A stretch of 64,000 nucleotides of DNA from OCS155 cluster bacterium AG-333-G23 (GTDB lineage: Bacteria; Actinomycetota; Acidimicrobiia; Actinomarinales; Actinomarinaceae). The DNA is taken from contig QBZE01000004.1 in NCBI GenBank assembly GCA_003282445.1, positions 14,836 to 78,835 of the forward strand, given 5' to 3'. Below the pieces are notes generated by a model. It was not told the DNA's origin, searched no databases, and saw only the letters and a list, made by a program, of their open reading frames with translations. Shown one piece after another: positions 1 through 64,000 of the stretch. Positions within the stretch are counted from its first letter, which is position 1, and the number at the start of each line of letters is the position of its first letter. A program made the translations under genes and the position numbers.

Positions 1-1
1 T

Positions 2-469
2 ATTCCTGGTAGAACGGGCACGCTTATAGAACTAGATACTTTAGAAAAATTAGTGAATGATATCTCTATACATTCAATTAAAGATGCAGTAGGCGACATT
101 AAATTTTCTAAAGATCAAATTGATTTAATTGGTGAAAAAGTAAAAATTTACTCAGGAGACGATGCATTAACATTTGACTTTGTTAAAAATGGTGCAGTAG
201 GTGTTGTCTCAGTTGCTTCACATGTTGTTGGTAATGAAATATCTCAAATGATTAGCTATATTCAGTCAGGCGATATTAATAAAGCAGAAGAAATTAATAC
301 TTCATTACAAGAATTCTTTTCATTAATTTTTGAAGAACCTAGCCCTGGCCCTATCAAATATATTTTATCTCAGACCTGGGAGGACGTAGGAATGCCTTTA
401 TTACCTATTACAGCTATAAGTGATGATTTAAGCTTGAAATTACTGGATAATTATAAAAAAATTCAATAA
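2..469 (+). CDS. dapA: 4-hydroxy-tetrahydrodipicolinate synthase, C-terminal part (5' end outside window)
   Basis: The frame of ORF 53..469 stays open to the window edge (IPGRTGTLIELD...). It carries the DapA-type PGRTG motif and C-terminal region, and lies upstream of ftsK as in Actinobacteria. Confidence 0.8.
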   Translation: MPGRTGTLIELDTLEKLVNDISIHSIKDAVGDIKFSKDQIDLIGEKVKIYSGDDALTFDFVKNGAVGVVSVASHVVGNEISQMISYIQSGDINKAEEINTSLQEFFSLIFEEPSPGPIKYILSQTWEDVGMPLLPITAISDDLSLKLLDNYKKIQ

Positions 470-510
470 ATAAAAGCTTTTTTCCTCTAAAAGTATGATA
501 TAATGTATTT

Positions 511-2877
511 GTGGCTGTGAAGACATCCACTCGCAAAAGGGTAAATGGGCGTAAGCGGGTGTCTAAACAAAACAATTTAATAAAAGTTAACAAGGGCTTT
601 AAAACACTTAACTCAAGTATTAAAACTCTATTTTCTAATTTTCTTGGTTCCCATCAAACTCTTGCAATATTTATGTTTGCATTGGGGATATTTGTAGGTT
701 TATCTTCTTTTGGTAAGGGAGGGCCAATTGGAGAATTGTTACATGGCCTTCTTACATGGGCTTTTGGTTATGCTACCTATTCACTTCCATTACTACTTTT
801 TTATGGCTCAGCAATTTTAATTAGAGATAAAGAAGTAATTAAGTCTCAAAATGTTTTTACAGGTACTATTTATGTTCAAATATGCTCAGCTTCGTTATTT
901 CATTTTTATATTCATTCTGAACCATTATCAATAAGTGTAGGAAGCAATATATTACAAAAAGCAGGTGGTTTCGTTTCAGCATTTATAGTTTATCCACTAA
1001 ATAATATGCTTGATCAACAAATGACCCATGCAGTTTTATTAATTGGTTTAATTATCTCAGTGTTAAAAATGACAGATATTGACTTAAAAGATTTAATTGG
1101 CGGGGGTCAAGCCATAATTATTTATATTTATAAATTTATATTTGCATTTTTTAAAGCTAGAAGAGAAGTTTCAAAAGTTAATTTTGAAAATATCCTTGAA
1201 GTAAATGAAAATGTTAATACTGATGAAGAAGAAGATATAAAAAATAATGTTCTTAAATTAAAAACAAAAAAAACTAATAAAAAGAAAGATGAATCATTAG
1301 AAAATACATTAAATAATAAAAAAGAAGTAAAGAAATACAATAATATTCAGAAGAACAATAATAAATACATTTTACCACCGCTTAAGTTACTTAAAAGTGG
1401 TTCATCTGTTTCAACCTCTAAAAAATTATTGCAACAAACTGCAACAGATTTAACAAACCTACTTAAAGAGCATGGTGTTGAAGCTGAACTTACAAATATC
1501 GTACCAGGTCCAACTGTAACTAGATATGAAGTTGAATTAGCTCCTGGTGTAAAAGTTTCGAAAGTTACTTCTCTTTCTCATGATATTGCTTATGCACTAG
1601 CTACACCAGATGTTAGGTTGCTTGCTCCAATTCCAGGTAGAAGCGCAATAGGAATAGAAATACCTAACAGGCAGAGAAAACTAGTTTCACTTGGAGATGT
1701 ACTCTCATCTACCGAAGCTAAAAAAGAATATCATCCATTATCAGTTGCATTAGGATTAGATATTTCAGGAAAACCAAGACTTTTCAATTTATCTGAATTA
1801 CCTCATGTCTTGATAGCTGGTCAAACTGGTGCTGGTAAATCTTCTTGTATTAATTCAATAGTAACTTCATTATTAACAAGAACTAATCCTGACGAAGTCA
1901 AAATGGTAATGGTAGATCCAAAGAGAGTAGAACTTGGCCAATACAATAATGTCCCACATTTGTTAACTAAAGTTATTACTAATCCAAAAAAGGCTGTAGA
2001 TGCATTAACATGGGCTGTTTCTGAAATGGATAGAAGATATGATTTATTAGCTGAAGGTCAAGTTAGAGATATCAATGGTTACCATGAAAAGTTTGATGCA
2101 GGTCTTTTAGATCCAGAAAAATTTGATAGATTCCCATACATTGTTGTTTTTATAGATGAGCTCAATGATTTAATGATGGTCGCAGGTAGAGAAGTAGAAT
2201 CTGCTATTGTACGCCTAGCTCAAATGGCTAGAGCTATTGGAATACATTTAGTTGTAGCAACTCAAAGACCATCTGTTGATGTTATTACAGGTGTTATGAA
2301 AGCAAATATTCCATCAAGATTGGCATTCTCAGTAGCTTCAACTACAGACTCTAGAGTTATATTAGATCAATCTGGAGCAGAGAAATTAATTGGGTTAGGA
2401 GATATGTTAGTAGTAACTGCTTCAAATCCTAGATTAGAAAGAATTCAAGGAGCATGGGTAACGGAAAAAGAAATCAAAGATGTAGTCTCATGGGTTAAAT
2501 CTCAAAAAGATGCAGATTACAATCCTGCTGTTATAGAAGAACAGAAAAAGATTGTAAGCACTACTGAAAATGATCTTGGTGAAGACGAAGTATTAATTCA
2601 AACTGCAAAAGAATTAGTAGTTCGTTCTCAATTAGGTTCAACATCAATGCTTCAGAGAAAACTAAGAGTCGGTTTTGCTAGAGCTGGAAGATTAATGGAT
2701 ATTTTAGAAGATCAAGGAGTAGTCGGACCCTCAGAAGGTTCAAAAGCAAGAGAAGTATTAATAACTGTTGAAGAATTTGAAACACAAAACTTATCAACTA
2801 TTGATGATGAGCAAACAACTGAAGAGAAAAACTCAGATGAAAATGACACTTCAGATGATGAAAATTGGTTTGAATAA
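511..2877 (+). CDS. ftsK: DNA translocase FtsK
   Basis: N-terminal TM helices; Walker A GQTGAGKSS; Walker B VVFIDELNDL; ATQRPSVDVITG motor motif; C-terminal gamma wHTH (MLQRKLRVGFARAGRLMDILE). GTG start. Confidence 0.95.
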   Translation: MAVKTSTRKRVNGRKRVSKQNNLIKVNKGFKTLNSSIKTLFSNFLGSHQTLAIFMFALGIFVGLSSFGKGGPIGELLHGLLTWAFGYATYSLPLLLFYGSAILIRDKEVIKSQNVFTGTIYVQICSASLFHFYIHSEPLSISVGSNILQKAGGFVSAFIVYPLNNMLDQQMTHAVLLIGLIISVLKMTDIDLKDLIGGGQAIIIYIYKFIFAFFKARREVSKVNFENILEVNENVNTDEEEDIKNNVLKLKTKKTNKKKDESLENTLNNKKEVKKYNNIQKNNNKYILPPLKLLKSGSSVSTSKKLLQQTATDLTNLLKEHGVEAELTNIVPGPTVTRYEVELAPGVKVSKVTSLSHDIAYALATPDVRLLAPIPGRSAIGIEIPNRQRKLVSLGDVLSSTEAKKEYHPLSVALGLDISGKPRLFNLSELPHVLIAGQTGAGKSSCINSIVTSLLTRTNPDEVKMVMVDPKRVELGQYNNVPHLLTKVITNPKKAVDALTWAVSEMDRRYDLLAEGQVRDINGYHEKFDAGLLDPEKFDRFPYIVVFIDELNDLMMVAGREVESAIVRLAQMARAIGIHLVVATQRPSVDVITGVMKANIPSRLAFSVASTTDSRVILDQSGAEKLIGLGDMLVVTASNPRLERIQGAWVTEKEIKDVVSWVKSQKDADYNPAVIEEQKKIVSTTENDLGEDEVLIQTAKELVVRSQLGSTSMLQRKLRVGFARAGRLMDILEDQGVVGPSEGSKAREVLITVEEFETQNLSTIDDEQTTEEKNSDENDTSDDENWFE

Positions 2878-2878
2878 A

Positions 2879-3682
2879 TCAAACAATAATTTCTCTACCT
2901 TTAATAATTCTTCTTCTAATTGCTGCTGATATTGTATCAACAATTAATACCATTAATATAGTCACAACAAGTACAGTTCCTGCACGTGGAAAGTCTCTAA
3001 ATCTCAATTGATTAATTAATTCTGCACCAACACCACCTGCTCCAACAATACCTAACACAGCAGATGCTCTTAAATTTATTTCAAATCTATATAACCAGTA
3101 GGATGTAATTGTCGGCATTACTTGAGGAACAACACCAAAAAAAAGAACATTAAGTTTAGATCCACCAGAAGATTTTATAGATTCTAATGGACCATCATCT
3201 ATGCCTTCTATTACTTCTGAGGATAGTTTTCCTAAGGTACCTATGGAGTGTATGCCAACAGCTAATGTTCCCGTTAAAGGTCCAAGGCCAGTAATTGGTA
3301 GTAAAACAAAAGCTAATATTAATTCTGGAAAAGCTCTTATAATATTTAAAATTTGTTTTGTAACCCTGCTAATTGTATTAATTGAAGTATTATTAGCTGC
3401 TAAAAAAGATACAGGAAAACTAAAAATAGCACCTATTACAGTACCTGCCCAAGCAATAAATAAAGACTCAGCAACTTTTGGTACAATTCTATCAATTGCC
3501 TCTTGTGATAAATCTAGAGGAAACATTGCTGAGATAAGTATCCATATTTTACCTGGTGCTGATAAAAATCTATCTGGTGTAATTTCAAGTCCAGAAGCTG
3601 ACCATATTGATCCTACAACTATTAAAAAAGTTATTAAATATTTAAGTATTTTTTGATTTAATGGTTGTGAAGGAATCTTCAT
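2879..3682 (-). CDS. phnE: phosphonate/phosphite ABC transporter permease
   Basis: Multi-TM binding-protein-dependent permease with EAA-type loop (IEGIDDGPLESIKSSGGSKLNV). An ATGA start/stop overlap with the upstream permease and an AAGGA RBS favour ATG 3682 over the ORF-track start 3703. Confidence 0.85.
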   Translation of the reverse strand: MKIPSQPLNQKILKYLITFLIVVGSIWSASGLEITPDRFLSAPGKIWILISAMFPLDLSQEAIDRIVPKVAESLFIAWAGTVIGAIFSFPVSFLAANNTSINTISRVTKQILNIIRAFPELILAFVLLPITGLGPLTGTLAVGIHSIGTLGKLSSEVIEGIDDGPLESIKSSGGSKLNVLFFGVVPQVMPTITSYWLYRFEINLRASAVLGIVGAGGVGAELINQLRFRDFPRAGTVLVVTILMVLIVDTISAAIRRRIIKGREIIV

Positions 3683-4461
3683 AATATTTTCCTTCTTAGC
3701 CAAACACTAAACTGTTCAATGCCGATAACTATAACTAGAATAAAAATAATTATTGGAGAGATTCTATCGAATCTCAAGAATATTCTTTGAGTCTCTATAA
3801 TTCTACCAACACCCCCAGCACCAACTAAACCTAAAATTACTGACGCTCTAATACATAGTTCAAATATATATAAAAAATAAGCTGTGAAATTTGGAAGAAT
3901 TTGTGGCAATGCAGAACTAAAAACAGCTTGATTATGCTTAGCTCCACTAGCTTTTGCTGCTTCTAAAGGTCCTAAGTCAATACTGTCAATTGTTTCTGAT
4001 AATAGCTTTCCCATAATAGCCATTGAAAACATAACTAACGCAAGTACACCTGCAAAAGGTCCTAACCCAACTGCAACTGTAAATAACATTGCCCAGAATA
4101 AATCAGGAATAGTTCTAATAAAATTTAAAAAAGATTTATAAATAAAGTAAGTGGTTGTAGTTTGATTTGTAGCTCGTGATGCATAAAAAGATAATGGGAG
4201 TGCAATAAAACAACCAAGTATGCTGGCTAGGATTGCTATTTGAATTGTTTCAATTAGTGCTTGAGAAGCATTTTCTATTGCCCAATCCCATTTTGGATTA
4301 AATAATGTATCTGTAACGAGTCTTCTATTAGCAAAATTTCTCTTAAAATCTTCTAAATTGAATCCAATTTGAAAAAAAGAAAAAATACTGAACGCAATAG
4401 TAAATGGATAACCTATAACAGCAAGTAAAGAAGGTAGTGGCTTCTTAGGTACTTTATTCAT
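3679..4461 (-). CDS. phnE: phosphonate/phosphite ABC transporter permease (second copy)
   Basis: Paralog of the downstream permease with the same EAA loop (IDSIDLGPLEAAKASGAKHNQ). Overlaps phnC by 8 nt. Confidence 0.85.
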   Translation of the reverse strand: MNKVPKKPLPSLLAVIGYPFTIAFSIFSFFQIGFNLEDFKRNFANRRLVTDTLFNPKWDWAIENASQALIETIQIAILASILGCFIALPLSFYASRATNQTTTTYFIYKSFLNFIRTIPDLFWAMLFTVAVGLGPFAGVLALVMFSMAIMGKLLSETIDSIDLGPLEAAKASGAKHNQAVFSSALPQILPNFTAYFLYIFELCIRASVILGLVGAGGVGRIIETQRIFLRFDRISPIIIFILVIVIGIEQFSVWLRRKIL

Positions 4462-5224
4462 CTTCTCCTAATAAATCTGAAGATTTAATAGCTCTTCCAT
4501 ATATATTTTCAAAATCTTGATCACTTACATCATTTACTTTTCCATCGTAAACTAGTTCACCATCCTTTAACCCAATCAATCTTTCACCAAATTCCTTAGC
4601 AAGATCTAAAAAATGAAGATTTACAATTGTTGTTATACCTAATTCTTGATTAATTTGTTTTAAATATTTCATAACAACTCTTGAAGTAATTGGATCAAGC
4701 GATGCAACTGGTTCATCTGCAAGCATTACTTTAGGCTTTTGAGCTAAAGCTCGAGCTATTCCTACTCTTTGTTGTTGACCTCCGGAGAGATTTGAACCTC
4801 TGACATATGCTTTTTCTAATATTTCTACTTTGTTTAAAGATTCGAATGCAATATCTTTATCTTCTTTTGGCCAGAGGCCAAATATAGAACGAATAGTTGA
4901 AACTTGACTCAATCTTCCAGTTAAAACATTTTTTAAAACTGAAGACCTATTAACTAAATTAAAGGTTTGAAAAATCATACCAATATCAGAACGTATAACT
5001 TTTAATTCTTTTTTCGAGGCATTTGTAACATTTTTAGAATCTACTAGTACTTCACCTTCAGTTGGCTTTACAAGATTGTTTATAGTTCTTAAAAGAGTAG
5101 ATTTACCTGCACCAGACATACCTACTATTATTACAAAATCACCTTCTGTGATATCTAAGGTTATATTTTTTAGAGCTTCTACACCACCAGGGTAGGTAAC
5201 GCTAATATTTTTAAATTCAATCAT
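4454..5224 (-). CDS. phnC: phosphonate ABC transporter ATP-binding protein
   Basis: Walker A GMSGAGKST, ABC signature LSGGQQQRV, Walker B VMLADEP. The N-terminus and length are PhnC-like. Confidence 0.9.
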   Translation of the reverse strand: MIEFKNISVTYPGGVEALKNITLDITEGDFVIIVGMSGAGKSTLLRTINNLVKPTEGEVLVDSKNVTNASKKELKVIRSDIGMIFQTFNLVNRSSVLKNVLTGRLSQVSTIRSIFGLWPKEDKDIAFESLNKVEILEKAYVRGSNLSGGQQQRVGIARALAQKPKVMLADEPVASLDPITSRVVMKYLKQINQELGITTIVNLHFLDLAKEFGERLIGLKDGELVYDGKVNDVSDQDFENIYGRAIKSSDLLGEDE

Positions 5225-5232
5225 AATTTATC

Positions 5233-5265
5233 AAAAAAAAACTAGGGCAGTTTTTACTGCCCTAG
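5233..5265 (-). terminator. intrinsic-terminator-like hairpin between phnD and phnC
   Basis: Perfect 10-bp stem CTAGGGCAGT/ACTGCCCTAG (5242..5251 / 5256..5265) with a 4-nt loop. On the - strand it is followed by a T9 run (5241..5233). Confidence 0.7.
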
Positions 5266-5276
5266 TTTTAAATATA

Positions 5277-6398
5277 TTAGTCGTCGTAAAGACCGAATTC
5301 TTCTGCTGCTTCTCTAACAACGTCAAATTCTGAATTAACAGCTGGTACTAAATCAGTCCAACCATAAATCTCATCCATCATTGCTGCACCTTCATCAGTA
5401 GCAATATATGTAGCTAAAATATCATATATTTGTTGCTTAAGATCTGCAGGTAAGTCTGTACGAACTGCAATAACATCATTAGGAATTTCATCAGTTATTC
5501 CAAATGCAATAACTTTTTCACCAACATCAGGGTTAGTTTTTCTTAATGTTCTTCTTGCATCATCATAAGTAACACCGAACTTAGCATCACCATTATAAAG
5601 TCCTGCGATTACACCATCATGTGAACCAGCATATCTTTGAGTGATATCACTTCTGTAATCTATTCCAGCATTTTTAAGTTGTAAAGAAGGATAAAGATAT
5701 CCAGATGTTGAACCTTCTTCAACAAAAAGTACTTCTTCACCTAACATAACTGATAAATCTGCTTCGCAAACTAGTCCCGGACTTGTTGTAACTCCGTCTC
5801 GTACTTCAGGAATCATTCCATCATCACCAAAACCCCAGCCAACTTGTAATGCTTTTACATCAGGTGGCATAGTTTCAGAGCCAGTTACTAAAGTAGCAAC
5901 TCCATCGATGTTTTCATATGCACCAATGACAGGTGTTGACTTACATACACTTGCATCAGTCGTCCACCATGTTCCATGGTAAGAGCCTGAACCATATCTT
6001 ACAGATTTGGCTATTGCCTCAAATCTTGTAGGGAATGCATTCATAGCAGTTACATAACCCAATGTAGCAAAAGCACCAACATCGGCTTGTCCAGAACCCA
6101 TTGCAACTAGTAGACCTGAATAATCACTTGTTACGATTCCTTCAACTTCAATTCCTAAACCATCACTTAAAACTTTCATCATAGGTTGAATGTTATCTAA
6201 TAGTTCAGCTTGTTCTGCACTTGGAACAAAGCCAAAAATAATTTTATCTATAACAGGCGCAGCTGTAGTAGCTGGCTTATCTAGAGTTTCGACTTCTTCA
6301 ACAACTGCAGGTTCTTCTACAACTTCTTCTTCTGCTGCTCCACCACAAGCGGTAAGCACCATAGTTAAAGAAAGTAGAATAAGAAATGATTTTTTCAC
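5277..6398 (-). CDS. phnD: phosphonate/phosphite ABC transporter substrate-binding lipoprotein (PhnD family)
   Basis: Lipobox LTACGG, acidic linker, PhnD-like core (FGFVPSAEQ...GSGQADVGAF). GTG start preceded by GGAGGA. Confidence 0.85.
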   Translation of the reverse strand: MKKSFLILLSLTMVLTACGGAAEEEVVEEPAVVEEVETLDKPATTAAPVIDKIIFGFVPSAEQAELLDNIQPMMKVLSDGLGIEVEGIVTSDYSGLLVAMGSGQADVGAFATLGYVTAMNAFPTRFEAIAKSVRYGSGSYHGTWWTTDASVCKSTPVIGAYENIDGVATLVTGSETMPPDVKALQVGWGFGDDGMIPEVRDGVTTSPGLVCEADLSVMLGEEVLFVEEGSTSGYLYPSLQLKNAGIDYRSDITQRYAGSHDGVIAGLYNGDAKFGVTYDDARRTLRKTNPDVGEKVIAFGITDEIPNDVIAVRTDLPADLKQQIYDILATYIATDEGAAMMDEIYGWTDLVPAVNSEFDVVREAAEEFGLYDD

Positions 6399-6469
6399 AT
6401 TTTCCTCCGCTTAGTTATAACTTCATACTACTTATTTACATTCTAAAAAGTTTGAAATTAGGTAAATTA

Positions 6470-6913
6470 TTAAAATCCATTTACAGGTATGTATCCATAC
6501 TCTCTATAGATAACTTCGCCATTTTGATCTAAGATTATTGTTATTGGCTGTCCAATTACTTTATATTTATCTCTTATTTCTTGTGTTGATAAACCAATAT
6601 TCAAAACTCCATTTAAATTATTTTTTACCCATGAATTAGTAGAAACCAAATCACTATGAGCTAAAGCCAAAACGTCATATTCTTCAATTAGTTTATCTAT
6701 ATTAGCTTCTAAGACAGGCAACTCCTGTCTGCATGTTCCTCAGTAGTCCGCCCAAAAAACAATTATTGTATTTTTATTAGTTAGATTTTCATTAACAAAT
6801 TCTCCATCTAAATTTTGATATGTTAATTCCATAATAGGAGCAGTAGCCATCTCGCTACTTGAAGTAGATGTACAAGATACTAATAATATAAAAATTAGAA
6901 CTAGTTTTTTCAT
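6470..6913 (-). CDS. TlpA/ResA-like thioredoxin-fold lipoprotein with in-frame TGA (candidate selenocysteine) at the CxxC nucleophile position
   Basis: ATG 6913..6911 gives MKKLVLIFILLVSC (lipobox)...IIVFWADY-TGA(6742..6740)-GTCRQELPVLEAN. This continues in the same frame into ORF 6470..6721 (VIGQPITIILDQNGEVIY, thioredoxin-fold C-terminus). Total is 148 codons including the stop. Confidence 0.65.
6712..6730 (-). promoter_or_regulatory. SECIS-like hairpin downstream of the in-frame UGA
   Basis: The mRNA reads UGA-GGAACAUGC-AGACAGG-AGUUG-CCUGUCU. This is a perfect 7-bp stem with a 5-nt G/U-containing loop; the loop begins 16 nt after the UGA. Confidence 0.5.
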
Positions 6914-6960
6914 ATGTAATCCTTAATAATATTACACGGTAATATTGCTAATCTAAAATT

Positions 6961-8166
6961 ATGAAAATTGGATTGTTGACAGTAGGAACTGAAATATTAT
7001 TAGGAGATACTCTTAATACAAACTTATCCAGTTTAGGTAATATTTTATATAATTCAGGATTCACTCTTAGTACAGAATTAACAGTTTCTGACGATGAAGT
7101 AGAGATTACGGATGGATTTAAATATGTAGAAAGTAAAAATGATGTAATTATTATATGTGGCGGCTTAGGACCTACTGAAGATGATATAACAAAAGAAGTA
7201 ATTTCAAAATATTTAAATCTAGAGTTAATTCTTGATAATAAACATGTATCTTGGATGGAAGAAAGATGGAAATCGAGAGGAATAATAATGCCTGAAACAA
7301 ATATTAAGCAGGCATTAATACCAGATGGTTTTAAAAAATTAATAAACACCAAAGGAACTGCACCAGGGCTACATTTAGAAACCGATGCTAAGAATGTATT
7401 CATTCTACCTGGGCCTCCAAATGAATTTATCCCATTAGTTAGAGATGAGGTAGTACCATTTTTGGAAAGTACTTACAAAGGCAACACAAAAGATTACCAA
7501 TTTATTTTATTTTATAATCAAGCAGAATCACATTTAGCTAGTGAAATAAATAAATTTAAACCTAAAGATATTGACCTTGCATATTTAGCTAGCAAAGGAA
7601 TCATTAAATTAAGATATGATAAAAATTCACTTTCAAAGCAAAATTATGAAAAGTTTTTAATTGATATAAAAGATAATTTTGGTGATGATATCTTAGCTTT
7701 TGAGAATGTGGATATTTCTTCAATATTATTTGAATTACTAAAGTCTAATAATTTAAAAATTACTACCGTTGAAAGCATTACAGGGGGTTCAATAGCCTCT
7801 AAGTTAACTCAAAATTCAGGAATAAGTAATAATTTTATTTCTGGAGATATAGTTTATACATCCTTAGCTAAATCAAAACTCTTAAATGTTGATCTAGATA
7901 CTGATGATTGGGAAGAACTTAGTATCGAGCTATGCTTTGCATCTTTAAAAAAATATGATTCAAATATTTCAATTTCTATATTGGGGGAGGCAGGCCCCAT
8001 AACAAGCAGTCAATATCCAGTAGGAAAAATATTTATTGCTATAACTAACAATGACAAGACACAAGTGACAGAACATAAATTAAATGGAAATAGAAGTGAA
8101 ATAATTGAAAGAGCTTCAAATAAAGCCATATGGGAACTTATTAAATTTATTAAATCCTTGTATTAG
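6961..8166 (+). CDS. cinA: CinA family protein (MoCF-type domain plus nicotinamide-nucleotide amidohydrolase PncC domain)
   Basis: N-terminal GTEILLGDTLNTN...CGGLGPTEDD. C-terminal CinA/PncC domain (TVESITGGSIAS). Lies immediately upstream of recA. Confidence 0.9.
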   Translation: MKIGLLTVGTEILLGDTLNTNLSSLGNILYNSGFTLSTELTVSDDEVEITDGFKYVESKNDVIIICGGLGPTEDDITKEVISKYLNLELILDNKHVSWMEERWKSRGIIMPETNIKQALIPDGFKKLINTKGTAPGLHLETDAKNVFILPGPPNEFIPLVRDEVVPFLESTYKGNTKDYQFILFYNQAESHLASEINKFKPKDIDLAYLASKGIIKLRYDKNSLSKQNYEKFLIDIKDNFGDDILAFENVDISSILFELLKSNNLKITTVESITGGSIASKLTQNSGISNNFISGDIVYTSLAKSKLLNVDLDTDDWEELSIELCFASLKKYDSNISISILGEAGPITSSQYPVGKIFIAITNNDKTQVTEHKLNGNRSEIIERASNKAIWELIKFIKSLY

Positions 8167-8179
8167 AACATATGTTCTA
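8164..8179 (+). promoter_or_regulatory. LexA (SOS) box upstream of recA
   Basis: Perfect palindrome TAGAAC-ATAT-GTTCTA (GAAC-N4-GTTC core), 64-79 nt upstream of the recA ATG. It overlaps the cinA stop codon. Confidence 0.8.
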
Positions 8180-8242
8180 GTAAAATATGTCTTATAAAGA
8201 TGTTTTAATTAAAGTTAATTAATCTATAAATAGGAGATAAAA

Positions 8243-9307
8243 ATGGATAAAGACAGGGCAAAAAAACTAGATACAGTTTTTGACCAAATAGAAAAGCAGT
8301 TCGGCGAAGGTTCCTTGATGAAACTTGGTACTGATAATGTAAAAAAGGTACCCGCAATATCAACAGGCGCTTTATCGATAGACTTGGCTTTAGGAATAGG
8401 TGGAATACCTAAAGGTAGAGTTGTTGAAATATATGGTCCTGAAAGTTCAGGTAAAACTACACTCTCTTTACATGTAGCTGCTGAAGCTCAAAAAGCCGGT
8501 GGGGTAGCAGCATTTATAGATGCAGAACATGCATTAGATCCTGTATATGCATCAGCACTCGGTGTTGATATAGATGAGTTATTGGTATCCCAACCCGACA
8601 CTGGAGAACAAGCACTTGAAATAGCAGATATGCTTATTGAGTCTGGAGGTGTTGATATTGTAATAATAGATTCAGTTGCAGCATTAGTACCAAAAGCTGA
8701 AATTGATGGTGAAATGGGTCAATCTCACGTTGGTATACAAGCACGACTTATGTCTCAAGCATTAAGAAAGTTAACTGGATCAATTAATAAAACACAAACT
8801 ACAGTTATTTTCATTAATCAAATAAGAGAAAAAATTGGTGTTATGTGGGGATCTCCAGAAACAACAAGTGGTGGTAGAGCTTTGAAATTCTATGCTTCCG
8901 TAAGAATAGATATAAGAAGAATCGAAACTTTAAAAGTAGGTGCTGAGATGATTGGCAATAGGATACGAGCAAAAATTGTTAAAAACAAAGTTGCACCTCC
9001 TTTCAGAGAGGCCGAATTCGATATTATGTTTGGAAAAGGAATATCAAGAGAAGGAAGTCTTTTAGATGTCGGAGTAGAACACGGTATTGTTAGAAAAGGC
9101 GGTGCCTGGTTCACATATGACGAAGTTCAGCTTGGTCAAGGTAAGGAAAATTCTAAAAATTATCTACGAGAGAATCCAGATCTTGCTTTGCAACTAGAAA
9201 ATGATGTTTATAAAGCAGTTGGAATGGTAGATATCGAAGAAACAGCGAATGAGGATGTTGTTGATGAGGGTTCTAAAGAAAAAAAAGAAACTAATAAGAA
9301 AAAGTAG
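8243..9307 (+). CDS. recA: recombinase RecA
   Basis: Walker [18 protein letters not shown], RecA signature [14 protein letters not shown], charged C-terminal tail. Confidence 0.97.
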
Positions 9308-9342
9308 TATTTATTTAATTAAAACTTTCATATAATTTAAAT

Positions 9343-10719
9343 GTGAAAACAACTTTAGAAATTAACAGAACAAAAAGTATAAAACCATCAAGGAATGGCT
9401 TAAAATACTTCGTTAAAACTTTCGGTTGTCAAATGAATGAACATGACTCTGAACGCATTGCAGGATTGTTTGAACAAGATGGCATGATAAAAGCTAATTC
9501 AATTGATGATAGTGATATATTATTCGTTAATACTTGTACGATACGTGAAAACGCAGACGATAAACTATATGGGACTCTTGGACAGCTTAAAGTATGGAAA
9601 AATAATAATTTAAATCGAAAATTATTAGTTGGTGGATGCGCAGCTCAAAAAGATAAAGAACTTGTAAGAAACAAAGCTCCTTGGGTAGATGTTGTAATTG
9701 GGACACATAACCTTACTGATGTAGTTCATTTACTCAATCAATCAGAAGATTGGGGTCCAATAACTGAAGTAACAGACAGTATAGAAACTTTACCTACAGA
9801 AGCTCCATCTATCCGTGAATCTGAAGTTTCAGCTTTAGTAACTATTCAAATAGGTTGTGATAATTCATGCACATTCTGTATTGTCCCTAGCGTTAGAGGG
9901 CCCGAGATTAGTAGAAGACCATCAGATATATTAAATGAAGTAACAAATCTTGTTGAATCTGGTGTTAAAGAAATTACATTACTTGGCCAGAATGTTAATT
10001 CCTATGGAAGAGATTTAAAAATTAATGGGAAGTCAAAACCCTATTTCTCAGAATTACTTCATATTTTAAATGATGTAAAAGATTTAAAAAGAATACGCTT
10101 TACCTCTCCACATCCAAAAGATTTTAAAGAAATAACGTTAAATGCTGTAAATACTTTAGAAAAAGTTACAAAGCAAATTCATATTCCACTTCAAAGTGGA
10201 AGCAATCGGATATTACGTAGAATGCAACGAGGATATAATCAACAAAAGTTTATTGATAAAGTAGATTTAGCTATTAGATCAATAAATGATGTTTCTTTAA
10301 CGACCGATGTTATTGTTGGATTTCCTGGTGAAACTGATGAAGATTTTGAAGAGACTCTTTCTGTTCTTAAATACTCAAAATTTGATGCTGTATACATGTT
10401 TCAGTTTTCTCCAAGACCAGGCACAAAAGCTAACGAATATAAAGATGAGTTTATCAAAAAAGATGTTATTAGAGAAAGATTTATGAGGCTTAAAGAAATT
10501 CAAACTCAAATAAGTCATGATAGATATAAACGATTTATAGGAACAAAGCAGACATTACTAGTTGAAAACTATTCAAAAAAAACAAATGAGTTTATGTCCG
10601 GGAAAATAGATGGTGGTCAAACTACTCATATTCCATCAAAAGATATAAAGATTGGCGATTACGTTAATGTTTTGATAACTGAAGCTAGTCCTTTTGCTTT
10701 AAAATCTGAATTAATCTAA
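9343..10719 (+). CDS. miaB: tRNA-i6A37 methylthiotransferase MiaB
   Basis: UPF0004 N-domain (KTFGCQMNEHDSE), radical-SAM CDNSCTFC, C-terminal TRAM domain. GTG start. Confidence 0.9.
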   Translation: MKTTLEINRTKSIKPSRNGLKYFVKTFGCQMNEHDSERIAGLFEQDGMIKANSIDDSDILFVNTCTIRENADDKLYGTLGQLKVWKNNNLNRKLLVGGCAAQKDKELVRNKAPWVDVVIGTHNLTDVVHLLNQSEDWGPITEVTDSIETLPTEAPSIRESEVSALVTIQIGCDNSCTFCIVPSVRGPEISRRPSDILNEVTNLVESGVKEITLLGQNVNSYGRDLKINGKSKPYFSELLHILNDVKDLKRIRFTSPHPKDFKEITLNAVNTLEKVTKQIHIPLQSGSNRILRRMQRGYNQQKFIDKVDLAIRSINDVSLTTDVIVGFPGETDEDFEETLSVLKYSKFDAVYMFQFSPRPGTKANEYKDEFIKKDVIRERFMRLKEIQTQISHDRYKRFIGTKQTLLVENYSKKTNEFMSGKIDGGQTTHIPSKDIKIGDYVNVLITEASPFALKSELI

Positions 10720-10720
10720 A

Positions 10721-11545
10721 TTGCTATATTTTCTAACTGGTACGACGGCATCTGGTAAATCAGCTTTAGCTCACAAAATAGCAATAGAAAAAAACATTCC
10801 TATTCTTTCTTTAGACTCAATGGCAGTTTACAAAGGTTTAGATATATTAACTGCAAAACCTACTGAAGTTATGAGAACTGAAGTTATGTATTATGGTCTT
10901 GATATTGCAGATACAGATCAAAACTTTTCAGTTGTTGATTATTTGAATTATTTGATTGATAAAAATATACCAAAGTTATCTTTCGAACAAGACATCCTTG
11001 TAGTAGGTGGTACTGGATTATATTATAAATCAATGATTGATAGTTTTGAGTTTAGACCAACAGATCCTGCAATTAGAGCTGAACTTGAACAATTGAACTA
11101 TGAACAGTTATTAAAATTTCATGAGTTGCATGAAATTAAGTTACCTAATTCAGAATTAAATAAAAGAAGGCTTATAAGAAATATTGAAGATAGTATTTTA
11201 GAACAAAGTAAATATATATTCCCTCCAATAAATGTTAATGAAGAAACTGTAGGTATTTTTTGGAATAATCCTAAATATAAACAAAATATTAAATTAAGAA
11301 CAAAAGAAATGATTAATCAAGGTTTAATTTCTGAAATAAATAAAATAAATAAACCATCTAAAACAATTCTTCAAGCAATAGGAATGAATATAGATAAAGA
11401 TATAGAAGAAAACATTAATATTAAAACTATGAAACTTGCTAAAAAACAAATAACGTGGTTCAAAAAAGAAACTAGATTAAAAATGATAGAATCTGATGAT
11501 GATTCAATAATCTACGAAAACATGATGGAGTTAATTAATGATTAA
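10721..11545 (+). CDS. miaA: tRNA dimethylallyltransferase MiaA
   Basis: P-loop GTTASGKSALA; SLDSMAVYKGLDILTAKP. Conserved position after miaB. TTG start; short form (274 aa). Confidence 0.85.
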   Translation: MLYFLTGTTASGKSALAHKIAIEKNIPILSLDSMAVYKGLDILTAKPTEVMRTEVMYYGLDIADTDQNFSVVDYLNYLIDKNIPKLSFEQDILVVGGTGLYYKSMIDSFEFRPTDPAIRAELEQLNYEQLLKFHELHEIKLPNSELNKRRLIRNIEDSILEQSKYIFPPINVNEETVGIFWNNPKYKQNIKLRTKEMINQGLISEINKINKPSKTILQAIGMNIDKDIEENINIKTMKLAKKQITWFKKETRLKMIESDDDSIIYENMMELIND

Positions 11546-12272
11546 TCCTCAATACATGTCAGGTACCGGCAACACTTTTCTTGTTAGCGAATATGAAAAT
11601 ACTAAAACTGATATAGAGATTATATCAATAGTTGCCGATTCACTTTTTGACATTGATGGTGTAATCTTTGTAGAAAAAATAGATACTTTAACTGTAAAAA
11701 TGCATTATTACAATAGCGATGGTTCAACTGCAGAACTATGTGTCAATGGTATAAGATGTGTAGCTAAATATGCTCTAGATAATTCAATAATTGATAGTAA
11801 TGAAGTAACAGTCGTAGCTCCAATTGGAAACATAAAAACAAATATAAAAGAAAACACAGTATCAATAGAAGTATCAACTCCATCATACGAAGAAAATAAA
11901 TTACTTATAGATGGTCTTGAATGCATTAAATCTAATATAGGTAATCCACACTTACTTGTTGAAGTAGAAAATGTAGATAAATTTGATTTAGAAAAGTTTG
12001 TACAAAAAGTATATGAAACAAAAGAATTTGAAAACGGTGTAAATGTTGAAATATTTAATATGTTTGATAAAAAAATAATAAACGCACGAGTTTATGAAAG
12101 AGGGGTTGGAGAAACAGATGCTTGTGGATCAGGTGCTATTTGCATGTTTTATTACTTATATAATACAAATCAAGTAAACAATAATTCTTTAATTTTTTAT
12201 CCTGGTGGAGAGTTAGAAATGAGTATTAATGAAAAGAATGTAACACTTAGTGGTGAAGTTACATATCTCTAA
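11538..12272 (+). CDS. dapF: diaminopimelate epimerase
   Basis: Both catalytic Cys contexts are present (ELCVNGIRC, ETDACGSGA), plus GNPH. Conserved position after miaA. Confidence 0.85.
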   Translation: MINPQYMSGTGNTFLVSEYENTKTDIEIISIVADSLFDIDGVIFVEKIDTLTVKMHYYNSDGSTAELCVNGIRCVAKYALDNSIIDSNEVTVVAPIGNIKTNIKENTVSIEVSTPSYEENKLLIDGLECIKSNIGNPHLLVEVENVDKFDLEKFVQKVYETKEFENGVNVEIFNMFDKKIINARVYERGVGETDACGSGAICMFYYLYNTNQVNNNSLIFYPGGELEMSINEKNVTLSGEVTYL

Positions 12273-12846
12273 ATAAAGAAACTACCTTACCTATCTGTGT
12301 GATATTTTCATCTATTTCTATATTGTCATAGTTTTTATTTGCAGGAATCAAGTATCTTTTATCAGCAATAGTATCAACATATTTAACTGTTGCTTCTGTG
12401 TTGTGAATTAAAAAAGCTCCTATATCGCCATCAGCTGGAATCATAGATTTATCTATAACTACTAAATCGTCATTATATAGTCCAGCATCTATCATTGAGT
12501 CTCCATTAATTTTTAAAGCTATCAATTCTGTATTTATTTCATTTCCAAAATAAGGTAATTCACCTATATAATTTTCTTCAGCCATTAGTGGCTGTCCAGC
12601 TGATATTTCTCCAAGAATCGGAATACCATATTTCGAATCAACAGTTCTACTAGTTATAGATCGTGATATATTTTCCGATTTATTTAAAAATCCTAAATCT
12701 ATTAGTTTTTTTAAATGATATTGAACAGTACTTGTAGACTTTAAACCAACTGCTTCACAGATTTCTCTAACGGTAGGAGAGTACCCGTTACTTTTAATTG
12801 TTTTATCAATGTAATTAAGTATTTCTTCTTGTTTTTTGCTAACCAT
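12259..12846 (-). CDS. lexA: SOS repressor LexA
   Basis: N-terminal wHTH (SPTVREICEAVGLKSTSTVQYHL). S24 peptidase Ser (INGDSMIDAG) and Lys (ATVKYV). Its own SOS box lies upstream. Confidence 0.95.
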   Translation of the reverse strand: MVSKKQEEILNYIDKTIKSNGYSPTVREICEAVGLKSTSTVQYHLKKLIDLGFLNKSENISRSITSRTVDSKYGIPILGEISAGQPLMAEENYIGELPYFGNEINTELIALKINGDSMIDAGLYNDDLVVIDKSMIPADGDIGAFLIHNTEATVKYVDTIADKRYLIPANKNYDNIEIDENITQIGKVVSLFRDM

Positions 12847-12857
12847 ATTTCATATAA

Positions 12858-12873
12858 TAGCACATATGTTCGA
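12858..12873 (-). promoter_or_regulatory. LexA (SOS) box in the lexA / small-ORF divergent region
   Basis: The - strand reads TCGAAC-ATAT-GTGCTA, one mismatch from the actinobacterial-type palindrome TCGAAC-N4-GTTCGA. It lies 12-27 nt upstream of the lexA ATG and 36-51 nt upstream of ORF 12909. Confidence 0.7.
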
Positions 12874-12908
12874 CAAAAAATGTCATAGTAAATATTTATA
12901 TTTAAATT

Positions 12909-13079
12909 ATGAAAGAAAATGTAATTATTGTTGTTTTTGTATTGATCTTTTCTTTAAGTTCGAACAATTTTTTAAACAAAGTTATTAAAAACCCAATAAA
13001 TAAGGAAGTAGCTACAATAAACATTGCTATTGCTGATAATTTATGGGATTATTTTTCTAGATTTTCCGTAAATAATTAA
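12909..13079 (+). CDS. unannotated 56-aa membrane protein (N-terminal TM plus LysM-like fragment), divergent from lexA
   Basis: ATG..TAA ORF read by hand and absent from the ORF track: MKENVIIVVFVLIFSLSSNNFLNKVIKNPINKEVATINIAIADNLWDYFSRFSVNN. It has one hydrophobic helix and an ADNLWDYFSRF segment resembling the GDTLWxIAxxY core of LysM. Confidence 0.45.
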   Translation: MKENVIIVVFVLIFSLSSNNFLNKVIKNPINKEVATINIAIADNLWDYFSRFSVNN

Positions 13080-13124
13080 ATTTTATTTGGTTAATAGATT
13101 TGTGAAATCTAAAATACACTATAT

Positions 13125-13562
13125 ATGGTATGCCCATTTGGTGGAAATGATTGTGTAACTAGTGTAATTGACTCTAGAAAAAATAACGAAGGTATACGCA
13201 GAAGAAGAGAATGCTCTACGTGTGGACAACGTTTTACGACATATGAAAAAGCAGATATAAATCTAATGGTTCTAAAAAACAGTGGCGAAATTGAAGAATT
13301 TAGTTATGAAAAATTATATCAAGGCATAGAAAATGCTTTTGGAGGCATTGACATTAGTGCTAAAAAGCTAAAAACGCTTGTAGATAATGTGCATAAAGAA
13401 ATTAAATCACACGGAAAAAAAGTAAAATCAAAAGTTATTGGGGAGACTGTTCTTAGTCATCTAAAAGGAATCAACGAAGTCGCTTATTTAAGGTTTGCTT
13501 CCGTATATAAAGAATTTTCAGATGTAACCGACTTTGAAAAAGAAGCTGCAGAATTTAACTAA
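13125..13562 (+). CDS. nrdR: transcriptional repressor NrdR
   Basis: VIDSR...RRRRECSTCGQRFTTYE zinc ribbon plus ATP-cone. Conserved neighbour of lexA. Confidence 0.9.
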   Translation: MVCPFGGNDCVTSVIDSRKNNEGIRRRRECSTCGQRFTTYEKADINLMVLKNSGEIEEFSYEKLYQGIENAFGGIDISAKKLKTLVDNVHKEIKSHGKKVKSKVIGETVLSHLKGINEVAYLRFASVYKEFSDVTDFEKEAAEFN

Positions 13563-14617
13563 GGTAAAGTATCTAAACTATTGTATAGATTAGTCTTATT
13601 TATTTTAAATACTTCCAGTGCATCATTAAAACTATTTTGCTCTATTTCTTTGTTCATATTAATTGCTATCAAAAGTGCATTTGATACATCAGTCTCATTA
13701 TTTCTTAATGAAGCAATTAATCTTCCGTGTAAATCTTCAGCAGATTTAAGTGTTTCACTTACAAGGAGTGTATGATTTGTAAATTCATTAATTTCTGGTA
13801 ATTTTTCATAATTCAATTTACTTGTAGCTGAAATTTCAGATAACTGATTCGATAACAGATCTATATCTAATTCATCTGAGATAATTAGTAAATCTTCGTA
13901 TATTAGAATTTCAGATAATAAAATTCTATAACTAATTAATTTATCAAGATCGTTAACTAATGTGAAAACATTATTTAAATTGTTATTTAAATTATTGTTA
14001 ACATCTAGATCATCTCTGTTTTGAAGATTTCTTTGATATTCCATGATAGTTGATTCAATTAATTGTAAGTTTGCGCTTGAATTTGATACATCATATTTAG
14101 AATAAAAATTATCAGTAGAGATTGTAATAATTTCCGGGAGTGTATTTATTAATTCATTAGATTCTTTTGTTAATGTTTCATAAAGATTAATTATTTCATT
14201 CTGTCTATTTCTGTTACTAATAAATATTCCAGTAGCTGAAACAATTAAAAATATTGTTGCTGTAATTAGAACTGCAGGAACTACCCATTGTCTTCTGCTT
14301 TCAATGTCTGTCCATATTTTCTTTATTTGAGATGTAATATTAATAGGTTCAAAAGTGTTGGTCGAAGCCTGCTCTATTGACGTCTCTTGTTCTAATTCTG
14401 ATTCTAATAAAGGATAGAATTCTGTATTATTTTGATGATCAATTAAGATTTCCTCACTTTCAATGTCAGATGTTATTAAATTTTCATTAATTTCCTTTAC
14501 AATTTCTGGCGAATGACTTAAGTCAGCATTTGTATCAAATCCTAAAATATCTAAAATTCTTATCTTATTTGGACTTTTAGCTTTATTTATAAAAATAAAA
14601 TCTCTAATATTCATCAT
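13559..14617 (-). CDS. hypothetical single-pass membrane protein (no family recognised)
   Basis: 352-aa ORF with one TM segment (WVVPAVLITATIFLIVSATGIFI). Flanking regions are acidic and Asn/Leu/Ile-rich, predicted helical. Confidence 0.6.
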   Translation of the reverse strand: MMNIRDFIFINKAKSPNKIRILDILGFDTNADLSHSPEIVKEINENLITSDIESEEILIDHQNNTEFYPLLESELEQETSIEQASTNTFEPINITSQIKKIWTDIESRRQWVVPAVLITATIFLIVSATGIFISNRNRQNEIINLYETLTKESNELINTLPEIITISTDNFYSKYDVSNSSANLQLIESTIMEYQRNLQNRDDLDVNNNLNNNLNNVFTLVNDLDKLISYRILLSEILIYEDLLIISDELDIDLLSNQLSEISATSKLNYEKLPEINEFTNHTLLVSETLKSAEDLHGRLIASLRNNETDVSNALLIAINMNKEIEQNSFNDALEVFKINKTNLYNSLDTLP

Positions 14618-14630
14618 TGAAAGGTTAGCA

Positions 14631-15068
14631 TTGAATAAAAATTTTGATATTAATATTGTACTACTTAATGAAAATGCACAACTTCCATCTAAACAACATG
14701 AATTAGATATAGGTTATGATGTATATTCATCAAAAAAATACGAACTTTTACCAAAAAAAGTAACTTTTATTGAAACGGGCATTTCAATTCAGCTACCGGC
14801 TGGGTGTGGTGGATTTATTTTGCCTCGCTCGGGCTTAGCTTCTAAATATAGTATTACATCAATTAACTCTCCTGGATTAATTGATCCTGGATATACAGGA
14901 GAAATCAAAGTCCCTTTAATTAATCACTCAGATGAAGTTTATAATATGAAAATAAATGAACGATTTGCACAATTAGTTTTAATAAATGTTAATAATGTAG
15001 AATTTAAAATTGTGAAAAAATTAGATGAATCAATTAGATCTGATAAAGGTTTTGGTTCAACAGGTTAA
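14631..15068 (+). CDS. dut: dUTP diphosphatase
   Basis: dUTPase motifs PRSGLA, GLIDPGYTGE and C-terminal RSDKGFGSTG. TTG start. Confidence 0.92.
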   Translation: MNKNFDINIVLLNENAQLPSKQHELDIGYDVYSSKKYELLPKKVTFIETGISIQLPAGCGGFILPRSGLASKYSITSINSPGLIDPGYTGEIKVPLINHSDEVYNMKINERFAQLVLINVNNVEFKIVKKLDESIRSDKGFGSTG

Positions 15069-15114
15069 ATCTTCAATTCCAATATAAAGAATTTAGCAGT
15101 AATATTAGATAATT

Positions 15115-15187
15115 GCGGAAGTAGCTCAGTTGGTAGAGCGCAACCTTGCCAAGGTTGAGGCCGCGGGTTCGAATCCCGTCTTCCGCT
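15115..15187 (+). tRNA. tRNA-Gly (GCC)
   Basis: Cloverleaf folded by hand: acceptor GCGGAAG/CTTCCGC, anticodon arm CAACC-TTGCCAA-GGTTG, T-arm GCGGG-TTCGAAT-CCCGT. 73 nt. Confidence 0.9.
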
Positions 15188-15190
15188 CAT

Positions 15191-15261
15191 GGCGACGTGG
15201 CGGAGTGGCTACGCAGCGGTCTGCAAAACCGTTTACACGAGTTCGATTCTCGTCGTCGCCT
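15191..15261 (+). tRNA. tRNA-Cys (GCA)
   Basis: Acceptor GGCGACG/CGTCGCC, anticodon arm GCGGT-CTGCAAA-ACCGT, T-loop TTCGATT. 71 nt. Confidence 0.9.
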
Positions 15262-15268
15262 CAAAGAA

Positions 15269-15940
15269 ATGATAGCTATTACTGGATCTGGTGAGTTTTT
15301 ACCTGGTATTAAAAATGCAGATAAATCATTATTTAGTACTATTGATAATCCCTACGTTTTAAGTTTTTCAACAGCAGCAGGGAAAGAAAGCATTGAAAGG
15401 CAAGAATACTGGAAAAATCTTGCAGTAAATCATTTTAAGTCATTAGGTTTACGTCATAAACATATTGAAGCAAAAAATAAAAATGAAATTGATAATAAGC
15501 ATGTAATAGATGAAATGTCTAAGGCAAATATTGTATATTTTTCAGGTGGCAACCCACAACATTTAATTAATTCAATTTCAGCAAAAAATTTTATGAATGA
15601 ATTAATACGTATAAAAAAAATTGGAATTCTTGCTGGTTGCAGTGCTGGTGCAATGATAATGGGTGAAAAAATGATAAAAGGTACCGGTTTAAATTTTATT
15701 AAAAATTCAATTATTATTCCACACTATGGAGAAAGTTATTATTCATGGATTTCAAATACAGTAAAACTTCTTAATAAAGGAAAATATAAACTTATTTGCT
15801 TAGAAAAAGATACATACTTTACAATTACTGAATCAAATATAAAAATAATTGGTGACAATAATATTCATATTATCTATAAAAATAATCAGACAACATATTC
15901 TGATGGTGACATATTAGATTTATCAATATTAGAATTATAA
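15269..15940 (+). CDS. peptidase S51 / class-I glutamine-amidotransferase-like protein (dipeptidase E / cyanophycinase family)
   Basis: YFSGGNPQHL and nucleophile elbow LAGCSAGAMIMG. The ORF-track start 15146 runs through two tRNAs, so the first plausible ATG is 15269. Confidence 0.75.
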   Translation: MIAITGSGEFLPGIKNADKSLFSTIDNPYVLSFSTAAGKESIERQEYWKNLAVNHFKSLGLRHKHIEAKNKNEIDNKHVIDEMSKANIVYFSGGNPQHLINSISAKNFMNELIRIKKIGILAGCSAGAMIMGEKMIKGTGLNFIKNSIIIPHYGESYYSWISNTVKLLNKGKYKLICLEKDTYFTITESNIKIIGDNNIHIIYKNNQTTYSDGDILDLSILEL

Positions 15941-15943
15941 GAA

Positions 15944-16588
15944 ATGTGTGGCAGGTACTATTTAGAAATTTCAAAAGAGGATATGTCTTTTGTAGGTAAT
16001 ATTGATAGCTTTGAATATAAAACTAATTACAATATCTCTCCACAGACAACTGTGCCTGCAATTATTAATAATGAATTATTAAATACTACATGGGGATATT
16101 TTCCTAGCTGGCTTAAAGAACAAGACAATTCAAGACCACTGTTTAATTCAAGATATGAAAGTTTGTTAGAAAAGAAAACTTTTACTTCAGCCTTTAGAAA
16201 TAATAGATGTTTAATTCCACTTTCTGGTTGGTACGAGTGGAGAACTGAAAATGAATCTAGACAACCTTATTTTTTTCATAATAAATACAATCTTCAGATA
16301 TTTACCGCTGGTCTTTTTTGGAAAAGATCTAATGGAGACATTGAAACTTCAATTATAACTACGGAAGCTGATTCACCACTTGATACTATTCATAACAGAT
16401 CTCCTTTAATTCTTAATACATCTCAAATTGAAAGTTGGTTATCTGATAAAGAAGTAGATTTAATATACGAGGACATAAAAAATGTTAACTATGAAGATAT
16501 TTTATTCCATAAAGTGGATAAAGCAGTAAATAATACAAAAAATACAAATGCTTCTCTAATTAAAAAATTTGAGGAAGTTCCATTTTAA
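15944..16588 (+). CDS. SOS-response-associated peptidase (SRAP/YedK family, abasic-site processing)
   Basis: N-terminal MCGRY (Cys2 nucleophile), SGWYEW, TIHNRSPLIL. Confidence 0.88.
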   Translation: MCGRYYLEISKEDMSFVGNIDSFEYKTNYNISPQTTVPAIINNELLNTTWGYFPSWLKEQDNSRPLFNSRYESLLEKKTFTSAFRNNRCLIPLSGWYEWRTENESRQPYFFHNKYNLQIFTAGLFWKRSNGDIETSIITTEADSPLDTIHNRSPLILNTSQIESWLSDKEVDLIYEDIKNVNYEDILFHKVDKAVNNTKNTNASLIKKFEEVPF

Positions 16589-16791
16589 TGAACTCACAAT
16601 CACCTATATACTCCTTAAAATTTACAATTGCATGGATATTTATTTATATTCTTCTAATAATTATGTTATTACAAATATTAAATTTTTTTATTTCTATTTA
16701 TTTAGGGTTATGGATACTTAATTTATTAATAGAAATAGTTGAAAGATTATTCCTTAGATTTGGAAAAAGAATAATTACCGTTGAAAATTAA
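16588..16791 (+). CDS. small hydrophobic protein (two predicted TM helices)
   Basis: 67-aa ORF whose ATG overlaps the SRAP stop (TAATG). The sequence is almost entirely hydrophobic. Confidence 0.5.
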   Translation: MNSQSPIYSLKFTIAWIFIYILLIIMLLQILNFFISIYLGLWILNLLIEIVERLFLRFGKRIITVEN

Positions 16792-16830
16792 TTATTTTTA
16801 GATTTAACTATTAAAGTAAGATTTAATGAC

Positions 16831-16904
16831 GGGAGATTAGCTCAGTCTGGCAGAGCACTTGCTCGACAAGCAAGGGGTCACAAGTTCAAATCTTGTATCT
16901 CCCA
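16831..16904 (+). tRNA. tRNA-Val (GAC)
   Basis: Acceptor GGGAGAT/ATCTCCC, anticodon arm CTTGC-TCGACAA-GCAAG, T-arm ACAAG-TTCAAAT-CTTGT. 74 nt. Note C at position 33. Confidence 0.85.
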
Positions 16905-16912
16905 CAAATATT

Positions 16913-17794
16913 ATGAATAAAGAATTAAGATCAGCACTAACATCTATAGTTTTTCTATTTTGTATATTCTTACTTTCCTTTTTAGGGTCTAATGTAGTCT
17001 CAACTATTCAATCAATTAACAGTTTTGCTTTTCTATTACTCTTATCCGTGATAATTCAAGTAATATTTTTTATTCCATCCTTTATTCTAAAAACTGAAAA
17101 GTTATATGACTTGATAGGAAGTACAACATATATAATCGTTATCACCATTGCTTATTTATCTGTAAATACTAAAACTGCAACTGATACAATCTTATTTCTA
17201 TTTGTTGTTTTATGGGGAACAAGACTCGGTACATATCTTTTTAGAAGAATTCAGAGAGATAGTGAAGATGTTCGTTTTGAAAAAGCAAAAAGAAACTTTT
17301 TTTGGTTTCTTCAATATTGGATGGGTCAAGCATTATGGGTTTCAATAACTTCATGTGCAGCTGTAATATCTATCTTAAATACCGAACCAAATACTTTAGG
17401 CATAAATGGAATAATAGGTATTTTAATATGGTTAATTGGATTCAGTTTCGAAGTAATTGCTGATTTTCAAAAAAATAATTTTAAAAAAGCTGAGAACACC
17501 AATGATAAATTTATATCAGATGGACTCTGGTCTATTTCAAGACATCCAAATTATTTTGGGGAAATTACTTTATGGATTGGTATTTATATTATTTCGTACA
17601 CTTCATTTAGCGGTTATGAATATCTGAGCATTGTCTCTCCAATATTTGTCTACATTCTTTTAACAAGAATGAGTGGTATAAATATGTTAGAAAAAATAGC
17701 AGATGAAAGATATGGAAATATAAATAGTTATATTGAATACAAAAACAATACCCCAATTCTTATACCCAATATTTTTAAATTGTTTAATAAGTAA
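16913..17794 (+). CDS. DUF1295 / steroid-5-alpha-reductase-like membrane protein
   Basis: Polytopic membrane protein with C-terminal SRHPNYFGE motif. The ORF-track start 16859 lies inside the tRNA-Val; the first ATG after the tRNA is 16913. Confidence 0.75.
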   Translation: MNKELRSALTSIVFLFCIFLLSFLGSNVVSTIQSINSFAFLLLLSVIIQVIFFIPSFILKTEKLYDLIGSTTYIIVITIAYLSVNTKTATDTILFLFVVLWGTRLGTYLFRRIQRDSEDVRFEKAKRNFFWFLQYWMGQALWVSITSCAAVISILNTEPNTLGINGIIGILIWLIGFSFEVIADFQKNNFKKAENTNDKFISDGLWSISRHPNYFGEITLWIGIYIISYTSFSGYEYLSIVSPIFVYILLTRMSGINMLEKIADERYGNINSYIEYKNNTPILIPNIFKLFNK

Positions 17795-17932
17795 TGCTAA
17801 GAAAAATTGGACTCTTTTTTGGGTTTCATATCAGTTATGGTCGTATATTTATAACAAGAAGGTTAGAAAGTATAATATGGCTGGGAATCATTTTTTATTC
17901 CACTTATAATTATGTTAAATAAAAGGATCTAA

Positions 17933-18892
17933 GTGGTAAGTAAAGAAGCACAAAAAAGTATTGAAAGATTTAAAAGATTTTCTAATTTAGTAAGCTCACT
18001 TTATAGAAGTCCAAATGAAATAACTAAATGGAGAATATTTTTATTTAGGTGGCTTATAAATTTACAAGGCACATTATCACCAAAGATTAAAAACACTAAT
18101 AAAGAAGTAATTTATCTAGATGGAATTCGTACATTAAAAGTAAGTACTCCAAATTCTAATTCCGAAAGAATAATACTTTATTTTCATGGAGGTGGCTATG
18201 CAATGGGGAGTCCCGAATCTCATTATGGTCTGATAAGTTACTTAGCTGATATTACTAAAACAACTATATTCGTACCAGATTACAGATTAGGACCTGAACA
18301 TAAATATCCTTCTCAATTAGAAGACGGTATGAAATCTTATGAATTTTTAATAAACAATTTAGGTTATGAACCTAATCAGATAGCTTTAAGCGGAGATTCA
18401 GCGGGTGGCAATTTAGCACTTATAACCCTTTTAAATCTTAAAAAAGAAAATAAACCATTACCAAATTCTTTGGCATTGTTATCACCTTGGGCTGATCCTG
18501 CAGGGAAAGGTGAAACTTATAATTTAGAAATGGCAGATAGAGATATCCTTCTAGGACCTATGATGAAAAAAATATGGAATAGTGATGATGAATTATATAA
18601 TTTTTATTTAAAAGATGAAGATGTCGATATGGATAACGAATTAATATTTCCGCTTAAAGGAGATTATACAAATTGTCCACCAATTATGATACAAGTTGGA
18701 ACTGAAGAACTTTTACTCTCTGATTCTCAAATGTTAAAAAAAATACTTGAAAGAGATAATTGCCAACATGAGTATTATGAATGGGAAGGTATGTATCATG
18801 TATTTCATATCGATGTAACAATGCCTGAAACTATTAAAGCATTTAATCAAATATCGAATTTTCTTAACAAAAATTTAAAAGTTCTTACATAA
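17933..18892 (+). CDS. alpha/beta hydrolase, hormone-sensitive-lipase-type esterase
   Basis: Oxyanion HGGGY, nucleophile elbow GDSAGGNLA, triad Asp (EELLLSDS) and His (MYHVFH). GTG start. Confidence 0.85.
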   Translation: MVSKEAQKSIERFKRFSNLVSSLYRSPNEITKWRIFLFRWLINLQGTLSPKIKNTNKEVIYLDGIRTLKVSTPNSNSERIILYFHGGGYAMGSPESHYGLISYLADITKTTIFVPDYRLGPEHKYPSQLEDGMKSYEFLINNLGYEPNQIALSGDSAGGNLALITLLNLKKENKPLPNSLALLSPWADPAGKGETYNLEMADRDILLGPMMKKIWNSDDELYNFYLKDEDVDMDNELIFPLKGDYTNCPPIMIQVGTEELLLSDSQMLKKILERDNCQHEYYEWEGMYHVFHIDVTMPETIKAFNQISNFLNKNLKVLT

Positions 18893-18905
18893 TAAATTTA
18901 ATTCA

Positions 18906-19871
18906 ATGTATGAAACGATAAGTAAAGAAGCAATAAAAGCTAAAAAAAAATATAAACGTGTTGGTTTCGTAATAAGTGCTATTTCTCTAAATCCACTAAA
19001 GATGTCAAAAATAAAAGTTCTAATACAAAGGTTCTATTTATATTTTGTTATTGGTTTATTTTCAAAAAAAGCAAAGGAATCAAAGTTCGAAAAAATAAAC
19101 ATGAATGGAATTAGATCCTGGAAAATTACAACACCTAATTCTGATCCAAATAAAATCTTACTTTATTTTCATGGAGGTGCTTATATCGCAGGAAGTTCAC
19201 GAGCTTATTATCCTATGATATCTCATATTGCTGATGTTTCTAAATTTACTGTATATATGCCAGATTACAGACTTGCTCCAGAGTATTTATATCCAACTCA
19301 ATTAGAAGATGGTGTTAACGCTTATAAATCACTTATTGAAGAGTTTGGATATTCTCATAAACAAATTGCTATTGGTGGAGATTCAGCTGGAGGTAATTTA
19401 GCATTTGTAACAATATTTAAATTAAGAGAAGAAGGCATTGAGCTACCAAAGGCAATATTTTCATTTTCACCCTGGGCTGACCCCGCAGCAACGGGAGATA
19501 CTTATACAATAGAAATATGTGAGAAAGATTTGCTTTTAGGTCCAGTATTTAAAAAAACTTGGACTAAATATAAAGCAGATGCTTATTTAACTTATTACGT
19601 ACCAGATGAAGTTATGAGTGAAAATGATCCATATATTTGTCCAATTAAAGGAAGTTTTAAACATTTTCCACCTACATTAATTCATGTTGGAAGGGATGAA
19701 CTTTTACTTTCTGATTCAAGATCTCTTAAATTTGGCTTAGATAGAGATAATGTAGAACTTGAATATAAAGAATGGGATAATTTATGGCATGTGTTTCAAG
19801 TAGAATCGATAATTCCTGAATCTCAAGAATCATTTAAATTAGTAAGTAAATTCTTAAATACTAATATTTAA
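18906..19871 (+). CDS. alpha/beta hydrolase, hormone-sensitive-lipase-type esterase (tandem paralog)
   Basis: HGGAY, GDSAGGNLA, DELLLSDS, LWHVFQ. Roughly half the residues are identical to the upstream copy over the core (by eye). Confidence 0.85.
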   Translation: MYETISKEAIKAKKKYKRVGFVISAISLNPLKMSKIKVLIQRFYLYFVIGLFSKKAKESKFEKINMNGIRSWKITTPNSDPNKILLYFHGGAYIAGSSRAYYPMISHIADVSKFTVYMPDYRLAPEYLYPTQLEDGVNAYKSLIEEFGYSHKQIAIGGDSAGGNLAFVTIFKLREEGIELPKAIFSFSPWADPAATGDTYTIEICEKDLLLGPVFKKTWTKYKADAYLTYYVPDEVMSENDPYICPIKGSFKHFPPTLIHVGRDELLLSDSRSLKFGLDRDNVELEYKEWDNLWHVFQVESIIPESQESFKLVSKFLNTNI

Positions 19872-20617
19872 GAAGTCAGAATTCTTATTGAAAGAATTAT
19901 AGAAATAAATACTATTACTGGTCGTACAAACTTTTCACCATTTATGATTGCTAATTTTGATCCTATGTAAGCACCAATAATTTGTGCTACAGCCATAATT
20001 AAAGCTAATTCAATAATTACGTAACCTTTATATTGAAAAATCAAAAAAGATGCAAAATTAGAAGTTAAATTAAGTACTTTTGTCGCAGCTGTAGCTTCCA
20101 TTAAATTACGTTTTTTTATAATTAAAAATGTCAGTACAAAGAACGTTCCAGTTCCTGGACCAAAAAAACCGTCATAAAAACCAATAATTAAAATTAATGG
20201 TGCAAAAGCTAATATAAGAGATTTTGAAACATCTAATTGATTATTTTTATTTAGAATTAAAAAAATTGCTGCTGCTATTAATAAAATTGGTATCAACTTA
20301 GTAAGTAGATCATTTGATAACTGACTTACTAATAATGTTCCTACTAAAGACCCTATAAAAGATAATGTAATTAAATATTTTATATTTTCTTCTTTTAAGA
20401 GACCATTTTTAAAATAGTTATAAGAAGAAGTCGCTGTACCAAAACATGATTGTAATTTATTTGTACCAAGAGTAACTAGCGGATTTAAACCTATAAGAAG
20501 CATAGTTGGAACAACTAACAAACCACCTCCACCAGCAATAGCATCTATTGCTGACGCAACTAATGCAACAAAAAACAAAATTATATAAACAGTTACATCA
20601 TCATATATAAGATTCAT
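19868..20617 (-). CDS. TauE/SafE (DUF81) family anion exporter
   Basis: About 8 TM helices with Gly-rich internally repeated halves (AIAGGGGLLVVP...; GFFGPGTGTFFV). Confidence 0.75.
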   Translation of the reverse strand: MNLIYDDVTVYIILFFVALVASAIDAIAGGGGLLVVPTMLLIGLNPLVTLGTNKLQSCFGTATSSYNYFKNGLLKEENIKYLITLSFIGSLVGTLLVSQLSNDLLTKLIPILLIAAAIFLILNKNNQLDVSKSLILAFAPLILIIGFYDGFFGPGTGTFFVLTFLIIKKRNLMEATAATKVLNLTSNFASFLIFQYKGYVIIELALIMAVAQIIGAYIGSKLAIINGEKFVRPVIVFISIILSIRILTS

Positions 20618-20678
20618 TTGATAAAATTACTTACAGTTATTTTCATGGTTATTTGATAATAATTGTATATTAATAAAA

Positions 20679-20939
20679 ATGATACAAGTAGTAATAGCAA
20701 GATCGATACAAGGAATTTTATCTGGAATAGGTATAGGTACTATATTCTTCTGTTATCCCATAGTTAAACATCTTGTATCAGAAAAATATAGAATTAAGTT
20801 TAAAATTGAAGAATTCGGAAAAGAATTATTTACCTACGAAACATTAAAATATTTAAAAATTGGATTAATGTATGGATTTTTATATGGCTTTATAGTGGGA
20901 ACAGTTATAGGCCCATTTGGTGCAGTTAACGGACTTTAG
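20679..20939 (+). CDS. small membrane protein, unknown function
   Basis: 86-aa ORF with N- and C-terminal Gly-rich hydrophobic helices. Its stop overlaps the next start (TAGTG). Confidence 0.5.
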   Translation: MIQVVIARSIQGILSGIGIGTIFFCYPIVKHLVSEKYRIKFKIEEFGKELFTYETLKYLKIGLMYGFLYGFIVGTVIGPFGAVNGL

Positions 20940-21469
20940 TGTCATACAAACCACCAAAATATATATATTTTTATTTATTATTTATATTTCTAGTATTTAC
21001 ACTTTCAATATTTTCAAATCAAACATTAAAAGAAAGAAACCTCGGTATTTACAATATAAATGAATCATCACAATCAAGATTAGATTTAAATATAAAAAAC
21101 GTTTCAGAATTAAAAATAGAGATTATTGATATTTACCAAACAAATAATCAATCACTATGTAAATCTGGAGAAATATTTATTTATGGAACGCTTAGGAATA
21201 GAGTGAATAATGACATAGTTAGAATTAGATTACAAAACATTAAAGTAACAAATCAACTTAAAATAATTTCAAAATCAACTTCTATAGAACCAACAAGAAA
21301 TTATCAGCAAAGCCCAGTAGTTATAGTTTCAGAAAACTTTGACTGTGTTAATGAAGTTATTACTTTAATATTTGAAGAAAAAATTAATATATCGTATGTT
21401 CTTATTAGGACATCAAAGAACTATGAAACTTATAATCAGATAAAATCAATTAATATTAAAGCTTATTAA
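20939..21469 (+). CDS. hypothetical signal-anchored protein, unknown function
   Basis: 176-aa ORF with N-terminal TM (YIYFYLLFIFLVFTLSIF) and two Cys in the ectodomain. GTG start coupled to the upstream ORF. Confidence 0.55.
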   Translation: MSYKPPKYIYFYLLFIFLVFTLSIFSNQTLKERNLGIYNINESSQSRLDLNIKNVSELKIEIIDIYQTNNQSLCKSGEIFIYGTLRNRVNNDIVRIRLQNIKVTNQLKIISKSTSIEPTRNYQQSPVVIVSENFDCVNEVITLIFEEKINISYVLIRTSKNYETYNQIKSINIKAY

Positions 21470-21493
21470 AAACGAATAACTTAAAATAAAATC

Positions 21494-22930
21494 ATGGAAT
21501 ATTTTGGAGCCATAGATCAAGGTACAACAAGTTCACGATTTATAGTATTTGATAATAAAGGAAATATTGTTGAACAACATCAAGAAGAATTTACTCAATA
21601 TTTTCCTGATGAATATTCAGTTGAACACAATCCAGAAGAAATATGGATAAGCGTAGTTAATTGTATTAACGAAGTATTAAAAAAAATAAATATAAATGAT
21701 ATTAAATCTATAGGCATTTCGAACCAAAGAGAAACAACTGTTGCCTGGTCCAAATCAACAGGTAAACCATTATTTAATGCAATAGTGTGGCAAGATACAA
21801 GAACACAATCAATATGTGACGATATATCCAATAACAAAAATGTTAAGGAAGATATTAAAAGAACAGGTTTACCTATCGCAACTTACTTTTCACTTTCGAA
21901 AATACTTTGGCTTATCGATAATGTATCAGAAGTACAGAGTTCACTAGAAAAGGATGATTTAATTTTTGGAACAGTTGACTCTTGGCTAATTTATAAATTA
22001 AATGGTACTTTTCAAACTGATGTAACTAACGCAAGTAGAACTTTATTATTTGATTTAGATAGTTTGAATTGGAATGATAATTTATTAAATGAATTTAATA
22101 TTCCTACTAATTCTCTTCCTATAATTAAGCCTTCTCTTCATAATTATGGAGAATGCAAAAGTATTTTAGAAGGAATACCAATAACAGCTGTATTAGGAGA
22201 TCAACAAGCATCCTTATTTGGTCAACACTGTTTTAATAAAGGAGAAGTTAAAAATACATATGGAACAGGTTGTTTTGCTTTAACTAATACAGGTGATGAT
22301 ATTATTTATTCAAATAATGGTTTACTTACAACTGTTGCATATAAATATGGTGAAAGAAATGTTAAATATGCATTAGAAGGATCAGTTGCCATAGCTGGTG
22401 CTGCAGTACAATGGTTAAGAGACAATCTCAATCTTATAGAAACAAGTGAACAAATAGAGTCTTGTGCTCTTGAAGATAAAAACAACGGTGGAGTATATTT
22501 TGTTCCCGCTTTCTCAGGTTTGTTTTCACCGCATTGGGATGAAACTGCCAGGGGAGTACTTGCTATCTCACAAGTGATAAAAGATCTTGATGACCCACTA
22601 TTAATAATTGGTTATGCACTAGGATTTGCTGCAGGAACTATTTCAGGATCTTATATAGAATCATCAATAGCTATTGGAGACGTAGTAGTAAGAATATTTT
22701 TACAAAAAGGTAAAAATAGTGATTCACTTACAAAGGAATTAAGATCAAATGGATTTGGAGTAACAGTTCTAAATGGTGAAGGAATGGAAGGCGAAGTTAG
22801 TATAGCTTGGTGTGTTACACCAAGAAAACAAGTAAAAAAAGTACTCAGTATTGTATCAGAAATAAGTCCAAACGCATACGTGACTACTGAAGCTACAAGC
22901 CCTACTTATTTGACAGATAACAAGAAATAG
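21494..22930 (+). CDS. glpK: chimeric ORF: glycerol kinase residues 1 to ~356 fused in frame to the C-terminal half of a UPF0316/DUF2179 membrane protein
   Basis: GlpK hallmarks (AIDQGTTSSRF, NQRETTVAW, AIVWQDTRT, GDQQASLFGQ, TYGTGCF, FSGLFSPHWDETARGV) stop where GLTRG should follow. From ~22560 the sequence matches the last TM plus DUF2179 of UPF0316 proteins (LIIGYALGFAAGTISGSYIESSIAIG...LRSNGFGVTVLNGEGMEG...ISPNAYVT). Confidence 0.75.
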   Translation: MEYFGAIDQGTTSSRFIVFDNKGNIVEQHQEEFTQYFPDEYSVEHNPEEIWISVVNCINEVLKKININDIKSIGISNQRETTVAWSKSTGKPLFNAIVWQDTRTQSICDDISNNKNVKEDIKRTGLPIATYFSLSKILWLIDNVSEVQSSLEKDDLIFGTVDSWLIYKLNGTFQTDVTNASRTLLFDLDSLNWNDNLLNEFNIPTNSLPIIKPSLHNYGECKSILEGIPITAVLGDQQASLFGQHCFNKGEVKNTYGTGCFALTNTGDDIIYSNNGLLTTVAYKYGERNVKYALEGSVAIAGAAVQWLRDNLNLIETSEQIESCALEDKNNGGVYFVPAFSGLFSPHWDETARGVLAISQVIKDLDDPLLIIGYALGFAAGTISGSYIESSIAIGDVVVRIFLQKGKNSDSLTKELRSNGFGVTVLNGEGMEGEVSIAWCVTPRKQVKKVLSIVSEISPNAYVTTEATSPTYLTDNKK

Positions 22931-25249
22931 TTAAATTCCTTTTTCGAATTCATCCTCAAAGGATACTCTTTTTCTTTTAGCATTATCATTTCTATTTCCA
23001 GATTCTCTTCGTCCTCTGCTTGAATTTCCTCTGTCAGAACGATCATTTCTTCTAGGTTTTGAGTCTCTATTTCCTCTATTTGAACCACCAGTATCAACTG
23101 ATTCTTCCGGTATATCTAGATCTTCAAGAAGTGACAAACTTACTTTTCCATTTTCTATTGAATCAACATGAACTTTTAATTTATCACCTACATTGACAAC
23201 ATTTTCTGGATTCTTAACCCTTTTTTCAGAGTGAAATTTAGAAATATGCAGTAATCCATCTCTTCCTGGCAAAATATTAATAAAAGCTCCATATGTTGCT
23301 ACGCTTACAACCTCACCATCGTAATCCGTGTCTACTTCAACTTCAGGTGGATCAATTATCAACATAACCATTTCTTTTGCTTCTGCTAATGAGTCCTCTT
23401 CGGTAGAACCTAATGTAAGTATTCCTTCATCATCAATTTCTACACTTACGCCAGTTTCTTCTTCAATTTTTCTAATATTTTTACCTTTAGGTCCAATTAC
23501 CTCACCAATTTTATCTTTTGGTAACTCAACTGTTTCTAACCTAGGCGCATTACCTGACAAGCTTTCAGCTGGTTCAGAGATTGCATCTTCCATAATATCT
23601 AATATGTGATGCCTTGCGTCCATCGCTTGATTTAATGCTTTTCTTAAAACATCAGAAGGTAAACCTTCAATTTTCATATCCAATTGAAGTGCTGTAATCA
23701 TATTCCTAGTTCCAGCAACTTTAAAATCCATATCACCGAGAGCATCTTCTGCTCCTAATATGTCTGTTAAAGTAACGTAATTGTCATCTTTTGAAATTAA
23801 TCCCATAGCAATTCCAGCAACATGTTCTTTTATAGGTACACCTGCAGCCATCAAAGATAAGCTTGATGCACACACAGAAGCTTGAGATGTTGATCCATTA
23901 GATGATATAGCTTCACTTACTACTCTGATAGTATAAGGAAAATCTATCTTAGTAGGTATTACAGGGACTAATGCTTTTTCTGCTAAAGCACCATGTCCAA
24001 TTTCTCTCCTCTTTGGCCCTCTCATCATATATGCTTCACCTGTTGAGTATGGTGGAAAGTTATAATGGTGCATATACCTTTTAGAAGTGACAGTATCTAT
24101 CGTATCTAACATTTGCTCTAAACGTCCCATACCTAAAGTTGTCACATTTAAAACTTGTGTTTCTCCTCTAAGAAATAAAGATGAGCCATGAACTGTTGGT
24201 AATAAATCAATTTCAGCAGAAATATTTCTAATATCAGTTGGAGTCCTTCCGTCTAACCTTGCTCCGCCAGAGATCACTCTATCCCTAACAACATTTTTAA
24301 CAATTGATTTAAAGGCTAACTTTATTGCTTTTGAGTTATCTTCATCTTCATTTAAATATTTTTCTACTGCAGATTCTTCTAATTCTGACTGCTTAGTACT
24401 TCTCTCTTTTCTATCAGTTATTGAAGTAATAGTTTCTATATCAGATTTAAATGCTTCCTCTAATTCAGACAATAATTCTGGTGTATAGTCTTCAATCAGA
24501 GGCCAGTCTACATCTGGTATTTCATTTTGTGATACTAATTCTGCTTGTGCTTTAATTAACTCAGATATATATTCTTTTGATTTATCAATACCATCAGCAA
24601 CAATGTCTTCTGTTGGTGTAGTGCTTCCAGATTCTATTTTATCAAAAGCAGTTTCTGTTGCTCCTGCTTCTACCATTACGATATCTACATCATTATTTTC
24701 GTTTAAATTACCAGCAACAACCATGTCAAATACTGATTCTTCCATTTCTGAGTTTGATGCTTGTACAACCCAGTCGTCATTTATTAATGACATTCTTACT
24801 GCTCCAATTGGTGAATCTAGTGGCACACCAGCAAGCTGTAAGCCTAGTGATGCAGCATTTAATGCAAGAACATCATATTCATTTTCATTGTCAACACTTA
24901 AAACTGTTGCAATAATTTGTGTTTCACATCTAAACCCATCATTAAAAGACGGCCTAAGGGGTCTATCAATTAATCTGCAAGCTAAAATAGCTTTTTCAGT
25001 TTGTCTTCCTTCTCTTCTAAAAAATCCACCAGGAATTTTACCTGCTGAATACATTCTCTCTTCTACGTCTACTGTTAACGGGAAAAAATCTATTCCTTCT
25101 CTTACAGTTTCATTTGCAACGGTTGTAACTAATACATTTGTTTCTCCAGAAGTTACTACAACAGCACCGGGAGCTTGTAAAGCTAATTTACCAGTTTCAA
25201 ATTTAATTTCTTTTTCGCCAATTTTACATGTAACATTTGTTACGGACAT
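22931..25249 (-). CDS. pnp: polyribonucleotide nucleotidyltransferase (PNPase) with basic C-terminal tail
   Basis: Two RNase PH domains, KH (IGPKGKNIRKIEEETG), S1 (GEVVSVATYGAFINI), then a roughly 55-60 aa Arg/Asn/Ser/Gly-rich tail. Confidence 0.97.
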   Translation of the reverse strand: MSVTNVTCKIGEKEIKFETGKLALQAPGAVVVTSGETNVLVTTVANETVREGIDFFPLTVDVEERMYSAGKIPGGFFRREGRQTEKAILACRLIDRPLRPSFNDGFRCETQIIATVLSVDNENEYDVLALNAASLGLQLAGVPLDSPIGAVRMSLINDDWVVQASNSEMEESVFDMVVAGNLNENNDVDIVMVEAGATETAFDKIESGSTTPTEDIVADGIDKSKEYISELIKAQAELVSQNEIPDVDWPLIEDYTPELLSELEEAFKSDIETITSITDRKERSTKQSELEESAVEKYLNEDEDNSKAIKLAFKSIVKNVVRDRVISGGARLDGRTPTDIRNISAEIDLLPTVHGSSLFLRGETQVLNVTTLGMGRLEQMLDTIDTVTSKRYMHHYNFPPYSTGEAYMMRGPKRREIGHGALAEKALVPVIPTKIDFPYTIRVVSEAISSNGSTSQASVCASSLSLMAAGVPIKEHVAGIAMGLISKDDNYVTLTDILGAEDALGDMDFKVAGTRNMITALQLDMKIEGLPSDVLRKALNQAMDARHHILDIMEDAISEPAESLSGNAPRLETVELPKDKIGEVIGPKGKNIRKIEEETGVSVEIDDEGILTLGSTEEDSLAEAKEMVMLIIDPPEVEVDTDYDGEVVSVATYGAFINILPGRDGLLHISKFHSEKRVKNPENVVNVGDKLKVHVDSIENGKVSLSLLEDLDIPEESVDTGGSNRGNRDSKPRRNDRSDRGNSSRGRRESGNRNDNAKRKRVSFEDEFEKGI

Positions 25250-25267
25250 ATATCCTCTTTTCTAGAC

Positions 25268-25317
25268 AGAGGTTATTAATTGTCAGCCTTCTTTAAAAGC
25301 TCCCAATTAATAACTCT
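25268..25317 (-). promoter_or_regulatory. long hairpin in the rpsO-pnp intergenic region (candidate RNase III / pnp autoregulation site)
   Basis: The inverted repeat, written as the + strand, is AGAGGTTATTAATTG (25268..25282) / CAATTAATAACTCT (25304..25317). It gives 14 bp with one bulge and a 21-nt loop. There is no U-tract after it. Confidence 0.55.
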
Positions 25318-25329
25318 ATGTCTTATTTT

Positions 25330-25587
25330 CTATCTTCTTATACCAAGTTTATCAATTAATTCACGATATCTGTTTATATCTTGATTTTGTAAATACTCAA
25401 GTAATCTTTTCCTTTTACCTACGAGCATTAAAAGTCCTCTTCTAGTGTGGTGATCTTTCTTGTGATCTTTAAGATGTTCAGTTAAGTGATTTATTCTTTC
25501 ACTCATTAAAGCAACTTGTACCTCAGTAGAACCAGTATCTGTATCAGACTTACCGTATTCTTTAATTATGTCTTGCTTAGTATTCAT
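25330..25587 (-). CDS. rpsO: 30S ribosomal protein S15
   Basis: [35 protein letters not shown]. Confidence 0.97.
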
Positions 25588-25629
25588 TCGAAATAATAAT
25601 AGTAGTCGTTATATCTAAAGTGAAGAATA

Positions 25630-26523
25630 TTACTTATTCTTTAATTTAGATATATCAATGTTTATTTGTTTAACTAACTCTTCAGGAGAACTAAATTTAA
25701 TTTCATCTCTTATAAATTGATTTATATGAATAACTAGATTTTCACCATAAATATTTTTGTTAAAATCAAATATATGAGTTTCAATTTTTATTTTTTTAGT
25801 ATCTGAAACCGTCGGTGTTATACCAATATTTAATATTCCTTCATAAAGTTTTTTATCTATTTTGCAGGCTATACCATAAACCCCAAATTTGGGTAAATAT
25901 AAATCATAATCTAGTTTTATATTTGCTGTAGGAAAACCAAGTTGTGAACCCATCCTTAAACCTTCTACTACTTTTCCAACTAATTCATACTTTCTTCCAA
26001 GAAATTTATTAGCTTGTTTAATATTTCCATTATCTAAATATTTTCTAATTTTTGTAGATGATACTTTTTCATTTTCTATTAAGTAATCTTCAAGTAAAAT
26101 TACATTATCTTCACCGAAATAATTTATTATATTATTAACATCTCCTGTTCTATTTTTTCCAAATTTGAAGTCTTTACCGACAACAATTTTATTTGTATTC
26201 AAATTTCTATTTAAAAATTCTAAAAATTCATCTGATGAAAGTTCATTGATTTCGTCAAATTTTAAATAAATAAGATTAGTTGGTTTATATTCGTCAAAAA
26301 TACTATTTCTTTTATCATTACCAAGTAATGGTTTTAGATTATTATCAAAATAAATTTTTGGAATTTCATTAAATGTTACGATTTGAAAATTATTATCTAT
26401 TTCTTTGGTTTTTTTAATTAATTCTATGTGTCCTCTATGCAGTCCATCAAAAGCACCTATACATGTGACATTTATTTTGCTTTCTATAACTTCATCTTTT
26501 TTAAAATCTTGATAAGTTTTCAT
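25630..26523 (-). CDS. ribF: bifunctional riboflavin kinase / FAD synthetase
   Basis: GAFDGLHRGH N-domain. C-terminal riboflavin kinase (LGFPTANI, ETHIFDF). Confidence 0.92.
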   Translation of the reverse strand: MKTYQDFKKDEVIESKINVTCIGAFDGLHRGHIELIKKTKEIDNNFQIVTFNEIPKIYFDNNLKPLLGNDKRNSIFDEYKPTNLIYLKFDEINELSSDEFLEFLNRNLNTNKIVVGKDFKFGKNRTGDVNNIINYFGEDNVILLEDYLIENEKVSSTKIRKYLDNGNIKQANKFLGRKYELVGKVVEGLRMGSQLGFPTANIKLDYDLYLPKFGVYGIACKIDKKLYEGILNIGITPTVSDTKKIKIETHIFDFNKNIYGENLVIHINQFIRDEIKFSSPEELVKQINIDISKLKNK

Positions 26524-27401
26524 ATAATTACTTTATCTGGTTTGAAATATTTTTCGTTAAACGGGACATATGTAGCAACTACATTATCATCATATTCAAG
26601 AATATAAGTTTCTTTTGTTTTGAATAAGTCATTGTTCATTAATTCACCATTTTTAATATTAATTAAATCTTTTTCATTTACTTTAAGGATAGGTAAATCA
26701 ATAATTTCATTTTGAGAAAGTGGATTAGGAGTGGTTTTAGGATCAAGTTTTTTAATATCATTAATATATGAAATATGATTTATATCTATATTGCCTATTG
26801 ATATTCTTTTTAATTCAGAAACAATTCCGAATGTATTTATATCTTTTGCAATATCACTAATTAAAGATCTTATATATGTACCTTCACTGACTTTAACTTT
26901 AATTTCAGCTTTTTCCTTATTTAAACTAAGAATTTCTATTTCTTTAACATTGATTTTTCTTTTAGGAATATCTATTTCTCTGCCTTCTCTTGCATACTTA
27001 TAAAGTCTTTTACCTTTAACTTTTATAGCTGAATATTTAGGTGGAATTTGGAAAGATTCACCTAATTTATTATTTACTGCTTCACTGAACTCTTCTTTTA
27101 TTTGATTTAAATTTATATTATGGATTTTTTTAAATTCAGAATCAATATCTAATGTTTCAGAATCATATCCAAATAAACTCTTAACAACATATGTTTTTTC
27201 CTTATTTGAGATATAGTCGAATAATTTTGTATATTTATTTGTCGCAATAAGCATTGCACCTTCTGCATTAGGATCTAGTGTTCCCGAATGACCGACTTTA
27301 TCAAAATTATATATTTTTTTAAATTTTGTACATAAATCTTGAGATGTCCAGGTTTTTGGTTTATTAATAAAATAAAAGTTTGAGTTAAATTTTAATTGCA
27401 T
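26520..27401 (-). CDS. truB: tRNA pseudouridine-55 synthase TruB
   Basis: INKPKTWTSQD and catalytic Asp context GHSGTLDPNAEG. I start at internal ATG 27401 (MQLKFNSNFYFINKP); the ORF-track start 27479 would overlap nrnA by 95 nt. Confidence 0.85.
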   Translation of the reverse strand: MQLKFNSNFYFINKPKTWTSQDLCTKFKKIYNFDKVGHSGTLDPNAEGAMLIATNKYTKLFDYISNKEKTYVVKSLFGYDSETLDIDSEFKKIHNINLNQIKEEFSEAVNNKLGESFQIPPKYSAIKVKGKRLYKYAREGREIDIPKRKINVKEIEILSLNKEKAEIKVKVSEGTYIRSLISDIAKDINTFGIVSELKRISIGNIDINHISYINDIKKLDPKTTPNPLSQNEIIDLPILKVNEKDLINIKNGELMNNDLFKTKETYILEYDDNVVATYVPFNEKYFKPDKVII

Positions 27402-28323
27402 TCTTAATTTTTTCAATAATTTCTTTTTCAGAAAGTGTACTAGAAAATCCACTTGCAGCCTTATGACCACCCCCGTCAAATAATGAAGCTAGTTCTTGTA
27501 CATTGAAATTATTTCTTGATCTTAAACTTCCTTTAAAGGATCCGTCAGATTGTTCTTTTAATAATAAAGCAATATTTGCATCTTTAACTAATCTAACAAC
27601 ATCAATTAAAAAATCTGTTTCTTCTGGATCTATATTGTATTTTTTATAATCTTCTTGGTAAACAGTAGAATATGTGAATTGAATTTCCTTTTCTAATACA
27701 ATCCTATTTATTATTTCACTTTGTAGTTTTAAAGCATTAAATTCAATAGAACCATAAATATTTTCACTTATTAAAGCTAAGTCAGCTCCAATTTTTAATA
27801 ATTCAGAAGCAATGTTAAATACTTCAGATGTTGTATTTGAATATTGAAACCTACCGGTATCTGTAATTAAACCAGTTAATAAACAATTAGCCATAGTTTT
27901 ATCGATAGCAAAACCTTCTTTAATTAATTGTCTATACAGAACCTGAGTTGTACTCGCAGCTTCTGAATCAACAATTTGAACAGTTCCAAAAGTAGGGTCA
28001 ATGTGATGGTCAATTACAATAATGTTTGAAGCTTTTAATATAACTTCTTCATATTTTCCTAACCTTGAAGGATTGCCGCAATCAAATACAAAAACCGTTT
28101 CATAACTATCTTTCATGTTATTTGTAATTAAATAATAAGGAAGGTGATCTAAATTAGATGGAAGTTTATTTTGAATATCAAAATTGATATCAGCTTCTAT
28201 ATCTTGTTTGTCAAAAAGTATCTTTAAACAAAAAGATGCACCAAGAGCATCTCCGTCTGGATTTATATGACCTGTAATTAATATTGGGCCTTTATCAAAA
28301 AATGTACTTATTTTATTATTCAT
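27385..28323 (-). CDS. nrnA: DHH/DHHA1 phosphoesterase (NrnA-type nanoRNase / pAp phosphatase)
   Basis: HINPDGDALGA, VIDHH, DHHA1 GGGH. Conserved position after rbfA. Confidence 0.85.
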   Translation of the reverse strand: MNNKISTFFDKGPILITGHINPDGDALGASFCLKILFDKQDIEADINFDIQNKLPSNLDHLPYYLITNNMKDSYETVFVFDCGNPSRLGKYEEVILKASNIIVIDHHIDPTFGTVQIVDSEAASTTQVLYRQLIKEGFAIDKTMANCLLTGLITDTGRFQYSNTTSEVFNIASELLKIGADLALISENIYGSIEFNALKLQSEIINRIVLEKEIQFTYSTVYQEDYKKYNIDPEETDFLIDVVRLVKDANIALLLKEQSDGSFKGSLRSRNNFNVQELASLFDGGGHKAASGFSSTLSEKEIIEKIKNAIKI

Positions 28324-28660
28324 TAACAGTGTTTATTATTTTGTTTATTTTATCAACATGTTCAAAAGTTCCATCAATCTCAAATTGAATTCTAGGTACG
28401 TATTTTGTAGTTAGTTGTTTAGCAAGTTCTCTTTGAATTTTTGAACGATTCTTTTCGAGTGCGTTAATCAACTGACCTTTATTGTTTTCTATATTTGATA
28501 CATATATAGTTGATCGTTTCATATCAGGAGAAGTAGCTACATGAGTAATGGTAGATTTGTTAATAATTGAGTCAGAATTTCTTAGAAACTCATTTGAAAT
28601 AATTTGCTGTATTAATGGATTAATCCTATTAATTCTTCCACCACGTAATTGTTTTTTCAT
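28316..28660 (-). CDS. rbfA: ribosome-binding factor A
   Basis: RbfA-like KH fold and conserved position after infB. ATG 28660 lies 1 nt after the infB stop; the ORF-track GTG 28678 is an alternative. Confidence 0.85.
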   Translation of the reverse strand: MKKQLRGGRINRINPLIQQIISNEFLRNSDSIINKSTITHVATSPDMKRSTIYVSNIENNKGQLINALEKNRSKIQRELAKQLTTKYVPRIQFEIDGTFEHVDKINKIINTVNE

Positions 28661-28661
28661 T

Positions 28662-30677
28662 TTAGATTTCAACCTCACCTAAAATTTCAATTATGTCACC
28701 ATCCTTTATGTCTTTATAGTCAACTAAACCTATTCCGCACTCCAAACCTTCATTTACAGATTCAACATTATCTTTAAATCTTCTTAGTGAGGCTACATTA
28801 CCTTCATAGATTACAATTCCATCCCTCAATAATCTTGCTTTAGCATCCATTACTACTTTTCCTTCACTTACAATTGATCCAGCAACAACTCCAACCTTAG
28901 GTGCTCTGAAAGTAGTTTTCACTTCTACCATACCAATAACTGCTTCTTCTGTTTTAACAGTCATCTGTCCCATTACAGCTTCTTTAATGTCATCTAGTAA
29001 CTCATAAATTATTTTATAAGTTCTAATATCTATACCTTTACTTTGTGCCATATTTCGAGCTTGACTATCTGGTCTAACATTAAAACCAACAATTATTGAT
29101 TGTGTTGCTGAAGCTAAGTCAACATCAGATAAAACTATTCCGCCAACTCCAGAATGTACCACTTGTATATCAATTTCTTCATTTGATAATTTAAGCAAAC
29201 CATCTTTTAGAGCTTCTACAGATCCATTTGTATCAGCTTTTATAATTATATTAATAGATGACAGCTCACCTTCTTGTAGTAATTTCATCATGTCATCAAC
29301 TCTAGATTCAACAGAGTAAGTAGTTTCTTCAAAATTTTTGAGTAAGTCTTTGTTTTTTTCAGCTACTGTCTTAGCTTCTTTTTGTGATTTAACAGATATG
29401 AATTGATCTCCTGCCGTTGGTGAGTTATCCCATCCCATAATATCTACAGGTGTACCTGGTGTTGCTTCCTTGATAATCTTGTTGGAATGGTCAAACATTG
29501 ATTTTACTCTGCAAAAAGATGAACCTGCATATAAAAAGTCACCTTGATTTAAAGTTCCTCTTGTAACTATAACTGTTGATACGTTGCCTTTTCCTATTTC
29601 CATTCTTGATTCGATAATATATCCTGAAGCTTCGGTTTCGAATACTGATTTCAGTTCTTCAATTTCTGCTACTAGTGATAATGTCTCGAGTAAGTCATCA
29701 ATGCCATCTCCTTTTAACGCAGATATTTCTACTACCGGAATATCTCCACCAAGATCTTCAGCTATTATCTCGTATTTTGTTAAATCTGCTTTTACTAATG
29801 CTGGATTAGCATCAGGTAAATCACACTTATTTATTGCAACAACAATTGGAACATCAGCAGATTTTGCATGATTTATAGCTTCTATAGTTTGTGGCATAAT
29901 TCCATCATCTGCTGCAACAACTAAAACAACGATATCAGTAACATTGGCTCCCCTAGCTCTCATTTGTGTAAATGCTTCGTGACCAGGTGTATCAATAAAT
30001 GTAATTCCATGGTCGCCAGACTCTATTTTGTAAGCACCTACATGCTGGGTTATTCCACCAGCTTCGTTTTCGGCAACTTTTTCTTTTCTAATAAAATCTA
30101 ATAAACTTGTTTTACCATGATCTACATGTCCCATAACAGTAATAATTGGTGAACGTACTTTTAAATTTTTTTCTTCGTCTTCAAAAATAACTTCATTAAT
30201 TATCTCAGATCTTTTAATTTCAACTTTTGTAATAAACTCAGGAATGAAATTATATTTTTCTAAAAGCTTTTCTATCTCATCATTACTTAAATTTGAAGTT
30301 ACTGACTGCATTATTCCTAACGACATTAAATCGGCTACAATTTGTGTTGAATCTTCATCTATCAATTCTGATAGTTGCTCGGGAGTAGATCCCTCAGTAA
30401 CTTCAATTATGTTAACGTCTTTTTCTTCAACTTTTTCATCTTCTTCTTGAGCTTTTTCTTCTTCTTCTAATTTTTCCTGATTAGATGTATCTTCTTTCTT
30501 ATTTTCTTCAACGATTTTATCTTCTTCATAAGACAATACAACTAATTCCTCTTCTTCGGGGGTTAGGCCAGATGAAGCTGTTTTTACTTCTATACCAAGT
30601 TCATTGGCTTTATGTAATATATCTGCTGAAGCTACTTCTAATTCTTTAGCGAGTTGATGTATTCGCTTTTTAGCCAT
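28662..30677 (-). CDS. infB: translation initiation factor IF-2
   Basis: G-domain GHVDHGKTS, DTPGHEAF, NKCD. IF-2 domains II to IV. Acidic N-terminal region. Confidence 0.97.
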   Translation of the reverse strand: MAKKRIHQLAKELEVASADILHKANELGIEVKTASSGLTPEEEELVVLSYEEDKIVEENKKEDTSNQEKLEEEEKAQEEDEKVEEKDVNIIEVTEGSTPEQLSELIDEDSTQIVADLMSLGIMQSVTSNLSNDEIEKLLEKYNFIPEFITKVEIKRSEIINEVIFEDEEKNLKVRSPIITVMGHVDHGKTSLLDFIRKEKVAENEAGGITQHVGAYKIESGDHGITFIDTPGHEAFTQMRARGANVTDIVVLVVAADDGIMPQTIEAINHAKSADVPIVVAINKCDLPDANPALVKADLTKYEIIAEDLGGDIPVVEISALKGDGIDDLLETLSLVAEIEELKSVFETEASGYIIESRMEIGKGNVSTVIVTRGTLNQGDFLYAGSSFCRVKSMFDHSNKIIKEATPGTPVDIMGWDNSPTAGDQFISVKSQKEAKTVAEKNKDLLKNFEETTYSVESRVDDMMKLLQEGELSSINIIIKADTNGSVEALKDGLLKLSNEEIDIQVVHSGVGGIVLSDVDLASATQSIIVGFNVRPDSQARNMAQSKGIDIRTYKIIYELLDDIKEAVMGQMTVKTEEAVIGMVEVKTTFRAPKVGVVAGSIVSEGKVVMDAKARLLRDGIVIYEGNVASLRRFKDNVESVNEGLECGIGLVDYKDIKDGDIIEILGEVEI

Positions 30678-30680
30678 AAA

Positions 30681-31706
30681 TTATTCTTCCTCTTCATTAG
30701 ATTCAGCTTCTATTTCTTCTTGAGGAGAATCACCAAGTCCTTCAATATCTATTTTATAACCAGTTAATTTTGCTGCCAGTCTAGCATTTTGACCTTCTTT
30801 TCCAATTGCTAATGACAATTGGTTATCTCTAACAACAACTTTTGCACTTTTTGTATCCTCATCAATTTCTACCTCTTCAATGTCTGCTGGTCCTAATGCT
30901 TCAATGATAAATCGAACTTTATCTTCTCTCCATTCAACAACATCTAGTTTTTCACCTTTGAGTTCATTAACTATTTGTCTTACTCTTGAACCTCTTGAAC
31001 CAACACAAGCTCCTTTTGGATCAACATTGGGATCATTTGAAAATACTGCAATTTTTGTTCTACTACCAGCTTCTCTAGCTATAGCTCTTAATTCAACCGT
31101 ACCATCTGTCAACTCTGGAACTTCTAGTTCCAGCATACGCTGAACAAATTCTGCTCTATTTCTGCTTACTATAATTGGAATTCCTTTAGCTTCAGTTCTT
31201 ATTTCAGTAATTAAAGCTTTTATCCTGTTTCCTCTTTCTAATCTTTCAAAAGGTATTCTTTCACTTGATGGTATAACTGCTTCAGCATCTTGAAGATCAA
31301 TAATGGTTTGATTAAATCTTGAATCAAATTGTGTCACTATACCAGTAATCAATTCTCCCTCTCTGCCTATATAAGCGTCTAATACAGTCGCTCTTTTTGC
31401 ATCTCTTACTTTTGTTGTCATCATTTGTTTAAATGATTGTGCAGCTATTCTGCCAAAATCTTCATCATTAATATCAGGTTCCCATTCACTGATAACGTTT
31501 CCATCATTATCTAATTCTTGGGCATAAACTGTAATTTCTCCAGAATCAGGATTTAATGTTACTCTAGCTTCTTCTGCTGCACCTGGAATTCTCATGTATG
31601 CTGATCTGAATGCAGATACTAATGCCTCATACATGCTTTCAACTGCAACTCCTTTTTCAAGAGCCAGTGATTCAATTGCTTGTTTTATATCGCTACCTAA
31701 TTTCAT
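30681..31706 (-). CDS. nusA: transcription termination/antitermination factor NusA
   Basis: S1 domain plus KH1/KH2 (GACVGSRGSRV, AIGKEGQNARLA). Acidic C-terminus. Confidence 0.95.
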   Translation of the reverse strand: MKLGSDIKQAIESLALEKGVAVESMYEALVSAFRSAYMRIPGAAEEARVTLNPDSGEITVYAQELDNDGNVISEWEPDINDEDFGRIAAQSFKQMMTTKVRDAKRATVLDAYIGREGELITGIVTQFDSRFNQTIIDLQDAEAVIPSSERIPFERLERGNRIKALITEIRTEAKGIPIIVSRNRAEFVQRMLELEVPELTDGTVELRAIAREAGSRTKIAVFSNDPNVDPKGACVGSRGSRVRQIVNELKGEKLDVVEWREDKVRFIIEALGPADIEEVEIDEDTKSAKVVVRDNQLSLAIGKEGQNARLAAKLTGYKIDIEGLGDSPQEEIEAESNEEEE

Positions 31707-31713
31707 AATTTCC

Positions 31714-32190
31714 TTAATTCTTAATTTTCTCTTTAAATTTTATTAAATCTAACCTTGCTTTTTTAATATTATTTATATCAATCTTTATAATTTGCTCATT
31801 AACCAAAAGATCTATATTTTCATTCTCTATATTTATCAATGTGCCTTGAAAACTATATTGATTATCAATAGGATCTATTAACTTTACTTTTATATATTCA
31901 TTTAGAGATATTTCATAATGTCTTGATGTCTTTAATTGTCTTTCTAAACCTGGACTAGAAATTATTAATTCATAGGTTCCTTTTTCAAGATTTACCTCTT
32001 CAAGCAACCTCTGTATCTGATGATTTAGTCGCTCAATTGTTTTATAGTCTAAATTTGTTGATGAATATACATATATTTCAATCTTTGAAACGGATGGATA
32101 ATTTACAATATTTATATCATAAAGTTCTAAATTTTCTTCAATTAAATAATTAGAAACTGTAGAGATTATGTCGTTTTTATCCAACTCCAT
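31714..32190 (-). CDS. rimP: ribosome maturation factor RimP
   Basis: SSPGLERQLK motif and conserved position upstream of nusA. The start is taken at internal ATG 32190 (MELDKNDII...). Confidence 0.85.
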   Translation of the reverse strand: MELDKNDIISTVSNYLIEENLELYDINIVNYPSVSKIEIYVYSSTNLDYKTIERLNHQIQRLLEEVNLEKGTYELIISSPGLERQLKTSRHYEISLNEYIKVKLIDPIDNQYSFQGTLINIENENIDLLVNEQIIKIDINNIKKARLDLIKFKEKIKN

Positions 32191-32290
32191 ACTCCCTCCA
32201 ATCATAAAAAAAGCGGGTTTGCCACCCACTGTCATGTAGCTAAATTGTCTATTTTATTTTAACAATAATTAGTAATTATTGAAAGAATTT

Positions 32291-33715
32291 TTAATAAGCT
32301 TTTGAAAAAATAGCAAATTTACCATCTTTTTTATCATTTATTGATTGCTTAGTGTCTTCATTGTTTATCGGGTAACATCTAATTGTCGCACTTGTTAATT
32401 CTTTTATTTCTAATTCATCATCCTTGTTTTCAGACCAATAACAAGTAACAAAACCTTCTTTATTATTTAATGCTTCTATTAAGTCTTCTTTCGAATCAAC
32501 ATGCATTGTGTTTTCTTCCATATGATTTTTAGAAATATCAAACATATTTTTTTGTATATCAATTAATAATTGATCAATTTTGGATTTTAATTTATCTATA
32601 GAAACTTCTTCTTTTGAATTATCTATATCTCTTCTAGAAAGAATAACTTTATTATTTTCAATATCTCTTGGGCCTATCTCAATTCTTATTGGTACTCCTT
32701 TTAGCTCCCACTCATTAAACTTATATCCAGGAGTTACCTCTTCTCTATCATCAATACTTAATCTATAGTTTGATAACATTGTTTTTATATTTTCTACATT
32801 CTCCATAACTTTGTTTTTATCATTTTTTGAAGGGATTATAGGAACTATCACAACTTGTATAGGTGCTAAATTTGGTGGTAATTTAAGTCCTTTATCATCT
32901 CCATGAGCCATAATTATCATTCCAATAAGTCTTGTGCTAACACCCCAGCTAGTTTGAAATGGATTTTGTAATTTATTATTTTCGTCTGAATATTCTATTT
33001 CAAATGCTTTTGAAAAATTTTGGCCTAATTCATGAGATGTTCCTGCCTGTAAAGCTTTCTTATCAAGCATCATTGCTTCTATTGAATAAGTTTTCTCAGC
33101 ACCAGCAAACTTTTCAAGTTCAGATTTTAATCCCTTAGTTACCGAAACAGCAGCAATATTTTGAACGAATTCTTCATAAATGTTTAGCATTTGTATTGCT
33201 TCTTCATTTGCTTCTTCTTTAGTTGCATGGGCTGTATGTCCTTCTTGCCAAAGAAATTCAGAAGTTCTTAAAAATAATCTTGTTCTCATTTCCCATCTTA
33301 CGACATTAGCCCACTGATTTATTAATAATGGTAGATCTCTATGACTTGATATCCATTTTGAAAACATATGATTAATTATGGTTTCTGAAGTTGGTCTAAC
33401 TATTAATGGTTCTTCTAGTTCTTTGCCTCCAGCATGAGTTACTGTAGCTAACTCTGGTGAAAAACCTTCAACATGTTCTGCTTCTTTTTCTATAAAGGAT
33501 TTTGGTATAAAGAGTGGAAAATAAGCATTCTTATGTCCGGTTTCTTTAAACCTATTATCTAAATATTCTTGTATATTTTCCCAAATTGCATAACCATATG
33601 GCCTTATAACCATTGTTCCTTTTACTGGGGAATAATCTGCAAGCTCAGCTTCTTGAATTATATCTGTATACCATTGATTAAAATCTTCTGACATTGGAGT
33701 AAGATTTTTCATCAT
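32291..33715 (-). CDS. proS: proline--tRNA ligase (archaeal/eukaryote-like short type)
   Basis: Class II motifs (FRDE-like RPTSET, RTSEFLWQEGH, GTSH). No INS editing domain. The C-terminal domain ends in Tyr. Confidence 0.92.
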   Translation of the reverse strand: MMKNLTPMSEDFNQWYTDIIQEAELADYSPVKGTMVIRPYGYAIWENIQEYLDNRFKETGHKNAYFPLFIPKSFIEKEAEHVEGFSPELATVTHAGGKELEEPLIVRPTSETIINHMFSKWISSHRDLPLLINQWANVVRWEMRTRLFLRTSEFLWQEGHTAHATKEEANEEAIQMLNIYEEFVQNIAAVSVTKGLKSELEKFAGAEKTYSIEAMMLDKKALQAGTSHELGQNFSKAFEIEYSDENNKLQNPFQTSWGVSTRLIGMIIMAHGDDKGLKLPPNLAPIQVVIVPIIPSKNDKNKVMENVENIKTMLSNYRLSIDDREEVTPGYKFNEWELKGVPIRIEIGPRDIENNKVILSRRDIDNSKEEVSIDKLKSKIDQLLIDIQKNMFDISKNHMEENTMHVDSKEDLIEALNNKEGFVTCYWSENKDDELEIKELTSATIRCYPINNEDTKQSINDKKDGKFAIFSKAY

Positions 33716-33733
33716 GTATATATCTTATAATAA

Positions 33734-34957
33734 TTAAGTGTCAATATCTTCATTTGATGTAATCTCTACTACAGACTTAGATTTTAATTTAAAATTATTA
33801 ATATCGCCTTGTATATCAATTAACGCTTCGACATCTTCTTGTGCTATTTTTGCGGCGTCTTTATCAGCAGCAGCTAACCTTGCTTCGATTCCCTCATTTG
33901 TAATGAGTTCACCTTCTTTTACTAAAGAACTTACCATATCTTTTTCATCTACAACTTTAACTACCTGGCCTTTAATAAATAAATGTCCCTTATTTCTACC
34001 AGCAGCAATACCTAAATCTGCAGATTTAGCTTCACCAGGACCATTAACAACACAACCCATAACAGCAACTTGAATAGGAAAACCTTTTTCTTCTAAAGCT
34101 TCTTGAGCTTCATTGGCTACCTTAATTACATCAACTTCTGCTCTTCCGCAACTAGGACAAGCAATAAGATCTAAGGATTTTCGTTCTCTTAAATTAAGAT
34201 ATTCTAATAACTGTCTTCCATATTTAGCTTCATCTACAGGATCAGTAGTCAAAGAAAGTCTAATAGTATCCCCTATGCCTTCTGATAATAATGTAGATAT
34301 TCCAGCAACAGACTTAATTAAACCGCCTGGTAATGGACCAGCTTCAGTAACTCCAAGATGTAAAGGATACTCAACTTTTTCTGATAATAATCTATATGCT
34401 TCAATCATTAACGGAACATTTGAATGTTTTACGGATATTTTTATATCGTAAAAGTCAACTTCCTCCAAATATCTAATTTCTTTTAATGCTGATTCAACCA
34501 AGGCTTCAGGTGATGATTCAGGATATTTCTTTGCTATGTCCTTATCTAAGGAGCCTGCATTTACACCAACCCTAATAGGAATTTTTGCTAGTAACGCCTC
34601 TCTAGCAACTTCCTTAATATGTTTTTCATCTCTTATATTTCCAGGATTCAAACGTAAACCTTGAACTCCAGCTTCAATAGCAGCTAATGCAAGTTTGTAT
34701 TGAAAATGTATATCAGCAATTATGGGTACTGGGCTTCTGGTAGATATCTCCACCAATGAAGTGGCAGCATCTACTTCATTACATGTGACCCTTACTATAT
34801 CTGCTCCATTACTCGCTAGTTCATATATTTGCTCTAGTGTCTTTTCTGTATCTTTAGTTTTGGTTGTAGTCATTGACTGAACAGTTATTGGATAATCAGA
34901 TCCAACACCTACTGATCCTATTTTTATTTGTTTAGTTTGTCTTCTTTTCATAGTCAT
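33734..34957 (-). CDS. ispG: 4-hydroxy-3-methylbut-2-enyl-diphosphate synthase (flavodoxin)
   Basis: GcpE motifs RVGVNAGSL, IACPSCGR, GCVVNGPGE. ATGA overlap with the rseP stop. Confidence 0.95.
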   Translation of the reverse strand: MTMKRRQTKQIKIGSVGVGSDYPITVQSMTTTKTKDTEKTLEQIYELASNGADIVRVTCNEVDAATSLVEISTRSPVPIIADIHFQYKLALAAIEAGVQGLRLNPGNIRDEKHIKEVAREALLAKIPIRVGVNAGSLDKDIAKKYPESSPEALVESALKEIRYLEEVDFYDIKISVKHSNVPLMIEAYRLLSEKVEYPLHLGVTEAGPLPGGLIKSVAGISTLLSEGIGDTIRLSLTTDPVDEAKYGRQLLEYLNLRERKSLDLIACPSCGRAEVDVIKVANEAQEALEEKGFPIQVAVMGCVVNGPGEAKSADLGIAAGRNKGHLFIKGQVVKVVDEKDMVSSLVKEGELITNEGIEARLAAADKDAAKIAQEDVEALIDIQGDINNFKLKSKSVVEITSNEDIDT

Positions 34958-36054
34958 AAATTTATTGGATTAGTTAAGTCTAAATAAAATGCAGTAATAC
35001 CAATAAAAATAAATACCCCAACTACTACTAATGCAATTGGATATAAATTCTTTTCAGGTACTTTTTTTCCTGTAATTCCTTCAATAATTGACATTAAAAC
35101 TCGACCACCATCTAAAGGAATTAATGGAATAGCATTAAATACAGCTAAAAAAACGTTAACAAATGCTAAAAGACTAAAAAAGTTTGTGTAACCATAAGCT
35201 GCGATCTGGCTTCCAGCCTGTGCTAGACCTAGGGGGCTTAATGGCCTTACTTCATCAGGAATATTTCCACCAGAATAAGTTCCTAATAAAGTAGCTATGT
35301 TCGAAGGACTTAAAAGTGTAAATATTCCATCAACAGCAGCAATTGTCATATAATATTCTGTTTGTGTCGTGTAAATAAACGACTCTATTAAAGAAAGATC
35401 CTTATTAATTATTTTTGGAGATATACCAAGATAACCCTGTTCTTTATTGTTTATTGATCTATTTTCTAAAATTGTATTCGTAATAATTATATTTTCGTTT
35501 CTAATTAATTTTATTTCTACGCTTTCAGATGGATTCATCTCAATTAAATTTACGAGTTCATTCCAATTTTCTACTTTTACTCCATTAAATTCATAAATTG
35601 TATCACCTGGCATCAAGCCTGCTATTTCAGATGGTGATTCTGATTTATCATTTATTGAAGAACCAACAGTAGAAATTTCTAAAGATGGCTCACTGATTCC
35701 ATTTATGTTAATAACAAAAAAAATAATTAACCAAGCAGATAAAAAGTTAACAACTATTCCAGATATTGATATATATAATTTTGTAGTCCACTTAGATGTA
35801 TGAAATAGTTCTTCATTATTAAAACCAGATACATCTTCAGACTCATCCATTCCAGGGATTTTTACATAACCACCTAAAGGCAAGGCTTTAAGACCAAATT
35901 CTGTATTATTCTTTTTAAAAGAAAATATCTTAGGACCAAAACCAACAAAAAATTCTGAAACAGCAACCCCTGATCTTCTTGCTGCTAAAAAGTGTCCGAA
36001 TTCATGTAAAACAACAAAAAAAGTAAGAAATAATATAGTCAAAATACCATTCAT
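34954..36054 (-). CDS. rseP: RIP metalloprotease RseP / site-2 protease (M50)
   Basis: HEFGH zinc motif, PDZ-like middle domain, C-terminal NAIPLIPLDGG. Confidence 0.9.
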   Translation of the reverse strand: MNGILTILFLTFFVVLHEFGHFLAARRSGVAVSEFFVGFGPKIFSFKKNNTEFGLKALPLGGYVKIPGMDESEDVSGFNNEELFHTSKWTTKLYISISGIVVNFLSAWLIIFFVININGISEPSLEISTVGSSINDKSESPSEIAGLMPGDTIYEFNGVKVENWNELVNLIEMNPSESVEIKLIRNENIIITNTILENRSINNKEQGYLGISPKIINKDLSLIESFIYTTQTEYYMTIAAVDGIFTLLSPSNIATLLGTYSGGNIPDEVRPLSPLGLAQAGSQIAAYGYTNFFSLLAFVNVFLAVFNAIPLIPLDGGRVLMSIIEGITGKKVPEKNLYPIALVVVGVFIFIGITAFYLDLTNPINL

Positions 36055-36066
36055 TATTTATTTCAC

Positions 36067-37002
36067 CTAAGTGTTTAAATTATAAAATTGAGACACCAGT
36101 AATAGAAAAGCAAAACTTAATAAATAAGAATCTACCCTATCAAGAAATCCACCATGTCCTGGAAGAGTGTCTGAGGAATCTTTTATCCCTAAAGAACGTT
36201 TGATTCTAGACATAAATAAATCACCAATTACACCAAACAGTATAAAGAAAATAGAAATGACTATTGTTTGTAAGAAATTAATATTTAAATTTATATAAAA
36301 ATTAATAGACATAAATATTGAACCAAAAAGTAAACCAAAAACTAATCCTTCAACAGTTTTATTAGGTGATATAGATTCAACAAGTTTTCTTTTTCCTATT
36401 CTTCTTCCAGCTTCATAAGCTGCGACATCTGATACAGAAATAGAAATAATGGCAAGATATGTAAATAATATGTTATATTCAATCAATATGTATGCAACAG
36501 AAAGTACGCCTAGTGAAAACCAAGTATGAAAAATAAAAACTGAACCAAATTTGTCATAAATACCATAATTTATAAATGTTCCCGTATAAATAATTAAACC
36601 AATTGGAAATATGAAATAAGCATAATGTACTTTAGATATGTCATAGAAATATAAAATTATCAATGGTGCGATAGGTGAATAAATCAATAATGAATATGGA
36701 ATATAGGCATCGTATTCAAAAATATCGAACCATTCTTTTGAACATATTAAAGATAATAAAATTAATAGTAAAAAAGCTGTTACTTTACTTATGAAAAATA
36801 AAGATAAGACAATAAAAAGAATTAATCCAGTAACAACTCTTGGATTGTTTTTTATGAAATTATTTTTATTCTCTTCTTCATAATGAACTTCTGATTCATT
36901 AGGAACTTCAATCACACCAGGCCAAAAAGTGCCATCATCATCTGAAGCAAAAGTTAATTTATACTTCGAGAAGTTCATCTTGTTTTTTTGAAAGAATTTC
37001 AT
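36067..37002 (-). CDS. cdsA: phosphatidate cytidylyltransferase
   Basis: CdsA signature SRIKRSLGIKDSSDTLPGHGGFLDRVDS. The start is uncertain because the ORF overlaps the frr 3' end by 44 nt. Confidence 0.85.
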   Translation of the reverse strand: MKFFQKNKMNFSKYKLTFASDDDGTFWPGVIEVPNESEVHYEEENKNNFIKNNPRVVTGLILFIVLSLFFISKVTAFLLLILLSLICSKEWFDIFEYDAYIPYSLLIYSPIAPLIILYFYDISKVHYAYFIFPIGLIIYTGTFINYGIYDKFGSVFIFHTWFSLGVLSVAYILIEYNILFTYLAIISISVSDVAAYEAGRRIGKRKLVESISPNKTVEGLVFGLLFGSIFMSINFYINLNINFLQTIVISIFFILFGVIGDLFMSRIKRSLGIKDSSDTLPGHGGFLDRVDSYLLSFAFLLLVSQFYNLNT

Positions 37003-37510
37003 CTACTTTCCCTATATAAATATCTGTTAATTTTTGTATTTCACTTTCTACTCTTTTTGTATCATCAGTAGAGCTATCAGACATAGAGCTTGAAACATTA
37101 TCAATACCATTTCTCCTATGAGATCTTATTGATATTTTTGCTTCTTCTGATTCCTTTGAAGCTACCTTTGTTAATTCTTTTCTTCTTTCTTCAGATAATG
37201 CGGGTATGGGTATTCTTATAATGTCTCCGTCAACAGCTGGATTTAATCCAATATCTTCATTTTGTATAGATTTTTCTATTTCGTTAATTGAGCTTTTATC
37301 AAAGGGTTGTACAACGATTAATTTTGGGTCTGGAATATTTATTGTTGCCAATTGTTGAAGAGGTGTTTGTGTTCCATAGTAATCTACATTAATATTTGAA
37401 ACTAAACTCGGGTTCGCTCTTCCTGTTCTAATCTTAGATAGGGAATCAATAAGATGATTTATTGAAAGCTTCATATTGCTTTCTACTTCTTTTACTATCT
37501 GTTCTTCCAT
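36959..37510 (-). CDS. frr: ribosome recycling factor
   Basis: RTGRANPSLV...IPIPALSEERRKEL. Confidence 0.95.
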   Translation of the reverse strand: MEEQIVKEVESNMKLSINHLIDSLSKIRTGRANPSLVSNINVDYYGTQTPLQQLATINIPDPKLIVVQPFDKSSINEIEKSIQNEDIGLNPAVDGDIIRIPIPALSEERRKELTKVASKESEEAKISIRSHRRNGIDNVSSSMSDSSTDDTKRVESEIQKLTDIYIGKVDEILSKKQDELLEV

Positions 37511-37512
37511 TA

Positions 37513-38217
37513 TTATTTAATAACTGTTCCCAGTTTATCACCAGTTAATACTTTATAAATATTATCCTCTTTAGTTCCATCAAAAACTCTAATTGGCATC
37601 TGATTTTCTTCACATAAAGTTATTGCAGTTAAATCCATAACTCCTAATTTGTTACTAACAACATCTTTATAAGAAATGTTTTTATACATTACCGCATCTT
37701 TGTTTTTTTCTGGATCTTTGTCGTAAACACCTTCTACTCTTGTAGATTTAATTACTTCTTGTGCATCTATCTCAGCTGCACGTAATGATGCTGCGGTATC
37801 GGTTGTAAAATATGGGTTGCCAGTTCCGGCTGCAAAAATAACTATTCTCCCCTTTTCAAGATGTCTTATAGCTCTTAGCCTTATATATGGTTCAGCTACT
37901 GCAGTCATGTCTATAGCAGATTGAACTCGTGTTTCATTTCCGTTTCTATCTAAAGCGTCTTTTAATGCAATTGCATTTATTACAGTTGCTAGCATGCCCA
38001 TATAGTCTGCATTTGCTTGTGCCATATCTTTAGCAGATTCATGTACACCTCTAAAAAAATTGCCACCACCAACAACTATTGCGATTTGAATTCCGTCTTT
38101 ACTTGCTCTAGATATTTCATTAGCAATTCTGTTTAATATATTTGGAGAGATACCAAAATTTGTTTCTGAATCAGCAAAAGATTCGCCGGAGAGTTTTAAT
38201 AGAACTCTCTTACTCAT
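37513..38217 (-). CDS. pyrH: UMP kinase
   Basis: [33 protein letters not shown]. Confidence 0.96.
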
Positions 38218-38826
38218 TTATGTACCTATCTCTATATGTGAAAATTGCTTTATATATATTTTTTCACCTAATTTTCCGGACATCTCATCAATCATATTAC
38301 CTACAGTACCTTCATATAATTCAGGATTGCAAAATATCTGTTCATTTAATACAGTATCTGAATAAAAAGAAGTTATTTTTCCATCAACAATCTTATCTAT
38401 GACTTCTTGTGGTTTTCCTTCATTTTCCGATTGTTTTTTTATAATATCTTTTTCTTCATTAACTTTTGATTCTGGAACTTCATCTATATTCAAATATGTT
38501 GGCTTCATTGCAGCGATATGCATAGCAATTTGCTTTGCAGCATCTTTAAATTCTACGGATTTTGCTACAAAATCTGTTTCGCAGGCTAACTCTACTAGAA
38601 CACCTGCGACTGCCCTATCTTGCTGATAGTGTATGTAGTCTCCAATAGTTCCTTCATTAGCATCTTTACCAGAACGTTTCTTAGAATCAGCTAAACCTTT
38701 TTCTCTTAAGTAAATTACAGCTTTATCAAAATCTAAATCAGATTCTTTTAAAGCTTTTTTCGCATCCATCATGCCAGCACCCGTCATATCTCTTAATTTT
38801 TTAACATCTTCTGCAGAAATTGACAT
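38218..38826 (-). CDS. tsf: elongation factor Ts (short form)
   Basis: UBA-like N-terminus VKKLRDMTGAGMMDAKKAL. Follows rpsB with a 1-nt TAATG overlap. Confidence 0.93.
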   Translation of the reverse strand: MSISAEDVKKLRDMTGAGMMDAKKALKESDLDFDKAVIYLREKGLADSKKRSGKDANEGTIGDYIHYQQDRAVAGVLVELACETDFVAKSVEFKDAAKQIAMHIAAMKPTYLNIDEVPESKVNEEKDIIKKQSENEGKPQEVIDKIVDGKITSFYSDTVLNEQIFCNPELYEGTVGNMIDEMSGKLGEKIYIKQFSHIEIGT

Positions 38827-39539
38827 TATTCGGTATCCTTTTTTTCTGGAACTTCTTTTCTTTTACCTAAACCTTTTAAGCAAGAATCAGCTATTGAAGA
38901 TGCTATTAATTCAATAGATCTTATAGCATCATCATTGCCAGGTATTACGATATCTACATTATCAGGATTCACATTAGAATCAGCAAGAGCAATAACAGGA
39001 ATATTTAATTTATTAGCTTCAGTAAGTGCTGTTGTTTCATTTAATAAATCAACTATAAATATAGCATCAGGAATTTTGTTTAACTCAACAATACCACCTA
39101 TTGATTTCGTTAATTTAGCAATTTCTCTTTTAATTCTTAATCTTTCAGGTTTAGGGTAAGAATTAATTTCTCCTGAGGTTTCAAGAGAATTTAATTCTTT
39201 TAAATAAACTACTCTTTTAATTATTGTTTTAAAATTAGTTAACATACCCCCAAGCCATCTTTGGTTAACATAAGGCATCTGAGCTCTTGTTGCTTGTTCT
39301 TCAACGACTTTTTGTGCTTGAGGTTTAGTTCCAACAAATAGAACTTTTCCGCTATTAGCTACTAATTTTTGTACAAACTCTTGTGCTTCTTCTAATGCTG
39401 AATAGGTAATTCTTAAATCTAGAATATGTATGCCACTTTTATCGTTATAAATGTATTTATCCATTTTAGGATTCCATCTTTCTGTCTGATGGCCAAAATG
39501 AACACCTGCTTCAAGCAATTCTTTCATTGTTGCTGACAA
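38826..39539 (-). CDS. rpsB: 30S ribosomal protein S2
   Basis: LLEAGVHFGHQTERWNPKM. I place the start at TTG 39539 (MSATMKELLEAG), 5 nt after a GGAGA. The ORF-track GTG 39605 would add 22 atypical residues. Confidence 0.9.
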   Translation of the reverse strand: MSATMKELLEAGVHFGHQTERWNPKMDKYIYNDKSGIHILDLRITYSALEEAQEFVQKLVANSGKVLFVGTKPQAQKVVEEQATRAQMPYVNQRWLGGMLTNFKTIIKRVVYLKELNSLETSGEINSYPKPERLRIKREIAKLTKSIGGIVELNKIPDAIFIVDLLNETTALTEANKLNIPVIALADSNVNPDNVDIVIPGNDDAIRSIELIASSIADSCLKGLGKRKEVPEKKDTE

Positions 39540-39663
39540 TTTATCTCCTTTGGTTGTTTCATCCCATATCCCTTGCGTATGCACTTCCAAACTTACGTTC
39601 ACCAAGGAAGCTTGTAGATATGGTGTCTATTTCATTTAAATTTTAATACTATTAATTTATTAA

Positions 39664-40533
39664 TCAACCTCTAGGATGTGTTCTTTTATATTTTTCTTTC
39701 AATTGTTTCTTAGAAACATGTGTATATATCTGTGTTGTGCTGGGATCTGTATGACCAAGCATCTCTTGTACTACTCTAAGATCAGCCCCACCATCTAACA
39801 AATGAGTAGCAAATGTATGCCTAATACTGTGTGGAAAAGTTCCTAATCTTAAATTAACAATACGCTGAATTTGTCTATCTGATATTTTTCCACCTCTAAC
39901 TCCAAGAAATATATAGTTACCTGATTTTTCATTTTTGTATTGACTTCTGTATTTTGATATCCATAAATTCATATAATTGAAACTTTTATCAGTCATTGGT
40001 AATATTCTTACCTTATTTCCTTTACCTAAGACTCTTAGTGATTTATTGTTTTTAAAATCATTAACTTTTAAATTTGTCAATTCTGAAACCCTAAGGCCTG
40101 ATGAGTATAAAATTTCAATTATAGTTCTATCTCTTATTTCTTTAGATGTAGAAGTAGGTATGGTATCAAGAAGATTATTTATGTAATTGCTTGTTAAAAT
40201 TGTTGGAAGCTTTCTTTCAGTTTTTATATTTTTAATTTGTTTTATATCTTTTATATTTAATTTTTTTTGCTTAATACACCAATTAAAAAAGCTGGATATA
40301 GATACAATTTTTCTATTCACAGTACTCTTGGCATATTTACTTTTAGATAGACTCTGTACGTATTTTTCTATTTCGTAATAATTTTTATTTTTTGTATTTA
40401 TATATTCAAAATATTTTTTTATGTCAGTTTTATATGAAGTAATTGTATTTTTAGAATAACCTTTAATTTTTTCAAGATATTCTATATATTCATCAATAAT
40501 TTTTAATTGATGACTTTTATTATCTAGCTTCAA
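39664..40533 (-). CDS. xerC: tyrosine recombinase XerC/XerD family
   Basis: Catalytic RVSE...[12 protein letters not shown]...[13 protein letters not shown]. Conserved position upstream of rpsB in Actinobacteria. Confidence 0.88.
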
Positions 40534-41272
40534 GTTTCTGCTCTAACCTTCTTTGTAAAATTGATAAAAACAAAGTTACACATAAATAACATACAGTTAA
40601 AACAAGATATGTTTCTTGAAAACGAAATGTTGATCCTGCATAAAGTCTTCCCTTATATGTCAAATCTTGAACAGCTAATACTGACAACAAAGAAGAGTCT
40701 TTCATCATAGAGATAAAATCATTTCCTAATGCAGGAAGCATATTTCTAAACGCTTGTGGAAGTACTATATATCTCATAATTTGTCTTTCATTTAAACCTA
40801 GTGATGCACCACCTTCACGTTGACCCGTAGATACTGATTCGATACCAGCTCTAAAAACTTCAGCAATATAAGCACCGTAGAATATTGAAAGAGCAATGAT
40901 TGCTCTGATAATCATTGGAACATTTCCATTGTTGATATTAAATAACTTAGCTGCATCCACTACTACAACAAAAGCAATAGTAAAAATTAAGATCAAAATA
41001 GGGACACCTCGAACAAATTCAATATATGTGCGGGATAAAGTACTAGAAATTTTATTATTCGATATTCTGCCAATACCAAGAATTAAACCAAGAAAAAGAG
41101 CAATAACAAAAGATACAAGAGTTGATCCAAAAGTAATTCTTAGACCGGGAATAATATAATTAAATGCTTTAAGGTACTCTTCTCCAGTTGTAATCTTGAA
41201 AACCATATATGCAATCAAAAAAAACAGAATGAAAGCCCAGGTGTTATCAACTTTGAATATTTTTTTAATCAT
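40520..41272 (-). CDS. amino-acid ABC transporter permease (His/Glu/Gln/Arg/opine family)
   Basis: EAA loop [30 protein letters not shown]. The start is taken at ATG 41272 because the ORF-track GTG 41299 lies inside the upstream hairpin. Confidence 0.85.
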
Positions 41273-41290
41273 AATAACTAATAATAAAAC

Positions 41291-41316
41291 AATAGGCACG
41301 GAAATCCGTGCCTATT
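41291..41316 (-). terminator. terminator-like hairpin between the binding-protein and permease genes
   Basis: Perfect 11-bp stem AATAGGCACGG/CCGTGCCTATT with a 4-nt loop. On the - strand it is followed by GTTTTATTATT. Confidence 0.6.
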
Positions 41317-41345
41317 GAATAAATATAATTCTTTTAATTTAAAAG

Positions 41346-42245
41346 TTATACTTCACAATCCTCTGGTAGATAGTCTTCAGGAATTTGTGCATCACATTCA
41401 GCAATATCATCATATGAAACTGTAAAACCAGGTGAAAAGAATTTATCATTTATTTCTGTTAATTTTCCACTTGATTTCATATCAGCTAAACCTTGGTTGA
41501 CAACATCAACTAATGGACTTCCTTCAGGAAATGCAAAACCTAATGGATCAGTTTGTAAACCATCACCAACAAGTTTTACTTTATCCTTGTTTGCACCCAT
41601 GTATCCAAGACCAGCGACTTCATCAACAATAGAAGCAACTGCATCTCCAGATATAACAGCAGCAATAGCAAAATCAAAAGTATCATATGCATCAACTTTG
41701 TCTTCACCGAATAAACTAACTGCTAATTCGTAATTAGTTGTACCTTTTTGAGTAGCAACTTTACCATCTCCATTTACAATATCTGCATCAGAAGTAATAT
41801 CGTCATTACCTGCTGCTACAAGTATTCTTTGTTGAAGAACGATGTAACTATCAGAAAAATCTACAATTTTATCTCTTTCTGCAGTTATTGATATTCCATC
41901 ACCAGCAATCATATATTGACCATCAGCTACTGCTTGAATCATTCCATCCCATGCAGCTGGAACATATACAGGTGTAAAGTTCATTAATTCTGCCATATGA
42001 TTAAATACGTCATAATCCCAACCCTTAGCTTCACCATCAGCTGGATCAACGTAATTGAAAGGAAGGTAAGCATTTTCAACAGCAAAAGTAAACTCGCAAC
42101 CATCTAAATCAGGTAACCCATTGCTACCAGTACCAATTTCCACTTCATCACAAGGAACAGCTGCACTTGAACATGCAGTTGCAATCATTGCTAAAGCAAA
42201 AACTAATATTAATGTCTTTTTACTTTTCAAGTTATAGACCTCCAT
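41346..42245 (-). CDS. amino-acid ABC transporter substrate-binding lipoprotein (family 3)
   Basis: Lipobox MIATACSS. Type-3 SBP core (FAVENAYLPFNY...DGISITAERDKIVDFSDSY). Confidence 0.85.
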   Translation of the reverse strand: MEVYNLKSKKTLILVFALAMIATACSSAAVPCDEVEIGTGSNGLPDLDGCEFTFAVENAYLPFNYVDPADGEAKGWDYDVFNHMAELMNFTPVYVPAAWDGMIQAVADGQYMIAGDGISITAERDKIVDFSDSYIVLQQRILVAAGNDDITSDADIVNGDGKVATQKGTTNYELAVSLFGEDKVDAYDTFDFAIAAVISGDAVASIVDEVAGLGYMGANKDKVKLVGDGLQTDPLGFAFPEGSPLVDVVNQGLADMKSSGKLTEINDKFFSPGFTVSYDDIAECDAQIPEDYLPEDCEV

Positions 42246-42303
42246 TTATATAGGATTATTATTACACATATATTTTTAAAACTAAATAAGTAATAAATTA
42301 AAT

Positions 42304-43059
42304 TTAATTATCTAACGTATTCTTGTAATTAGGCTTTCTTTTTTCAACAAATGCAGCCATTCCCTCTACAGCGTCTGTATGAATAAATCTTTTATTCTGA
42401 TTTTCACCTTCTAAATCTAAAGTTTCTGTAAAAGATAAATCTAAACCTTGTTTTATTTGATCTTTTATCATGCATATTGATATAAAGCTTTGCTCATTTA
42501 GTAGGTCAATTAAATCTGTTAACTCAGAGTCTAAATTTTCTCTTTGTGTCAACTTATACAGCATTCCTAAATTTTTCATAGATTCACCATCAATTTCTTT
42601 AGTTGTCATCATCAATTCTTTAGCTTTTTGAAGTCCTATCATTCTTGGTAAATTCCATGATCCACCAAAATCAACCACAAGTCCTCTTCTTGCGAATACT
42701 TCGATAAACCTTGTTGTAGAAGTTGCAATTATGAAATCACTTAATAGAATCATATTTGCTCCTGCTCCAGCACATACACCATCAACAGCAGCTATTACTG
42801 GTTTTTTACAATTCCACAATGCTTTTGCTGCTAAATTTACATCTTCCATTAAGGCATTTATGTTTTCAGCTAATTGAGCACCTGATGAAAAGTTTCCATT
42901 TATTTCTTTTAATACTAAATATTTCTGATCACTGTCTTCAAACTTTTCAATCTGCGATTTCAGTTCTTTCCAGTCATTAGCTGATATAGAATTTGAAGTT
43001 TTTTCATCATTAAATGAGATATATAGAGTCTCATTAGTAATTTTAGTTTCTAGTGCCAT
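42304..43059 (-). CDS. enoyl-CoA hydratase/isomerase (crotonase) family protein
   Basis: Crotonase fold and oxyanion region (PVIAAVDGVCAGAGANMILLSDFIIA). Confidence 0.85.
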   Translation of the reverse strand: MALETKITNETLYISFNDEKTSNSISANDWKELKSQIEKFEDSDQKYLVLKEINGNFSSGAQLAENINALMEDVNLAAKALWNCKKPVIAAVDGVCAGAGANMILLSDFIIATSTTRFIEVFARRGLVVDFGGSWNLPRMIGLQKAKELMMTTKEIDGESMKNLGMLYKLTQRENLDSELTDLIDLLNEQSFISICMIKDQIKQGLDLSFTETLDLEGENQNKRFIHTDAVEGMAAFVEKRKPNYKNTLDN

Positions 43060-43182
43060 AGATTAGAGTTTAATATATTTATATATAAAATGTAGTTATG
43101 GGATTTGATCCAAATAGACCATACAAAGCAAATAAATATGATTACGCAAATATAATATTTTGCTTTTTGCTTGCTGTATTTG

Positions 43183-43773
43183 CTATTTATTGGGCTCTAA
43201 ATTAAAAGACCTACGGTGAATATCTGTTAAACCATGCTTTTCAATACTTTCTCTATGTGCCTGAGTTCCGTATCCTTTATTGTTTTCAAATAAATATTGA
43301 GGATAATTTTTTGATATTTTTTTCATTAGGTTGTCTCTATATACCTTTGCGATAATACTTGCAAGAGCTATAGCTTTACTATTGTCCTCACCCCTTACTA
43401 ATGAAACTGAAGAAAATTTATTTATTTTAAAATGATCTACATAGACTTTTTCTACACCTGTATATATTCCTTTAATAGAATTTTCTAATACTATTTTGTT
43501 TGCTTCTGATATTCCAATTTCGTCAATGATATTATTCGAACATTCGGATATTGAGTAAACAACATTGTTATTAGAAATTAATTCAAATATTTCATTTCTT
43601 TTTTTTTCGCTAAGTTTTTTTGAATCTTTTACTTCTATTAATAAATCTTCATGAGATTTATTTATTTTTACTGCTGCCCCTACTATCGGCCCAGCAAAAG
43701 AACCTCTCCCTACTTCATCAGCTCCTATTACAAATTGATTAGGATTGTTACTCCAAACTTTATTTTCAATCAT
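43183..43773 (-). CDS. rnhB: ribonuclease HII
   Basis: GADEVGRGSFAGPIV, DSKKLS, GYGTQAH. Confidence 0.92.
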   Translation of the reverse strand: MIENKVWSNNPNQFVIGADEVGRGSFAGPIVGAAVKINKSHEDLLIEVKDSKKLSEKKRNEIFELISNNNVVYSISECSNNIIDEIGISEANKIVLENSIKGIYTGVEKVYVDHFKINKFSSVSLVRGEDNSKAIALASIIAKVYRDNLMKKISKNYPQYLFENNKGYGTQAHRESIEKHGLTDIHRRSFNLEPNK

Positions 43774-44347
43774 TTATATTGCTTATTTCATTAATAGGAA
43801 ATATTTTGTATTCTGCTCTACCAATAATTTGATTTATGTTTACTGATCCATATATTCTTGAATCTATACTATTTGATCTATTATCTCCAAGAACAAAAAT
43901 AGAATTACTTGGGACAATATATGTAGCGTCTACTTTTGTTTCATTTACTGGAATATTCGCAAATTTAATTAATGTGCCATTATTGTATATATCACCATCT
44001 TTAATTTTAATTTCATCACCCTCAAAACCAATAACTCTCTTAATAAAAGCTGTATCGATTGTTAATTGTTGATTATTAAAATTCCATATTTGTAATGAAT
44101 CATAAAATTCTTCAAATGTACTTTTTTGATAAACATAATCTGGATTATAAAAAACAATAACATCTCCGATTTTATAATTTAGATTAAGAAATTTATCTTT
44201 AATAACAAGAACTCTGTCGTTAATATTTAATGTTGGTTCCATAGAAGCAGAAGGAATGAAATATATTTGAATAATAAATGTTCTTATAAAAGTAGCAACA
44301 ATAATTGCTGATAAGAATATAGATATATTTTTTAAATATTTAATAAT
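43766..44347 (-). CDS. lepB: signal peptidase I (start codon non-canonical, position approximate)
   Basis: Catalytic box IPSASMEPT, Lys box RVIGFEGD, GDNRSNSIDSR. The TM anchor and catalytic Ser are encoded upstream of the only ATG (44242). The frame is open back to stop 44359..44357 and has no ATG, GTG or TTG. Confidence 0.8.
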   Translation of the reverse strand: MIKYLKNISIFLSAIIVATFIRTFIIQIYFIPSASMEPTLNINDRVLVIKDKFLNLNYKIGDVIVFYNPDYVYQKSTFEEFYDSLQIWNFNNQQLTIDTAFIKRVIGFEGDEIKIKDGDIYNNGTLIKFANIPVNETKVDATYIVPSNSIFVLGDNRSNSIDSRIYGSVNINQIIGRAEYKIFPINEISNIND

Positions 44348-44364
44348 ATTTTTATATTAGTAAG

Positions 44365-44709
44365 TTAGTTACGGTCTTCTTTAATTTTTGCAGATTTTCC
44401 AATTCTATCTCTTAAATAATAAAGTTTTGATCTTCTTACTTTGCCTTTTCTCTGTATTTCAATAGATTCGACGATAGGCGCATGTACGGGGAAAATTCTT
44501 TCTACTCCAACACCAAATGAGAGTTTTCTTACTGTTATAGTCTTGCTAATCCCAACGCCATTAATAGAAATAATCACTCCTTCAAAAGTTTGTATTCTTT
44601 CTCTATTTCCTTCAGAAACTTTAACATTTACTTTTACTGAATCACCAGAGTTCAGTTCGGGTAAATCTGTTTTTAATTGATTATTTTCTATTTCGTTTAT
44701 TAGATTCAT
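44365..44709 (-). CDS. rplS: 50S ribosomal protein L19
   Basis: [25 protein letters not shown]...LYYLR. Confidence 0.97.
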
Positions 44710-44746
44710 AGCTTCCTCAAACAGAAATTATATTATCTATGTAAGA

Positions 44747-45385
44747 TTAAATGTCTTTTAATTTGTTATTTTTCCAATTATCTATTTCTTTATGATTGCC
44801 AGATAATAATACTTCAGGGACTGTCATTTCTTTATACGTTTCAGGCCTCGTATAAACAGGAAAATCATACGTACCATCTGTAAATGATTCATTTACTAAG
44901 GACTCTGAATTTCCTAAAACACCAGGGACTCTTCGCATTAAAGCTTCCATAAGGAACATTGCAGGAACTTCACCACCAGAAACAACTGCGTCACCAATTG
45001 ATACTTCATAGTCACTATGCATATCTATTATTCTTTGATCAAAGCCTTCATACCTTCCACAAATTATATTTATAGATTCATAAGCGAGTAAATCTTTTAT
45101 TGATTTTTCATCAAGTTTTGACCCTGATGGTGTTAAAAATACATTTATATCTGCTTTGTTATTTAATATTGCATTATCAAGAGGCTCAACCATCATAACC
45201 ATACCTGGTCCACCTCCGTAGGGTGCATCATCTGTTTGCTTATAATTACCAATACCAAAATCTCGTAAATTAGTAGTTTGAAATTTTAAAATATTTTTGT
45301 CTAATCCGTTAGAAATAATTCCAGTTTTTATCCATTCATCAAATAAATTAGGAAATAATGTAATTACATTATATTTTGATAACAT
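44747..45385 (-). CDS. trmD: tRNA (guanine37-N1)-methyltransferase
   Basis: SPOUT/TrmD motifs DDAPYGGGPGMVM, CGRYEGFDQR, SIGDAVVSGGE. Confidence 0.95.
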   Translation of the reverse strand: MLSKYNVITLFPNLFDEWIKTGIISNGLDKNILKFQTTNLRDFGIGNYKQTDDAPYGGGPGMVMMVEPLDNAILNNKADINVFLTPSGSKLDEKSIKDLLAYESINIICGRYEGFDQRIIDMHSDYEVSIGDAVVSGGEVPAMFLMEALMRRVPGVLGNSESLVNESFTDGTYDFPVYTRPETYKEMTVPEVLLSGNHKEIDNWKNNKLKDI

Positions 45386-47243
45386 CTTCTTCCAAGCTTA
45401 ATTCTTCAACTTTCTTTAATTTGGTATAAAGTGTATTTCTGAGATATGGTTTTTTATTATTTTCTTTTATAAGATTAATAAATTCATGATCTGTAGTTTC
45501 TTGACCATGCGATGCTCCAGAAGCTCTACTGATATTTTCGTTAATTAATGTGCCACCTAAATCATTAACACCAGCTTTTAATAAATTTGAAGCTCCATCA
45601 TGTCCAAGCTTAACCCAACTCGCTTGTATGTTGTCAATAAAAGTATTGAAATAGATTCTTGCTAATGAATGGATAAGAACAATTTCATCCCATGTTGGAC
45701 CAGGCATACTTTTTCCCTGAAGGTAAATTGGTGATCCCATATGAACAAAGGGAAGGGGTACTACTTCTGTAAATCCCCTAGTTCTACTTTGGAGTTGCCT
45801 TATTAGTGAATAATGATTTGTCCAAGATTTTATATCATCAATATGTCCAAACATAATAGTTGCTGTTGACTTGATTCCAATTGAATGAGCAACTTCCATT
45901 ACATATGCCCATTCTTTTGATGTGATTTTATCTGGACATAAATATTTTCTAATTCGATCATCTAATATCTCCGCAGCAGTTCCTGGCAAAGTGTTTAGAC
46001 CTGCGTCTTTTAACATAGATAGGTAATCTTCAATACTTTTATTTATTGTCTCAGCACCTTGCCATATCTCTAGTGGCGTGAAACCATGAATATGCATATC
46101 TGGTATTTCTTCTTTAATTTCTTTTACTAGATTTAAATAAAATTCACCTGTGTAGTTAGGATGTATTCCTCCCTGGAGACATACTTCTGAAGCTCCTGAT
46201 TCATATGCTTCCTTTGATCTTTCAACTACTTCTTTTGAATCTAACGAATAAGGAACTTCTTTTAGATCTAAACTCTTTGGGCCTTTTGAAAAACCACAAA
46301 AACCACATTTATAATAACACTGATTCGTATAATTAATATTTCTGTTTTTTACAAAAGTGACTTTATTTCCGTTAATTTTTAGATTTAATTCATTTGCAAA
46401 TTCTGAAATTCTATTTATATATTTTCCTGAAGTTTTAAATAATTCAGTTAAATCATCATCTGTAATTATTTCTTCATCTTCTAATTTTTCAAATATATAA
46501 TTAAATTTATCCGATTTATAATCTGAATCATTATTAAAAACATAATTAAATAATTTTGGAATTGTTTTACCACTACCTGGATACCAGTCTGTAGTCTTTC
46601 TTCTATAACCACGTACATCCCTTGTAAGCAAATAATTAGTGAATTCTTCTTTTTTAAGTATTTCTCTTGCTTCATTAATTTTTAGAATTGGTGATAAAAC
46701 AGTACGTTCATATAGGTTCTTATTGCTTATATTTTGTAACTCAGCAATCTGCTCAGTATTCCAATCTCTTAACATTAAGTCGTTTACACCATGATTAATA
46801 GCATCTAAAGCATCATCAATAGTATTTACATATTTAGATATTAAATGTTCATAATCTGGCTTATAAAGATTGATAAAATTCATATCATCAAGTTTGGATA
46901 CTTGTATTGTTCTAGGTTTTAACCTTGTTAAGACTTCTAATGCAACTTCTTTATTCCCCTTATATGAATAAACTAGTCTTCTTGAATCAGTATTTTTATA
47001 TGTTTCCCAATCTTCATCATTTATTAACCACATAGAAGATTCGTAATTAATATTGTTTGAAATTGTTTGGAAACCTTTTCTGTTAATTTCTACAAAATTT
47101 AGATCATCTTTTATTAAAAAAGAGGAAGTGCCTTCTTTTCTTCTAGAGTTTAAAAATATTTCATTATCATTGTCACAAGGTCTTATTCTCAGATAAGATA
47201 TATTAGCTTGCATATTCATATTTTTTTGGATATCCATCTTCAT
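45369..47243 (-). CDS. cofH: FO synthase CofH-type radical-SAM subunit with ~250-300 aa N-terminal region of unknown function
   Basis: Radical-SAM CYYKCGFCGF at aa 309-318. CofH-like C-terminal half (GGIHPNY...GTAAEILDD...SATIMFGH). Overlaps cofG by 41 nt and trmD by 17 nt. Confidence 0.85.
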   Translation of the reverse strand: MKMDIQKNMNMQANISYLRIRPCDNDNEIFLNSRRKEGTSSFLIKDDLNFVEINRKGFQTISNNINYESSMWLINDEDWETYKNTDSRRLVYSYKGNKEVALEVLTRLKPRTIQVSKLDDMNFINLYKPDYEHLISKYVNTIDDALDAINHGVNDLMLRDWNTEQIAELQNISNKNLYERTVLSPILKINEAREILKKEEFTNYLLTRDVRGYRRKTTDWYPGSGKTIPKLFNYVFNNDSDYKSDKFNYIFEKLEDEEIITDDDLTELFKTSGKYINRISEFANELNLKINGNKVTFVKNRNINYTNQCYYKCGFCGFSKGPKSLDLKEVPYSLDSKEVVERSKEAYESGASEVCLQGGIHPNYTGEFYLNLVKEIKEEIPDMHIHGFTPLEIWQGAETINKSIEDYLSMLKDAGLNTLPGTAAEILDDRIRKYLCPDKITSKEWAYVMEVAHSIGIKSTATIMFGHIDDIKSWTNHYSLIRQLQSRTRGFTEVVPLPFVHMGSPIYLQGKSMPGPTWDEIVLIHSLARIYFNTFIDNIQASWVKLGHDGASNLLKAGVNDLGGTLINENISRASGASHGQETTDHEFINLIKENNKKPYLRNTLYTKLKKVEELSLEEDVIKI

Positions 47244-48327
47244 TTATAACATTACTAACTTTTTCAAACATTTTTTCGTTCAACCATTCTTTATTTATAA
47301 AATTTGGATATACGGGAAGCCGAGGTTTTAAAATTTGACCAGAATTATCTATTTTTATATTTAATTCATTTAAATCAGGCCAGAGATGATCTGGATTTAC
47401 TAAGTCAATCGTTTTTGGTGATATTCCACCTAAGTCATTAATACCACTAAACAAGAAATCATCAACTGATGAGAGAAGATTTGGAGGGACCTGTAATGAT
47501 ATGTGCTTAGGCAGAAATATTCGAACTGTTGCTATTATTCTCAAAAATAGATCATTCACTATTTCAGGATTGTTTTTCATTAATGTATTTCTTTTTGCTC
47601 TAAAGTTTTGAAGTATAATTTCTTGTATTGCTGTATTTTTAAGGCAAAATAATATTAAGTTTTCGATGTCTTGTATAAGCTCATCTTTAGTATCTGTAAT
47701 ACCTAAAAGTAATCCTGTGGTAATTGGATATTTAATTTTTTCTGCATTATTTATTGTTTCCAATCTTTTTTCTATTATCTTAGTTTTTGCTTTGTAATGT
47801 GGTTTACCAGGATTAAAGACATTTTTTGAAAAAGTTTCTAACATTAACCCACCTGAAGGAGAATGATTTTTATATTCTATAATTTCACTTGTAGTCATAA
47901 GGCCTGGATTAGCATGAGGAAATAAATTATATTTATCATTTACTCGTTTCATATTTTCAACTAAATAATCATGAGTAGAGGTAAATCCTAAATCTTTAAG
48001 TTGGGTTTTTGCTTCTTCCCACTTTTCTTCAGGTTTATCACCTAATGTAAAAAGTGCTTCATAGCAACTATTTTCATGACCGACTTTTCCTATAATATCA
48101 ACTTCATCAAAATTTAAATAGGTTCCACCTTCTTTTGGAGACTTTACAAAAGTACAATAACCACAAGAATCCTGACATAACGTTGTCAATGGTATGAATA
48201 CTTTTGGACTAAATGTAATATCACTACCAAATTCTTGCTTTTTTATAGAATACGCTTTTTCAGTTAATTCTTTTGTTGATATGTCACCAAAGAGACATTC
48301 TTCTATATTTTTACTTAATTCAGCCAT
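47203..48327 (-). CDS. cofG: FO synthase CofG-type radical-SAM subunit
   Basis: Radical-SAM CQDSCGYCTF. CofG-like (NPGLMT, GLLLGITDT, ILQNFRAK). Confidence 0.88.
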   Translation of the reverse strand: MAELSKNIEECLFGDISTKELTEKAYSIKKQEFGSDITFSPKVFIPLTTLCQDSCGYCTFVKSPKEGGTYLNFDEVDIIGKVGHENSCYEALFTLGDKPEEKWEEAKTQLKDLGFTSTHDYLVENMKRVNDKYNLFPHANPGLMTTSEIIEYKNHSPSGGLMLETFSKNVFNPGKPHYKAKTKIIEKRLETINNAEKIKYPITTGLLLGITDTKDELIQDIENLILFCLKNTAIQEIILQNFRAKRNTLMKNNPEIVNDLFLRIIATVRIFLPKHISLQVPPNLLSSVDDFLFSGINDLGGISPKTIDLVNPDHLWPDLNELNIKIDNSGQILKPRLPVYPNFINKEWLNEKMFEKVSNVINEDGYPKKYEYAS

Positions 48328-48406
48328 TTACTTACACATTCAGATAATATTATTATTTGATTGTAACAAGAAACAATGAATCTTTACACTCTAGAGAAGA
48401 GGAGAA

Positions 48407-49426
48407 TTGAAAAATATATCATTACTTGGTTTTGGAAGAATAGGTAGAGATCTATTTAGACAGAGTATTAACGAGGAAAATATAAATATTGTTTCAGTAT
48501 CTGATGTAGCTGATAAAGATAATCTTATTTATTTACTAAAATATGATTCTATCTATGGACCAATAGACGCTGATATTACTAAGACAGAAAATGGTATTTC
48601 AGTAAATAATAAAGAAACAACTTTTAATAATTGGAAAGATGCTGACGATTCTAACTGGGAATCAATTGACACTGACATAGTAGTTTTAGCTACTGGTAAA
48701 CAACAAGGCTCCGAAGAAGCTCAAAAGCATTTAGAAAAGGGAGCCAAAAAAATTATTATTGCCTCTACTCCAAAAGATAAAGAAGAAATAGATATATTTG
48801 TACCTGGAGCAAATGATGAAGATATCGATTTTTCTAAATCAATAATTTCTCTAGGATCAAATACAGCTAATGCATCAGCTCCAATCATTAAACTAATAAA
48901 CGAAAAAGTAGGAGTTGAACGAGTTTTCATAAATACTATTCATGGTTATTCAAATTCAAATAGACTAGCTGACGTTGCCGGAGAAGGATTTAGACAAAAT
49001 AGAGCAGCAGGTGAAAATATTATTCCAAACAAAACTAGCTCTTCAAATGTTATAGAAAAAGTTCTACCTTTCTTAAAGAATAAAATAACTTCATCTTCCA
49101 TGACTGTACCCATTCCAGATGGAAGTATTCTTGATTTGACGATTGATATAAAAGAAAAAACATCATCCGAAAATATAAATAAAATTATAGAAGATAGCAT
49201 AACGTCAAAGTATTTATCTAACAGAATTGGTATCACTTATGATCCTATTGTCTCATCTGATGTAGTAGGTAATTCTTTATCAGGATTAGTAGATGCAAAA
49301 TCAACAATGGACATCGATGATAAAAAAATAAAAATTTTAATTTGGTTTGATAACGGCTGGGGTTATTCTTCACGAATCCTTGAAACTATAAAAATCTATC
49401 AAAGGGAAGGTACCAATAATGAATAA
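48407..49426 (+). CDS. GAPDH-like protein lacking the catalytic cysteine (predicted non-canonical or pseudo-enzyme)
   Basis: Rossmann GFGRIGR and overall colinearity with the next gene. The active-site box is SLGSNTANASAP instead of SNASCTTNCLAP (Cys149 to Asn, Cys153 to Ala). STGAAKA becomes KTSSSNV and MRVP becomes MTVP (Arg231 to Thr). TTG start. Confidence 0.8.
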   Translation: MKNISLLGFGRIGRDLFRQSINEENINIVSVSDVADKDNLIYLLKYDSIYGPIDADITKTENGISVNNKETTFNNWKDADDSNWESIDTDIVVLATGKQQGSEEAQKHLEKGAKKIIIASTPKDKEEIDIFVPGANDEDIDFSKSIISLGSNTANASAPIIKLINEKVGVERVFINTIHGYSNSNRLADVAGEGFRQNRAAGENIIPNKTSSSNVIEKVLPFLKNKITSSSMTVPIPDGSILDLTIDIKEKTSSENINKIIEDSITSKYLSNRIGITYDPIVSSDVVGNSLSGLVDAKSTMDIDDKKIKILIWFDNGWGYSSRILETIKIYQREGTNNE

Positions 49427-50423
49427 CGTAGCTATAAATGGTTTCGGAAGAATAGGAAGATCTATTTTAAGAATAATTGTTGAGCAAGATTTAGATATAA
49501 ATGTTGTAGCTATAAATGATTTAGGAGATTATGAAAATTTAGCTTATTTATTTAAACATGATTCAATAATGGGAGTTTTAGATGCTGAAATTACTATTAA
49601 AAAAGATATCCTAAAAATTAATGATCGTGATATAAAACTCATATCAATATCTGATCCTTCTAAGTTGCCATGGAAAGATTTAAATGTAGAGATCGTTGTT
49701 GAATCAACTGGAATTTTTACAGATAGTGATTCATTAAATAAACATATAAATGCAGGTGCTAAAAAAGTGCTACTAACCGTGCCTCCTAAAGATGAGATAG
49801 ATGCAACCATTGTTCTTGGTGTAAATGATGATAATTTAACAAGTGAATCTAAATTGATATCTAATGCTTCCTGTACAACTAATTGTTTAGCTCCTATTGC
49901 AAAAGTATTAAACGATAATTTTACTATTCAATCTGGGTTGATGACAACTGTCCATGCTTATACTAATGATCAAGCTTTAGCCGAAACAACACATAAAGAT
50001 TTTAGACGTGGGAGAAATGCTACCCAAAATATTATTCCTACATCTACAGGAGCTGCAAAAGCAGTCGGTATGGTAATGCCAGAATTAAATGGGAAATTAG
50101 ACGGTATGGCAATGCGTGTTCCCGTACCAAATGGCAGTGTTGTAGACCTAATAGTTGAATTAGATAAATCTGTAACAGTTGAGGAAATTAATAAAGCAGT
50201 TAAAAAAGCATCTGAAAATGAACTTAATGGGATATTAAGCTATTCAGAAGTTCCTCTAGTTTCAACAGATATATTGGGGAATCCTAATTCAAGTATATAT
50301 GACGCTACCTCTACAGAAATATTAGAAAATAAACACGTTAGGGTAGTCTGTTGGTATGACAATGAATGGGGTTATTCAAATAGAGTTGTTGACCTTATCA
50401 ATAAGCTAATAGAAGAATATTAA
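49419..50423 (+). CDS. gap: type I glyceraldehyde-3-phosphate dehydrogenase
   Basis: NGFGRIGR, SNASCTTNCLAP, HAYTNDQ, STGAAKAV, MRVPVPNGS, WYDNEWGYS. Its start overlaps the upstream paralog by 8 nt. Confidence 0.93.
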   Translation: MNNVAINGFGRIGRSILRIIVEQDLDINVVAINDLGDYENLAYLFKHDSIMGVLDAEITIKKDILKINDRDIKLISISDPSKLPWKDLNVEIVVESTGIFTDSDSLNKHINAGAKKVLLTVPPKDEIDATIVLGVNDDNLTSESKLISNASCTTNCLAPIAKVLNDNFTIQSGLMTTVHAYTNDQALAETTHKDFRRGRNATQNIIPTSTGAAKAVGMVMPELNGKLDGMAMRVPVPNGSVVDLIVELDKSVTVEEINKAVKKASENELNGILSYSEVPLVSTDILGNPNSSIYDATSTEILENKHVRVVCWYDNEWGYSNRVVDLINKLIEEY

Positions 50424-50424
50424 A

Positions 50425-50847
50425 ATGAATAATAATTTACCAGATCCACCAAAAGCAGTAGGAAACTATACGACAATAAAAAAAATTGGTAATTTAATAT
50501 ATACATCAGGACATGTACCAATTACTGAAGATGTAAAATATATTGGAAAAATTCCTAATGACCAGACAACAGAAGAAGGATACGAGGCCGCATCACTATG
50601 TGCAGAGTTAACCCTTGCAACACTTTCAGAAAATTATGATCTTAAAAAATTAACACCAATAAATGTTGTTGGTTTTGTAAACTCTAGTGATGACTATACA
50701 GAACATCCAACAGTTCTAAATGGATTTACAGATAAGCTTGGTGAATACTTTGAATCAAAAGCTACTAGATCCGCTGTTGGTGTGTCTAGTCTACCAATGA
50801 ATGTGTGTGTAGAAGTACAAGCTATATTTCACATAGACGAGGAATAG
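50425..50847 (+). CDS. RidA/YjgF/TdcF family protein (enamine/imine deaminase family)
   Basis: About 140 aa with the family pattern GNLIYTSGHVP...RSAVGVSSLPMNVCVEV. Starts 1 nt after the gap stop. Confidence 0.75.
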   Translation: MNNNLPDPPKAVGNYTTIKKIGNLIYTSGHVPITEDVKYIGKIPNDQTTEEGYEAASLCAELTLATLSENYDLKKLTPINVVGFVNSSDDYTEHPTVLNGFTDKLGEYFESKATRSAVGVSSLPMNVCVEVQAIFHIDEE

Positions 50848-50850
50848 AAG

Positions 50851-51558
50851 TTGACTAATTTAACAATTGGTATATCAACAGGGATAAAAGATACAAAAAT
50901 GTCTCCTGGAATTATTCCGTGTGCTGTTTTAAGCGCTGAGTTTATAAAATTATGTAATAAATTTGAAGCTCATGCTGTAATATTTCCACCACAATATAAT
51001 AAACCAAATTTTTCATTGGATGGTATAGATGGCTTAATCGTTACAGGAGGTGGCGACATAGATCCATCTCATTACAACGAAAATCCAAGCGATAAATTAG
51101 AACGAGTATCTATGGATAGAGACTTAACCGAATTAAATTTATTAGAAAAAGCTGAAGAAAAGAATATTAAAACCTTAGCAATTTGTAGAGGTCATCAATT
51201 ATTGAATATTCATATGGGAGGGTCCTTACATCAAGACATACCTGATGCAGGTTTTAAAGATATAGAACATGCTAAACCCTACGAGAATGCAACTAAACAT
51301 ATACATGAGATAGAAATAGACAAAAATACAAAATTAAATCAAATATTAAAAGTTGAGACTTTAAAAGTAAACAGTATCCACCATCAAGCCATTAATAAAC
51401 TTGGAGACAATTTAGAAGTTTCTGCGAGATCATCAGATGGAATTATAGAAGGAATAGAAACAACTAATAATTGGGATGCGATCGGAGTCCAATGGCATCC
51501 TGAATATATCTCAGAAGATAAAGCATCAAATGATTTATTTGATTGGTTAATTAACTAA
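50851..51558 (+). CDS. class-I glutamine amidotransferase, peptidase C26 (gamma-glutamyl-gamma-aminobutyrate hydrolase-like)
   Basis: GGGDIDP, nucleophile ICRGHQLLN, SIHHQ, VQWHPE. TTG start. Confidence 0.8.
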   Translation: MTNLTIGISTGIKDTKMSPGIIPCAVLSAEFIKLCNKFEAHAVIFPPQYNKPNFSLDGIDGLIVTGGGDIDPSHYNENPSDKLERVSMDRDLTELNLLEKAEEKNIKTLAICRGHQLLNIHMGGSLHQDIPDAGFKDIEHAKPYENATKHIHEIEIDKNTKLNQILKVETLKVNSIHHQAINKLGDNLEVSARSSDGIIEGIETTNNWDAIGVQWHPEYISEDKASNDLFDWLIN

Positions 51559-52020
51559 TTTATTTTTTAAGATAAGTTTTTTATTTTCATAAGCAAAATA
51601 ATGGTCATTATAAGGTATTACTACTTCTTCATTGTCCCAAACATTGCAAAAAATATATTTATCTGAATAAAAATATCCTAGAATTTTTATATTATCATTT
51701 AATATTTCATTTATATAAAATCCAGGCCAAGGCAATCCATTATTTAGATAATGATCTATTTCTTCTATAGATATAGAGACTTCATAATTTCTTAGTTTTT
51801 CGGCACTATCTATATTGTCGATTTTTAATATCTTTACTAAAAATCGATTTTTTAAATGTTTTTTAATTTCTTTAATTTCATATTCTCTATTATTTATATA
51901 TACTTTTTTGTTCTTAAAACTAAATATACGAAAAAATATCTCGTGATTTATATAAAGATAGCCATTTAAAGAATGTGGTTTACCTAGGGTGCCAATATTA
52001 TATAGTTTTTTATTAATCAA
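51547..52020 (-). CDS. rimM: ribosome maturation factor RimM
   Basis: GTLGKPHSLNGYLYIN N-terminal barrel. Conserved position after the KH protein and rpsP. Confidence 0.8.
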   Translation of the reverse strand: MINKKLYNIGTLGKPHSLNGYLYINHEIFFRIFSFKNKKVYINNREYEIKEIKKHLKNRFLVKILKIDNIDSAEKLRNYEVSISIEEIDHYLNNGLPWPGFYINEILNDNIKILGYFYSDKYIFCNVWDNEEVVIPYNDHYFAYENKKLILKNKLVN

Positions 52021-52267
52021 TAAATTCTACTGAAGAATCAAGACCTTCTTCATCTGCTGCAGCTTGAGCAACTGTTCTTATAGCTCTTGCTACTCTACCT
52101 CTTTTTCCAATTACTCTTCCCATATCATCTGGTGAAGTTCTTACTTCAATTTGTACAGATTCTTCACTCGATGACGCTATGTCAACCTTGACAGATTTTT
52201 TATCTTCAACAATTTCTGAGACAATATATTCGACAACATTTTTTACTATTGTTCCTGTTTCACTCAT
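52013..52267 (-). CDS. KH-domain RNA-binding protein (UPF0109/YlqC)
   Basis: GRVIGKRGRVARAIRTV. ATGA overlap with the rpsP stop. Confidence 0.88.
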   Translation of the reverse strand: MSETGTIVKNVVEYIVSEIVEDKKSVKVDIASSSEESVQIEVRTSPDDMGRVIGKRGRVARAIRTVAQAAADEEGLDSSVEFID

Positions 52268-52707
52268 TCTTCTTCACTTACTTCCTCAGTAGTCTCTTCA
52301 CTTACTTCCTCAGTAGTCTCTTCACTTACTTCCTCAGTAGTCTCTTCACTTACTTCCTCAGTAGTCTCTTCTTCTGATTTATTATGCGCTTTAGAGCTAC
52401 TTTTTATCTTTGGTTCAGGAGGAGTTGGTATTGATACAACTTCTCCTTTTGTTGATCTCCATTGTGCCCATGCACCTGATATTTCTAAAATTTTTTGTGC
52501 TCTTTCTGATGGTTGGGCTCCTTTATCTAGCCATGATACGGCCTTCTCTACATCTATTTCAACAGTAGATGGATTGTCTTGTGGATTGTAAAAACCTAAA
52601 TCTTCTATATATTTACCATCTCTGGGTGATCTTGCATCTGCAACTACTACTCTATACGTTCTAGTCTTTTTCTTTCCTCTTTGCGCAAGTCTTATTTTTA
52701 CTGCCAT
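52264..52707 (-). CDS. rpsP: 30S ribosomal protein S16 with repetitive acidic C-terminal extension
   Basis: MAVKIRLAQRGKKKTRTYRVVVADARSPRDGKYIEDLGFYNP. The tail carries four copies of TTEEVSEE. Confidence 0.95.
   Translation of the reverse strand: MAVKIRLAQRGKKKTRTYRVVVADARSPRDGKYIEDLGFYNPQDNPSTVEIDVEKAVSWLDKGAQPSERAQKILEISGAWAQWRSTKGEVVSIPTPPEPKIKSSSKAHNKSEEETTEEVSEETTEEVSEETTEEVSEETTEEVSEEE
52272..52371 (-). repeat. 24-bp perfect tandem repeat, ~4.2 copies, inside the rpsP 3' end
   Basis: The unit CTTCACTTACTTCCTCAGTAGTCT occurs at 52272, 52296, 52320 and 52344, plus a partial fifth copy. It encodes (E)ETTEEVS repeats. Confidence 0.95.
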
Positions 52708-52827
52708 TTGTTTCCTTATTTATACACTTATATAAATTATTTAATCTTATTTATTGAACTTTAAATATAATATCAATAAATAATTAAAGGTAGAAATGAA
52801 TTATTAAATAAACTACTCTATCTTTAT

Positions 52828-53448
52828 ATGGAACTTATTGAAATTTCACACCCCCTAAAAGACCACTATTTATCAATTTTAAGAAACAAAGAAACAGATT
52901 TTGATACATTTAGAATATCAGCGTCAAAATTATCCTATCTTTTAGCAGTTGAAGCTACTAAGCATCTATCACTTAAAAATATTGAAATTGAAACACCATT
53001 AGTTACAACTAGTGCTCATGAAATTGAAAACAACTCTGTTGCTATCTCTGTTTTAAGAGCTGGATTAGGATTAGTCGATGGAGTAAAAGATTTAATTCCA
53101 AATGTCTCTTTTGGCTACATTGGAGTTCAAAGAAATGAAGAAACAGCTGAACCTGAGAATTATTATGAAAAATTACCAGAATTAAATGATAAGAATGTTT
53201 TTATTTTAGAGCCTATGCTCGCAACTGGAGGTTCTCTTTCCTTTGCTATTGAAACTGTGAAAAAATACAATCCTAAAAATATTCATGCTTTAACTGTTAT
53301 AGCTGCTCCAGAGGGAATTGATTTTATTAAGGAAAAACATGCAGATATTACTTTAATTACAGCATCCATAGATGAAAAGCTTGATGAAAATTGGTATATC
53401 GTTCCTGGTCTTGGCGATATGGGTGATAGGCTTTTTGGCACGACATAA
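52828..53448 (+). CDS. upp: uracil phosphoribosyltransferase
   Basis: PRPP loop LEPMLATGGS. C-terminal IVPGLGDMGDRLFGT. Confidence 0.93.
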   Translation: MELIEISHPLKDHYLSILRNKETDFDTFRISASKLSYLLAVEATKHLSLKNIEIETPLVTTSAHEIENNSVAISVLRAGLGLVDGVKDLIPNVSFGYIGVQRNEETAEPENYYEKLPELNDKNVFILEPMLATGGSLSFAIETVKKYNPKNIHALTVIAAPEGIDFIKEKHADITLITASIDEKLDENWYIVPGLGDMGDRLFGTT

Positions 53449-53457
53449 ATTCTAAAA

Positions 53458-54621
53458 ATGAAAAAATGTATATTAATTGTAATTGATTCTTTAGGTGTTG
53501 GAGCGGCACCTGATGCTAAAAAATATGATGATGAAGAAAGCAATACTTTTGGAAATGTGTCAAAAGTAAATGGAGAACTAAATTTACCAACTTTTAATAG
53601 ACTTGGTTTTGGTAAAATTACAACGATTAATGGTCTAGATTCAGAAAAATATGTCGCAACAGTAGGAAAATTAGCTGAAAAATCTACTGGAAATGATTCA
53701 ACAACTGGTCACTGGGAAATAGCAGGATTAATTAGCGAGAGTGAATTTAATATTTTCCCAAATGGTTTTCCTGAAAGTTTAGTAGATAAAGTAACTGATG
53801 AAACAGGATTTGAATTTATAGGAAATTTTCATGCATCAGGTACAGAAATAATAAATAATCTCGGGGAAGAACATCTAGCTACTAAAAAATTAATTCTTTA
53901 CACATCTGGTGATTCTGTTTTCCAAATAGCTGCACATGAAAATGTTTTAAGTATTGAGAAATTATATGATGTTTGTAAAACTGCACGAATAATATGTAAT
54001 GATTACAACATTGGAAGAGTTATAGCTAGACCTTTTAGAGGAAAACCTAATAATTTTGAAAGAACTTATGATAGGAAAGATTTTGGTATTACTCCCCCCG
54101 GCGAAACGTTATTGAGCTATCTTCATAAAAATAATTTTAAAACTCTAGGAATTGGAAAGATTAGTGATCTATTTGGTGATGAATTTTTAGATTCCTCTAT
54201 ACATACAGAAGGAGATCAAGATGGTTTAAATACTTTAATTAAAACTTATTCTGAAGGTTTATACGATTTATACTTTATTAACTTAGTTGATCTTGATATG
54301 TTGTATGGGCATAGAGAAGATCCCATCGGATACTATGAAGGTTTAAAAATAATAGATAAAAATCTCAATAAACTTATAAAGATACTTAATGATGAAGATT
54401 TACTAATACTAACTGGTGATCATGGTACAGACCCAACAGACGGTAAGACTGACCACTCAAGGGAGTATGTTCCATTAGTGGCTTATAAAAACAACTTGAA
54501 AGGAAACAATATAGGCGAGAAAGATAGCTTTTCTGTTATTGCATCCTCAATTGCAGAATTTTTTAACCTTAAAAACATATTTTATGGAGATAGCTTTCTT
54601 GAAGAAATTATTAAAAAATAG
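53458..54621 (+). CDS. deoB: phosphopentomutase
   Basis: VIDSLGVGAAPDA, GNDSTTGHWE, DLDMLYGHRED, GDHGTDPT. Confidence 0.93.
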   Translation: MKKCILIVIDSLGVGAAPDAKKYDDEESNTFGNVSKVNGELNLPTFNRLGFGKITTINGLDSEKYVATVGKLAEKSTGNDSTTGHWEIAGLISESEFNIFPNGFPESLVDKVTDETGFEFIGNFHASGTEIINNLGEEHLATKKLILYTSGDSVFQIAAHENVLSIEKLYDVCKTARIICNDYNIGRVIARPFRGKPNNFERTYDRKDFGITPPGETLLSYLHKNNFKTLGIGKISDLFGDEFLDSSIHTEGDQDGLNTLIKTYSEGLYDLYFINLVDLDMLYGHREDPIGYYEGLKIIDKNLNKLIKILNDEDLLILTGDHGTDPTDGKTDHSREYVPLVAYKNNLKGNNIGEKDSFSVIASSIAEFFNLKNIFYGDSFLEEIIKK

Positions 54622-54635
54622 ACTACTCTTTTACT

Positions 54636-55460
54636 ATGTATAAAAAAGTAAAAGAAACAAGTGAGTATTTAAACAAATCATTTAATAACGAATCTATACA
54701 TTCTGCAATAATCCTTGGTTCAGGAATGGGTGGCTTTGAAGATAAATTCGAAAAAATTTATTCCTTAGATTATTCTGATATACCAAATTTTATAAAACCA
54801 TCAGTAGAAGGGCATACAGGAAATCTTTCTTTAGTAAAGTTTGGAGAAAGGTTAACTGCAATTTTTTCTGGAAGAGCTCACTTTTACGAAGGTTATGATA
54901 TTAATGAAATCGTTTTGCCAACTAGAGTAATTGCTGATCTTGGTATAAAAAATTTAATAATAACTAATGCAGCTGGTGGTGTATCTAAAAATTATCAACC
55001 TGGAGATATAATTAATATCAAAGATCATATAAACCTAACTGGGAACAATCCACTTATTGGAAGTAATCTAGATGAGTTAGGACCAAGATTTCCTGATATG
55101 TCAAATGTATACAATAAAGAATTAAGAGATTTAGCAAAACAAATTTCTAAAGATTTATTTGAATATAAAGAAGGTATATATGCATGGTTTACTGGGCCTA
55201 CTTATGAAACTCCCTCTGAAGTTAACTTTGCTAAAATCATAGGCGCTGATTTAGTAGGTATGTCTACAGTTCCAGAAGCTATAGTTGCAAATCATGCTGG
55301 AATTAAAGTATCAGCATTTTCATTGGTAACTAATTTAGCAGCAGGAATCAGCAAAGATCCACTGTCTCATGATGAAGTAATTGAAATAGCAAATAAATCT
55401 AAAGATAAATTACAAAGTTTTATGGAAAAATTTTTAATAGAAATAAATTTAACTAATTAA
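54636..55460 (+). CDS. punA: purine nucleoside phosphorylase (PNP/MTAP family, trimeric type)
   Basis: GSGMGG, EGHTGNL, SGRAHFYEGY, GPTYETPSE, VGMSTVPEA. Confidence 0.9.
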   Translation: MYKKVKETSEYLNKSFNNESIHSAIILGSGMGGFEDKFEKIYSLDYSDIPNFIKPSVEGHTGNLSLVKFGERLTAIFSGRAHFYEGYDINEIVLPTRVIADLGIKNLIITNAAGGVSKNYQPGDIINIKDHINLTGNNPLIGSNLDELGPRFPDMSNVYNKELRDLAKQISKDLFEYKEGIYAWFTGPTYETPSEVNFAKIIGADLVGMSTVPEAIVANHAGIKVSAFSLVTNLAAGISKDPLSHDEVIEIANKSKDKLQSFMEKFLIEINLTN

Positions 55461-55484
55461 AAATAACTTATTAATATATAATTT

Positions 55485-56234
55485 ATGAAAATAGCTGTAT
55501 GCGCAAAACAAATACCAGATCCAGCTAATCCTATTGAATATTCGAATGGTAATGTTGTTAGACCCGATGAACAAGTTCTAGATGATACTGATAGATACGG
55601 TATTGAAGTTGCTTTACAACTAAAAGAAAAATATGATGCTGAAGTTACAGTGATTTCAATGACTAAAGTTGGAACTGAAAAAGGGGTCCAGCAGGCATTA
55701 CAAATGGGCCCAGATAAAGCTTTAATATTAGAAGATGAATCACTAGTCGGTTCTAATTCCTTAATGACTTCTAATGTGCTAAGTGAACTTGCAAAGAAAG
55801 TTGATGCTGACATTATAATTTTTGGTACAGAATCTACAGATGGTTACTCTGGAGTTGTACCACAACAAGTTTCAAGAATTTTAAATGTTCCATGTATTTC
55901 ATATGTTAAAAATATTGAGATAGATGAAAGTGTAACTTTAACAAGACAGACTATTGAAGGATCAGAAAAAATTAATCTACCAGAAAAGTGTGTTATTTCT
56001 GTTACAGCAAGTGGAGTTGAACCAAGATATCCAAATTTTAAAGATATTATGGCAGCAAAAAATAAACCTGTTGAAATTATTACAAAAAATGATATTGAAT
56101 TTGATACTGAACAAAATATGAATTTTGTAGAAATAAAAGATATCTCTACATCAAAACAAGGAGAAAAGATTACTGACGAAGGCGAAGCTCACCAAATAAT
56201 AATTGATAAGTTAAAGGAAATTAAAGCAATATGA
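55485..56234 (+). CDS. etfB: electron transfer flavoprotein subunit beta
   Basis: MKIAVCAKQIPD..., IIFGTESTDGYSGVVP. ATGA overlap with etfA. Confidence 0.9.
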   Translation: MKIAVCAKQIPDPANPIEYSNGNVVRPDEQVLDDTDRYGIEVALQLKEKYDAEVTVISMTKVGTEKGVQQALQMGPDKALILEDESLVGSNSLMTSNVLSELAKKVDADIIIFGTESTDGYSGVVPQQVSRILNVPCISYVKNIEIDESVTLTRQTIEGSEKINLPEKCVISVTASGVEPRYPNFKDIMAAKNKPVEIITKNDIEFDTEQNMNFVEIKDISTSKQGEKITDEGEAHQIIIDKLKEIKAI

Positions 56235-57154
56235 AATCTTTAATAATTGGTGAAGTAAATAACAATGAATTAAGTTCAGGTACATTAGAAATAATTTCTA
56301 AAGCTAAGGAATTAAGTCTAGATTTTTCAGTAATTACTATTGGGAATTCTGAAACAAAAAACATTGGATGTGATGATTTTACAAACACATATTTTAAATC
56401 TAATTCAAATAAACTAAATCTTTCTAGTTGTGCAAATGAAATTAAAACATTAATAGAAGAAAATAATATTGAACTTGTCTTATCTAATTCAAGTTATATT
56501 GGTAGAGATCTTATTGCATTTTTATCTGTAGATTTTAAAACGAGTCCTGTTTCTAATGTGACAAATTTCGAAATTAGCAATAATGAACTAACTGCAATAA
56601 ATTCTATTAACGGTGGTGAAAGTGAATATAAAGTTAAAATTAATTCAGATATAAAATTACTCCTCATTAGACCTAAATCATTCGAACAAACTGAAATAAC
56701 ATTAAACGATAGTTTTGAAACAAAAGAAATACAAGAGAATGAAAATTCTATAGATGTATTTGATATACATATAGAAGAAAAATCAGGTCCTCAATTAGAG
56801 GATTCAAAAATTGTTATTTCTGCTGGAAGAGGAATGGTTGAAAGTAGTAATTTAAAACTAGTAGAAGAATTGGCCAATAAATTAAATGCGGCTATTGGTG
56901 GGACTAGAGCAATTGTAGATGCTGGATGGATGCCATATTCTAATCAAGTCGGTCAAACTGGTAAAACTGTTAAACCAGATGTCTATATTGCATGTGGCAT
57001 TTCTGGTGCAACTCAACATCAAGTTGGAATGAAAGACTCTAAATATATAATTGCAATCAATAAGGACGAAGAAGCACCTATTTTTCAAATATCTGATTTA
57101 GGCATTGTAGGAGATACTTTATCAGTAATACCTAAATTAAATGAAAATCTTTAA
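56231..57154 (+). CDS. etfA: electron transfer flavoprotein subunit alpha
   Basis: C-terminal FAD domain (SAGRGM, GGTRAIVDAGW, QVGQTGKTVKPDVYIACGISGATQH). Confidence 0.9.
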   Translation: MKSLIIGEVNNNELSSGTLEIISKAKELSLDFSVITIGNSETKNIGCDDFTNTYFKSNSNKLNLSSCANEIKTLIEENNIELVLSNSSYIGRDLIAFLSVDFKTSPVSNVTNFEISNNELTAINSINGGESEYKVKINSDIKLLLIRPKSFEQTEITLNDSFETKEIQENENSIDVFDIHIEEKSGPQLEDSKIVISAGRGMVESSNLKLVEELANKLNAAIGGTRAIVDAGWMPYSNQVGQTGKTVKPDVYIACGISGATQHQVGMKDSKYIIAINKDEEAPIFQISDLGIVGDTLSVIPKLNENL

Positions 57155-57544
57155 TTAGAATTTAAAATCAAAAGGAAGTATATCGCTGAATTTATACTTT
57201 TTGAATCCATCATTGTTTACAACAATTACATTTTCAGTATTAAATTCTGACATTCTTTGACGAGAAATTCCACAAGGAAAAATAGCTGTATCTGATTCTG
57301 CATCTATACAAGCCACAGCTAACGTATTAATTTTTGTTTCACCTTCTGATATTGCTTTAAAAACTGCTACATCTTCTGCGCAAATTGTTGCTGGATAAGA
57401 TGCATTTTCAATATTACATCCTGTATATATATTCCCTGAATCAGTAATTAAGGCCGCACCAACTCGAAAATTAGAATAAGGAGCATGGGCTTTTTTTGCA
57501 ATTTCTTTTGCTAAGTCTGCTAATTTTTGATCTATTTCTACCAT
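57155..57544 (-). CDS. cdd: cytidine deaminase (small tetrameric type) with atypical third zinc-ligand position
   Basis: YSNFRVGAA, CAEDVA. PCGISRQ stands where the family has PCGxCRQ. Confidence 0.85.
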   Translation of the reverse strand: MVEIDQKLADLAKEIAKKAHAPYSNFRVGAALITDSGNIYTGCNIENASYPATICAEDVAVFKAISEGETKINTLAVACIDAESDTAIFPCGISRQRMSEFNTENVIVVNNDGFKKYKFSDILPFDFKF

Positions 57545-60196
57545 TTAGTTCATATCATTTGTAATTAAAGATTCAAAATCTTGTTTAGTTTTAATAAATA
57601 TTCTTGAGCCAGAACCTGGTTCCATTGTAACTCCATAAAGAATATCTCCAGCTTGCATAGTCTGTTGTTGGTGTGTAACGATTATAAATTGTGCATCATT
57701 CTTTAAATAATCAAGTAAATCTATCATTCTATGTAAATTGGCATCATCTAAAGCTGCTTCTACTTCATCTAATATATAAAATGGACTTGGAAATGATTTA
57801 AATATTGCAAATAAGAATGCAATAGCAGCTAGAGATCTTTCACCACCAGATAATAGACTTAATTTTTTAACTTTTTTACCACGTGGCTGAGCGCTAATTT
57901 CAATTCCTGAATCTAGCAAATTCTCTTTATTTGTTAATTGAAGAGTTCCAACACCTCCTGGAAAAAGTTTTTCAAATATTTCAGCAAAATTAACAGAAAT
58001 AGAATTAAATGAAGACTCTATTCTAAAGGTAATTTCTGACTCAATCTCTTTAATATGAGAATTAAGTTCTTTTTTTGTTAAAAGTAAATCATCGATTGAA
58101 TTTTGTATATCTTCATATCTAGTATTTAATGTTTCATAATCTTCTTTTGCTAAATAATTAACAACACCAATACTTTCGATTGTCGTTTCGCAATTTTTTA
58201 TATTTTTTAGTAGTTCGCTTTCATCTTCATTTATTTCTGGATGATTTTTAATTTCATCTGATGTTAGACCTTCTATATTTGCTAAATAAGAATAATGAGT
58301 TGATGAAAAATTAGAATTCTCTGATTCTTTAATAAGTAAGTTGCTTTTCTCATCTTTTAACTTGTAATAAAGATTATTAAAACTTTCTAAATCATTTTCA
58401 ATGTCTTGAATATTTTTATTATTGACTCCATATTTATCATCATATTTTTCACCAGTATTTTTTAATATTTCTGAAGCTTTCTTTAGTTTTCTATACATTT
58501 CTGAAGCTGAAGTTGATAAATTATTTAACTGTTCAATATTTTTTATATAACTTTCATCATTATTACTTTCAACAGTATTTGCTAATTTTTCATTTTCATT
58601 ATTTAAGTATTTTATCTTTTCAGTAATTTCTATGATCTGAGATGAAAGAATGGATACTTCTTTTTCTATTTTTTTAATATCTAAATTATATTTTTCTTTT
58701 TGTATTTTTAATTCTTCTTTGAATTCGTCTTTGTTATTTATTAAATTTATTTGCTCTACTTTTTGCTCCAAAATAATTAGTTTTGATTCTGTATCTTTTG
58801 ACAGATTTATATTCGAAGCTTTTATATTTTCTATTTCTCTACTAACTACAGAAATTAATTTATTTTTTACTTCATTAAAATCTTTTTCATCAATCTTATT
58901 TAAATTTAAAGTTTCTTCATGTTTTTTTATTAGCAACTCTGATATTTTTCTATCATTATTTAAATCATCTAGCTTTGATTTATTATTTTTTTTCGATTTT
59001 TCTTTATCTTTAAGATATTCATTAATATATTTAATTTCATTTTCGATTAATGCTTCGTTAATTTCTAAATTTAAAGATTGTTTCTTAATTACTTCTAATA
59101 ATTCTGTATTAAGTATTTCTAATTTATTTGATTTTTCTGTAAGAATATTCTTTTTTAAAATTAATTGACTTGATAACGAAGACATAAGATTTGAATTATC
59201 TAATATTTTATTTTTATTATTTTCTTTTTCTTGAATATATTTTATTTGAGATCTTTCTATATTATCAATACGTTCATTAGAAATTTGTACAATGTTCTTA
59301 ATTTTTTCTGCATTGTTTAAGATTTTGTTTGAATAATCTTTATATAAAGACCCTAATGAAATATTTTCTCCTAAATTATCATGTATTTTATTTTTTAATT
59401 CTTTTTGATTTTTTATTAAATTACTAAGATTATCTAATTCTTCATTTATTTTTATTAATTCCTGATTTATTATTTTGTTTTTATTACTAAATTTTTGATA
59501 ATTTAATATATTGAATTTAATTTTTAGTTCTTTTAACTTGTTAACAGACTCTGCATGAAGAGTAGCTTGTTCAGCTTGTTCTTTTAGTGGTTTTAACTGT
59601 TTTTTAATTTCTCTAATTACATCTTTTGCTCTTTTTATTTCTTTTTCTCCAGATTCAATTCTTCTTAGAGCTTTATCTTTCTTTAATTTAAATGGAAGTA
59701 TACCTGCAGCCTCTTCAATAGTTATTCTATGATCTTCTGGCTTTGAATTTAATATTTCAGCTATTTGACCTTGCGAAATTATTGTATGCTGTTGTTTTCC
59801 AATACCTACATCACTTAAAAACTCTTGAATATCAAGTAGCCTGCAATTCAAGCCATTCATGAAATATTCGGATTGACCATCTCTATACAGTTTTCTTCCT
59901 ATTGATATTTCATCTGTACCATTAAATTTGTCAGCATCCACCTCGAAATTAAGATTGACTTCTGCAAAACCTTTTTGTGATAATTTTTCTGTGCCTGCGA
60001 AAATAACATCCTCCATCTTATTTGTTCTTAAAGTTGCAGGACTTTGAGTGCCAAGCACCCAAGAAATGGCATCAACTACATTTGACTTACCTGATCCATT
60101 AGGGCCTACAACAACATTAACTTTGTTTGAAAAATCTATGTTTGTGTTTTCTGAAAATGACTTAAAGCCATTAATATTTACTGCTTTTAAATACAT
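57545..60196 (-). CDS. smc: SMC-type chromosome partition ATPase, short form without recognisable hinge
   Basis: N head FKSF...GPNGSGKSNVVDAISWVLG. C head LSGGERSLAAIAFLFAIF, ILDEVEAALD, VTHQQQTM, LYGVTME. About 530 aa of uninterrupted coiled-coil-like sequence lie between the heads. Conserved smc locus near rnc. Confidence 0.85.
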   Translation of the reverse strand: MYLKAVNINGFKSFSENTNIDFSNKVNVVVGPNGSGKSNVVDAISWVLGTQSPATLRTNKMEDVIFAGTEKLSQKGFAEVNLNFEVDADKFNGTDEISIGRKLYRDGQSEYFMNGLNCRLLDIQEFLSDVGIGKQQHTIISQGQIAEILNSKPEDHRITIEEAAGILPFKLKKDKALRRIESGEKEIKRAKDVIREIKKQLKPLKEQAEQATLHAESVNKLKELKIKFNILNYQKFSNKNKIINQELIKINEELDNLSNLIKNQKELKNKIHDNLGENISLGSLYKDYSNKILNNAEKIKNIVQISNERIDNIERSQIKYIQEKENNKNKILDNSNLMSSLSSQLILKKNILTEKSNKLEILNTELLEVIKKQSLNLEINEALIENEIKYINEYLKDKEKSKKNNKSKLDDLNNDRKISELLIKKHEETLNLNKIDEKDFNEVKNKLISVVSREIENIKASNINLSKDTESKLIILEQKVEQINLINNKDEFKEELKIQKEKYNLDIKKIEKEVSILSSQIIEITEKIKYLNNENEKLANTVESNNDESYIKNIEQLNNLSTSASEMYRKLKKASEILKNTGEKYDDKYGVNNKNIQDIENDLESFNNLYYKLKDEKSNLLIKESENSNFSSTHYSYLANIEGLTSDEIKNHPEINEDESELLKNIKNCETTIESIGVVNYLAKEDYETLNTRYEDIQNSIDDLLLTKKELNSHIKEIESEITFRIESSFNSISVNFAEIFEKLFPGGVGTLQLTNKENLLDSGIEISAQPRGKKVKKLSLLSGGERSLAAIAFLFAIFKSFPSPFYILDEVEAALDDANLHRMIDLLDYLKNDAQFIIVTHQQQTMQAGDILYGVTMEPGSGSRIFIKTKQDFESLITNDMN

Positions 60197-60260
60197 ATTT
60201 ACCCTGTTGTTAATATAAGGATACTAAAAATACAGATAATTGCTTAATTTTTGAAATTAT

Positions 60261-61196
60261 TTAAATGATATTAAAAGTATAAACATCTGTATTTTGTAAG
60301 TTTTTAGAGTAATTTTCAACTAGTTTTAGGTAAGGTTTTTCATTAATAAAATTAAGATTATTAAGAAAATATGTTGATACTAAATCAACGGCTCGAAAAT
60401 TACCATCAACACATTTAAAAATATATGAAGACTCATTATTTGTTGCAAAGAGCACTCCTTCTGCTCCTGATTTTGCTAATAAAGGCTCTGAACTATTCAA
60501 CATAACATTTGTATCTGTTCTATTATGACCACCTACTAAATTGGGAAACTTTGTGTATGAATCAAATACTGATAACCAAGTATCTTTATAGTCCGAAGAT
60601 AATATATTTTTAACACCTTTTAAGAATGATTGGGAATTTAAATATATTGCAGGCAACCCACATCCGTCAATAGCATATTTAATATCGGATAATTCAAAAA
60701 TATCTTTAAAAAATATATTGATATTTTCTTGTACGGTATGGTTAAATTTATAGTAATAATCACTTTCTATATTCAATAACTTACAATATATAAGCATTGA
60801 TAAATGTTTACCAGAACAATTATTATTTAACTTAGTAAATGGTAATTTATTTGATATGTATTGATCAGCAGTATCAACATGCATAGGTCTTTGAGGGGCA
60901 CAAAAAATATCATTTGAATTAATATTATATTTTTTTGCAATATTTGTTAAAAGGTTTACATGTATATCTTGTCCTGAGTGAGAAGATCCAAAAATTGCAA
61001 TTTCTTCACTTTCAAATGTTATTTGTTTTTTTTTGGCTAGCAATAACAATGGAATAATTTGAAAAGGTTTAATTGCAGATCTTGGAAAAAATTTAAAACC
61101 ATCTTGATCTTTATCTGTCGTTATAAGTACTTCGTGTTTAGATTCTATGTGGTTATTTCTTAGAAGTTCAATATCTATTGATTTTACTTTGTTCAT
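60261..61196 (-). CDS. asparaginase family protein (Rhizobium-type L-asparaginase II, PF06089-like)
   Basis: Family pattern RSAIKPFQ, GSSHSGQD, NCSGKH, GCGLP. Confidence 0.7.
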   Translation of the reverse strand: MNKVKSIDIELLRNNHIESKHEVLITTDKDQDGFKFFPRSAIKPFQIIPLLLLAKKKQITFESEEIAIFGSSHSGQDIHVNLLTNIAKKYNINSNDIFCAPQRPMHVDTADQYISNKLPFTKLNNNCSGKHLSMLIYCKLLNIESDYYYKFNHTVQENINIFFKDIFELSDIKYAIDGCGLPAIYLNSQSFLKGVKNILSSDYKDTWLSVFDSYTKFPNLVGGHNRTDTNVMLNSSEPLLAKSGAEGVLFATNNESSYIFKCVDGNFRAVDLVSTYFLNNLNFINEKPYLKLVENYSKNLQNTDVYTFNII

Positions 61197-61880
61197 CTAT
61201 TTTTTGGTATTTAATAATGCTTCTTTTGCCGCCATTTGTTCAGCGTTCTTTTTTGATTTACCATTCCCTGCACCAATCACTTTATTTGTAAGTAAAACCT
61301 TTGAACTAAATTCTTTAGAGTGATCCGGGCCACTCGATGTATTTTCGTATGTTACTTTTTTTCCTATTTTTGCATAATATTCTTGTAAACGTGTCTTGTA
61401 ATCTTTTCTACCTGGGTCTTGAGATAATTCTTTTATATTTGGATAAATATATTTTGAAACAAATTTATTTACGTTTTCAAGTCCACCATCAAAATAGATA
61501 GCAGCTATTAAAGCTTCTACAGCATCTTCGATTATAGATTTTTTATTCCTACCACCACTTGCATCTTCGGCTTTACTCAAATATATAAATTCTCCAATAT
61601 TTATGTTCATGCCCAATGTAACTAATGAACTTTGATCAACTGCACTTGATCTAATTTTGGTTAAATTACCTTCATCCAAATTTGGATAATTATTAAAAAG
61701 ATACAAAGTTAAATCAAAATCTAATATCGTATCCCCTAAAAACTCATATCTTTGGTTTGATAGATATCCTGGTTCCTCATCTAAATAAGATTTATGAGTT
61801 AAAGCAATTTTTAAATATTTTTGATCATTAAATTTATAATCAATAGTTTCTTCTAATATACTTAAATCTTTTTCGTTCAT
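61197..61880 (-). CDS. rnc: ribonuclease III
   Basis: RNase III signature NQRYEFLGDTILD. C-terminal dsRBD (AGNGKSKKNAEQMAAKEAL). Confidence 0.95.
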   Translation of the reverse strand: MNEKDLSILEETIDYKFNDQKYLKIALTHKSYLDEEPGYLSNQRYEFLGDTILDFDLTLYLFNNYPNLDEGNLTKIRSSAVDQSSLVTLGMNINIGEFIYLSKAEDASGGRNKKSIIEDAVEALIAAIYFDGGLENVNKFVSKYIYPNIKELSQDPGRKDYKTRLQEYYAKIGKKVTYENTSSGPDHSKEFSSKVLLTNKVIGAGNGKSKKNAEQMAAKEALLNTKK

Positions 61881-62848
61881 AATTCAGAAATAGTATTAGA
61901 AAAGTTATTTATAAAACCTTTCTGTGCGCTTTGATTTGTATATAAAATAGCATTTTTTACTGCCTCAGCAGAAGATGAACCGTGACCTATTGTAACTAAA
62001 CCTTTTACTCCGAGCAGGTAAGATGCATTAGTTTTATCTGGATTTAATTTATCTTTAGCTGGCTCCATAGCTTTTTTTACTGTTAATAGAAATGGCTTGA
62101 ATAAATTTTCTTTTAATGCCTCTGATAATAATTTTTGTTGTAATTTAGCAGTGCCTTCCATTGTTTTTAATACTACATTTCCGGTAAAACCATCAGTTAC
62201 AAATACATCAGCTTTTGAATTTGCAAAGTCTCTTCCTTCTATATTTCCGATAAAATTTAAATTAGAAGACTTAAGTAACTTATAAGCAGATTGTTCTAAA
62301 TCTCTTCCTTTTGACTCTTCCTCTCCATTGTTTAATAATCCTATTTTTGGATTATCTATTTCAAATATTATTTCTGCTAGTTTCGAACCCATAGCTCCAT
62401 ACTGTAACAAAACTTTAGGCTTAACATCTAAACTAGATCCTGCGTCAAGCAAAATAGTATCTCCTTCTAGTCCAGGTAAGACAGCTGCGATAGCTGGTCT
62501 TAAAACTCCCTTTATTTTTCCTAATACAGAGATTGAACCAACTAATGTTCCACCAGTTGCTCCTGCTGAAAATACTCCATCAGCTTTATTTTCTTTAACT
62601 AGTTGTAATGCACCTAGAATTGATGCGTTCTTTTTTGTTCTCAAAGCTCGAGCTGGGTTATCAGTCATTGAAATTACTTCAGGATAGTCAATAATAGGTA
62701 TATTGACATCATCTAGATAGGTTTCGATAAGGGTCTTGTCGCCAGATAAAATTACATCTACACCTTGTTCTTTTGCAAGAATTGCTCCTTTAACAACTTC
62801 TTGTGGTGCAGAATCTCCCCCCATTGCGTCTACAGCAATTGTGCTCAT
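61877..62848 (-). CDS. plsX: phosphate acyltransferase PlsX
   Basis: IAVDAMGGD, GFTGNVVLK, GHGSS. Confidence 0.93.
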   Translation of the reverse strand: MSTIAVDAMGGDSAPQEVVKGAILAKEQGVDVILSGDKTLIETYLDDVNIPIIDYPEVISMTDNPARALRTKKNASILGALQLVKENKADGVFSAGATGGTLVGSISVLGKIKGVLRPAIAAVLPGLEGDTILLDAGSSLDVKPKVLLQYGAMGSKLAEIIFEIDNPKIGLLNNGEEESKGRDLEQSAYKLLKSSNLNFIGNIEGRDFANSKADVFVTDGFTGNVVLKTMEGTAKLQQKLLSEALKENLFKPFLLTVKKAMEPAKDKLNPDKTNASYLLGVKGLVTIGHGSSSAEAVKNAILYTNQSAQKGFINNFSNTISEL

Positions 62849-62858
62849 GATTTATTAA

Positions 62859-63041
62859 TTATTCGTTATTTGGTTCTTTAACTTGACGTCCGTTGTATGT
62901 TCCATCTACGGGATTAACTCTATGTGATTGTTTTGCGACACCAGTTTCTGGATCAATTAAAAAATGAGGTCTAGAAATTTTGTGCATAGCTTTTCTTCTT
63001 TTTGTTCTAGATTTAGACATTTTCTTTTTAGGTACTGCCAT
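62859..63041 (-). CDS. rpmF: 50S ribosomal protein L32
   Basis: MAVPKKKMSKSRTKRRKA. Confidence 0.95.
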   Translation of the reverse strand: MAVPKKKMSKSRTKRRKAMHKISRPHFLIDPETGVAKQSHRVNPVDGTYNGRQVKEPNNE

Positions 63042-63058
63042 AACTATTTCCTTTCAAC

Positions 63059-63577
63059 TTACAAATCTAGCTCACTTAGAGAAGAAAATGGGCTTTCTTT
63101 TATATTTTTTTCATCATGTGAACATACATACTTATTCTGATTTTTACCACATAAAGAACATAAGCCTTTACAGTCTTTTTTACATATATTGGTGAATTCC
63201 ATTTTTGATATTATCGCTTCCGAAACAATCGATAAAACATCAATAATTTCATTATTAATATCTATGTCATAATCATTTTCTGAATTAGTTGATAAATTTT
63301 TATTAAAAGATGCTGAATCATCTTTATTATTTCTATCTAAACATCTTGAACATTCACTTACATAGGTAAAATTTAGATTGAGATCTAGATTTAAAGACTC
63401 TATCTCTTTAGTTATTTCAACAGTTAAATCTATTTCGTTTTTATTATTTATTTCATTTCCGAAATATTTTATATCAAGATAGCCGCATGATTTAAATTTT
63501 AAATTATTATTTTGAAGCCTTATATCATTAATTTTAATTTGGGTATTTAATTGTTCCATTAATTTACTCTGGTTCAA
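63059..63577 (-). CDS. yceD: DUF177 / YceD family protein (large-subunit accumulation protein)
   Basis: Acidic protein with two Cys pairs (SECSRCL; CKKDCKGLCSLCG). Conserved position upstream of rpmF-plsX. Confidence 0.8.
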   Translation of the reverse strand: MNQSKLMEQLNTQIKINDIRLQNNNLKFKSCGYLDIKYFGNEINNKNEIDLTVEITKEIESLNLDLNLNFTYVSECSRCLDRNNKDDSASFNKNLSTNSENDYDIDINNEIIDVLSIVSEAIISKMEFTNICKKDCKGLCSLCGKNQNKYVCSHDEKNIKESPFSSLSELDL

Positions 63578-64000
63578 CTATTTTTCTTGGTTGACGTAAG
63601 CTTTTTTTCTCTGTCTCAATAAAGTTATTTATTTGTTCAAACTTATTTAAAACTTCTGTAAGCTTTGCATCTATTTGATCTTCAATCTGAGCACGATATG
63701 CTTGAGCTTCATCTTCAGCTTTTTTAATTAAAGCATTAGCTTCAATCACAGCTTCTTGGAGTACATAAGAATCTGCAATTAACCTGTCTGATTCTATTTT
63801 TGCAATACTTAATATTTCGTTTGCTTCTTCTCTAGCTTTATTTAAGTAAGTATCTTGTTCTCTCACAAGCCATCGAGCAGTTCTAAGTTCTACTGGCATT
63901 AAATCAATTAAATTTTCAACTATTTCAATAAGTTCCTTCTTATTAGATCTACTGTTTAAAACACTTTTTGAATTAACTTTTTCTCTTAGTAATTCTAATT
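63564..64000 (-). CDS. coiled-coil DivIVA-domain-like protein (SepIVA-like position), 5' end outside window
   Basis: The frame stays open upstream of ATG 63899 to the window edge (...LELLREKVNSKSVLNSRSNKKELIEIVENLIDLMPVELRTARWLVREQ...). The ARWLVRE plus Ala/Glu-rich coiled coil and the position next to DUF177 match the actinobacterial neighbour gene. Confidence 0.5.
   Translation of the reverse strand, partial: LELLREKVNSKSVLNSRSNKKELIEIVENLIDLMPVELRTARWLVREQDTYLNKAREEANEILSIAKIESDRLIADSYVLQEAVIEANALIKKAEDEAQAYRAQIEDQIDAKLTEVLNKFEQINNFIETEKKSLRQPRKIVEPE

Follow-up and report, generated by a model that had tools for sequence, protein, structure and literature searches.

An in-frame TGA codon in a minus-strand gene is very likely a selenocysteine codon accompanied by a functional SECIS element, and the gene that carries it is predicted, almost certainly, to be a real selenoprotein gene of a Candidatus Actinomarinales bacterium. 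The gene lies at 6470..6913 of the window (the whole stretch of DNA analysed here, 64,000 nucleotides) and would encode a TlpA/ResA-like thioredoxin-fold lipoprotein. The assignment is based on its translation, on Pfam matches obtained with the Sec replaced by Cys, and on a frame that 97 loci keep open before and after the TGA. The frame runs on the minus strand from the ATG at 6913 to the TAA at 6472..6470 and comprises 147 codons, including Sec58, plus the TAA stop. Its sole in-frame TGA is codon 58 (6742..6740, minus strand), in the context ...NTIIVFWADY-TGA-GTCRQELPVLEAN. The frame, the TGA and the hairpin that follows it were all re-derived from the DNA, and the coordinates and sequences given in the original prediction were correct in every case.

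The codon at this position was compared across the family. Among 101 family loci, 80 of which were contributed by a metagenome scan, TGA is present at column 58 in 97, at protein identities of 49-99%, and a Cys codon is present in the remaining 4; the homologues therefore have TGA, rather than the TGC or TGT that would have spoken against the prediction. The 97 TGA loci come from marine metagenomes and from six species-representative genomes of Ca. Actinomarinales/Actinomarina, and in these loci the frame is unbroken, with purifying selection acting both before and after the TGA. When species-representative genomes were scanned, the gene turned up in six Actinomarinales genomes and on one short contig binned as a proteobacterium, which is probably misbinned; all seven copies have the TGA. 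A protein search returned 294 homologues, and of the best 120 of the 294, which are 69-99% identical, nearly all have a length of 147 residues. A tryptophan is recorded at position 58 in all 30 of the homologues that were aligned; this is because metagenome gene callers translated the TGA with code 4, as can be seen in the DNA. Other gene callers break the gene into pieces of 57 and 83 amino acids.

The four Cys forms (L017 with TGC, L018-L020 with TGT) are 35-44% identical and have the context FWADY-C-xTC in common; the same arrangement is seen in the Cys homologues P0124 (FWADYCPTC, TGC) and P0127 (FWADYCITC, TGT). These forms lack the hairpin, are non-syntenic with the TGA loci and have a different genomic context, L018-L020 adjoining gyrA and a DUF3566 gene. 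More distant homologues have the canonical WCxxC, and no change was seen at W54, C61 or P123 in 29 homologues, close and distant. In the homologue alignment and in solved structures U58 falls in the column of the first Cys of CxxC, so that the suggestion that the TGA replaces the nucleophilic first Cys of WCxxC in TlpA/ResA-type proteins was borne out. The UGA codon (6740..6742, minus strand) would thus specify the attacking residue of U-G-T-C, and the codon for Cys61 (6731..6733, minus strand), invariant in close and distant homologues alike, the resolving Cys of UxxC. As judged from the alignments, the TGA loci and the Cys homologues together are the classical signature of a Cys/Sec pair.

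With the Sec replaced by Cys, the protein matches the Pfam families AhpC-TSA (36.5 bits, cut-off 26), Redoxin (35.5, cut-off 26.6) and Thioredoxin_2 (30.3, cut-off 27), and it matches the PDB entries 2lja, 3ia1, 3erw, 4nmu and 1jfu with E-values from 1.7e-7 to 5e-4. The closest profiles and structures are those of the extracytoplasmic thiol-disulfide oxidoreductases StoA, ResA, DsbE and TlpA. None of the NCBIfam equivalogs could be assigned, the scores being 41 against a cut-off of 210 for StoA, 39.6 against 170 for ResA, 28.5 against 230 for TlpA and 28 against 123 for DsbE; since these lie far under the cut-offs, the protein is placed in the broad TlpA-like group and in no characterised subfamily. 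A peroxiredoxin (AhpC/TSA) proper was also rejected, as the motif is the thioredoxin-type U-G-T-C at the CxxC position and not T-x-x-C/U; the AhpC-TSA match is attributed to the shared fold only. An AlphaFold model built from a 32-sequence alignment reached a pLDDT of 51 and only its order of secondary-structure elements is consistent with a thioredoxin fold; this confidence is too low for a fold search, and the fold assignment therefore rests on the sequence profiles.

The N-terminus of the 147-codon product, MKKLVLIFILLVSC, is a predicted lipoprotein signal peptide (6872..6913, minus strand) with the lipobox Cys14 encoded at 6874..6872. Cys14 is invariant in two alignments (A1 and A5), and in all 93 of the complete N-termini M-[KR]-K is followed by a hydrophobic stretch, a Cys at position 13-17 and a linker rich in S/T; a strict lipobox pattern is matched by 80 of the 93. 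By this lipoprotein-type signal, an extracytoplasmic location is predicted. The description of the product as a TlpA/ResA-like lipoprotein therefore stands, with thioredoxin-fold Pfam matches above cut-off and a lipoprotein-type N-terminus.

The protein resembles ResA, StoA, TlpA and DsbE (CcmG) (PDB 4nmu, 3erw, 1jfu, 2lja) in its domain, in the position of its active site (WxxxC/UxxC), in the cis-Pro loop with the invariant P123 and in what would be a membrane-anchored extracytoplasmic topology; the run FW-x-x-[WY] followed by U/CxxC, together with the conserved cis-Pro loop, is present. It differs from these Cys proteins in having Sec for Cys and a Tyr, not a Trp, before the U. It differs also in its genomic context: the neighbours are cinA and a phnDCEE-type transporter, not cytochrome c maturation or sporulation genes.

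Downstream of the UGA the mRNA can form the bacterial SECIS-type hairpin AGACAGG-AGUUG-CCUGUCU (6730..6712, minus strand), made up of a 5' arm at 6730..6724, the loop at 6723..6719 and a 3' arm at 6718..6712, and supported by folding, covariation and synonymous constraint. It starts 9 nt after the UGA, with the loop at 16 nt, and it folds as a 7-bp stem at -9.9 kcal/mol, which is the same fold that had been drawn in the original prediction. The published bSECIS model has a loop of 3-9 nt, an upper stem of 4-16 bp, a G in the first two loop positions, a UGA-to-loop distance of 16-37 nt and a minimum free energy of -7.5 kcal/mol or lower (PMC13188914). The hairpin agrees with all four published criteria, having a 5-nt loop with G-U at loop positions 2-3, a 7-bp stem, a distance of 16 nt and an energy of -9.9 kcal/mol, and the geometry can rightly be called SECIS-like. 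When the 61-nt stretch was compared with shuffled versions of itself its folding was no better (z = -0.45); a single sequence therefore proves little and is only suggestive, and the significance of the hairpin comes from comparative data.

For covariation, 67 distinct 60-nt sequences from TGA loci were used. The hairpin is present in every TGA locus, and the core 6 bp are paired in all 67 sequences. At one pair 47 sequences have C-G and 20 have G-C, a switch that results from coupled Q-to-E and V-to-L replacements (RQELPVL to REELPLL), which never occur singly. Two further pairs pass from A-U through G.U to G-C, and a fourth alternates between G-C and G.U; there are compensatory double changes at three pairs. 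None of 500 column shuffles reached the observed covariation score, and when the 3' arm was slid along the sequence as a control, pairing fell from 93.6% to 39-64%. The loop is AGUUG or AGUUA (AGUUR) in all 67 sequences, with two invariant G-C pairs closing it; at the foot of the 7-bp stem, the A-U pair is formed in only 37 of them. The coding sequence is constrained as well: among 11 diverse sequences, synonymous divergence over the seven hairpin codons is 0.139, compared with 0.383 elsewhere (p = 0.003), and the hairpin codons are fixed as CAG, GAG, CCT and GTC where the rest of the gene prefers CAA, GAA and GTT. Thus the hairpin is kept with compensatory changes in the TGA loci and is missing from the Cys homologues, as the prediction required. 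The folding energy of the single sequence, taken by itself, is not exceptional.

No Rfam SECIS family matched at gathering thresholds over the whole window, or at E-values up to 10 over 6600..6850; Rfam models cover bacterial SECIS elements poorly. The sole Rfam match, PsrR1, was dismissed as chance. A recent Actinomarina preprint likewise found no matching Rfam family (bioRxiv 10.64898/2026.04.03.716425). The 67-sequence alignment is a clean example of a covariation-supported bacterial SECIS that is overlooked by current Rfam models, and it could seed a model to find other Actinomarina selenoproteins. Like the E. coli fdhF-type SECIS and the bSECISearch consensus, the hairpin is an in-ORF stem-loop directly 3' of the UGA with a G and then a U early in the small loop at its apex, some 20 nt away from the UGA (PMC13188914). 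Unlike the fdhF-type element, it has a short stem of 6-7 bp, in which neither a bulge nor a lower helix is conserved, and an invariant AGUUR loop of its own, and its binding by SelB is putative. An extended lower helix beneath the hairpin can be drawn in some sequences; it is unconserved and so is not claimed.

The lineage, Ca. Actinomarinales, agrees with the expectation of a streamlined, low-GC, actinobacterial-type genome. Neither the 64-kb window nor roughly 610 kb of DNA surrounding the gene in the family loci yielded selA, selB, selD or tRNA-Sec, which is unsurprising since the window is roughly 6% of a genome of about 1.1 Mb. The only tRNAs that ARAGORN detected in the window are tRNA-Gly, tRNA-Cys and tRNA-Val, and none of the loci gave a tRNA-Sec; those window ORFs that have the length of SelA, SelB or SelD proved to be ProS, CofH, GAPDH, IF-2 and others. 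The preprint “Actinomarina, resolved” reports selC (by tRNAscan-SE) and selA and selD (by KofamScan) in 84 of 84 complete genomes, and a divergent, sub-threshold selB in the same 84 of 84 (bioRxiv 10.64898/2026.04.03.716425). It gives about 5 predicted selenoproteins per genome, including a Sec-form SelD with an MRLT N-terminus, and nowhere mentions a thioredoxin-like selenoprotein target (bioRxiv 10.64898/2026.04.03.716425).

A low-GC Sec SelD from the Sargasso Sea supplement discussed below (MRLTQYSHGSGuACK) has more than 100 close homologues. Its gene is found on marine contigs of GC 0.33, one single-cell assembly among them, where MRLTQYSHGSG-TGA-ACK is followed by a downstream stem-loop of its own; gene callers cut this SelD to 317 residues. 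The accession prefixes of the SelD contigs (LUML, LULZ, CACIVO, JAYKCT) were compared with those of the selenoprotein gene (LUMM, LUMR, LUMS, LUMT, LULN, LULT, CABXDL, CABWZY, CACFFJ, JAYKCV) and none is identical; as no assembly is shared by the two, the link that places them in the same genome rests on the preprint, which is not peer-reviewed.

If decoding follows the established bacterial mechanism, the hairpin in the mRNA (6730..6712) would act as the SECIS. As a ribosome nears the UGA at 6742..6740, SelB, the elongation factor specific for Sec, would arrive with Sec-tRNA(Sec), bind the hairpin near its apex and bring selenocysteine to the A site, so that translation would go on rather than terminate. 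The product would be a 147-residue prolipoprotein whose signal peptide is cleaved and whose Cys14 is lipidated, and the mature lipoprotein would be located at the outer face of the cytoplasmic membrane, where it would serve as a thiol-disulfide oxidoreductase of the TlpA/ResA type. Sec58 would attack a disulfide or sulfenate of the substrate, the mixed selenenylsulfide so formed would be resolved by Cys61, and a CcdA/DsbD-type electron shuttle in the membrane might afterwards re-reduce the enzyme. If so, one of the smallest free-living marine bacteria devotes a recoded codon to an exported redox enzyme, and would therefore maintain the whole Sec-insertion pathway.

Alternatively, the UGA could be passed by programmed read-through independent of Sec, with a near-cognate or suppressor tRNA (Trp, Cys or Arg) placing a standard residue at position 58 and the hairpin serving as a generic stimulator. 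The inserted amino acid cannot be told from sequence alone, and neither the window nor the other loci yielded Sec machinery; the “W” that public gene callers give at position 58 would also seem to favour read-through, yet it is an artefact of code 4. Such read-through is nevertheless very unlikely: the position is that of the catalytic nucleophile, where Cys is the only other residue among homologues, and a Trp there would abolish activity in a gene that is strongly conserved. Furthermore, the hairpin fits the geometry of a SelB-type bSECIS, selA, selB, selC and selD are reported for the lineage, and a Sec-type SelD occurs on matching low-GC contigs. Selenocysteine insertion is therefore the preferred reading of the UGA.

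Two other explanations, in which the TGA would be a true stop or an error, are each extremely improbable. In the first, the gene would be a pseudogene or the product of a sequencing or assembly error, a Cys codon having been altered by nonsense mutation or by a miscalled base; a one-base change from TGC or TGT to TGA suffices for this, and a single window is compatible with it. However, 97 independent loci, derived from single-cell genomes and from a wide range of samples and assemblers, share this TGA at protein identities of 49-99%, the downstream ORF is intact and conserved, and the RNA structure 3' of the TGA covaries. The argument that a chance nonsense mutation was improbable has thus been strengthened by the intact frame in 97 loci, and by these comparative data the explanation is already refuted. 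In the second, translation would stop at the UGA to give a 57-residue lipopeptide, and a separate C-terminal protein would start from the TTG at 6721. Both pieces do appear as ORFs, and fragments of 57 and 83 amino acids are present in some gene-caller annotations, but the cut would pass through the active site of a thioredoxin fold; the stretch GTCRQE (residues 59-64), which separates the TGA from the TTG and contains the invariant Cys61, is conserved in frame, and neither a ribosome-binding signal nor a start codon is conserved there.

The usage of TGA in the rest of the window is that of a normal stop codon. The 58 large ORFs end in TAA (42), TAG (8) and TGA (8), and the two TGA stops that had been cited as normal, those of etfB (56232..56234) and rpsP (52266..52264, minus strand), were both verified. 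There are 13 other TGAs flanked by at least 40 open codons on each side, all of them in shadow frames of known genes, and the TGA at 6742..6740 is the only credible in-frame TGA of the 64-kb window. Genome-wide reassignment of TGA to Trp (code 4) or Gly (code 25), to which the low genome GC (about 30%) and the choice of code 4 by metagenome gene callers on short contigs of the organism might lend some colour, has a vanishingly small chance of being correct and is already refuted, since TGA ends 8 of the 58 large ORFs, etfB and rpsP among them, at the expected ends, no second coding-frame TGA occurs across the 64 kb, and the window has no tRNA with a UCA anticodon.

The selenoprotein is already known in kind and, since 2005, in its very sequence. 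The supplement of Zhang, Fomenko & Gladyshev (2005, Genome Biol 6:R37) lists AACY01807685 from the Sargasso Sea as a “Thioredoxin” UXXC selenoprotein, with the sequence MELTYQNLDGEFVNENLTNKNTIIVFWADYuGTCRQELPVLEAN... (PMC1088965). Counted by eye, it is identical to residues 28-147 of the window protein at 116 of 120 positions (96.7%, four substitutions), and in the region of the TGA and the hairpin its DNA does not differ from that of the window. Five more entries, AACY01088208, AACY01056680, AACY01095051, AACY01261884 and AACY01197381, have the same “Thioredoxin” label (PMC1088965), and the REELPLL and SVCRQELPV variants recovered here from metagenomes are also in that list (PMC1088965). The remark that thioredoxin-like selenoproteins are known from marine metagenomes thus proved true of this same protein. 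The 2005 list names no organism, gives only the label “Thioredoxin” and has neither synteny nor covariation analysis; two of its entries begin at Met28, so that the lipoprotein signal was missed (PMC1088965).

Among UxxC selenoproteins, both TlpA-like and Trx-like ones are well-established as predicted families. Those of the TlpA-like kind (cd02966) have been predicted as a “Thiol-disulfide isomerase-like protein”, a “Thiol:disulfide interchange protein” (PF13098) and a “Prx-like thiol:disulfide oxidoreductase” (PF00578) (PMC13188914; PMC2398784). By description, and not by sequence, these families are like the present protein in having a thioredoxin fold, an extracytoplasmic type of oxidoreductase, Sec for the first Cys of CxxC and a coding-region bSECIS just downstream. 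The Sec trait of the lineage was itself reported in 2026. What is added here is the assignment of an old metagenomic selenoprotein to Ca. Actinomarinales, its lipoprotein nature and lipobox, its near-universal Sec state across the order, the covariation-supported SECIS and the order-wide synteny with phnDCEE. The value of this is mostly one of annotation, as databases give a Trp (code 4) or fragments of 57 and 83 amino acids for this protein and the SelD is routinely truncated at its N-terminus; current understanding is unchanged by the finding.

The gene for a PhnD-family substrate-binding lipoprotein (5277..6398, minus strand; TIGR01098, 146 bits against a cut-off of 112) lies 71 nt downstream of the selenoprotein gene, and is followed by phnC (4454..5224, minus strand) and two phnE permease genes (3679..4461 and 2879..3703, minus strand), for which the TIGR02315 and TIGR01097 profiles score above their cut-offs. 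The phnD-phnC-phnE-phnE genes are on the same strand as the selenoprotein gene, and the cinA-recA pair on its other side is divergent. This recA-cinA/gene/phnD-phnC order is present in every TGA-form locus that has flanking DNA, and persists where CinA identity drops to 53%.

The selenoprotein may or may not be functionally linked to the phnDCEE-type transporter. It is possible, though unlikely, that throughout the order, at every TGA-form locus, the Sec-lipoprotein works as a single functional module with the PhnD-family ABC transporter. If it did, it might keep the binding lipoprotein reduced or act at the cell surface on the ligand of that protein; another possibility is that the “phosphonate-type” transporter takes up an oxyanion of selenium or another redox-active oxyanion. 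The module would then be a main reason for a 1.1-Mb genome to retain the full Sec machinery. The neighbouring binding protein was also considered as the putative selenate type TIGR04553, which was rejected at 55 bits against a cut-off of 250; its profile match fits the generic phosphate/phosphite/phosphonate family (TIGR01098). The 71-nt gap between the selenoprotein gene and phnD has no terminator-like site, and the two are probably co-transcribed. A strong terminator-like hairpin is found at 5269..5238, between phnD and phnC.

At the position of the Sec codon, tryptophan stands in all 30 of the aligned full-length database copies of the selenoprotein (drawn from matches P0001-P0120), and the codon was likewise read as Trp by gene callers at every selenoprotein-gene DNA locus checked. 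The tryptophan in the database copies is present because the gene callers picked code 4 for low-GC contigs. Some callers instead cut the gene into pieces of 57 and 83 amino acids, which are found as separate database fragments (P0125, P0128 and others). On one 1-kb contig (L022:173-598, protein P0122) a COX15/CtaA-like transmembrane stretch replaces the lipoprotein N-terminus in the called protein; this could be an assembly chimera, read-through by a gene caller using code 4, or a real variant. The gene is also present, together with phnD, on a 1.7-kb contig (L015, RGHK01000185.1) that binning placed in a MAG named “Proteobacteria bacterium”. Both its synteny and its sequence point to an origin in Actinomarinales, and therefore this contig has probably been misbinned.

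Within the window, phnD and phnC are separated by a strong terminator-like hairpin of 14 bp that carries a T-run (5238..5269, - strand). This hairpin suggests that the phnD binding protein and the selenoprotein gene upstream of it are expressed above the remaining transporter genes.

Outside the window, the low-GC SelD encoded at two loci (L103:440-1465 and L104:9929-10954) is itself a selenoprotein, with the motif MRLTQYSHGSG-TGA-ACK. It has its own stem-loop downstream of the TGA, the loop of which is not AGUUR, and on long contigs the protein is called in an N-truncated form of 317 amino acids. Conserved around the SelD gene are nadE, a class-IV aminotransferase, an alpha/beta hydrolase, a GT4 glycosyltransferase and RmuC. 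The Sargasso Sea supplement list (PMC1088965) places beside the window's selenoprotein a second family of low-GC thioredoxin-like selenoproteins (AACY01000927, AACY01011298 and AACY01037136), whose motif is EFYSDYuLGCTASK.

In the Actinomarina genomes flagged “selC inside the HVR”, selA is placed at 0.109, selC at 0.890 and selD at 0.911, and in those that do not carry the flag at ~0.91, ~0.10 and ~0.08, respectively (10.64898/2026.04.03.716425, Supplementary Table 8). Each flagged position thus mirrors its unflagged counterpart (1-x), so that the relocation reported for selC may be an artefact of orientation.

Elsewhere in the window, the CofH (FO synthase) ORF (45369..47243, - strand) encodes 624 amino acids, of which the CofH match covers only residues ~242-612, leaving ~240 N-terminal residues unassigned; the cofG ORF (47203..48327, - strand) lies upstream and overlaps it. 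In the 478-residue glycerol kinase ORF (21494..22930, + strand) the match ends at around residue 356, and for residues 355-468 the match is instead to a hypothetical protein of the PRK04164 type; a fusion or a truncated glpK may account for this. Two paralogues of type I glyceraldehyde-3-phosphate dehydrogenase lie in tandem with a slight overlap (48407..49426 and 49419..50423, both + strand), the first scoring below the equivalog cut-off.

Follow-up and report, generated by a model that had tools for sequence, protein, structure and literature searches.

Few enzymes have been studied as thoroughly as glyceraldehyde-3-phosphate dehydrogenase (GAPDH), which is regarded as a homotetramer of identical catalytic subunits. 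The locus described here raises the question of what a bacterial genome gains from a GAPDH paralog that lacks the catalytic cysteine and is encoded directly upstream of, and overlapping with, a canonical gap gene. The locus lies within the window, by which we mean the whole 64,000-nucleotide stretch of DNA that was analysed. The paralog is denoted gapX throughout, a working label that is unrelated to the old Corynebacterium name gapX/gapB.

The two genes are arranged head to tail, both on the + strand (Table 1). The sequence-only reading of this DNA had described them as homologous and colinear, and this description holds: both open reading frames (ORFs; 339 and 334 aa) are present, BLASTP aligns their products colinearly over 330 residues with 35% identity (E = 1e-76), and both proteins match the Pfam domains Gp_dh_N and Gp_dh_C (for GapX, with E-values of 4e-23 and 2e-37, respectively). 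The position of the gapX start codon matches the ATG starts of the orthologues. Under the TIGR01534 equivalog model, with a cut-off of 367.2 bits, Gap scores above the threshold (437.4) and GapX below it (286.2); comparison with the GAPDH and Epd families, also envisaged in the sequence-only reading, places GapX below the cut-off in every such model of NCBIfam. The 1.07-Mb assembly, which its named relatives indicate to be Candidatus Actinomarina/Actinomarinales, contains gapX and gap as its only GAPDH-family genes, and gap encodes the sole catalytic GAPDH of the genome. A promoter and terminator scan of positions 48200..51800 returned counts at the level expected by chance in AT-rich DNA.

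Table 1. Features of the gapX-gap locus; positions are those of the window and residue 149 is given in Bacillus stearothermophilus GAPDH numbering
Feature	Position	Strand	Description
Shine-Dalgarno-like AGGAG	48400..48404	+	2 nt ahead of the gapX TTG; read from sequence
gapX	48407..49426	+	ORF, TTG start, 339 aa; type I GAPDH-fold paralog, Asn149 type
Asn152 codon AAT of gapX	48860..48862	+	at the position of catalytic Cys149
Coupling junction gapX/gap	49404..49426	+	read from sequence
Shine-Dalgarno-like GGGAAGG	49404..49410	+	within the gapX 3' end
Overlap of gapX and gap	49419..49426	+	8 nt, ATGAATAA; gap ATG at 49419
gapX stop TAA	49424..49426	+	inside the overlap ATGAATAA
gap	49419..50423	+	ORF, ATG start, 334 aa; canonical type I GAPDH: SNASCTTNCLAP, His176, Arg195, Arg231
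RidA-family gene	50425..50847	+	tightly packed 3' of gap; Pfam, NCBIfam
C26 gamma-glutamyl hydrolase-like gene	50851..51558	+	tightly packed after the RidA gene; Pfam, NCBIfam

Asn152 of GapX aligns with Cys149 without any offset, both in the BLASTP alignment to Gap and in the HMMER alignment to the B. stearothermophilus GAPDH, and the entire GapX translation contains zero cysteines; the two alignments thus agree, and the possibility, raised in the sequence-only reading, that an offset conceals a cysteine at the active site can be set aside. The active-site box SNASCTTNCLAP of Gap is replaced by SLGSNTANASAP in GapX, STGAAKAV by KTSSSNVI, and MRVPVP by MTVPIP. All the substitutions listed in that reading, namely Cys149 to Asn (codon AAT), Cys153 to Ala, Arg231 to Thr and the replacement of STGAAKAV, are present; Arg195 to Gln, Asp181 to Ser and Glu314 to Gly had not been noted in it. 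In addition, Gly209 is changed to Ser, and the 208-210 phosphate loop is altered. The GFGRIGR motif, His176 (within TIHGYS) and the C-terminal WFDNGWGYS are conserved, again as previously read, and the alignment also identifies Asp32, Asn313 and Tyr317 as retained along with the Rossmann motif.

The same pattern extends over the class. Across 102 non-redundant gapX/gap pairs from Acidimicrobiia, position 149 of GapX is invariably Asn (102/102), Arg231 is replaced by Asn (58 pairs) or Thr (42 pairs), Arg195 by a variable residue (L, T, S, Q or K), Gly209 by N, K, S or T, Ala210 by Ser (100/102), Glu314 by Gly (101/102), and Asp181 mostly by Ser; position 176 is occupied by His in 90 pairs and by Lys in 12. 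The partner Gap has the canonical residue at the catalytic and phosphate positions in all 102 pairs. Among the residues that form the Ps and Pi anion sites (Thr179, Asp/Thr181 and Arg231; Ser148, Arg195 and Thr208-Gly209), only Ser148, Thr208 and Ser/Thr179 are left in GapX, and both phosphate sites are lost. Considering the roles of Cys149 and His176 and the Ps and Pi sites as summarised in PMC12041015, GAPDH chemistry is excluded for GapX because there is neither a nucleophile nor a Ps or Pi arginine. The claim that GapX cannot be a conventional phosphorylating GAPDH is therefore borne out at the level of the predicted protein, by the changes at Cys149, Arg195, Arg231, the 208-210 loop and Glu314 as well as by the TIGR01534 score.

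The predicted NAD-binding site of GapX, in contrast to these phosphate sites, appears intact, in agreement with the intact Rossmann motif of the sequence-only reading: the GxGxxG motif is retained, and Asp32 (102/102), Thr96 (94/102), Ser119 (99/102), Asn313 (98/102) and Tyr317 (101/102) are kept (Asp32, Asn313 and Tyr317 are Asp33, Asn316 and Tyr320 of GapX itself). The NAD site of the partner Gap is canonical except for Val at position 119. Only five positions, 119, 147, 149, 210 and 314, reach a conservation of 95% or more in each protein and nevertheless differ between them; by GAPDH numbering, the last four, but not position 119, belong to the active-site region. All the residues at these five positions are small or neutral, and no new conserved charged residue of the GapX pocket is found among them. 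Gly147, Ser148, Asn149, Thr150, Ser210 and Gly314 are near-invariant across the class-wide divergence, down to about 40% identity. Thus, judging from residue conservation, the pocket looks remodelled rather than merely decayed, a state that would also suit a new ligand or activity.

A search of 5.8 billion proteins yielded 120 close homologues of GapX (61-98% identity), all of which (120/120) have Asn149, within the box S-[LF]-G-S-N-T-[AT]-N-A. The substitutions in GapX are far beyond chance because they recur in all 120 homologues and in all 102 pairs. Within Actinomarina, the median dN/dS ratios (Nei-Gojobori method, NG86; 222 pairs) are 0.136 for gapX and 0.082 for gap, with the non-synonymous rate of gapX being about 1.6 times that of gap; gapX accordingly evolves under strong purifying selection, and the sequence-only question about the conservation of the Asn variant and a dN/dS below 1 is answered in the affirmative on both counts. 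In a survey of 201 genomes of the class, both genes were seen in 42 of the 47 genomes of the same genus (the other five had one match or none), the tandem pair was also present in several other families, and many families had a single GAPDH. Over 575 loci were detected in a scan of named genomes; their sources range from single-cell genomes of Actinomarina to metagenome-assembled genomes (MAGs) of Acidimicrobiia from soil, sediment, groundwater and sponges.

The translational coupling that the sequence-only reading had proposed on the strength of the 8-nt overlap in the window is likewise a general feature: in 119 of the 120 loci that contain both genes, the distance from the gapX stop to the gap start is between -8 and +4 nt, the exception being a frameshifted gapX in a single-cell assembly (L069). 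The predicted coupling is near-universal and extends across several phyla.

Indeed, the family reaches well beyond Acidimicrobiia; in public databases, the GapX-like proteins are called "type I glyceraldehyde-3-phosphate dehydrogenase" or "NAD-binding domain-containing protein". Next after the Actinomarina cluster, the closest 50%-identity representatives include proteins without Arg231 in which position 149 is occupied by Ser, Val, Ala, Gly or Cys. In the maximum-likelihood tree, a superclade of 22 rows that includes the Acidimicrobiia Asn type is strongly supported (UFBoot/SH-aLRT 100/99) and was recovered in 100% of the bootstrap trees; beyond Acidimicrobiia, it encompasses members from Acidobacteriota, Planctomycetota, Krumholzibacteriota and uncultured marine bacteria. 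Common to the superclade is the absence of Arg231 and Glu314, with N, S, V, A, G or C at position 149; residues 195, 209 and 231 differ between sister subclades, some of which have Val, Ala or Gly at 149. All superclade members with a readable contig are located directly upstream of a canonical gap. The stop-to-start distances are 0 nt in a marine member (P0135), -4 nt in four members (P0129 from Acidobacteriota, P0192 from Planctomycetota, P0128 and P0130), +5 nt in another marine member (P0124) and about +11 nt in a Krumholzibacteriota MAG (L121) that keeps Cys149 and lacks Arg231. The partner Gaps across the superclade are canonical where sequence is available, that of P0128 being a 125-residue N-terminal fragment only. 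In the marine subclade of P0135, the protein is extended at the N-terminus by about 85 aa, and Pfam at E <= 0.1 detected no HTH or regulator domain in this extension. Taken together, these phylogenetic data indicate that GapX belongs to a large and old family that spans several phyla and in which residue 149 varies by subclade, and that the gapX-gap pair occurs in at least five bacterial phyla.

The partner Gaps seem to form a lineage of their own. A clade supported at 99/96 unites the ordinary GAPDHs with the solo Gaps other than L133 (five of six) and excludes all 18 partner Gaps in the tree, which span five or more phyla and group together with moderate support (88/67). The branching orders of GapX and of the partner Gaps mirror each other, and the two genes have co-diversified; the tree suggests a single ancient tandem duplication, with the two copies inherited together and probably also transferred together. 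In Acidimicrobiia with a single GAPDH, gap belongs to the classical rapZ-yvcK-gap-pgk-tpiA operon. The counterpart operon of the genome studied here is uvrA-uvrC-rapZ-pgk-tpiA-gpmA, without gap; given that gap is missing here from the ancestral uvrC-rapZ-(gap)-pgk-tpiA operon, the gap coupled to gapX is the housekeeping enzyme.

The AlphaFold2 model of GapX is a confident GAPDH fold (pLDDT 88.8, pTM 0.89), with the same two-domain architecture as type I GAPDH (GapA, EC 1.2.1.12, TIGR01534; 35-36% identity) and a TM-score of 0.90 to PDB 1gd1 (Foldseek). The only region with pLDDT below 50 in the monomer model is the S-loop (residues 183-204), which is also the best-conserved stretch of the GapX family; a loop that is conserved and yet unplaced in the monomer model fits an element that becomes ordered only in an oligomer. 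In B. stearothermophilus GAPDH, mutation of Tyr46, Ser48, Arg52, Trp84, Asp282 or Tyr283 splits the tetramer into dimers, the mutant groups being Y46/S48/R52 and W84/D282/Y283 (PMC8910861), and the interface residues compared in GapX were taken from these published mutants. In the 102 pairs, GapX retains Tyr46 in 99, Ser/Thr48 in 102, Arg/Lys52 in 89, Trp84 in 102 and Asp282 in 101, as well as Asp186 in 102 and Asp/Glu276 in 101; neither protein has Tyr at position 283, where GapX carries Val and Gap carries Ile. Positions 46, 52 and 276 are variable in the partner Gap, so the residues predicted to hold the oligomer together are kept more strictly in GapX than in Gap.

The reading that we favour, and the chances of which we put at about half, is that GapX is an NAD(H)-binding, catalytically dead subunit that is made with Gap and assembles with it; we favour it because the NAD site and the tetramer-interface residues are retained and the genes overlap at stop and start, all three together. 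Under this scenario, GapX would fold like GAPDH and bind NAD(H) as a pseudoenzyme incapable of GAPDH chemistry, would be transcribed and translated together with Gap via the stop/start overlap, and would join Gap in a hetero-oligomer, in the simplest case a GapX2-Gap2 tetramer that uses the usual GAPDH interfaces, in which GapX would serve as a structural or regulatory subunit. NAD(H) binding is suggested by the conserved site, and physical association with Gap by the interface residues and the coupling; an effect of GapX on the activity of Gap could take the form of activation, stabilisation or sensing of NADH/NAD+. Tight coupling of genes is also known for enzymes that do not interact physically, and many Acidimicrobiia manage with a solo Gap, so that Gap needs no partner in general. 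All the subclades share the coupled arrangement and so presumably share a function, which, with Asn, Ser, Val, Ala, Gly or Cys at position 149 depending on the subclade, cannot depend on a reactive residue at that position. The suggestion of co-translation and hetero-oligomer formation, already made in the sequence-only reading, is thus strengthened by the comparative genomics, with near-uniform spacing in 119/120 loci and the same arrangement in five further subclades from other phyla.

The main rival to a dead subunit is that GapX is an independent, cysteine-free NAD-dependent oxidoreductase that operates without a covalent thioester, for instance through direct exchange of a hydride with an alcohol, a gem-diol or a phosphate-free activated acyl substrate, and is co-expressed with gap solely through related metabolites; we consider this unlikely. 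Such an enzyme would be compatible with the predicted NAD site, with the near-invariant alternative pocket of Acidimicrobiia (Ser148-Asn149-Thr150, Gly147, Ser210 and Gly314) and with the retention of His176 (or Lys) as a possible base, and it would have a precedent in the Cys-less reductases of the wider GapDH superfamily, where clades without the Cys still reduce activated acids directly (PMC12041015). However, a common catalytic constellation does not emerge: sister subclades with the same gene arrangement differ at positions 149, 195, 209 and 231, position 195 is free to vary, and the five conserved-but-different positions, all with small or neutral residues, contribute no new conserved charge to the pocket. 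Moreover, gap is the only conserved neighbour, so that no other gene hints at a pathway.

Two further explanations appear less plausible still. GapX could act non-stoichiometrically, as an NAD(H)- or metabolite-sensing regulator that transiently affects the expression or activity of gap, or as an RNA- or DNA-binding moonlighting protein similar to eukaryotic GAPDH. The retention of the nucleotide site despite the loss of catalysis, the location of gapX directly upstream of gap, which recalls the cggR-gapA arrangement of Bacillus, and the N-terminal segment of about 85 aa in the P0135 subclade would all accord with a regulator; nevertheless, we regard it as quite improbable given that Pfam detects only Gp_dh_N and Gp_dh_C, with no DNA-binding domain (E <= 0.1, P0135 included), that the stop/start overlap favours similar synthesis of both proteins, which is unusual for a regulator, and that the residues of the tetramer interface are conserved. 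That gapX is a functionless duplicate of gap, recently inactivated or in decay, might be suspected from the loss of the catalytic residues, the roughly 1.6-fold faster non-synonymous evolution and the one frameshifted copy, in the single-cell assembly L069. Relaxed selection and frameshifts in relatives are what the sequence-only reading had named as signs of such decay, but dN/dS is 0.14, the frame is intact in 119 of the 120 loci, Asn149 is fixed in the 102 pairs, the family forms a deep multi-phylum clade with 100/99 support, and the structural model is confident; the selection and distribution data lead us to reject this explanation, the probability of which we consider negligible.

How, then, would a dead GapX partnered with Gap compare with known systems? 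From type I GAPDH proper, with which it shares the NAD motif, Asp32, Asn313, Tyr317, the S-loop, Tyr46, Trp84, Asp186 and Asp282, GapX differs in the absence of Cys149, Arg195, Arg231, Gly209/Ala210 and Glu314, in forming a separate clade (100/99) and in always adjoining a true GAPDH. The specialised type I paralogs Epd/GapB (TIGR01532) and the ArsJ-associated GAPDH (NF033735) resemble GapX in their altered phosphate sites but keep the catalytic Cys and His, whereas GapX has no Cys; its scores are far below the respective cut-offs (197.5 vs 530.6 for TIGR01532, 200.7 vs 539 bits for NF010058, and 239 vs 450 for NF033735). The chloroplast GapA/GapB enzyme (A2B2) offers an analogy in architecture, as two paralogous GAPDH subunits, one of them regulatory, form one hetero-oligomer, and GapA structures are among the structure and HMMER matches of GapX. 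However, both plant subunits are catalytic, GapB regulates through a Cys-containing C-terminal extension, and the GapX-Gap complex is a predicted one; GapX ends 11 residues past the last GAPDH helix and has no Cys, hence nothing equivalent to the Cys pair of the GapB-type extension.

Impaired paralogs that are maintained by selection through pairing with an active paralog provide another parallel. The trypanosomatid AdoMetDC and DHS 'prozymes' are dead-paralog partners of this kind. In Trypanosoma brucei, the hexokinase HXK2 is inactive unless co-expressed with HXK1 (PMC4106842). GapX has, similarly, lost its catalytic residues and yet evolves under purifying selection, although its pairing is deduced from the genes, and the hexokinases and prozymes are eukaryotic and belong to other enzyme families. 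Trypanosomes also encode a flagellar GAPDH homologue, TbGAPDHL, that lacks the nucleophilic Cys and has a possible cofactor site (PMC4106842); unlike GapX, it is a poorly conserved component of the eukaryotic paraflagellar rod that has been read as a relic, and no active GAPDH gene is coupled to it. A full-text literature search uncovered neither a bacterial type I GAPDH paralog lacking the Cys nor a GAPDH that contains a dead subunit; it returned only the trypanosome GAPDH-like protein and general reviews, and the 2025 review of the GapDH superfamily (PMC12041015) lists no GapX-like clade. That GapX is a pseudoenzyme partner paralog, of a kind that would be new for GAPDH, is a proposition that we see as evenly balanced.

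A bolder extension, towards which we are tentative and lean somewhat to the negative, is that the glycolytic GAPDH of Actinomarina, of many other Acidimicrobiia and of members of at least four further phyla is, instead of a homotetramer, an obligate heterotetramer in which two subunits are catalytic and two are dead, with the dead NAD(H) site acting as an allosteric sensor or activator of the catalytic subunits and the two-gene module representing an ancient alternative form that replaced the gap copy of the gap-pgk-tpiA operon. Actinomarina are among the most abundant bacteria in the ocean, and if the interpretation of GapX as a subunit is correct, their central carbon metabolism runs on a different enzyme architecture. 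The well-known negative cooperativity and half-of-the-sites behaviour of GAPDH would then have a natural "hard-wired" counterpart, and thousands of "type I glyceraldehyde-3-phosphate dehydrogenase" entries would be mis-annotated, inflating gap copy numbers in metabolic reconstructions.

The genes that flank the pair differ between families and phyla, and because the flanks are unrelated between lineages, the conserved unit consists of the two genes. The RidA and C26 genes follow gap in all 24 Actinomarina loci and in none (0) of the other Acidimicrobiia loci; this operon tail is Actinomarina-specific and lies outside the conserved two-gene unit. A functional connection between gapX and FO synthase (cofG/cofH), RidA or the C26 hydrolase was also considered and is unsupported as a conserved unit, the flanks elsewhere being unrelated. 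The cofG gene is a divergent neighbour of the pair in Actinomarina and in 6 of the 56 other loci.

One difference between the GAPDH paralog GapX, which lacks Cys149, and the canonical type I GAPDH encoded directly downstream of it (partner Gap) maps to the NAD site, where the usual Ser119 is replaced by Val in all 102 partner Gaps examined, whereas GapX retains Ser119 in 99 of 102 sequences. Position 119 is one of only five that are conserved within both GapX and partner Gap yet differ between the two.

In Actinomarina, a divergently oriented gene for an FO synthase subunit, cofG, is located upstream of gapX in all 24 loci. The cofG gene also adjoins gapX in six Acidimicrobiia loci outside Actinomarina (L105, L111, L114, L117, L120 and L124; 40-44% identity) but is missing next to gapX in the remaining 50 loci and in other phyla, so that this adjacency appears to represent lineage-specific synteny, outside the conserved gapX-gap unit. 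The gapX start codon varies within Actinomarina: the subclade of the window uses TTG (window position 48407; loci L003-L006), and the remaining subclades have ATG or GTG at the corresponding site. In the window, just 2 nt separate the end of the Shine-Dalgarno-like AGGAG from the TTG.

Coordinates of features discussed in this section
Feature	Location	Strand	Remark
cofG (FO synthase subunit)	window 47203..48327	-	upstream of gapX, divergent
Val at Ser119 position, window gap	window 49779..49781		gap residue 121
uvrA-uvrC-rapZ-...-pgk-tpiA operon	G000 (genome of the window) contig C2, locus L137 3441..11502	-	actinobacterial type; outside window
Shortened gapX	L069 2994..3762		Actinomarina single-cell genome AG-917-O09
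N-terminal extension of P0135, ~85 aa	L129 167..421		residues 1-85

Truncation of gapX was detected in only one of 120 loci, L069, where the gene ends at approximately residue 250 and gap starts 241 nt further on; this is either a frameshift error in the single-cell assembly or a true pseudogene. The L133 locus (genome G066, family f23) carries a solo gap, with neither an adjoining gapX nor a pgk-tpiA operon around it. The encoded protein groups by branching with partner-type Gaps; possibly, gapX was lost secondarily.

The extension of P0135, which has no Pfam match, is borne by one marine Ser149 subclade of GapX-like proteins (137 cluster members, on contigs reaching 2 Mb). The best representatives for gapX also include very long proteins with GAPDH-like stretches, namely P0122 (2089 aa, four stretches), P0136 (1455 aa, two stretches), P0199 (1862 aa) and P0178 (958 aa), which may be fusions or mis-called genes.

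In the uvrA-uvrC-rapZ-...-pgk-tpiA operon of the window's genome, gap, yvcK and whiA are all missing between rapZ and pgk, and pgk begins directly after rapZ. A gpmA-like histidine-phosphatase gene lies 3' of tpiA.

Follow-up and report, generated by a model that had tools for sequence, protein, structure and literature searches.

A hinge-less Smc at the ancestral smc locus of Candidatus Actinomarinales

Introduction

In SMC complexes the hinge counts as indispensable: it serves dimerisation, DNA binding and gating, and closes the DNA-entrapping ring. Ca. Actinomarinales are streamlined marine actinobacteria (OCS155), abundant and free-living, with genomes of ~1 Mb and ~30% GC. The window considered here, that is, the whole 64-kb stretch of DNA that was analysed, carries on its minus strand an smc reading frame of 883 aa plus stop (57545..60196) in which a preliminary description had seen SMC heads and no hinge between them. 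The locus raises the question of what this protein is, how the hinge was lost and by which means an SMC of this kind could still hold its dimer together.

That a clade of hinge-less SMCs exists is already known. It was described as an environmental clade in the Tara Oceans OM-RGC catalogue (Environ Microbiome 2025;20:65, preprint 2024; PMC12153180) and consists of abundant SMC homologues of marine actinobacteria. They branch as one monophyletic group close to the base of the actinobacterial SMCs, have neither hinge nor CXXC motif and were modelled as head plus coiled coil. Their host was given as an "unknown lineage ... within Actinobacteria", paralogy was considered, and a screen of GORG-Tropics single-cell genomes never found the hinge-less SMC together with a regular SMC (PMC12153180). 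The Actinomarinales SMC belongs to this same clade, as it is matched by the published description in its heads, missing hinge, missing CXXC, marine and actinobacterial origin and abundance. Among the relatives, P0372, P0374, P0390 and P0431 carry Tara identifiers, and many of the genomes are AG-xxx single cells that, judging from the isolate names, apparently come from the GORG-Tropics set screened in that study. New in the present work are the host, Ca. Actinomarinales, the orthology based on synteny, how much the deletion took (the hinge and the end of each arm), where the tip lies, together with its invariant residue pairs and its pattern of selection, the arm geometry, and further hinge-less lineages.

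Results

The 883-aa protein has the heads of a chromosomal Smc

The protein starts with MYLKAVNINGFKSF, as read from the ORF translation, and the Pfam family SMC_N covers aa 2-859 (E 7e-50). Against the NCBIfam equivalog model TIGR02168 (SMC_prok_B) it scores 619.9 bits, above the cut-off of 567.35, in two stretches, the first of which pairs aa 2-489 with profile positions 1-502. The models of other hinge-less ATPases stay far under their cut-offs, with 43.7 bits against 407.85 for RecN (TIGR00634) and 22-57 bits against 478-1087 for Rad50 and SbcC, which agrees with the earlier opinion that the gene is neither recN nor sbcC. The heads match the B. subtilis Smc head structure 5xg3 with E 3e-105.

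All the motifs quoted in the preliminary description as textbook SMC were located in the translation. The N-terminal ATPase head half (aa 1-165; 59702..60196, minus strand) contains FKSF (aa 11-14), Walker A GPNGSGKSN (G31-N39; 60080..60106, minus strand), the Q-loop glutamine Q142 and the start of AGILPFKLKK (aa 164-173). The C-terminal half (aa 676-883; 57548..58171, minus strand), which matches Smc head structures, contains LSGGERSLAAIAFLFAIF (aa 782-799) with the signature LSGGE (aa 782-786; 57839..57853, minus strand), Walker B (aa 806-811; 57764..57781, minus strand) with the stretch ILDEVEAALD at aa 808-817, then THQQQTM (aa 841-847) with the H-loop histidine H842, and LYGVTME (aa 853-859). 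Both halves contain columns that are invariant among 18 diverse relatives, among them the whole set of Walker A, Q-loop, LSGGE, Walker B and H-loop. We take the 883-aa protein to be the genuine chromosome-organising SMC ATPase of Ca. Actinomarinales, without a central hinge.

The gene is the smc ortholog at the ancestral locus

We also looked at the neighbourhood of the gene, for which a conserved arrangement with rnc had been proposed. The gene order is yceD-rpmF-plsX-rnc-(asparaginase)-smc, so that rnc (61197..61880, minus strand; Pfam Ribonuclease_3 and dsrm), plsX, rpmF and yceD lie upstream of smc, and the proposal was borne out on the rnc side: smc here is the ortholog at its ancestral locus, syntenic with the rnc...smc arrangement of other Actinobacteria. 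In three loci (L077, L078 and L079), rnc is likewise upstream of smc, with one to five genes between them. An asparaginase II gene (60261..61196, minus strand; PF06089, E 3e-60) stands between rnc and smc, and a cytidine deaminase gene (57155..57544, minus strand; PF00383) directly follows smc, in the downstream place that ftsY holds in other lineages. No ftsY was found in the 64-kb window or in the Actinomarinales loci, in none of which it adjoins smc. The smc neighbours were considered as candidate new partner subunits and rejected, their products being asparaginase II and cytidine deaminase.

Head identity to the other SMCs retrieved is 45-53%, with 52-53% for Acidimicrobiia and 45% for two Firmicutes genomes. 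In the head phylogeny, the hinge-less clade is sister to the hinge-bearing SMCs of Acidimicrobiia.

Searches with approximate B. subtilis queries (tblastn) found neither ScpA nor ScpB in the 64-kb window or in 76 loci (+/-10 kb). Locus ORFs without a counterpart in the window, whose translations were judged by eye, include recG, rsmD, coaD, ddl, mutM and a photolyase-like ORF, and no kleisin was seen among them. A kleisin partner of the Actinomarinales Smc is thus assumed in what follows.

The hinge and both arm ends are missing

The absence of a recognisable hinge, the central claim of the preliminary description, had been tied beforehand to a search with SMC_hinge (PF06470) as the test that could overturn it. 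This family gave no match anywhere in the 883-aa protein, centre included, even at E≤10, while all four full-length Acidimicrobiia SMCs used as control matched it (E 5e-15 to 3e-7). In a Pfam scan of the 18 diverse relatives at E≤10, PF06470 was absent among the 25 most widely matched families, and each of the 11 remaining families matches at most one member. Profile-profile comparison (hhalign) of the apex with real hinges gave a probability ≤0.2%. The same value led us to reject a hinge remnant at aa 441-453, a segment that MAFFT had set opposite a hinge motif.

The composition of the centre is also as first described, poor in glycine and rich in Lys/Glu/Asn/Ile/Leu: aa 170-700 hold 7 Gly, no GG dipeptide and 2 Pro, and 66% of the residues are K/E/N/I/L. 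The protein has no CxxC zinc hook, again as noted at the outset, because its sole cysteines are C118 and C669, with none between aa 119 and 668.

With 1139-1225 aa, the other SMCs that were retrieved (mostly from other Acidimicrobiia, with a few from Firmicutes and other genomes) exceed the Actinomarinales protein by 256-342 aa. The deficit of ~300 aa estimated initially therefore stands, with the refinement that it exceeds the hinge itself and takes in both arm ends. In the alignment with hinge-bearing SMCs, a large gap falls at aa 440/441 and the lost segment comprises the hinge plus ~50-70 aa of coiled coil on either side.

The short form is fixed across the order and under purifying selection

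An assembly deletion had been the main technical concern about this gene, in the form of a ~900-nt segment missing from this assembly. Independent contigs and relatives show the same length, and none points to such a segment lost from this assembly. At least 120 proteins of 883 aa with 97-98% identity are found on independent metagenome contigs of up to 1.09 Mb, and the exact sequence sits in a 217-member cluster. All 33 full-length copies from species-level genomes of Ca. Actinomarinales, MAGs as well as single cells, measure 881-888 aa, and of the 34 genomes examined, 33 have an intact frame. In the scan of species genomes, each Actinomarinales genome yielded a single smc locus, and this holds for two contigs of ~1.0 Mb as well. 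The short form is thus fixed across the whole order Actinomarinales. NCBI annotates a relative of 879 aa simply as "AAA family ATPase".

Heads, neck, arms and tip are all under purifying selection, with dN/dS of 0.03 in each head half, 0.07 in the neck, 0.14-0.21 in the arms and 0.18 at the tip, about 0.1 overall. Of 36 sequences, 35 share the 167-aa length of the distal module and one has 166 aa, with an identity between clades of just 23-34%; turn and distal module together show one -2/+2 and one -1 length variant among the 36. A profile search with this module was swamped by low-complexity K/E/N-rich proteins and returned nine fragments of the same SMCs. We also obtained evidence that hinge loss recurs in further lineages besides Actinomarinales.

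The arms are predicted to form one continuous hairpin

The neck, that is, the head-proximal N-terminal helix (aa 166-236; 59489..59701, minus strand; AF2 helix 167-236), is the most conserved part of the arm, with conservation of 0.83-0.97 at aa 166-210 versus 0.4-0.6 farther out. PDB 3zgx is among the structural matches. We take the neck surface to correspond to the one that binds the ScpA N-terminus in B. subtilis.

The N-terminal coiled-coil strand (aa 237-432; 58901..59488, minus strand) consists of helices 247-374 and 377-427 in the full-length AF2 model and of a single helix 301-432 in the fragment model, where block-mean pLDDT is 87-97 except for 76 at aa 370-379. The chain reverses at aa 428/433-437 in the full-length and fragment models, which puts the hairpin tip at the five-residue turn KIDEK (aa 433-437; 58886..58900, minus strand), the site occupied in canonical SMCs by a hinge of about 170 aa. 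The C-terminal strand (aa 438-675; 58172..58885, minus strand) follows with helices 438-488, 490-543, 547-589 and 593-618. The AF2 prediction is thus a single uninterrupted hairpin of antiparallel coiled coil with its turn at aa 433-437. The fragment model has a mean pLDDT of 87.6, and its best PDB matches are the Smc coiled-coil arm fragments 5nnv and 5xg2. The full-length model, from a first, shallower AF2 run, had a low-confidence apex (pLDDT <50 at 424-488) that suggested a small globular domain of two short helices; this candidate was rejected, as the better alignment led to a confident continuous hairpin.

The pairing of invariant residues fits this register. R453-E454, L476 and K493 are invariant on the C-strand and D415, E378 and E381 on the N-strand, and their distances from the turn match, with D415 opposite R453-E454 and E378/E381 opposite K493. 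Conservation across the protein is lowest at the tip itself, with W/F/L412, D415, R453 and E454 as the invariant residues close to it. Conserved hydrophobic columns per heptad number 1.3-1.7 in the 21 residues on each side of the turn and 1.4-2.0 elsewhere in the arm; being no denser at the tip than in the arm, they provide no sequence mark of a tip dimer interface. With the head boundaries of B. subtilis applied, the arm is ~275 aa long.

Discussion

Comparison with known systems

The Actinomarinales protein shares ATPase motifs, neck, long antiparallel arm and rnc neighbourhood with the canonical Smc of Smc-ScpAB (1186 aa in B. subtilis), whereas it has lost the hinge and the smc-ftsY linkage of canonical bacterial Smc, and its arms measure about 275 aa versus about 344 aa. 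RecN resembles it in having an SMC-family head and a coiled coil with no hinge at its end, but is about 550 aa long instead of 883, with much shorter arms, another locus and another function. Rad50 and SbcC also combine a head with a long coiled coil and no hinge; they dimerise, however, via a CxxC zinc hook, which the cysteine-free region between aa 119 and 668 does not provide.

Engineered SMCs offer a closer comparison. B. subtilis Smc tolerates the Rad50 zinc hook in place of its hinge (Smc(Zh), Burmann et al. 2017, PMC5344682) and Mini-Smc with arms cut to 253-267 aa still works, whereas hinge dimerisation mutants abolish function (PMC5344682). The hinge-less "core" construct of Wadjet JetC loses its function after DTT (PMC12647877). 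Together, Smc(Zh), Mini-Smc and the JetC "core" show that SMC function can persist when the hinge fold is absent and the arms are shorter by about 80-90 aa. These constructs keep a dimerisation device, zinc hook or disulfide, while the natural Actinomarinales SMC has none that can be recognised. We also noticed that its arm of ~275 aa falls just beyond the 253-267-aa window of working Mini-Smc, a point that speaks against the explanation proposed below.

A proposed single Smc with directly joined arms

The explanation that we favour, with a probability of roughly 55%, is that of a single orthologous Smc (condensin) in which an ancestral in-frame deletion removed the hinge and joined the arms directly, the dimer being held via the head/ScpAB end and lateral arm contacts. 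The deletion would have occurred in the ancestor of the order and taken the whole hinge and about 50-70 residues of coiled coil per side, leaving per monomer one ABC-ATPase head and an antiparallel hairpin of roughly 40 nm. The normal Smc ATPase cycle is presumably still run, considering that Walker A, Q-loop, signature motif, Walker B and H-loop are invariant; a signature motif makes sense only with two heads that sandwich ATP, which supports a retained cycle. The kleisin is probably still bound at the strongly conserved neck and cap. Besides the head/ScpAB end, the dimer may be held by two arms of equal length that lie side by side as a rod, and such an arrangement would account for an arm length nearly without indels. 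Functions specific to the hinge, such as its DNA binding and gating, would be lost in consequence. Besides the arm length, three points count against this explanation: the lack of a sequence mark for a tip dimer interface, the negative ScpA and ScpB searches of window and loci, and the low-confidence apex of the shallower AF2 run.

Dimerisation could rest on heads and kleisin with lateral arm alignment or on contact between the tips, or the apex might not close at all. Of these, some form of closure, between the arms or at the tip, appears more likely than an open apex, because engineered SMCs work with a replaced hinge fold and fail with an open ring. The preliminary description had suggested a RecN-like or Rad50-like apex. 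As modelled, the bare hairpin without cysteine or extra hydrophobic positions speaks against a Rad50-type hook, and a RecN-type tip interface gains no positive support from it.

Alternative explanations

An SMC whose far ends never join, the complex being held solely at the head/kleisin end and the DNA clamped on engaged heads and in the kleisin compartment, with no closed SMC ring, is the alternative that survives best, even if we consider it unlikely. It agrees with a predicted tip that is a bare five-residue turn, has no cysteine, extra conserved hydrophobics or globular remnant, and is less conserved than any other part of the protein. On the other hand, opening of the far end abolishes function in the SMC systems tested so far, and a free tip should tolerate indels, yet turn and distal module hold their length. 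The stronger version, in which the Actinomarinales Smc organises the chromosome as a natural motor with far ends never joined and no closed SMC ring, we regard as less probable again.

RecN is a member of the SMC family with a hinge-less coiled-coil apex dimer and as such a precedent for a tip-to-tip arrangement, in which the hairpin ends would meet head-to-head, or pack into a short four-helix bundle, and provide constitutive dimerisation in place of the hinge. The nearly invariant length of the tip, its constrained dN/dS of 0.18 and the invariant W/F/L412, D415, R453 and E454 nearby would be in line with such a site. However, the invariant residues carry charges and face each other inside one hairpin, which fits intramolecular salt bridges that set the register, no hydrophobic seam has been added, and the RecN model scores only about a tenth of its cut-off, so that we find this arrangement doubtful.

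An accessory paralogue, or a repurposed RecN-, SbcC- or Rad50-like repair ATPase, with another system organising the chromosome, seems very improbable. The window covers 64 kb of a ~1 Mb genome, which leaves room for a second SMC-like system, and the non-committal NCBI label of the 879-aa relative could be read in this sense; against this, the gene holds the ancestral smc position, its heads are sister to those of hinge-bearing Acidimicrobiia SMCs, each Actinomarinales genome scanned has one smc locus, and co-occurrence with a regular SMC is not seen in GORG-Tropics single cells (PMC12153180). Finally, a deletion introduced by assembly, or the decay of the gene to a pseudogene in a streamlined genome, for which the short length is the sole point, can practically be dismissed given the equal length in hundreds of independent assemblies and single-cell genomes, the intact frames and the low overall dN/dS.

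Significance

In a whole order of very abundant ocean bacteria, the only visible smc gene is a hinge-less version under purifying selection. The Actinomarinales Smc serves as a natural experiment in the parts that an SMC truly requires, complementing hinge swaps and Mini-Smc constructs, and as a compact protein in which hinge-free dimerisation, ring closure and loop extrusion can be addressed directly. With its host and orthology assigned and hinge loss seen to recur, it becomes a more concrete target for experiments. If the far ends indeed stay open, recurrent hinge loss would mean that small or slow-growing genomes can do without ring closure at the apex.

An SMC with intact heads and no hinge

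The ORF at 57545..60196 (minus strand) of the window, whose GC content is about 30%, encodes an 883-aa protein that a preliminary description had read as an SMC with canonical ATPase heads and no recognisable hinge. All motifs named there were found in the ORF. Pfam placed SMC_N across residues 2-859, with several generic AAA families, and did not match SMC_hinge (PF06470) even at E<=10; PF06470 was likewise missing from the 25 families hit most widely in a scan of 18 diverse short copies at that threshold, and was matched by 4/4 Acidimicrobiia SMCs tested (E 5e-15 to 3e-7). The chromosome segregation model TIGR02168 scored 619.9 bits against a cut-off of 567.35, split over two stretches, and the RecN, SbcC and Rad50 models reached 22-57 bits against cut-offs of 400-1100. 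In a PDB search, Smc heads of B. subtilis and Geobacillus were found for both head halves (5xg3, E 3e-105), and nothing for the middle. Residues 170-700 hold two prolines and seven glycines, all isolated, without any GG dipeptide, and the sole cysteines of the protein are C118 and C669, so that a CxxC zinc hook is absent as well. The hinge-less SMC is therefore a genuine feature and had been read correctly.

We also aligned the protein with hinge-bearing relatives. One large gap spans the entire hinge, between window residues 440 and 441-453, and two more gaps of about 50-60 columns each lie in the hinge-proximal coiled coil, one per side. By our own estimate, using B. subtilis head boundaries and equating signature serine S1090 with S783, each arm is about 275 aa versus about 344 aa in B. 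subtilis. A degenerate hinge remnant at the apex was excluded, as profile-profile comparison of aa 425-492 or 400-510 (34 sequences) with hinge alignments gave probabilities of only 0.02-0.2%.

Host and distribution

Among 5.8 billion proteins searched, more than 120 distinct 883-aa proteins of 97-98% identity came from independent contigs that included one of 1.09 Mb, and the exact window sequence sits in a 217-member cluster. When one genome per species was scanned, the host proved to be Candidatus Actinomarinales (class Acidimicrobiia, OCS155 cluster), with 38 loci from MAGs and single-cell genomes at 54-73% identity and about 2.64 kb matched where complete; in the other genomes matched, mostly other Acidimicrobiia, the match length was 3.4-3.6 kb. 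On translation, 33 Actinomarinales SMCs measure 881-888 aa, versus 1139-1225 aa for 18 others (14 from Acidimicrobiia or other Actinomycetota MAGs); a further Actinomarinales copy, from a single cell, ends early at 596 aa. An internal deletion introduced by assembly, a doubt raised beforehand, is ruled out by these independent short copies. Against 1.84 billion representatives at 50% identity, only one 883-aa and one 879-aa protein matched end to end, the remaining matches covering the two head halves only, except for three short fragments of the same SMCs. The NCBI label of P0430 (MEC7820423.1; 879-aa relative P0123) is "AAA family ATPase", not SMC, so such genes are easily missed in annotation-based condensin surveys.

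The smc locus

The genes upstream of smc are asparaginase II (60261..61196, between rnc and smc), rnc, plsX, rpmF and yceD, and a cytidine deaminase gene (57155..57544) is next after smc. Actinomarina-clade loci carry mutM where the window has asparaginase II; hinge-bearing and other actinobacterial loci read yceD-plsX-rnc-(mutM)-smc-ftsY-ffh-rpsP. In a neighbour-joining tree of head domains, hinge-bearing Acidimicrobiia SMCs were the sister group of the Actinomarinales clade, whose branch is long. As had been proposed, gene order and head tree thus point firmly to the ancestral smc, and not to a RecN- or SbcC-type paralogue. Ca. Actinomarinales have lost the usual smc-ftsY(-ffh) linkage: the 64-kb window contains neither ftsY nor ffh, and no Actinomarinales locus (L001-L038) has either gene less than 10 kb from smc. 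In most comparison loci with downstream sequence (L039-L076) ftsY follows smc, and in L078 and L079 it does so directly. ScpA and ScpB were not found in the window or flanking loci.

Elsewhere the window, judged by eye from translations, keeps the classical actinobacterial order rpsP-rimM-trmD-rplS-lepB-rnhB ... xerC-rpsB-tsf-pyrH-frr ... nusA-infB ... pnp ... recA. Ribosomal protein S16 (rpsP, 52264..52707, minus strand) has an acidic C-terminal tail, (TTEEVSEE)n, which is encoded by 4.2 copies of a perfect tandem repeat of 24 nt (52271..52371; 100% matches). The N-termini of ORFs 15146..15940 and 16859..17794, both listed mechanically, are spurious, since their 5' ends overlap the tRNA-Gly(gcc), tRNA-Cys(gca) and tRNA-Val(gac) genes at 15115..15262 and 16831..16905. 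A radical-SAM pair (45369..47243 and 47203..48327, minus strand, overlapping by 41 nt) was read as CofH-like plus CofG-like (FO synthase, F420 biosynthesis); only the first ORF matched CofH_C, the second giving a weak Radical_SAM match below the Pfam cut-off, and the 624-aa CofH-like protein has an N-terminal extension of about 290 aa without Pfam match. A 352-aa ORF (13559..14617, minus strand) matched no Pfam family at E<=0.001; its translation suggests a single hydrophobic segment and an N-terminal half that is acidic and of low complexity.

Arm, tip and selection

A full-length AlphaFold2 model from a shallow alignment (mean pLDDT 72.9) showed an SMC head and long helices with a low-confidence apex, and matched SMC, Smc5/6, condensin and Rad50 chains in the PDB. 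A second model, of aa 300-620 and from a more diverse alignment (mean pLDDT 87.6), contains a single helix 301-432, a five-residue turn 433-437 (block-mean pLDDT nearby 87-91) and helices 438-488, 490-543, 547-589 and 593-618. In the PDB it is closest to 5nnv and 5xg2, arm fragments of B. subtilis and Pyrococcus Smc; therefore, a bare helical hairpin is predicted to end the arm.

The 34 non-identical short SMCs (881-888 aa) align in 888 columns. With two more sequences added, 35 of 36 have a distal module (aa 377-543) of exactly 167 aa, despite a between-clade identity of only 23-34%. Its few invariant residues are charged and lie at matching distances from the turn, D415 opposing R453-E454 and E378/E381 opposing K493, which would fit register-setting contacts inside one hairpin; L476 does not vary either, and only W, F or L occur at position 412. 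Conserved hydrophobic columns number 1.3-1.7 per heptad over the 21 residues on each side of the turn and 1.4-2.0 elsewhere in the arm; the tip is thus not enriched in them, and there is no sequence sign of a four-helix tip bundle. Pooled across seven pairs (Nei-Gojobori), dN/dS was 0.03 in both head halves, 0.07 in the neck, 0.14-0.21 in the arms and 0.18 at the tip. Conservation in the neck (aa 166-210) is far above that of the remaining arm, as might be expected with the kleisin N-terminus still binding there.

Apparent hinge loss in other lineages

SMC_N proteins of 763-945 aa without PF06470 also occupy the orthologous rnc...smc locus of unrelated high-GC (53-65%) lineages. These include an 858-aa form (L079:8001-10577; P0419/P0262), a related 936-aa form (L077:6001-8811; P0256; sequence ending just past smc), an 838-aa form (L078:4954-7470; P0127) and P0247, P0227 and P0136. 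The 858-aa form, seen in at least a dozen assemblies, falls in a 17-member cluster; 12 of the members listed are full-length (858 aa) and lie on separate contigs, and one locus reads recG-rsmD-coaD-...-yceD-rnc-ROK-smc-ftsY-ffh-rpsP. A 933-aa form occurs in three assemblies; the 838-, 763-, 945- and 936-aa forms occur once each and are provisional, and the 838-, 763- and 936-aa ones could be assembly or strain artefacts. As the short forms are scattered among hinge-bearing SMCs in the head tree, the 838-aa protein having heads 72-73% identical to hinge-bearing L041 and L039, the hinge seems to have been lost several times, independently.

Discussion

In this protein the ATPase head, signature motif included, is intact and under selection, the neck is conserved and the hairpin arm is locked in length; there is no hinge, hook or obvious tip interface. 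B. subtilis Smc does not depend on the hinge fold as long as a dimerisation device is present (zinc-hook swap), and works with arms of 253-267 aa (PMC5344682); a Wadjet JetC core that lacks the elbow-to-hinge segment still extrudes DNA, but only when cross-linked shut (PMC12647877). Considering these results, we favour, at a probability of about 0.55, an Smc-ScpAB-like complex whose two equal arms would be joined at the head/kleisin end and also held by lateral alignment or a weak tip contact. An arm pair staying open is a distinctly less probable second. A dedicated RecN-like tip dimer is unlikely, ranking third.

The observation itself is already known, since a 2025 paper describes exactly the same group of OM-RGC "hinge-less" variants (Environ Microbiome 20:65, PMC12153180; preprint January 2024) as a small, very abundant, monophyletic cluster near the base of Actinobacteria, without CXXC, modelled with AlphaFold, never found beside a regular SMC in the single-cell genomes of GORG-Tropics and assigned to "an unknown lineage". 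Our relatives bear Tara identifiers, and many genomes matched are AG-xxx single-cell genomes, apparently the GORG set judging by their names. To this we add the order to which the host belongs, orthology based on synteny, how far the deletion extends, the hairpin tip with its invariant residue pairs, the selection profile and the broken smc-ftsY linkage. Though reported before, the hinge-less smc is biologically striking.
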